A stretch of 63,325 bases of DNA, filler included, from Reclinomonas americana ATCC 50394 (taxonomy: Eukaryota): NCBI GenBank assembly GCA_048213135.1. It is 7 parts of 4 records of this genome, joined end to end, with 100 filler letters (N's around TTAATTAATTAA, not from the genome) between each part and the next. Parts side by side here need not be neighbours in the genome. Positions count along the whole stretch, not along the records: positions 37,019 to 42,414 come from PS015055.1; 6 more parts are not named here. One strand, 5' to 3'. Below, piece after piece: positions 1 to 63,325 of this stretch (position 1 is its first letter; every line of letters starts with the position of its first letter). Made by a program: the position numbers and the translations under genes. Below the pieces are notes generated by a model that saw nothing but the letters and a program-made list of their open reading frames with translations, was not told the origin of the DNA and made no database searches.

Positions 1-13373: not shown

Positions 13374-16300
13374 TGTGTCTGTGTGTGTCTCTGTGTGTGT
13401 GTGCAAGTGAGGAGAGATCAGCAAAGAGAGATAAGTACTCACAGACTTTCTTGTCTCTCTCTCTTCTCTGTGTCTTCTCTCTTCTCTCTGTGTGTTGTCT
13501 CTTGTGTACACTGTGCGCTGTGAGAGGATGTGTGTGTTTGATCAGTCGCCACGTGTGTGTGTGTCAGTGTTGTGTTGAGCGATTTTGCGCTGGTGTATGT
13601 CAAATTAGTTATTCGCCTTTGTCCTCACACGCTGCTCTTTCTTCTCCCTCCTCCTCCTCTCTCTCTCTCTCTTTGTATTTGTGTGTGTGACTCACATGCA
13701 CTCCTTGTGCTCTCCGTCAAGCGCAACCTATCACGCTCACACACTTCTCATTGTACCTGTTTCTTGCATTCACTCACTGAGTCATTTTTCATCGCCACTT
13801 TGCCCTTCTCTCTCACACACACGCACACCTTCTCTCTTCTTGGCACTTTGTCCTTCGCGCTTGATTACTCGTGCTCGCCTCTCTCTCTCTTTCTCTCTGT
13901 CTCTCTCTCTTTCTGTGACTCACGTGCACACTTCTTTGTGCTCTCCTACAAGCACTCCTCGTTGTCTTTAATCTCGCGCAGTCGTTCTTCGGTGTCATCT
14001 GTTCCTCGCTGGTCCTTGTTGTCACGTACTGCCGCATCTTGTTGCCTCTCTGCTCCTCGTGCACTATCTCAATCTGCTGTTTTCTCATGAGAATGAGCAA
14101 TTGCATACTAGCGTTCTTGCTCTTCTTCCCTCTCCTTCCCTCTCCTTCCCTCTCCTTCCCTCTCCTTCCCTTTCCTTCTCTCTCCTCCCCTCTCCTCCCC
14201 TCTCCNNNNNNNNNNNNNNNNNNNNNNNNNATCGTCTCCGACATTGAATTCAAGGAGGATTTGACGGCACGCATTTGCCAGGTGGTGGAGAAGTTGCGTC
14301 GCTTTTTCCCGCGCCCATCATCACCCGTCCTCTTTTTTTGACCTTGCTCGCAGGTACTCGCCCAACGCGCAGTGGCAGATCGACACCATGATCCAAGTGC
14401 TCGGCCTCGCCGGCACCTTTGTGCGCGAGGACGCCGTCTCCAATCTCATCTCGCTCATCACCCGCTCGCCTGAGCTGCAGCAGTACGCCGTGCGCGAGCT
14501 GTACGTGGCGGTGATGGAGCATGCGCGGCAGGAGACACTGGTGCAGGTGGCCTCGTGGTGCATTGGCGAGTATGGCGATCAGTTGGTGGCGGGGGGGGAG
14601 GTGAGTGGGAGTAAAGGGGGGAAGGGTGGAGGAGGTGGGTGAAGAATGTGTGAGAGAAAGGGAGAAGGACACAGAGCGAATAGGCAGCAACAGAATTGTT
14701 GAAAATCTTGTTGGGGTTGACTGAGAGAGTGTGAGAGCGCGAGAGCTTGTAGGCATACTCATTGCTGTTTTCAAGATATAGGGAGTGTGAGGGAGAGCAA
14801 GAATGAGAAGCACAGTGTTGGTTGGGTAAGAGAGTGAAGAAGAGCGTGTGCGTGTGTGAGAGAGAGAGAGAGGGAGCGTGCGCGAGGGAGAATGGGCTGC
14901 GGTAGAAACGATGGAAAGCATAGCTACGCTTTGAGTGTGTGAGAGTGACTGATTCCTTATGTGTGTGTGTGAGAGAGAGGGAGTAAAGGGAGAAGGGAAG
15001 AGAGGGTGTGTTCGTGAGAGTGTGTGTGCTTGTTTGTGAGAGCGACTGAGAATAGAAAAGAGTTGAAGCACAGGCAGGTTTGACTGTGCATATGTGCGTG
15101 TGTGAAGGAGAGAGAGTGAGTATGTGTGTTTGCGTGTGCATGAGAGAGCGAGAAAGGGAGTGTGTGTGCAGTTGTGTGATTGGAGAGAGTGCGCGAGAGA
15201 GCGAGTGTCTGTGTGATTGAAAGATATATGGAGAGTGCGCTTGTGCTGGCGTTCGCATTGCTGAATTTCGTTGCACGGTTTACGTTGATATTGAATGTGT
15301 TCTCCCCGGCAGATTCTCGAGGACATGGTGGTCGACCTGCTGACCAACTTCCTGCGAAGAGGCGACTGCTCGCAAATCACCAAGCAGTACGTGTTGACGG
15401 CGTTGGTGAAGTTGGTCGATCGATTTAAGTCGTGTGAGGAGTTGCGTGGGGGTTGGTGGAGGGAGAAGGAGGGGGTGAGGGAGAGATGAACTGAGAGGAA
15501 CAAAAGTCAATGAGCGTGAAAGAGTGACTGAATGAGGGTAACAGAGAAATGAAAATGGGATGTACAAGTGAGACAGATTGGTACTGTGCTCAGCAGTCGG
15601 GATTGTCTGTGTGTAGGAGAGAGAGGGAGAGAGAATAAGAGATACCCGGTGTCTTTTTTTTTCTGTTTGTGTGTTTCTGAGTGAGAGATGACAGTTGAGC
15701 GCGATCAGTAACCTGCATTTGCTGCTTTTGTCCTGTCTTTCTCTTCAACCTGCGGGTGAGAAAGACAAACAATGTCTCGCACGTTTCGCTCTCGATTTTG
15801 TGCTCTCTTTCATCCTCTCTCTAAAGGTGCGAAAGAGAAGGAAAGAGTGATGATTGCTTTACTTTCTCTTCGATATCTTTCGACTTCTTGCCTCGTATGA
15901 AGCAGGGGGCGGAGAGAGGGAGAGAGAATGATCTGGCGTGTGTCGCCCTCCTTTTCACTGCCGTTCGCTGACGACAATATCGTGCAGGCAAATTCGCGAG
16001 GCCATCTCCACACAGCGACGGAGTCGGTTCACGGAGTTGCAGACTCGTGCCGTCGAGTATGGGCGAGTCATTGAGTTGCCAGAGCATCGGTGAGGAGGAG
16101 GCGACGCCCTCTCCCTTTCATTTTTCCATCATCGCGCTCACTTCCATTTTTTGTCGGCAGCCACGGCCTGCTGGCCAAGATTCCACCAATCGACAAGGAG
16201 GCGGTGCAGGAGAGGCATGTTGTGCGTGCCGAGCTGCACACGTCGACCTCGCCGACTGGAGCGCCCGCGTCGCATGGACCGCCGGTATGTACTCAGAGGA

Positions 16301-16753
16301 AAGGGAACGGGGGAGGGGAAACGGAGAGAGGGAGGGAAAGGGTGAGGATGGGGTGTGAAGATGCGAGGGTGAAGAACGCGCACTCCACACTTGCCGAGAA
16401 GTGCCGGTGCGGACGAAGTCGTCGGTTGGGTTGAAGAGAGAATTAGACGCGCTTGGACTCTATTTTGCAGAGGAGAAACGAGTCGTGATTTTGCGAAAGG
16501 GGAGGGCCGAGAGTGAGCCGGCGGTGGACCTTTTGTCCTGCTTCTTCGGTTCTCTCCTACTCCTCTCCTTTGGTAACTTGCTCTCTTTGTCGGTAACCGT
16601 GTGCTCTCTACTTACTGGTCGCATCTGTTATTGCTCTCCTCGACTGAGTCACAATTGATTGCTCCCACACTCCTTGGCCAGCGATATCTTGTTCTTCTCT
16701 CGTTCTTCTGTCATCTTTCGCCATTGTTCACGTTCTCGCTCGCTGTTGAATCC

Positions 16754-16797
<44 letters not shown>

Positions 16798-19700
16798 NNN
16801 NNNNNNNNNNNNNNNNNCTCCTTCCCCCTCCTTCCCCCTCCTTCCCTCTCCCTTTCTCACCCTTTCCCTTCTCCCCGCAGGTGGTGAAGCCACTGAACAT
16901 CTTCGACGACGTCTTTGCACCGGCTCCTGCCTCTGCCGCGAGTGGTTCCGGCAGTCAGGCGTCGGGCAGCGGTGCGCGTGTCGCCTCGGATGCTGGCCCA
17001 TCGGGAGTAACGGCCCCGCCACAAGGTTTGAGTGACTCATGTGCGTGCTGTGAGGTGTGTGTCACTCATTTGACCCTGCGCAGATTTCATGCAAGCCATC
17101 TTTGGGCTGGGCGGCGCTCCGACCATTCCCACGGCGCCGGCTCCTGCTGCCCCCGTGTCGCCACAGCGCCCCATGCCGCCGCCAGTGCAACCATCACCAC
17201 CGCCGATGCAGCCGCCAATGAACATGATGCCGGTGATGCCGAGCCCGCCAGTAGGCATGGTTATGCACCCGCCGCCAATGCCCATGTTCCCGCAGACCCT
17301 GCCGCCGCCGGGGATGGGTGGGGTGTTTGGTTCGCCGCAGCCACCGGCGCCGCCACCAGTGTCGGGTGAGTTGGGGAGAGAGAGAGGAGGGTAGGAGGGG
17401 AGGGATGAAGTAGGAAGGAAGGGAGGAGGGGTGTCTGTGGATGGGATGTGAAATGTGTGCTTGTGTGTATGATCTAGAACGGGGAGAATTGACTCTGACA
17501 GGATGGTGTGCGTTGCATTCTTTTGTGTTTTTTTCTTTCCGTTTTGTTTCTTTTATTCTATCTGCATCTCACTATCTCTCTGGCGGTGCTTTCGTGTGAC
17601 TGNNNNNNNNNNNNNNNNNNNNNNNNNNNNNNNNNNNNNNNNNNNNNNNNNNNNNNNNNNNNNNNNNNNNNNNNNNNNNNNNNNNNNNNNNNNNNNNNNN
17701 NNNNNNNNNNNNNNNNNNNNNNNNNNNNNNNNNNNNNNNNNNNNNNNNNNNNNNNNNNNNNNNNNNNNNNNNNNNNNNNNNNNNNNNNNNNNNNNNNNNN
17801 NNNNNNNNNNNNNNNNNNNNNNNNNNNNNNNNNNNNNNNNNNNNNNNNNNNNNNNNNNNNNNNNNNNNNNNNNNNNNNNNNNNNNNNNNNNNNNNNNNNN
17901 NNNNNNNNNNNNNNNNNNNNNNNNNNNNNNNNNNNNNNNNNNNNNNNNNNNNNNNNNNNNNNNNNNNNNNNNNNNNNNNNNNNNNNNNNNNNNNNNNNNN
18001 NNNNNNNNNNNNNNNNNNNNNNNNNNNNNNNNNNNNNNNNNNNNNNNNNNNNNNNNNNNNNNNNNNNNNNNNNNNNNNNNNNNNNNNNNNNNNNNNNNNN
18101 NNNNNNNNNNNNNNNNNNNNNNNNNNNNNNNNNNNNNNNNNNNNNNNNNNNNNNNNNNNNNNNNNNNNNNCTCCGACTCAGGTTCCCGCAGACCCTGCCG
18201 CCGCCGGGGATGGGTGGGGTGTTTGGTTCGCCGCAGCCACCGGCGCCGCCACCAGTGTCGGGTGAGTTGGGGAGAGAGAGAGGAGGGTAGGAGGGGAGGG
18301 ATGAAGTAGGAAGGAAGGGAGGAGGGGTGTCTGTGGATGGGATGTGAAATGTGTGCTTGTGTGTATGATCTAGAACGGGGAGAATTGACTCTGACAGGAT
18401 GGTGTGCGTTGCATTCTTTTGTGTTTTTTCTTTCCGTTTGTTCTTTTATTCTATCTGCATCTCACTGTGTCTCTGGCGGTGCTTTCGTGTGTTCTGGCTG
18501 CCTTTGTCTGTATCTCAGTCTGTGTTGTTTTGCGTGTGTGATGTCTGCCTCTCGTTCAACTATCTCTTTCGATGTGGGTGTGTGTGCTCTGTGTCGTCTC
18601 TCCTTTTTTTTCAGTGTGTGTGCGCGCTTTGTGTTTGATGTGTTTGCGTTCTGCCTGCACCTTTCCATCCTCGTTTTCTGTGTGTTTTTGTGTGCTCTGC
18701 CTCGTCTCTGTCTTTCGGCGGTAAAGCATTCGTTCTCTCTGAAGCTGTCTCTGTCTCTCGTGTGTTGTTAGTGTACATCTCATTCGGTTTATGGGCGTTC
18801 GTTCTGCCTCGTCTCTCCTTCTCTTATTTCGGTGTATGCGCGTGTATTCTGTCTGTATTTCTTCCGCACTTTTTTTGTTCCGATTGTGTATTCCGTGTGC
18901 ATCACTTGCTCAATCTCTTTCGCCGTGTGATTGTGCATGTGAAACTCTCGTTCTTGTACGGCATTCTCACCACGCCCCTCCCTTCCCCTCCCACAGCCGC
19001 CTCCTTTGGCAACTCCTACTCTCCCATCGAGGCCTTCAACGAGAATGGCCTCGTCGTGCACTTTGGCTTCTCCAAGAACGCCATGGATGCGTCACAGACG
19101 ACGATTCATGCCACGTACCGCAACAACACTCCGGTGGCGATGGACGACTTTGTGTTCCAGGTCGCGGTGCCGAAGGTCAGGAGATAGGGAGAGGGATACA
19201 GGGGAGGGGGAGGGGGAGACAGGAATGAGGATGTTTCGAGAGTGAGAGTGAGAGCGTGAGCGTGAGCGAGAGTGAAAGCGTGAGCGAGAGTGAGAGCGTG
19301 AGCGTGAGCGAGAGTGAGAGCGTGAGCGAGAGTGAAAGCGTGAGCGAGAGTGAGAGCGTGAGCGTGAGCGAGAGTGAGAGCGTGAGCGTGAGCGAGAGTG
19401 AGAGCGTGAGCGAGAGTGAGAGCGTGAGCGAGAGTGAGAGCGTGAGCGAGAGTGAGAGCGTGAGCGAGAGTGAGAGCGTGAGCGAGAGTGAGAGTGAGAG
19501 CGAGAGTGAGAGTGAGAGCGAGAGCGAGAGTGAGAGCGTGAGCGAGAGCGAGAGTGAGAGCGTGAGCGTGANNNNNNNNNNNNNNNNNNNNNNNNNNNNN
19601 NNNNNNNNNNNNNNNNNNNNNNNNNNNNNNNNNNNNNNNNNNNNNNNNNNNNNNNNNNNNNNNNNNNNNNNNNNNNNNNNNNNNNNNNNNNNNNNNNNNN

Positions 19701-20712
19701 NNNNNNNNNNNNNNNNNNNNNNNNNNNNNNNNNNNNNNNNNNNNNNNNNNNNNNNNNNNNNNNNNNNNNNNNNNNNNNNNNNNNNNNNNNNNNNNNNNNN
19801 NNNNNNNNNNNNNNNNNNNNNNNNNNNNNNNNNNNNNNNNNNNNNNNNNNNNNNNNNNNNNNNNNNNNNNNNNNNNNNNNNNNNNNNNNNNNNNNNNNNN
19901 NNNNNNNNNNNNNNNNNNNNNNNNNNNNNNNNNNNNNNNNNNNNNNNNNNNNNNNNNNNNNNNNNNNNNNNNNNNNNNNNNNNNNNNNNNNNNNNNNNNN
20001 NNNNNNNNNNNNNNNNNNNNNNNNNNNNNNNNNNNNNNNNNNNNNNNNNNNNNNNNNNNNNNNNNNNNNNNNNNNNNNNNNNNNNNNNNNNNNNNNNNNN
20101 NNNNNNNNNNNNNNNNNNNNNNNNNNNNNNNNNNNNNNNNNNNNNNNNNNNNNNNNNNNNNNNNNNNNNNNNNNNNNNNNNNNNNNNNNNNNNNNNNNNN
20201 NNNNNNNNNNNNNNNNNNNNNNNNNNNNNNNNNNNNNNNNNNNNNNNNNNNNNNNNNNNNNNNNNNNNNNNNNNNNNNNNNNNNNNNNNNNNNNNNNNNN
20301 NNNNNNNNNNNNNNNNNNNNNNNTGAGCGAAAGTGAGAGCGAAATGGCAGAGATGCTTTGTGAAAGGCATTCGCACGTGTCTGGCAATGTCTGGCTTCTC
20401 CATCTTGCTCTTTGTTCTCTCTCCTCTCCTGTCCCCTATTCCCTTCTCTCTTCTCCGTTCCTCCCCCTCCCCCCTTCTCCCTTTTTCGCTCACCCTCCCT
20501 CTCCCCGCCCGCAGTACCTTCTACTCAAGCTCCTGCCACCGTCGTCAAGTCGCATCGAGCCGAACGGTGTGGTGACGCAGGACTTTGTGTTGACCAACAC
20601 ACAGCAGGGCTCCAAGGGCCTGGCACTGCGTGTCAAGATCAACTACACGCAGGCCGGTGCACCTGTCAATATTCCGGTGGTGTCGGTGGCCAACTTCCCC
20701 GCCGGGTTGTAG
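12346..20712 (+). CDS. AP1G1: AP-1 complex subunit gamma (gamma adaptin); N-terminal exons mostly lost in gaps
   Basis: First exon MSLRLR; trunk exons [43 protein letters not shown] and ELQTRAVEY; Pro-rich hinge; ear domain [21 protein letters not shown]...LRVKINY...NFPAGL*. Confidence 0.92.
19240..19571. repeat. Intronic tandem repeat of GAGCGT/GAGCGA/GAGTGA hexamers
   Basis: Directly visible array running into a gap. Confidence 0.9.
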
Positions 20713-21786
20713 GCGCTGGGCGGGGGGAGAGGCGGTTCTTGTTGGGAGATTTGGGATTGCGTGTAGAATTGTGACGTGCGCGCAACGTGAGTGAAATTTG
20801 GTGTGCAGATGGATATTGATGAAAGTGAGGGTGTGTGGGTTTGGCTGACGGCTCTCTCGACGGCAAAGAGGTCATCTGAAGCAGCAGCGGATGCTGTCGT
20901 CTTCTCCTCCGTCCTCATCACCAAGTTCAACCATACCCATTGCATCAACGCCGACACCAGTTTTGAAGGCAGCGTCAGGTGAGAACAAGCCGAGAACTGC
21001 ATCGATGTCCGCGTGCGTTTTCTGCGGTCGTACTGTGTTCTTCGGGAAAAGGCCAAAAGCCAGGGAAACAATGCTTCGGCGGGTGATCCGAGAGCTCGGA
21101 ATATGCGGCACGGCGATCGAACTGCATCTTGCAGTGGACATTTGTCGCATTATTATGGAATGTGGTGAGTGAAGTGTTTTGTTTTTCGAATTCTCGACTC
21201 CTCGGGCCAAGCCTCGAATTCAGAGCACAAGAAGATTAATCTGCTGCTCTTTAATGAAACGCTGGCGGAGCCGGCCACGAAGTTTCTCACGCAGAATCGC
21301 CAGAAGCGCGCATTTCGTGTGTTGTTGACTTTCCGATCGACGAACAGATCCTTCGCAGTATCCGAGCTCAGCTGGAGAAACCGAGCGCACGCAAGCAGAA
21401 CGCGTATTTCCACCAACGCATCGACGCTTGTTAACTGCGCTTGCGCGGTGCAGATCGCAGTTCTCGACAAGTTCGAAGCTCCGAGACAAGAAACGAAATT
21501 CTGTCGAGGCGAACACGCGTTTGATTGACGTTGCCTGTAGGAGAAGTAAGTATGCATGCATGTGTTTTGTATATTGTTGGTGTGCCAATGGTCATCGTCG
21601 GCAAGGGATTTGTGGGCGATTATCGCATTATTGGAATGTGGTGAATGAAGTGTTTTGTTGTAACTGCTTCGTGCCTCTAGACTGGTGTTTGCGTTGATGC
21701 TCTGGATACAGTTGGAGACAGCCGTTGCTTGTTTGTTGGTGAATGAATGTCCGAGCTGGTGTATGGCCGTTCACCTCATTTTCTTG

Positions 21787-21875
21787 TTTTTTCCGTGATG
21801 TCTGAGTTTCTGGTGCTCACTCAAGATGGTGATCATCATGCAGCTGTGTTGCTGTTTGGATTAGTAAAATTGTCG
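21787..21875 (+). repeat. Dispersed intergenic repeat, module A, copy 1
   Basis: CGTGATGTCTGAGTTTCTGGTGCTCACTCAAGATGGT...GGATTAGTAAA is closely similar to 28191-28318 and 51178-51310. Confidence 0.85.
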
Positions 21876-21969
21876 CTGTCGATCCACCCAAAACAATTTC
21901 CGAAGTCAAAGGACACACCGGTCCTGCACCAATCTGTCCCCAATCACTCTCCTTCCCTCACACACAACA

Positions 21970-24900
21970 ATGAGCAGCGCCGGTGTCTCCAGCTCTCTCA
22001 TCGACGAGTCCTCTGCGCGTCGCCAATCGACCTACTACGTGCCAGTGGCGCAACGAGCACCCCTGCCTGTCTCGCGGCCTTCCCTCGTGCCCACGCCCAA
22101 CTCGAATCCAACAGAGGCCAAGTACTGGAGCAAGTTTGCAGTTGAGTGTGATGTGTGTGTGAGAGAGAGAGTGAGGGCGAGAGTGTGTGTGTGTGTGTGT
22201 TGCGCCATGTCCATGTGCTCATTCACATCAACAGACTCGTTGCATTTTTTCTCACGTTTTTCTTCTTTCTCTTTGTGTGTGCATGTGTGTGTAAGAGAGA
22301 GTAAGTGTGTGCATTGTGCTGTGTTGCTCTCTCACTCTCTCACTCTCTTGCTGTCTTGTGTGACTCTCTCTTGTTTGACTCACACCCTCACACACTCTTC
22401 CTGTCTCTCCTTCTCACTCGCTGTCACACACACGCACTCTCTCTCGCTCTTGTGAGTCCTCACTCTCTGACTGTGCCTCTCTGTCGCTCTCACACACTCA
22501 CTGACACTCACTGAGACACTCGTACTCTCACTCTCTTGCATGGTCTCCTTGTCCGTGACTGTGCCTCTTTGTCTCTCCCACTCTCTGACGCTCTCCCCTG
22601 TCACTCTCGCCACACAGTTGCTGCATCTCGCCTTCTCTTCTCTCCCCTTCTCTCCTTGTCTGTGACTCTCTCTTGTGTCCTTGTCTGCTCTTCTGCCTCT
22701 CTCTGTGGCTCTCACATGCCATTCAGTCTCCACTCTCTGCCTTTTCCACTTTCTCCACTGCTTCAGCCTCCACTCACTTCCCATTCGCCCCCTTCCCCCT
22801 TTCCCTCTTGTTTCGCAGAGACCTGTGACGACACAACTCGCCGGCGCACTGGTGAAGGATGTCAAGTTCTCGCCTGTGAGTCCGCACGAGCTGGCGGTGG
22901 TGAATGGCGCAAAGGTTTGTTCGTGTGGCCGCGGAAAGACAGTGTCATGCGTGATGGCGGAGAGTTGAGTTTGTGAGGGTATGAGAGCGAGAGTGAGTGA
23001 CTAAGAGGATCCTTATTTTTCGTGAGCGTGTGGAAAGAGCAGCAAGGCCAAGCAATATGACAGGCTGAAGGCCGTGGGACTATTTGCAGGATTGCGATGG
23101 AAGCATGCAATCCATCATTGTACACTCCCACTCTGTGAAGACTCCTCCACCTGTGCATAGTCTCCTCTCTCTGTCTCGCCCACATGCGCTCTGTTGATCT
23201 CTCCTTCTCACTGTCTCGCTCTCTCTCTCTCTCTCTCTCTCACTGTGCATGCATCGTTGCATTCTCCTTCTCACCCGCTGTAAAGACTCATCCACCTATC
23301 CGCAATCCTCTCTCCTTCTCTCTCCCTCTCTCCTGCGCGCACATACTTGCACACTCCCTCTCAAACTCTGTGAACACTCGTCCACCTGTACATTTTCCTC
23401 TCAGTCACGTCCACGCGCGTTCTGTGTCGTTCTCTCCTTCACACTCTTCTCTCTGTGTGCCCATGCATCCTTGCACACTCCCTCTCACACATTGTGAAGA
23501 CCCGTTATCCACAATCCCTTCTCTGTATCACCCTCTCTGTAGTTCTCTCCTTCACACTCTCCTCGTACACTGCCTCTCTCGTTTTCTCTCTCTCATTCAC
23601 AATCATCTCGTTCTCACGCCCACACGCGCTCTCTGTCGTTCTCTCCTTCACACTTCGTTTTCTCTCTCTCTCTCTCTCAGTGCACAATTACATCGTTGTA
23701 CAAAAGAGCATCAGCCTTTCTGCAGTAGATTTATTCACTCCTTTTCACTCCCTTCCCCTCCCCCTCCCCTCCCCCCTCCCCTCCCGCCTCCCCCTCACCC
23801 CTTTACCCCCACGCAGGTCGACCTCTTCTCCGGCAACTCCCGCCAACCAGAGCGACAACTCTCGCAATTCCGTGACCTGCTGCACTGCTGCGCCTATCGA
23901 CCGAGCGACGGCCGGCTGCTGGCCGTAGCCGGCGAGTACCCGCACGTGCATCTGTTTGACACAGCCAGTCGGACGCGCCTGCGTATCCTCAAGGGACACA
24001 GTCGGTGAGTGGGAAAGTGACGTGACTCTCTCTTCCCTTTCCTTCCCTCACTCCCTTCTTCTTAATCCTCCAGCGCCGTCCACGCCGTCCTCTTCCCCTC
24101 CCAACGCGCGGCCCTGGTGACCGGCTCCGACGACATGACGGTGCGGCTGTGGGACGTGGTCAGCGGCGAGTGCGTGGTCGCCATCTCCGACGCTTTCGAG
24201 GACTACGTGCGCACTCTCGACGCCCCACAAACGTCGGACGGATCACCGCCGGTGATCCTGGCCGGCTCGTACGACCACTCGGTGCGCGTGCTGGACATGC
24301 GGTCGGCCTCGGTGGTGGCCACCTTCAAGTGTGACGCGCCGGTGGAGAGCGTGCGATTGCATGCGGGTGGATCGCTGGCCTACGCCAGTGCCGGCAACAC
24401 GGTGCGCGTGTTTGACGTGGTGTCGGGGCGCACGGAGCCGCTGGCGGAGTTGTGCTATCACCAAAAGACGGTGACGTGTTTGCGGTTGACGGAGGATGGA
24501 TCGCGGTTGTTGTCGGGGAGTTTGGATCATTTTGTGAAGGTGTGAATGAGGGGGGAAAGGGAGGGAGAGAGAGGGAGAGGGTGAGAGGGAGAGGGAGAGG
24601 GAGAAAACGAAAGAAGAGAGAAGGAAGGTGAGCAAGATGCGAAACACACGTAGAGAGAGATAAAATGGGAAAAAAGGGAGATGGGTGAGAGAGAGAGAGG
24701 AAAGAAGAGATACGAGAGAAGGCGAGATAGATGAAAAAGGTCGAAAGATACGCGCAGAGAGTGAGAGAGAAAGGAGAAGAAGAGTGGAGCACAGAGAGAA
24801 TGGTGAGCAAGACGATAACGAGGAAGGAGAGAGAAAGGCACAAAGAGAAATACGAGAGACAAACACAAGAGAAGCGATAACATTCTTTCTTCCTTCTCCT

Positions 24901-27618
24901 TTCTCTCTGTAACTTTACTATTTCTCTCCTTCCTCTTTTCTCTCTTTCTGGTTGTCTTCACTCTCCCCTCTCATTCTCTCTTTTATCTCCGCCTTGAGAT
25001 CAGAGAAAGTAAGAGTTGACATGAGCGGAACGAGAGAAGATGAGAAAAATGAGGAAGGCACACACAGAAGAAGAGAGAATGAGTGAGACCTGCAAGACAC
25101 AGAAGGTTAAAGGAGAGAGAAGGCGAGATACGAGAGAGAAAAGCACAGAGTGAGACATGGACAGTACAGGAGAAAGAAGAGAGAACGCACGGAGAGAGAG
25201 AACTTGAGAAGGATGAAAAAACACACAAGCACACTCACAGAGAGGGAGAGAGAGATTGGAGAAGAAGAGAGAATGAGTGGACAGGAGAGAGAAGAGAGAA
25301 TGGCACAAGGAGAGAGACGGGAGTAAGAATAGAAGATGGAAACGGCGAAATAGACAGAGAATTACAAGGTGTGACACACGCCAGGAGAGAAGAAGAGAGA
25401 GAAGAGAGAGCTCTTTCTTTTTTCTCTCTCTTTCTCTCTCTCTCTCTTTCTTTCTCTGTTTCCTTTCTCTCTCACTGTCTCTATATGTTTGTTTCGGTTG
25501 TCTAGAGAAAGAAAGAAGATCAGAGAAAGAGTGAGAAGAGAGAAAGGAGAAGAAGTGAGAAGTTTCTCTCTACCACTCTCCCTGTTCCTTCTCCCTTCTC
25601 CCTTCCCCTCACCATCCCTTCCCCTTCTTTAGGTGTACGACACCTCCAGCTTCTCCCTGGTACACTCGATGTACTTCCCCTCGCCGATCCTCTCCATGGA
25701 CCTGGCGCCCGACGACACCGACCTGGCCGTGGGATTCGCCTCCGGCGCAGTGGAATGGAGGAGGCGAGAGGTGTCGGGACCCGAGTTCAAGGCCGAGCAG
25801 AAGAAGCGCGATTACTTGCGTACCGGCACCTACGCCTACTTTTTGCGCGGGCAGTCGGCGCGGGCCACCGATGTTGCGTGCGAGAAGGAAGCGAGTAGGA
25901 GGGGGAGAAAGAGTAGAGAGAGGAGAGGAGATCAAGAAGAGGAGTAATAGTCAGACTGCACTGTCTTTGCGAGGAAAGGTGTGAGTGACGAAGCCGCAAT
26001 TGTGTTGCTTATCAGAGAGAGGAACGAAGAGCTGCGCCTTGCAATCGAAGCATCAGAGATTGCGTTGGAATTATCAGACTTTCCTTCCGCTTTTCCGTCT
26101 CATTTTCTCTCTTTTCTTCCTATGTACGCCATTCCGTTTACTTGTCGTTCTTTGCATTACATTCTCATGTGCTCCTCTTCCATCTCCCGATATTTCCACT
26201 CCACCTTTGTCGTCTCCTTCCGCATTCTCCGTCTCCTCCCGCGCCTTGTTGATGAGTTCTCATCGTTTCTTGCGTCCCTCACCATGCCTTCTTTCAATCC
26301 ATCTTGTCTCCCTCTCCTCTCCTTCCCCATTCTTCCCCCTCGCTCTTCCTCCTCGCTCTTCCCCCTTCCCCTCCCCCTTCGCTCTTCCCNNNNNNNNNNN
26401 NNNNNNNNNCTCTCTCCTCCTCCTCCCTCCCTCCCCTCCCCTCCCCCTTTCCCTCCCCCCTCCCCCTTCTCCTCCCCTTTCCCTCTCTATTCTCACTGGA
26501 TCTCTCTCTCTCCACAGGACCTGCGCGTTCAAGGCACCCGGCTGAAGCGCCTGGCCCCATACGATCAAATGCTGCGAACGTTCCGCTACGCCGACGCCCT
26601 GGATGCGGTGCTTGTTGTTGCGTTTTTTTAATTCCCTCCACTCCCTTCGGACCCCACCAGATTCGCCCCCTTTAACCTCCCCCCCTCACCGCAGACCAAG
26701 AACCCGCTGATCATCTGCAGCGTGCTGGACGAGTTGTCGGTGCGCGACGGACTGACGGTGGCGCTGTCGGGTCGCGACGAGGTGACTCTCGAGCCGGTGC
26801 TGTCGTTCTGCGTCAAGTACATTGCCGATGCCAATTACACGGCGATTGTGCTGGATGTCGCGGAGTTGATTTTGGGTGAGTTTGGAGGAGGGGCGGAAGA
26901 AGTGCCCGCTTCCTGTATATGCTCACCGTTGCCTGTCGCAGACACATACGGCGGTGTGGTGGGCCAGAGTGTGGTCATTGACGAGCTGCTGTTCCTGCTG
27001 CGATCGCGCATGCGTGCCGAGCTGTCGCTGCAGACCGAGTTGCTGGCGGTGCAGGGCATGCTGGAGATGCTGTTTGCCGCCTCGGTGTCGTCGTCTGTCG
27101 GCCGCTCGTTCACCTCGATGGATCACTTGGTGGTGCCGCTCAAGACTGCCGCCGACCGACCAGCCTCGGAGAAGAGGGCGGTGGCGAATGGTCATGCCGA
27201 GTCCGCCAAGAAGAAGAACAAGGACAAGAAGAAGAGCAAGGCGACAGGTGACGCCGTGTCTCCACGCACACCTTCCGCCACCACCACCACCACGACAACC
27301 ACCACTACGCCTACACCTGGCAAGGGCAAGAGTGCAGTGCCGGCGCTGGCGTTTGAGACTCCGTCGTCGGCATCAGCCAGCGGCAAGACGCAGGTGGTGG
27401 CGGCCACCACCGGGAAGAAGAAGAACAAGAACAAGGACAAGATGGAGACCGACGAGAGGCCGTCGCGTGCCTCACTGCCTGGCACTGTGTCGTCGTCGTC
27501 ATCTCGGGGGGACACGCCAATGGCGAATGGTGGTGGCGGGGTGGAGGAGCAGAAGAGGTTGAAGAAGAAGCGTGGAAGGATGAGTGTGGCGGCGGTGGAG
27601 GAGGAGGAGGAGGAATAA
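21970..27618 (+). CDS. UTP15: U3 snoRNA-associated protein 15 (WD40 plus UTP15 C-terminal domain)
   Basis: EAKYWSKF N-terminus; WD40 repeats (TGSDDMTVRLWD, AGSYDHSVRVLD, HQKTVTCL, SGSLDHFVKVYD); C-terminal LAPYDQMLRTFRYADALD, ELSVRDGLTVALSGRDE and LAVQGMLEML; TAA at 27616-27618. Confidence 0.92.
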
Positions 27619-38240: not shown

Positions 38241-41200
38241 ACGCACACTCACACACACACTCACGGAACACACATGCATTCCCAACCAAATCAAATCTTC
38301 TCCTTTCCAACTCTCGTTAAGCCTCCCACTCGCTGTCTCATTATCTCACCCCTTCTCTTGCCTCTCTCTNNNNNNNNNNNNNNNNNNNNNNNNNNNNNNN
38401 NNNNNNNNNNNNNNNNNNNNNNNNNNNNNNNNNNNNNNNNNNNNNNNNNNNNNNNNNNNNNNNNNNNNNNNNNNNNNNNNNNNNNNNNNNNNNNNNNNNN
38501 NNNNNNNNNNNNNNNNNNNNNNNNNNNNNNNNNNNNNNNNNNNNNNNNNNNNNNNNNNNNNNNNNNNNNNNNNNNNNNNNNNNNNNNNNNNNNNNNNNNN
38601 NNNTGCGTGCGCACGCTCAGGCCTTCAATGAGCCCGGAACCCCGTTGCATACACGCACCCGCATGGTGGTCCTGGACGAACAGACTCGTTTCGTACTTGC
38701 GTGTTCCCCCGTGTTGCTGCTGTTGCTGCTCACCAGCCATGCAGGTCGCGATGCTGCCACGGCGTTTTTCGGTGCCGAGAATGTGCCGCTGCGTGCGCTG
38801 ACGGTCCGTACTCTCTGGGCATGCGTCGCCTTTCTCTCTTGCAATCGTCGCCTCCTCACGCTCCTCGCCGACAGATGGGCGTGGAGACCATTGCCAACTC
38901 ACGCCGCATTCTTGTGCTGGCCACCGGCGAGGGCAAGTCGCGCATCGTCAAGGCGGCCCTGGAGGGCCCACAGACCACACACGTGCCGGTGTCGTGCTTG
39001 CAGTCGCACCGCAACTGCCGTTTCATTGTCGATCATGCTGCGGCGGAGTTACTGGAGCGGTGAGTGGCGAGAGAGGGAAAAGGGGGAGGGCAAATGAGGA
39101 AGTGGGGGTAGGAGAAGCACGATGCACTCTCGCGAACGCTTACCGAAATCTCTNNNNNNNNNNNNNNNNNNNNNNNNNNNNNNNNNNNNNNNNNNNNNNN
39201 NNNNNNNNNNNNNNNNNNNNNNNNNNNNNNNNNNNNNNNNNNNNNNNNNNNNNNNNNNNNNNNNNNNNNNNNNNNNNNNNNNNNNNNNNNNNNNNNNNNN
39301 NNNNNNNNNNNNNNNNNNNNNNNNNNNNNNNNNNNNNNNNNNNNNNNNNNNNNNNNNNNNNNNNNNNNNNNNNNNNNNNNNNNNNNNNNNNNNNNNNNNN
39401 NNNNNNNNNNNNNNNNNNNNNNNNNNNNNNNNNNNNNNNNNNNNNNNNNNNNNNNNNNNNNNNNNNNNNNNNNNNNNNNNNNNNNNNNNNNNNNNNNNNN
39501 NNNNNNNNNNNNNNNNNNNNNNNNNNNNNNNNNNNNNNNNNNNNNNNNNNNNNNNNNNNNNNNNNNNNNNNNNNNNNNNNNNNNNNNNNNNNNNNNNNNN
39601 NNNNNNNNNNNNNNNNNNNNNNNNNNNNNNNNNNNNNNNNNNNNNNNNNNNNNNNNNNNNNNNNNNNNNNNNNNNNNNNNNNNNNNNNNNNNNNNNNNNN
39701 NNNNNNNNNNNNNNNNNNNNNNNNNNNNNNNNNNNNNNNNNNNNNNNNNNNNNNNNNNNNNNNNNNNNNNNNNNNNNNNNNNNNNNNNNNNNNNNNNNNN
39801 NNNNNNNNNNNNNNNNNNNNNNNNNNNNNNNNNNNNNNNNNNNNNNNNNNNNNNNNNNNNNNNNNNNNNNNNNNNNNNNNNNNNNNNNNNNNNNNNNNNN
39901 NNNNNNNNNNNNNNNNNNNNNNNNNNNNNNNNNNNNNNNNNNNNNNNNNNNNNNNNNNNNNNNNNNNNNNNNNNNNNNNNNNNNNNNNNNNNNNNNNNNN
40001 NNNNNNNNNNNNNCACGAGAAATGCGCATCGTGGTCGTAATCGAGCTTTGGCGATCGTGAATACTGTAGCGAGTAAGTGAGAGAACCATGGAAGCAAAGT
40101 TTGCAGTAACTGAAGGCGCGTCATGGTCGTACTCGAGCTTTGGCGATCTTGAATACTCTAGCGAGTGAGCAAGAGGAGTGCGGGAGCTGAGTTCACAGTG
40201 CACATGAAGCATTGCGTACATGAGTGAGCATTCAATCGCTCTTGAACACTAAGTGAGGCAACTGAGAAGGCGCATGGTCGATGTTGAATACTGTGGCGAG
40301 TGCAACTTGAGCTGAGATTGCAGTTCCACATGATTGCAATGAGCAACTGAGCTAGATTTAGTACGCTCTTGAATGCTGCGACAGAGGAAGCGAGTTTGTT
40401 GATGGATGTTCAACAAGCGATTGAGTGGCGTGGATGGAGGGCGACAGGGAGTCTCATTTCTGACTCCACGCAGCGCCTGGGCATGGGCGAGGAGCACGCG
40501 CACTTCCTCAACCTGCCGTTCTACCAGACTGGTGCGCAAGCTGTTTTATAGTCGCTCATCCTTCATCGCCGTAACTCACAGATCTCTCGTTAAAAAATAG
40601 GCACCATCGAGAAGAAGACTGTGGGCGAGGAGGACGTGCAGATTGTGTACGAGCTGCTGCAGAAGCTCCGACCACACCACATTTTCCTGGCTGGCGATCT
40701 CACCGACCCACACGGCACACATCATATCCTTTTGTCGTCGCCCAGCTGCTGTGCTCTCGCCTTTTCTCCCTTCGTGTCTCCTTGACTCCTCCTCCTCCTC
40801 CTCCTCACGCCAGTGCTACTTTGCCATCCGCGACGCCCACATCCGCTACAAGGAGCTGTGCTTTGCCAATCAGGAAGAGTTCCCGCTGCCGCTGGTCTAC
40901 CTGTACCGCGGTGCTTGGCAAGAGTGGAATCTGGAGGACGTGTCGCTCTTTGTGCCGTTCTCGCCGACGGAGATGGACATTAAGATTCACAGCATTTTCG
41001 CGCACGAGAGTCAGAAGGACAAGGCCATGTACCCCGGCAATGATGAGCGGTGAGTGGGGGGCGAAGGGGAGAGGGTGAAGGGGAAGGAAGGGACGCAAGA
41101 ATGAGAGCGAGTTGTCATATTTGAAAGAGTAATCACCAAAGGAAGAGAGAGTCGCATGGGACTCACCCGCGTCCCCTCTGCAGTGAATTCTGGCAACGCG

Positions 41201-41379
41201 CTCGTGACCGCAATCGCGCCACCGCCGCTGCCGTGGCCGCTCTCGGATTGCCCAAGTTGCGTCCTCTCCACCGATCATTCCTCGATTCATCACCACACTT
41301 ACACGTCGCGAACCACAGTTTCGGAGCCATGGAGGCCTTTGTGATTGTCGACGACATCCCTCTCGGCCGTCTCCGTTAA
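37087..41379 (+). CDS. nagB: Two-domain glucosamine-6-phosphate deaminase (NagB plus PIG-L/LmbE-like C-terminal domain), partial
   Basis: VLGLPTGSTP, TFNL|DEYYP, GHI|AFNEPG, ALT|MGV, LATGEGK; C-terminal HFLNLPFYQTG, AGDLTDPHGTHR, LYRGAWQEW, IFAHESQKD, EFWQRA and MEAFV. One exon lies inverted at 37823-37884. Confidence 0.92.
37823..37884 (-). CDS. nagB: Internal nagB exon on an inverted contig
   Basis: AIEAAGGIDIMILGIGRNGHI; its phases fit the flanking + strand exons exactly. Confidence 0.88.
40724..40808 (+). other. U12-type AT-AC intron (85 nt)
   Basis: Donor ATATCCTTT, branch site TCCTTGAC (40779-40786), acceptor CAC; removal gives DPHGTHRQCYFAI. Confidence 0.9.
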
Positions 41380-41477
41380 ACCGACGCCTCGTCTCCTCCT
41401 TCTCTCCCTCCCCCACTCGACTATCGCTTCGTGCACCACCACAACCACCACCACCATTAAAACCAAGCGCGGAGCGT

Positions 41478-41750
41478 TCATCTCTTGGGTTTGATAATTC
41501 GCTGCCGAAACGCCGCCTCGCCCGCCTCCGCATAATCCGCACGCAAGTGCGCAAACAGTGGCGAATCACACGGAATGACGTCCGACTCGAGCTGCACGCC
41601 ATCCGCTCGCCGATACGTGAAATACGCAATCTCATCACTGCCCTCCAACGACAACGCCTCCGCCGTCTGCGCATACAGACCCTCCAGCGTCAGCGGCAGT
41701 GGAATACGAACGCGCATCACTCGCGGCTGCTGCTGCTCGACAGTCACATC
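41478..41750 (-). CDS. Probable last exon of an unidentified gene
   Basis: Coding-like ORF (RVRIPLPLTLEGLYAQTAEALSL...YFTYRRADG) ending in TGA, convergent with nagB. Confidence 0.5.
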   Translation of the reverse strand, partial: DVTVEQQQPRVMRVRIPLPLTLEGLYAQTAEALSLEGSDEIAYFTYRRADGVQLESDVIPCDSPLFAHLRADYAEAGEAAFRQRIIKPKR

Positions 41751-42514
41751 CACCGCACTGACACTGATCCGCTAATGAGCACAGAAAACGGAAGAACTGG
41801 CAGAGTGTGGAACGAAACGCTCGTGTCGCGCTGGAGTCGATCACGTGAATGTCAAGCAGAGGCCGGTCGGACTGCGAAGAAGGAGAAGGATGAGCAGAAG
41901 GAGAAGGCGAAGGATACGGAGAAGGATAAGGAAGAGAAGGAATAGAAGGAAAAGGCGAAGGATAAAGCGAGGAAATCGCGAAGAAGAATGCAGCGAAGGA
42001 TGAGAAGAAGGATAAGGCGAGGGTGAAGAGCGAGGATGAGGAGATGGAGGAGAAGAAGGGCGAGGAGGAGAAGGAAGAGCAGGAAACGGCGAAGGATGAG
42101 GTGACGGATAAGACGAAGAAGGAAGGTGAAGGATGGAGGCCAAGGCTGAGATAACGAAGGATGAGGAGAACGGTTACGAAGGATAAGGTGACGAATAAGG
42201 AGAAGGATATGGCGAAGGATGAGGCGAAGGACTGAGATACCGAAGGATGAATGAAGGATAAGGTGACGGATAAGACGAAGGACAAGAAGGTGAAGGAAAA
42301 GGCGACGGATAAGGAGAGAAAGGCGAAGGATAGGGCGAAGAGGCGACGGATAAGGCGTCGCCTTTTAACGCCTAACGCTACAGATCCATCTTCTCTCTCT
42401 CTCTCTCTCTCTCTNNNNNNNNNNNNNNNNNNNNNNNNNNNNNNNNNNNNNNNNNNNNTTAATTAATTAANNNNNNNNNNNNNNNNNNNNNNNNNNNNNN
42501 NNNNNNNNNNNNNN

Positions 42515-45500
42515 CGGCGGCGGCGGCGGCGGCTGGCGATGTCGGCAAGAAGAAACGCGCCGCTCCAGCCAAGCCCCGCATCAAAGGTGGCAAGGCCGCC
42601 GCGGCCGCAGCCGCTGCGGCTGCTGCTGCTGCCAACGCTGCGGCGGCGGCCGGTGGCATGCTTGGTGCGCCGCCACAGGCGGCATCTGCAGCGGCGGCTG
42701 CCATGGCTGCGTCACTCGCACTCTCTCAGGCGCACCAAGCGCCTGGTGCAGGTGTCTCGACGGGTGCTGGTGGCGCGCAGCAACAAGCCGCGATGATGGC
42801 TGGTGGTCTCGCGCTCGGCAGTAGTGGTGCTGCTGGTGGCAACACCGCGCAGCGCAACATGCAGTATGNNNNNNNNNNNNNNNNNNNNNNNNNNNNNNNN
42901 NNNNNNNNNNNNNNNNNNNNNNNNNNNNNNNNNNNNNNNNNNNNNNNNNNNNNNNNNNNNNNNNNNNNNNNNNNNNNNNNNNNNNNNNNNNNNNNNNNNN
43001 NNNNNNNNNNNNNNNNNNNNNNNNNNNNNNNNNNNNNNNNNNNNNNNNNNNNNNNNNNNNNNNNNNNNNNNNNNNNNNNNNNNNNNNNNNNNNNNNNNNN
43101 NNNNNNNNNNNNNNNNNNNNNNNNNNNNNNNNNNNNNNNNNNNNNNNNNNNNNNNNNNNNNNNNNNNNNNNNNNNNNNNNNNNNNNNNNNNNNNNNNNNN
43201 NNNNNNNNNNNNNNNNNNNNNNNNNNNNNNNNNNNNNNNNNNNNNNNNNNNNNNNNNNNNNNNNNNNNNNNNNNNNNNNNNNNNNNNNNNNNNNNNNNNN
43301 NNNNNNNNNNNNNNNNNNNNNNNNNNNNNNNNNNNNNNNNNNNNNNNNNNNNNNNNNNNNNNNNNNNNNNNNNNNNNNNNNNNNNNNNNNNNNNNNNNNN
43401 NNNNNNNNNNNNNNNNNNNNNNNNNNNNNNNNNNNNNNNNNNNNNNNNNNNNNNNNNNNNNNNNNNNNNNNNNNNNNNNNNNNNNNNNNNNNNNNNNNNN
43501 NNNNNNNNNNNNNNNNNNNNNNNNNNNNNNNNNNNNNNNNNNNNNNNNNNNNNNNNNNNNNNNNNNNNNNNNNNNNNNNNNNNNNNNNNNNNNNNNNNNN
43601 NNNNNNNNNNNNNNNNNNNNNNNNNNNNNNNNNNNNNNNNNNNNNNNNNNNNNNNNNNNNNNNNNNNNNNNNNNNNNNNNNNNNNNNNNNNNNNNNNNNN
43701 NNNNNNNNNNNNNNNNNNNNNNNNNNNNNNNNNNNNNNNNNNNNNNNNNNNNNNNNNNNNNNNNNNNNNNNNNNNNNNNNNNNNNNNNNNNNNNNNNNNN
43801 NNCCCCCATGTCGTCGTCGCTGCTGCTGCCATTCTTGCCCAAGCTGGCGACTGGCGGGGCGCCACAGCCTCCGCTCCAGCAGCAACAACAGCAGCAACAG
43901 CAACAGCAACAACAACACCTGCAGCAGCAGGTACGGCCGCAGCAACCGCCGCAGTCGATACAGCAACAGCAACTCCAGCAGCAGCAGCAGTTGCTGCAAC
44001 AGCAGCTCCGTCAACAGCACCAGCAAATGCTCCAGCAGCAGCAACAGAAGCAACAGCAGCTGCAACTGCAGCAACAACAGCAACAACAGCAGCAGTTGCA
44101 GCAGCAGCAACAGCAGATGCAGGCCGCCGCTGCGCAAGTGCAGTCGTCGTTGGCGGCTCTGGCCGGGAAGGCGGCAGCGGCAGCGGCGGCAGCGGCAGCA
44201 GCAGCGGCGGCTGCAGCAGCAGCGTCTTCGGCTGCGCCCGCCATGGTCACGCCACCGGCACCGGTTTCGGTGCAGAGGGCTGGAGCGGTGCGTGGTGGAG
44301 GGGAATGGAAGAGGGAAAGGAGAAGGGGGACGAGAGAGAGAGAAGGGGGAAGGGAAAGGACAGAGGGCGCGATGCAGAGTGGGGAAGGGAGAGAGATGGG
44401 GGAAGGGAAAGGAGAGAGAGAGGGAGATGCGGGGCGGAGGGAAGGGAGAGCGTGAGGGAAGAGCAGAGGACGAGGAGGATTAGGACGTGATTGTGTGAGA
44501 GGGATGAGTTGAGAGCAGTTCTGGGAGATGGGAATGAGTGGCGGTGAAGAAGAGAGAGGAGAAAGTAGATACGGCATAACAGGATGGACGGAGAAGGAGT
44601 GAGAGGAGTTGAAGAAGTCGGGGGCAGAGATGGGAAGAGATGTGGTGCTGAGCGGGACGCGAGAGAGAGAGAGAGAGCGAGAGAGAGAGGGAAGAGTAAG
44701 GGTGTCTTGTTGCAAGAGGGAACGAGGGGAAGCTGGATACAAGGGAGAGAGAGAGAGCGCGTGGAAGGAGGGAAGTGTCAGGGTTGAGGAGCGGTGTCTC
44801 GTTGCNNNNNNNNNNNNNNNNNNNNTAGGGAGGACGGGTGGGTGCCACATAGCTACGTGGCAAATCGCGTTCGGTCTCATGTTTGCGTTTCGCACACTAC
44901 AGCAATCGGCAGCCTCCGCCGCAGTCGCTTCAGAGACAACAACGTCTGCATCGACCGCCAGTTCGGACATTGACCGGCGATCCGAGGATGATATCGTGCT
45001 GGAGCCGGTGGCTTACGATGAGTTATTGCTGGTGGAGCCGCACTGGGTCACCGAGACGAATGATTCCACGCAGCGCTGTTGCGTAAGAGGGGAAAGGAGA
45101 GGGAGGGTGAGGGGAAGAAGGGAAAGGAGAGGGAAAGGGAAGAGAGACCGTGTCTCTGCAGTTCTTTGTCGTCTCTTTCTCTGTAATTGTGTGCATGCGA
45201 GAGGCAGATTCGTGCGCTGGATCTTTTCTCTTTCTCGCTTCCTTTGTAAGTGTCTCTGCAGTTCTTTGTCGTCGCTTTCTCTTGATTGTGCAGGCAGATT
45301 CATGAGCCGGATCTTGTCTGTTTCTCGCTTCCATTGTAAGCGTGGATGCATGTGGGAGACAAGGGTAGAGATGGGAAAATCATGCCTGTGTTTCCTGCCA
45401 GTTTTTGTTGTCTCTTCCTTCGTGATTGTTTGAGTGCGTGTGCGTGTGCGAGAGGCAGAGACTGGGTGTTTGTTACTTGCGCCCTGTGTATACAATTTAC

Positions 45501-46762
45501 TATCTTGCATGTGTAAGCGTGGATGTACGTGGGAGGCAGCTGCAGGGAGCATGTGCTGCCTTTTTGTGTGTTCTATGCATGTGGATGTGCTTCGTGGCTG
45601 AGCTGGATTGTTCTTTGATTTTCTCTCTTTCGCTCTCTCTATTTATGTGTGTTAGAGTGAGAGAGCAGGAGGAGAATGAATCAGGCGTGTCTCTTTGTTT
45701 TTCTTTCTCTCACTCTCTCTCTCCCTCCCTTCCCCTGCCCGTCTCCCTCTCCCTCTCTTCCCACCTTGTGCTCACTCCTCTCCTCTCCCCTCTACAGTCG
45801 AGCAAGGCCTTCGCGACCGTCGCGCACAAGACGTGCGCGCTCTGCGCCGCCTGGTCGATCCCGAATTCTCCTCGCTGCTGCGCGACATGGAGGACCACGA
45901 GCTGGTGCCGGTGCTGGGTGGTGCATTGGCGTACCTCAAGTCGCAGGCGGAGAGACGCGAACCCCACCCGCTGCCGCCGCCGCTGCGCTCGCGACCGGCC
46001 ACGGCATTGGTGGAGAAGCGAGTGACGTCGTTGCATGAGACGTCGTTGGAGGATTTGGTGGCGGAGCACCGCTCACGCCTCAACTACGTGCGCAATCGGC
46101 GACCACCGCAGCCGCCCAAGGACGGCGGCGGCGATCGCGGCGACGCGGATTACGAGGCGGCGGGAGGCGACAACGACAGCGACGGAATGCAAGTGGATGA
46201 GGACGAGGGCGGCGATGCGGATGACGAGGAGGGTGCCGGTGATGAGCGAGCTGCCAATGGCGCCCGCAAGGCTGCCGGGGGAGCGTCGAAGAAGAAGTCG
46301 CCGCTCGAGTCGTCGGCACAAAAGAAGAAGGGCGCCTCCACGCCGACTGCCGCCTCGTCGTCCTCGCGAATGCGGGGCTCCGATGCTTTTGCGCGAGGCC
46401 GGCAGGCACAGGCACAACGGCGGTTGCTCGCGTCGCGTCGCGGTGATCGCTTGACGCGATTGTGTGCGCCGTTGTGGAAGCGCGAAGGCTTGCAGTTCTG
46501 TGCGCATCTGCAGCCTACCACGGACATTGCGGATCGCGAGTTTGGCGGCACGGGTGGCGGTCAGAGCAGTGCCGATGTGTGGGACACGCTGGAGGCCGAT
46601 GTGGCACTGCTGCATAATCTGGAGCGCGAGACGTTTGCGGCGATGCAGCAGCATGCCAACTTTGCCGTGTCGTACAGCGACAGCGAGGAGGAGGCGGAGG
46701 AGGAGAAGAAGGGTGAGGGAGAGAGTGCGGGTAAGGAGACTGCGGTGGCGGTGAACAGATGA
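42515..46762 (+). CDS. Large Gln/Ala-rich protein of unknown family, 5'-truncated
   Basis: Poly-A and poly-Q exons spliced in frame to DIVLEPVAYDELLLVEPHW and a long last exon ending in TGA at 46760-46762. Confidence 0.65.
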
Positions 46763-46962
46763 CGAGGGTGGGAAGAGTGAAAAATGATAGTAATTTGACA
46801 GACGAACGGTAGGTGACTGCTTGCTACGGAGTCTGCGTTTTATTTGTCAGTGCGTCCACGGATACAGACTGCAACACACAGCAGTGACGAGGTTGAACAG
46901 TGGATTTGACGCACTTGTGTTTCTGCTAAACACAATTATGGTGAATTACATTATCACATGAT

Positions 46963-47988
46963 CTATCTCGTCGGCTCTGGCTTCTCCAGAGCGTAGCGCA
47001 CGGCTCGCACCACCTCACCCGTCGGCACAATCTTGTAGTTGTCTGTTTGTGGAGAATGTAAGCAAAAATCAGTGCCGAGCGTGAAGCACAGGAAACCGCC
47101 AACCATTGTAGTCCAGATCGACGTGAAGCTGCAAGTGCTCCAGACCCTACACGTTTAGCACATGGTCAGCATTTGAAACACACAGTGACAGTCAGACCTC
47201 CGCGCGCATACCAACACTGCACATCAAGAGCAAAAGGTGAGCACAATGAGATTCTCTTTCCCTCTTCCTCCCTCACACGCACCGTGGCTCAAGTGCCAGT
47301 AATTAGTGGCCTCCTTGTAGCCGATGATCTCCACCAGCACGGCACCCGGCTGCGCATACACCAAGTTGGCCAGCGCTCCACCATGACCCGACACCACCAC
47401 GCGGGCACGAGCAAACAGCCGCCCGGCCTCCCGCAGCGTGTAATCGGATCCCACAAACTCCACAAACTGGACCTACGTGAGCATCACCACATGCGCAAAA
47501 CAACAAAGCAACAATAGGATCACCTCCTCCTGCGGAAACTCGCGACGAATGGCCTCCACAATCGACTCGTAGTTGATGAGGTTGCGCACGGAGCCGTGGT
47601 ACCGCGACGGATCCACCATGTTGAGCGTGCGCTTCACCAGCACAATGAGGCGACGCTCGTGCCACGCGAGTGGTGGTTCGATGGAGCGCGTGAGGAAACG
47701 ACGAGCGGCGCGCACGCCGACGGCCGCCGGCCACTGCACCGGCCACGAGGGAAAATTGCCGAGCAGCAGCAACTCGTCGACGTGGAAGAGTGCCGACGAG
47801 GCGCCGGTTGGGTGCAGGCAGCGATGCATGCGGTGGGCGGGGATGCCGAGTTCGTCGCGCATGAGGGTCTCGGCGTAGGTGGAGGGAGTGATGAAGTGCA
47901 GATCGGGGGTCCAGGCGGGGGATTCGGAGAGGAGGACCAGTTGGCCAAAGGCGTCGACGAGGAAGTGTTGCCAGGGGGCGGAGAAGCC
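46963..47988 (-). CDS. Glycosyltransferase family 61 (DUF563) protein, 3' part
   Basis: WQHFLVD, RNLINYESI, LFARARVVVSGHGGALANLVY...VLVEI and YWHLSH-VL-GLEH match GT61 motifs. Confidence 0.85.
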
Positions 47989-49037
47989 CTGAACAGGGGG
48001 AGAAGGGGGAAGGGGGATCAAGGGGAAAGGGGGGAAGGGGGAAGAAATGAGGATGAGGAAAGAAGTTTTGTGCGCGCAGATGAGAGGTGTGTGACAGAAG
48101 GAAGGGATTGAAGGAGATGAGGCATGCAAACAACATGAAGAGCGCGACGGAGATGCGGGAATGGTGAAGACATGAGAGGGAAGGACGAACTGGGAGGAGT
48201 GAGAAAGAGTGCAAGAAAAAGGGGAGTGCAGGCGGGACCAAAGCAGTTCGAGAGAAAGAGAGAGAAATCCAGAAAGCGAAATGAGAAGGAAACGGCGCAG
48301 CATGGATGCTGGTTTGCAAGTCAATGATAAAGCGCCGCGGAGAGAGACAGAAAGAGAGAGAACAGAGAGTAATCCGGGAAGCAAATATGTAGTGAACAGC
48401 GAAGCATAGCTGTTGAGCGGCAAGTGAGTGGCGAAAAGAGAGAGAGAGAGTAACTTAGGAAGCAAACGAGTGGTGAAGTGCGAAGAATAGCTTTTAAACT
48501 GCAACAGAACGATGTTGTAATTGGAGAGAAGAGAGAGAAACCTCGGAAGCGAAAAGAAAGAAAACGGCGCACAATGGATGTTGGTCTGCGCATGAATGAT
48601 GAGGTCACCCGGAGGGAGACAGCNNNNNNNNNNNNNNNNNNNNNNNNNNNNNNNNNNNNNNNNNNNNNNNNNNNNNNNNNNNNNNNNNNNNNNNNNNNNN
48701 NNNNNNNNNNNNNNNNNNNNNNNNNNNNNNNNNNNNNNNNNNNNNNNNNNNNNNNNNNNNNNNNNNNNNNNNNNNNNNNNNNNNNNNNNNNNNNNNNNNN
48801 NNNNNNNNNNNNNNNNNNNNNNNNNNNNNNNNNNNNNNNNNNNNNNNNNNNNNNNNNNNNNNNNNNNNNNNNNNNNNNNNNNNNNNNNNNNNNNNNNNNN
48901 NNNNNNNNNNNNNNNNNNNNNNNNNNNNNNNNNNNNNNNNNNNNNNNNNNNNNNNNNNNNNNNNNNNNNNNNNNNNNNNNNNNNNNNNNNNNNNNNNNNG
49001 CCCTCCTTCTCCCTCACTCTCCTTCCCTCTTTCTCAG

Positions 49038-49734
49038 AACATCGTCCACCACGAATGCCCCACCACCAATGGCTACTGGCCACTGCAACCACTGCACTAC
49101 TACCCGCACCTGCAGTGCCGCAATCGTCGCATCATTGAGTGGCCTCTCGTGGACAGCATACCCGGTGCGCAATTACTTGTCAAGCTCGATGCCGAGGCCG
49201 TGGCGCGACCTGGTGCGCGCTTTCTGGCACCACCAGCGCAACAAGCGACAGCGTTGTATGGTTTGTGTGCCTCGCGGTGTCTCTCTCTCTTTCCTTCGCC
49301 CTCTTTACCATGTGCCATCAGCTCCAGTGTGCACTGAGCACGCTCGTGGCGAGCTTGAGGAGTCGCCTCCACGTGCGCTCCCATTCTGCGGCGATGATGT
49401 GTGCAACTGTAGGGCGATGGCGTACCACTTGACGGTGTCGCGACGGCGTGAGTACTGGCCCGTGGCGCACTGTCGCGATCAGCAGGAGCAGCAGCAGCAG
49501 AGATATGAGTTGGGTGATAAGCGGCTCAGCGACGAGCCGTGCACGTGTGACGAGCAGACGCGTGAGTGGCGCGTGTATCGGCTGCCGAATGTCACCTTCA
49601 AGGAGACCATCAGTGGGGGAGCTCTGTATGGGGAGTCGTGGGTGCTGTTCCACCCGACGTACTATCACCTGCCGACGACGGTGATGGTGAGGGAGCCGAA
49701 TGCGCGGTTTGCCCGGGCTGTGAATTTGTGCTGG
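49038..49734 (+). CDS. Probable upstream exons of the GT61 gene on an inverted contig
   Basis: Exon ends ...RAVNLCW|GTGAGT in phase 0, compatible with AG|GFSAPWQHFLVD on the minus strand; segment is bounded by gaps. Confidence 0.6.
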
Positions 49735-50351
49735 GTGAGTGAAAGGGAGAAGGGAGGAGAGGAGGGAAGGGAGAATAGAGGAGAAGAGAGAGGAGAGGAG
49801 GAGAATAGAGCGTGCAGTCCATTACTTTGTCGTCTCGCTCTCTCTCTCTCTCTCTCTCTCGTTGCACAAACGCTCGCAGATCGACAGCTATGTTGCGCTG
49901 TTCACTTCTGACTGTGCTTCCCCGATAATTATCTCTCTTTGTCTCTCACTTGTTTCACCATTCACTTGCCGTTTCCTTCTGATTCCGCTCGGTGACTCTC
50001 TCTCTCTCTCTCGCTCTCTCTATCTCTCTCTCTCTCTATTTGTGTTTCTCGCTGAAATCCCTCATCATTCACTTGCTTTCAAGCGTGCTTTGCTTTTCTT
50101 CTCATTTGCTTCCTGGATTGCGCGCGCGTTCTCTCTCTTTCTCTCTTGATTTATCATCGTATGCCGTTCAACGTCGTTTCTTCTTTCTTTGCTTCCTCGG
50201 TTACTATCTCTATTCTTTCTTTNNNNNNNNNNNNNNNNNNNNNNNNNNNNNNNNNNNNNNNNNNNNTTAATTAATTAANNNNNNNNNNNNNNNNNNNNNN
50301 NNNNNNNNNNNNNNNNNNNNNNCGTGTGTGTGTGTGTGTGTCGTCGTCGTC

Positions 50352-50430
<79 letters not shown>

Positions 50431-50452
50431 TCTCTCTCTCTTCCTCTCTCAC

Positions 50453-63325: not shown

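Follow-up and report, generated by a model that had tools for sequence, protein, structure and literature searches.

A candidate U12-type AT-AC intron in a bacterial-type nagB gene

Minor (U12-type) introns are seen as an ancient class that hardly ever gains new members. Their consensus, as quoted in the preprint of Larue, Elias and Roy, reads [G/A]TATCCTT at the 5' splice site and TTCCTT[G/A]AC at the branch site, the latter being searched for over a range of 45 nt in that study. The optimum distance from branch site to 3' splice site is 11-13 nt, and a polypyrimidine tract is typically absent (PMC3584512). Minor introns also tend away from phase 0, according to the available text of PMC10639083. 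In Physarum polycephalum the U12-type introns are of recent evolutionary origin and enriched in newer genes, and just 20 of the 3,648 introns with a perfect 5' splice site carry the classic branch motif (Larue, Elias and Roy preprint). The protist Blastocystis ST1 has short minor introns of which 196 of 253 are AT-AC, according to the available text of PMC10639083, and that of PMC11589745 reports bacterial-type genes in Acrasis kona that gained spliceosomal introns in their eukaryotic host. For Discoba, a pan-eukaryotic survey reports no evidence that minor introns are present (Larue and Roy).

Here we describe a candidate AT-AC intron in a nagB gene located within a window of 63 kb, by which we mean the whole stretch of DNA analysed (63,325 nucleotides, filler included). 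Like the canonical AT-AC U12 introns of animals, plants, Acanthamoeba and Phytophthora it combines an exact 5' splice site, an exact TCCTTRAC motif and AT-AC ends, lies in a non-zero phase and is rare among its GT-AG neighbours, being one of 14 introns placed. It differs from them in the stretch between branch site and 3' splice site, which is 23 nt long instead of the optimal 11-13 and filled by (TCC)6, and in its host, which is not an ancient 'information-processing' gene but a nagB of probable bacterial ancestry. Physarum has AT-AC introns with a perfect ATATCCTT as well (627 are reported), but uses TTTGA, 10-12 nt from the 3' site, in place of the classical branch site seen in nagB, and approximately one in nine of its introns is U12-type (20,899 vs 154,299 U2-type). 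The TTTGA branch motif and the far higher U12 share rule out a system of the Physarum type for this locus. The minor introns of Blastocystis ST1, which average ~42 bp and favour phase 0 in the same available text, also differ from the 85-nt, phase 1 intron of nagB. The available text of PMC11589745 does not call any introns of transferred genes in Acrasis kona U12-type, whereas one of the eight nagB introns appears to be of this type.

On its domain matches and homology the gene is a long-form NagB, predicted to join a glucosamine-6-phosphate deaminase domain (PF01182) to a PIG-L domain (PF02585). The N-terminal part matches PF01182 on 38632-39060 (Pfam, E 2.1e-06), its exons were aligned one by one to homologues using tblastn, and one homologue, P0297, matches solved NagB structures with an E value of 3e-49. 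On the PIG-L side the single exons around the AT-AC intron gave no relevant Pfam match, and the domain's first half falls in the 860-N assembly gap. Over 178-187 residues the four C-terminal exons share 57-59% identity with proteins that have a precomputed PF02585 annotation. The contig 37772-38369, which carries one nagB exon on the minus strand, is probably mis-oriented, and a start codon for nagB was not found in the assembled locus. Given the gap, the start codon that was not found and the inverted contig, an intact and expressed gene is not proven. The features of the locus are collected in Table 1.

Table 1. Features of the nagB locus, in window positions
Feature	Position	Strand	Remarks
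N-terminal NagB (PF01182) part	37077..39060	+	exons split by GT-AG introns and assembly gaps
GT-AG intron, N-terminal part	37174-37359	+	blind excision
GT-AG intron, N-terminal part	37437-37517	+	blind excision
nagB exon (..GGIDIMILGIGRNGHI)	37823..37882	-	opposite strand, in gap-bounded contig 37772-38369
GT-AG intron, N-terminal part	38688-38744	+	blind excision
GT-AG intron, N-terminal part	38804-38874	+	blind excision
860-N assembly gap	39154..40013		hides mid-gene: linker and first half of PIG-L domain
GT-AG intron, 69 nt	40532..40600	+	blind excision, top set
Exon upstream of AT-AC intron	40601..40723	+	ends ...GDLTDPHGTH and first base of Arg codon
Candidate AT-AC intron, 85 nt	40724-40808	+	sequence reading
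5' splice site ATATCCTTT	40724..40732	+	8/8 vs [G/A]TATCCTT; 9/9 vs [G/A]TATC[C/T]TTT
Branch-site motif TCCTTGAC	40779..40786	+	8/8 vs TCCTTRAC; sole TCCTTRAC of the window
(TCC)6 microsatellite	40787..40804	+	between branch site and 3' CAC (sequence reading)
Exon downstream of AT-AC intron	40809..41049	+	(R)QCYFAIRD...GNDE(R)
GT-AG intron, 134 nt	41050..41183	+	blind excision
GT-AG intron, 63 nt	41256..41318	+	blind excision
Last coding exon, including stop codon	41319..41379	+	

The boundaries of the intron were placed by homology, blind to splice dinucleotides. We scored 2661 in-frame, stop-free excisions with an HMM built from 40 full-length homologues, and the excision 40724-40808 came joint top with 158.4 bits. 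Its sole tie, 40723-40807, yields an identical protein. The best GC-AG excision reached 143.5 bits and ranked 746th. AT-AC splicing yields DPHGTH-R-QC, and in all 51 homologues compared exactly two residues separate the final H of DPHGTH from the C, the first of them being R in 50. The pattern DPHGTH-x-x-C is also present in named eukaryotic homologues, with Barthelona reading DLDPHGTH; the homologue P0359 gave no match to the search motif. The protein P0296, of 423 residues and encoded on a contig of 3973 nt, runs through this site uninterrupted, a hint that it may have no intron there. Retention of the AT-AC intron would shift the frame and run into a TGA at 40783-85, yet the three exons downstream are open and 47-60% identical to homologues, which argues for its removal.

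The AT-AC intron opens with ATATCCTTT and closes with CAC at 40808. The putative branch adenosine, at 40785, lies 23 nt upstream of the last base of the intron, within the ~45 nt search range for U12 branch motifs but beyond the optimum. The pure pyrimidine (TCC)6 tract occupies this stretch and may be just a microsatellite, such runs being common in the window. As the tract contains no A or G, CAC is the earliest AC or AG available past the branch site. The exon bases C (40723) and GC (40809-10) together form a CGC codon for arginine, which places the intron in phase 1 and fits the tendency of minor introns to avoid phase 0. The preliminary description had given the position of the intron exactly to the base, and its reading of donor and branch site as U12 consensus sequences agrees with the consensus quoted by Larue et al. 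Its claim that joining C to GC across the terminal AC rebuilds DPHGTH-R-QC is borne out by the invariant spacing. Both the restored motif and the blind ranking of excisions back the AT-AC model.

The same blind excision test was applied to the other nagB junctions and to those of SF3B3 and a P5-ATPase, leaving out four further SF3B3 block pairs with no clear intron. A GT-AG pair was within the top set at 7/7 other nagB introns, 5/13 SF3B3 junctions and 1/2 P5-ATPase junctions. The 13 other introns placed are all GT-AG, measure 57-186 nt and have degenerate donors, consisting of GT plus little else, so the extended ATATCCTTT is not an ordinary donor of this genome. None of these 13 is a second U12-like intron. 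At the remaining eight SF3B3 junctions the tied top set held no canonical pair, and the best canonical pairs (six GT-AG, two GC-AG) scored 0.9-5.8 bits lower. An Rfam scan of the 63-kb window returned one tRNA only, and a Pfam scan of the window no minor-specific spliceosome protein. The proteins of the window have no near-identical database match, the best reaching 61%, and no protein derived from transcripts of the organism turned up. The SF3B3 exon has best identities of 59-61%, with 54-57% against plants and animals, and this SF3B3 falls in generic eukaryotic SF3B3 clusters. The best matches of the P5-ATPase exon, at 40-48% identity, come from amoebozoans, holozoans, fungi and a parabasalid, and mammals rank first when the PSMB1 fragment is compared with the PDB.

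How often the motifs arise by chance was assessed over the window. RTATCCTT occurs three times on the two strands against 0.80 expected, and at least three copies were seen in 6 of 100 shuffles; the two matches outside the intron (41910-41917 and 42203-42210, minus strand) both lie within a GA-rich tandem repeat. TCCTTRAC occurs once on the two strands against 3.71 expected, and this copy falls within the AT-AC intron. The compound pattern ATATCCTT-N30-60-TCCTTRAC has one match in the window, and at least one match was found in none of 100 shuffles. We also considered the intron as a copy of a mobile element and rejected this, as a blastn search of its 85 nt against the window returned (TCC)n runs only.

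Three other readings of the locus were weighed. The true intron could be a 40-nt U2-type GT-AG intron at 40774-40813, with ATATCC... coding and 17 residues (HILLSSPSCCALAFSPF in place of R-Q) following DPHGTH. This is the sole GT-AG pair that leaves the frame open, and TCCTTGAC might serve it as a loose U2 branch site. At 138.1 bits, however, the excision lies 20 bits under the AT-AC model and ranks 1493rd of 2661; it would put 17 residues where every homologue has two, so that, as the preliminary description had held, no GT donor restores the motif. It is also shorter than every one of the 13 other placed introns, has its branch adenosine just 11 nt from the donor and leaves a perfect 9-nt U12 donor without explanation. 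We consider this reading extremely unlikely. It is very improbable, too, that 40724-40808 is not removed at all, the gene being a pseudogene or a mis-assembled copy and the U12 signals a relic of a minor-splicing ancestor or a coincidence. The gap-broken locus, in which no start codon was found and one contig is inverted, would suit such a copy, but all 11 recognisable nagB exon pieces are open and those aligned are 36-70% identical to homologues, while the inversion ends exactly at gaps, as expected of a scaffolding error. Both U12 motifs are moreover perfect, and their base-exact match to boundaries derived from homology is very unlikely by chance.

A further reading keeps the AT-AC ends and assigns them to one spliceosome that combines U2 and U12 features, on the model put forward for certain metamonads. 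Metamonads and heteroloboseans are among the nearest NagB relatives in eukaryotes, hybrid snRNAs are described in Giardia in the available text of PMC6679479, and the survey result of Larue and Roy for Discoba would also fit. Against this stand the 13 other introns, whose short degenerate GT donors show no extended motif and indicate that two intron classes exist side by side, the situation in organisms that have two spliceosomes. The nagB intron moreover carries the classical pairing sites of U11/U6atac and U12, and we regard a mixed spliceosome as very improbable. Counted against a U12 reading are the 23-nt branch distance, the (TCC)6 tract, the lack of a second U12-like intron among those placed, the GT-AG alternative and the incomplete gene. 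In our assessment 40724-40808 is nevertheless very probably a genuine U12-type AT-AC intron, in phase 1, within the C-terminal PIG-L-like domain of nagB in an intron-rich eukaryote, and most likely dates from after the transfer of the gene.

The intact reading frame downstream suggests that the intron is spliced and that the organism has minor snRNPs. By analogy with characterised U12 introns, the U11/U12 di-snRNP would bind the 5' site ATATCCTTT and the branch site TCCTTGAC jointly, and U6atac would then take the place of U11 at the 5' site. Attack by the adenosine at 40785 may be followed by use of the first AC past the branch (40807-08) as 3' site, and the joining of C to GC would give ...DPHGTH-R-QCYF....

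The bacterial-type nature of nagB, already proposed in the preliminary description, is upheld by the make-up of the family, which is overwhelmingly bacterial. Among GTDB species genomes 545 of 551 pattern matches encode relatives, and these sit in Rhodothermales, Bacteroidota, Gemmatimonadota and Planctomycetota. A scan of metagenomes gave 597 matches, of which 577 are relatives; the best 80 reach 65% identity at most, so that none points to a close relative of the organism. The window NagB resembles proteins of Rhodothermales (51-58% identity) no less than eukaryotic ones (49-59%, with 27-43% for the long-branch P0360). The trees are quick maximum likelihood searches, unrooted and with long eukaryotic branches, and in them the window NagB groups with Heterolobosea sp. 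BB2, Acrasis kona (KAL0485830.1), Anaeramoeba ignava (KAJ5070564.1) and three further proteins. An 8-row clade holding the window NagB has an SH-aLRT of 96 in the quick LG+G4 tree, and in the quick mixture-model tree a 6-row group, from which P0359 has dropped out, is supported at 84 and 90. This protist group adjoins Rhodothermota, within the bacterial radiation. Barthelona, Skoliomonas (KAL0213201.1) and Chlorokybus also have long-form NagB and are placed elsewhere; a pairing of Skoliomonas with the window NagB in the first tree was a long-branch effect, gone after more eukaryotes were added. In these unrooted quick trees the eukaryotic copy is thus nested among bacterial ones, with the named eukaryotic holders scattered.

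It is likely, on this evidence, that nagB is of bacterial ancestry and that its U12-type intron was gained after transfer from a bacterium to a eukaryote. Bacterial ancestry of the gene would by itself imply a gain after transfer, and the position of the window copy among a few protist copies beside Rhodothermota also makes a post-transfer origin of the intron the most likely one. The idea of a de novo gain, raised in the preliminary description, holds to the extent that a gain after transfer is logically necessary given a bacterial origin; nagB itself is not private to the organism of the window. That the intron was born as U12-type after transfer of a Rhodothermota-like nagB, in a protist lineage without documented minor splicing, we put forward as a speculative and rather unlikely possibility.

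Judged by its signals, the nagB intron is canonical U12-type and of a kind already known, and its apparent gain after transfer is the modestly interesting point. An intron cannot precede the arrival of the bacterial gene that holds it, so a U12-type intron there would be direct evidence of gain after eukaryogenesis, and its position within a transferred gene would bound the date of that gain. Gene finders limited to GT/GC-AG introns would mis-annotate nagB. The intron further predicts that the organism has kept a working minor spliceosome. Were it indeed U12-born after the transfer, it would represent a clean, datable creation of a U12 intron outside Physarum and would extend the minor spliceosome beyond the lineages known to have it.

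The upstream exon ends ...GGC ACA CAT C, with its last base at 40723, and the downstream exon begins GC CAG TGC. Between them the intron opens with the nine bases ATATCCTTT from 40724, carries TCCTTGAC at 40779-40786 and, after six TCC repeats, closes on TCAC, the last base of which is 40808; the sequence read agreed exactly with the preliminary description of this stretch. Excision of 40724-40808 (85 nt, phase 1) yields ...GDLTDPHGTH-R-QCYFAIRD.... Retention would bring a TGA into frame at 40783-85, yet the three exons downstream of the AT-AC intron are open and conserved, which at the level of sequence supports removal of the intron in vivo. Protein searches, including exhaustive phmmer, returned no transcript-derived protein of the host organism.

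Exon-by-exon alignment identified the host gene, nagB, as a long-form NagB. The N-terminal deaminase domain gives a Pfam PF01182 match at 38632-39060, the C-terminal domain is PIG-L-like, and the homologous NagB protein P0297 matches solved NagB structures. No start codon was found in the gene as assembled, and an 860-N gap spans its middle. One exon (..GGIDIMILGIGRNGHI), at 37882-37823, is encoded on the minus strand and the rest of the gene on the plus strand; the gap-bounded contig carrying this exon is probably mis-oriented, a scaffolding orientation error. The window is a chain of short, gap-rich eukaryotic scaffolds and is not contiguous. Its spacers (44 N, TTAATTAATTAA, 44 N) supply stops in all six frames, and genes flanking a spacer need not be genomic neighbours. 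G+C content is 54.7% of the non-N bases. We also observed a single RNA family match in the window, a tRNA, and a tandem ORF family that gave no match in a Pfam search.

Features of the window, with coordinates along the joined stretch
Feature	Position	Strand	Remark
Spacers	29974-30073, 36919-37018, 42415-42514, 50223-50322, 56829-56928, 61530-61629		
ORF family	7189-11250	+	four tandem copies, ~1.1-1.2 kb spacing; common CNKK-ILV-AFG-MAP-like stretch
tRNA-Glu(CTC)	27843-27915	-	
SF3B3 (SF3b130) gene	30218-34183		neighbouring scaffold; at least 13 short introns
nagB scaffold	37019-42414		
Contig with reversed nagB exon	37772-38369	exon on -	gap-bounded
nagB GT-AG introns	37174-37359, 37437-37517, 38688-38744, 38804-38874, 40532-40600, 41050-41183, 41256-41318		blind test
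GA-rich tandem repeats	41878-42355		periods 6, 12, 18, 86; just downstream of nagB

The boundaries were examined against homologues. A search with the downstream exon gave 51 relatives, nearly all of about 620-680 residues and containing PF01182 and PF02585; exactly two residues separate the H of DPHGTH from the cysteine in all 51, the first of them being R in 50. In a blind test, all excisions starting at 40690-40789, ending up to 40849 and keeping the frame open were translated (n=2661) and scored with an HMM built from 40 full-length homologues, with no splice signal assumed. The best score, 158.4 bits, was common to 40724-40808 (AT-AC) and to 40723-40807 (CA-CA), which gives the same protein. 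The sole GT-AG candidate, 40774-40813, reached only 138.1 bits (rank 1493), bearing out the earlier claim that the motif cannot be rebuilt from a GT donor, and the top GC-AG candidate reached 143.5 bits (rank 746).

The same blind test places the GT-AG pair within the tied top set for all seven other nagB introns, which are 57-186 nt long. For SF3B3, GT-AG fell in the top set for 5 of 13 junctions; in the remaining eight the best canonical pair (six GT-AG, two GC-AG) lay 0.9-5.8 bits under the top, and AT-AC was the best canonical pair at none of the 13. One of two junctions in the P5 ATPase gene is a clear GT-AG intron of 60 nt, and AT-AC thus accounts for 1 of 14 confidently placed introns. 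The GT-AG donors are degenerate, extending scarcely beyond GT, so the nine-base ATATCCTTT belongs to another class of signal, of the sort expected with two coexisting spliceosomes. The U2-type 5′ sites of this genome, those of SF3B3 included, are unusually degenerate.

Could the motifs have arisen by chance? The window has three RTATCCTT matches, and the two outside the intron sit on the minus strand of the GA-rich tandem repeat and are therefore repeat artefacts. The AT-AC intron holds the only TCCTTRAC of the whole window, and the compound donor and branch pattern likewise occurs once, and in 0 of 100 shuffles. As the two motifs bracket the homology-chosen excision to the base, we judge coincidence very unlikely. 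Both elements of the U12 consensus given in the preprint of Larue, Elias and Roy, [G/A]TATCCTT and TTCCTT[G/A]AC within ~45 bases of the 3′ site, are present. At 23 nt from the 3′ end, however, the branch A is farther out than the optimum of 11-13 nt stated in PMC3584512, and whereas U12 introns usually lack a polypyrimidine tract, here a pure-pyrimidine (TCC)6 separates branch and 3′ end. Because (TCC)6 has no A or G, CAC is the first AC or AG past the branch. The tract may be no more than a microsatellite expansion; (TCC)n-type runs are common in the window. A U12 system like that of Physarum was considered and rejected, since the preprint text describes a Physarum branch motif of TTTGA at -10 to -12, with the classic motif kept in only 20 of 3,648 introns with perfect 5′ sites, whereas 40724-40808 carries the classic motif. 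The preliminary observation is upheld, its U12-type interpretation is very likely correct, and a minor spliceosome in the host is a sound prediction.

The best protein matches were 40-48% identical for the P5 ATPase and 59-61% for SF3B3, the latter to sequences without names, and no near-identical protein for either was present in the collections searched. This indicates that the genome is unannotated and that a close sequenced relative is absent from those collections. A pattern search of GTDB, at one genome per species, had 551 matches, of which 545 encode relatives; these come from Rhodothermales, Bacteroidota, Gemmatimonadota, Planctomycetota and others. Eukaryotic holders, from exhaustive phmmer and cluster names, are Heterolobosea sp. 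BB2, Acrasis kona, Anaeramoeba ignava, Barthelona, Skoliomonas and Chlorokybus. The deaminase and PIG-L fusion (homologues P0297, P0305, P0444, P0434, P0003 and P0440) is patchy across Heterolobosea, several metamonads and Chlorokybus. In quick, unrooted trees with long eukaryotic branches, the 69-row tree placed the window protein in an eight-row clade (SH-aLRT 96) with BB2, Acrasis, a pair of identical Anaeramoeba rows and three proteins without names, adjoining a Rhodothermota clade within a 25-row set (support 98). Under a mixture model with 43 rows, the window protein groups with BB2, Acrasis and two proteins without names (84), Anaeramoeba joins next (90) and the group lies beside Rhodothermota; the homologue P0359 drops out of the group. 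Skoliomonas, Barthelona and Chlorokybus are placed elsewhere. As a caution on ancestry, identity to the window protein is equally high for Rhodothermales (51-58%) and for eukaryotes (49-59%, with 27-43% for the long-branch homologue P0360). The proximity of the window's NagB to those of Heterolobosea and Anaeramoeba offers a lead on the organism but does not place it.

On these sequence comparisons, a bacterial origin with patchy eukaryotic spread is the most economical reading, and the eukaryotic sequences take at least three separate positions among the bacterial ones, a pattern suggestive of repeated transfer. Given a bacterial origin, all eight nagB introns, the U12-type one included, would post-date the transfer. 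U12 intron gain after lateral transfer is plausible. Section 24 of PMC10639083 describes minor intron gain outside Physarum as extremely rare, and, with a bearing on the lead to Heterolobosea and Anaeramoeba, a Diplonema genome paper reports AT-AC introns and minor snRNAs as absent. Intron addition to transferred genes is already known, for example from Acrasis kona according to PMC11589745. The words 'horizontal' and 'lateral gene' do not occur in PMC10639083, nor 'horizontal' or 'bacteria' in the Physarum preprint, and among the papers listed on U12-type introns, horizontal gene transfer and intron gain, none seems to deal with a U12 case in a transferred gene; supplementary tables could list some. 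As an intron, 40724-40808 is a classic representative of a kind already known, and its evolutionary interest, which is moderate, comes from its host gene.
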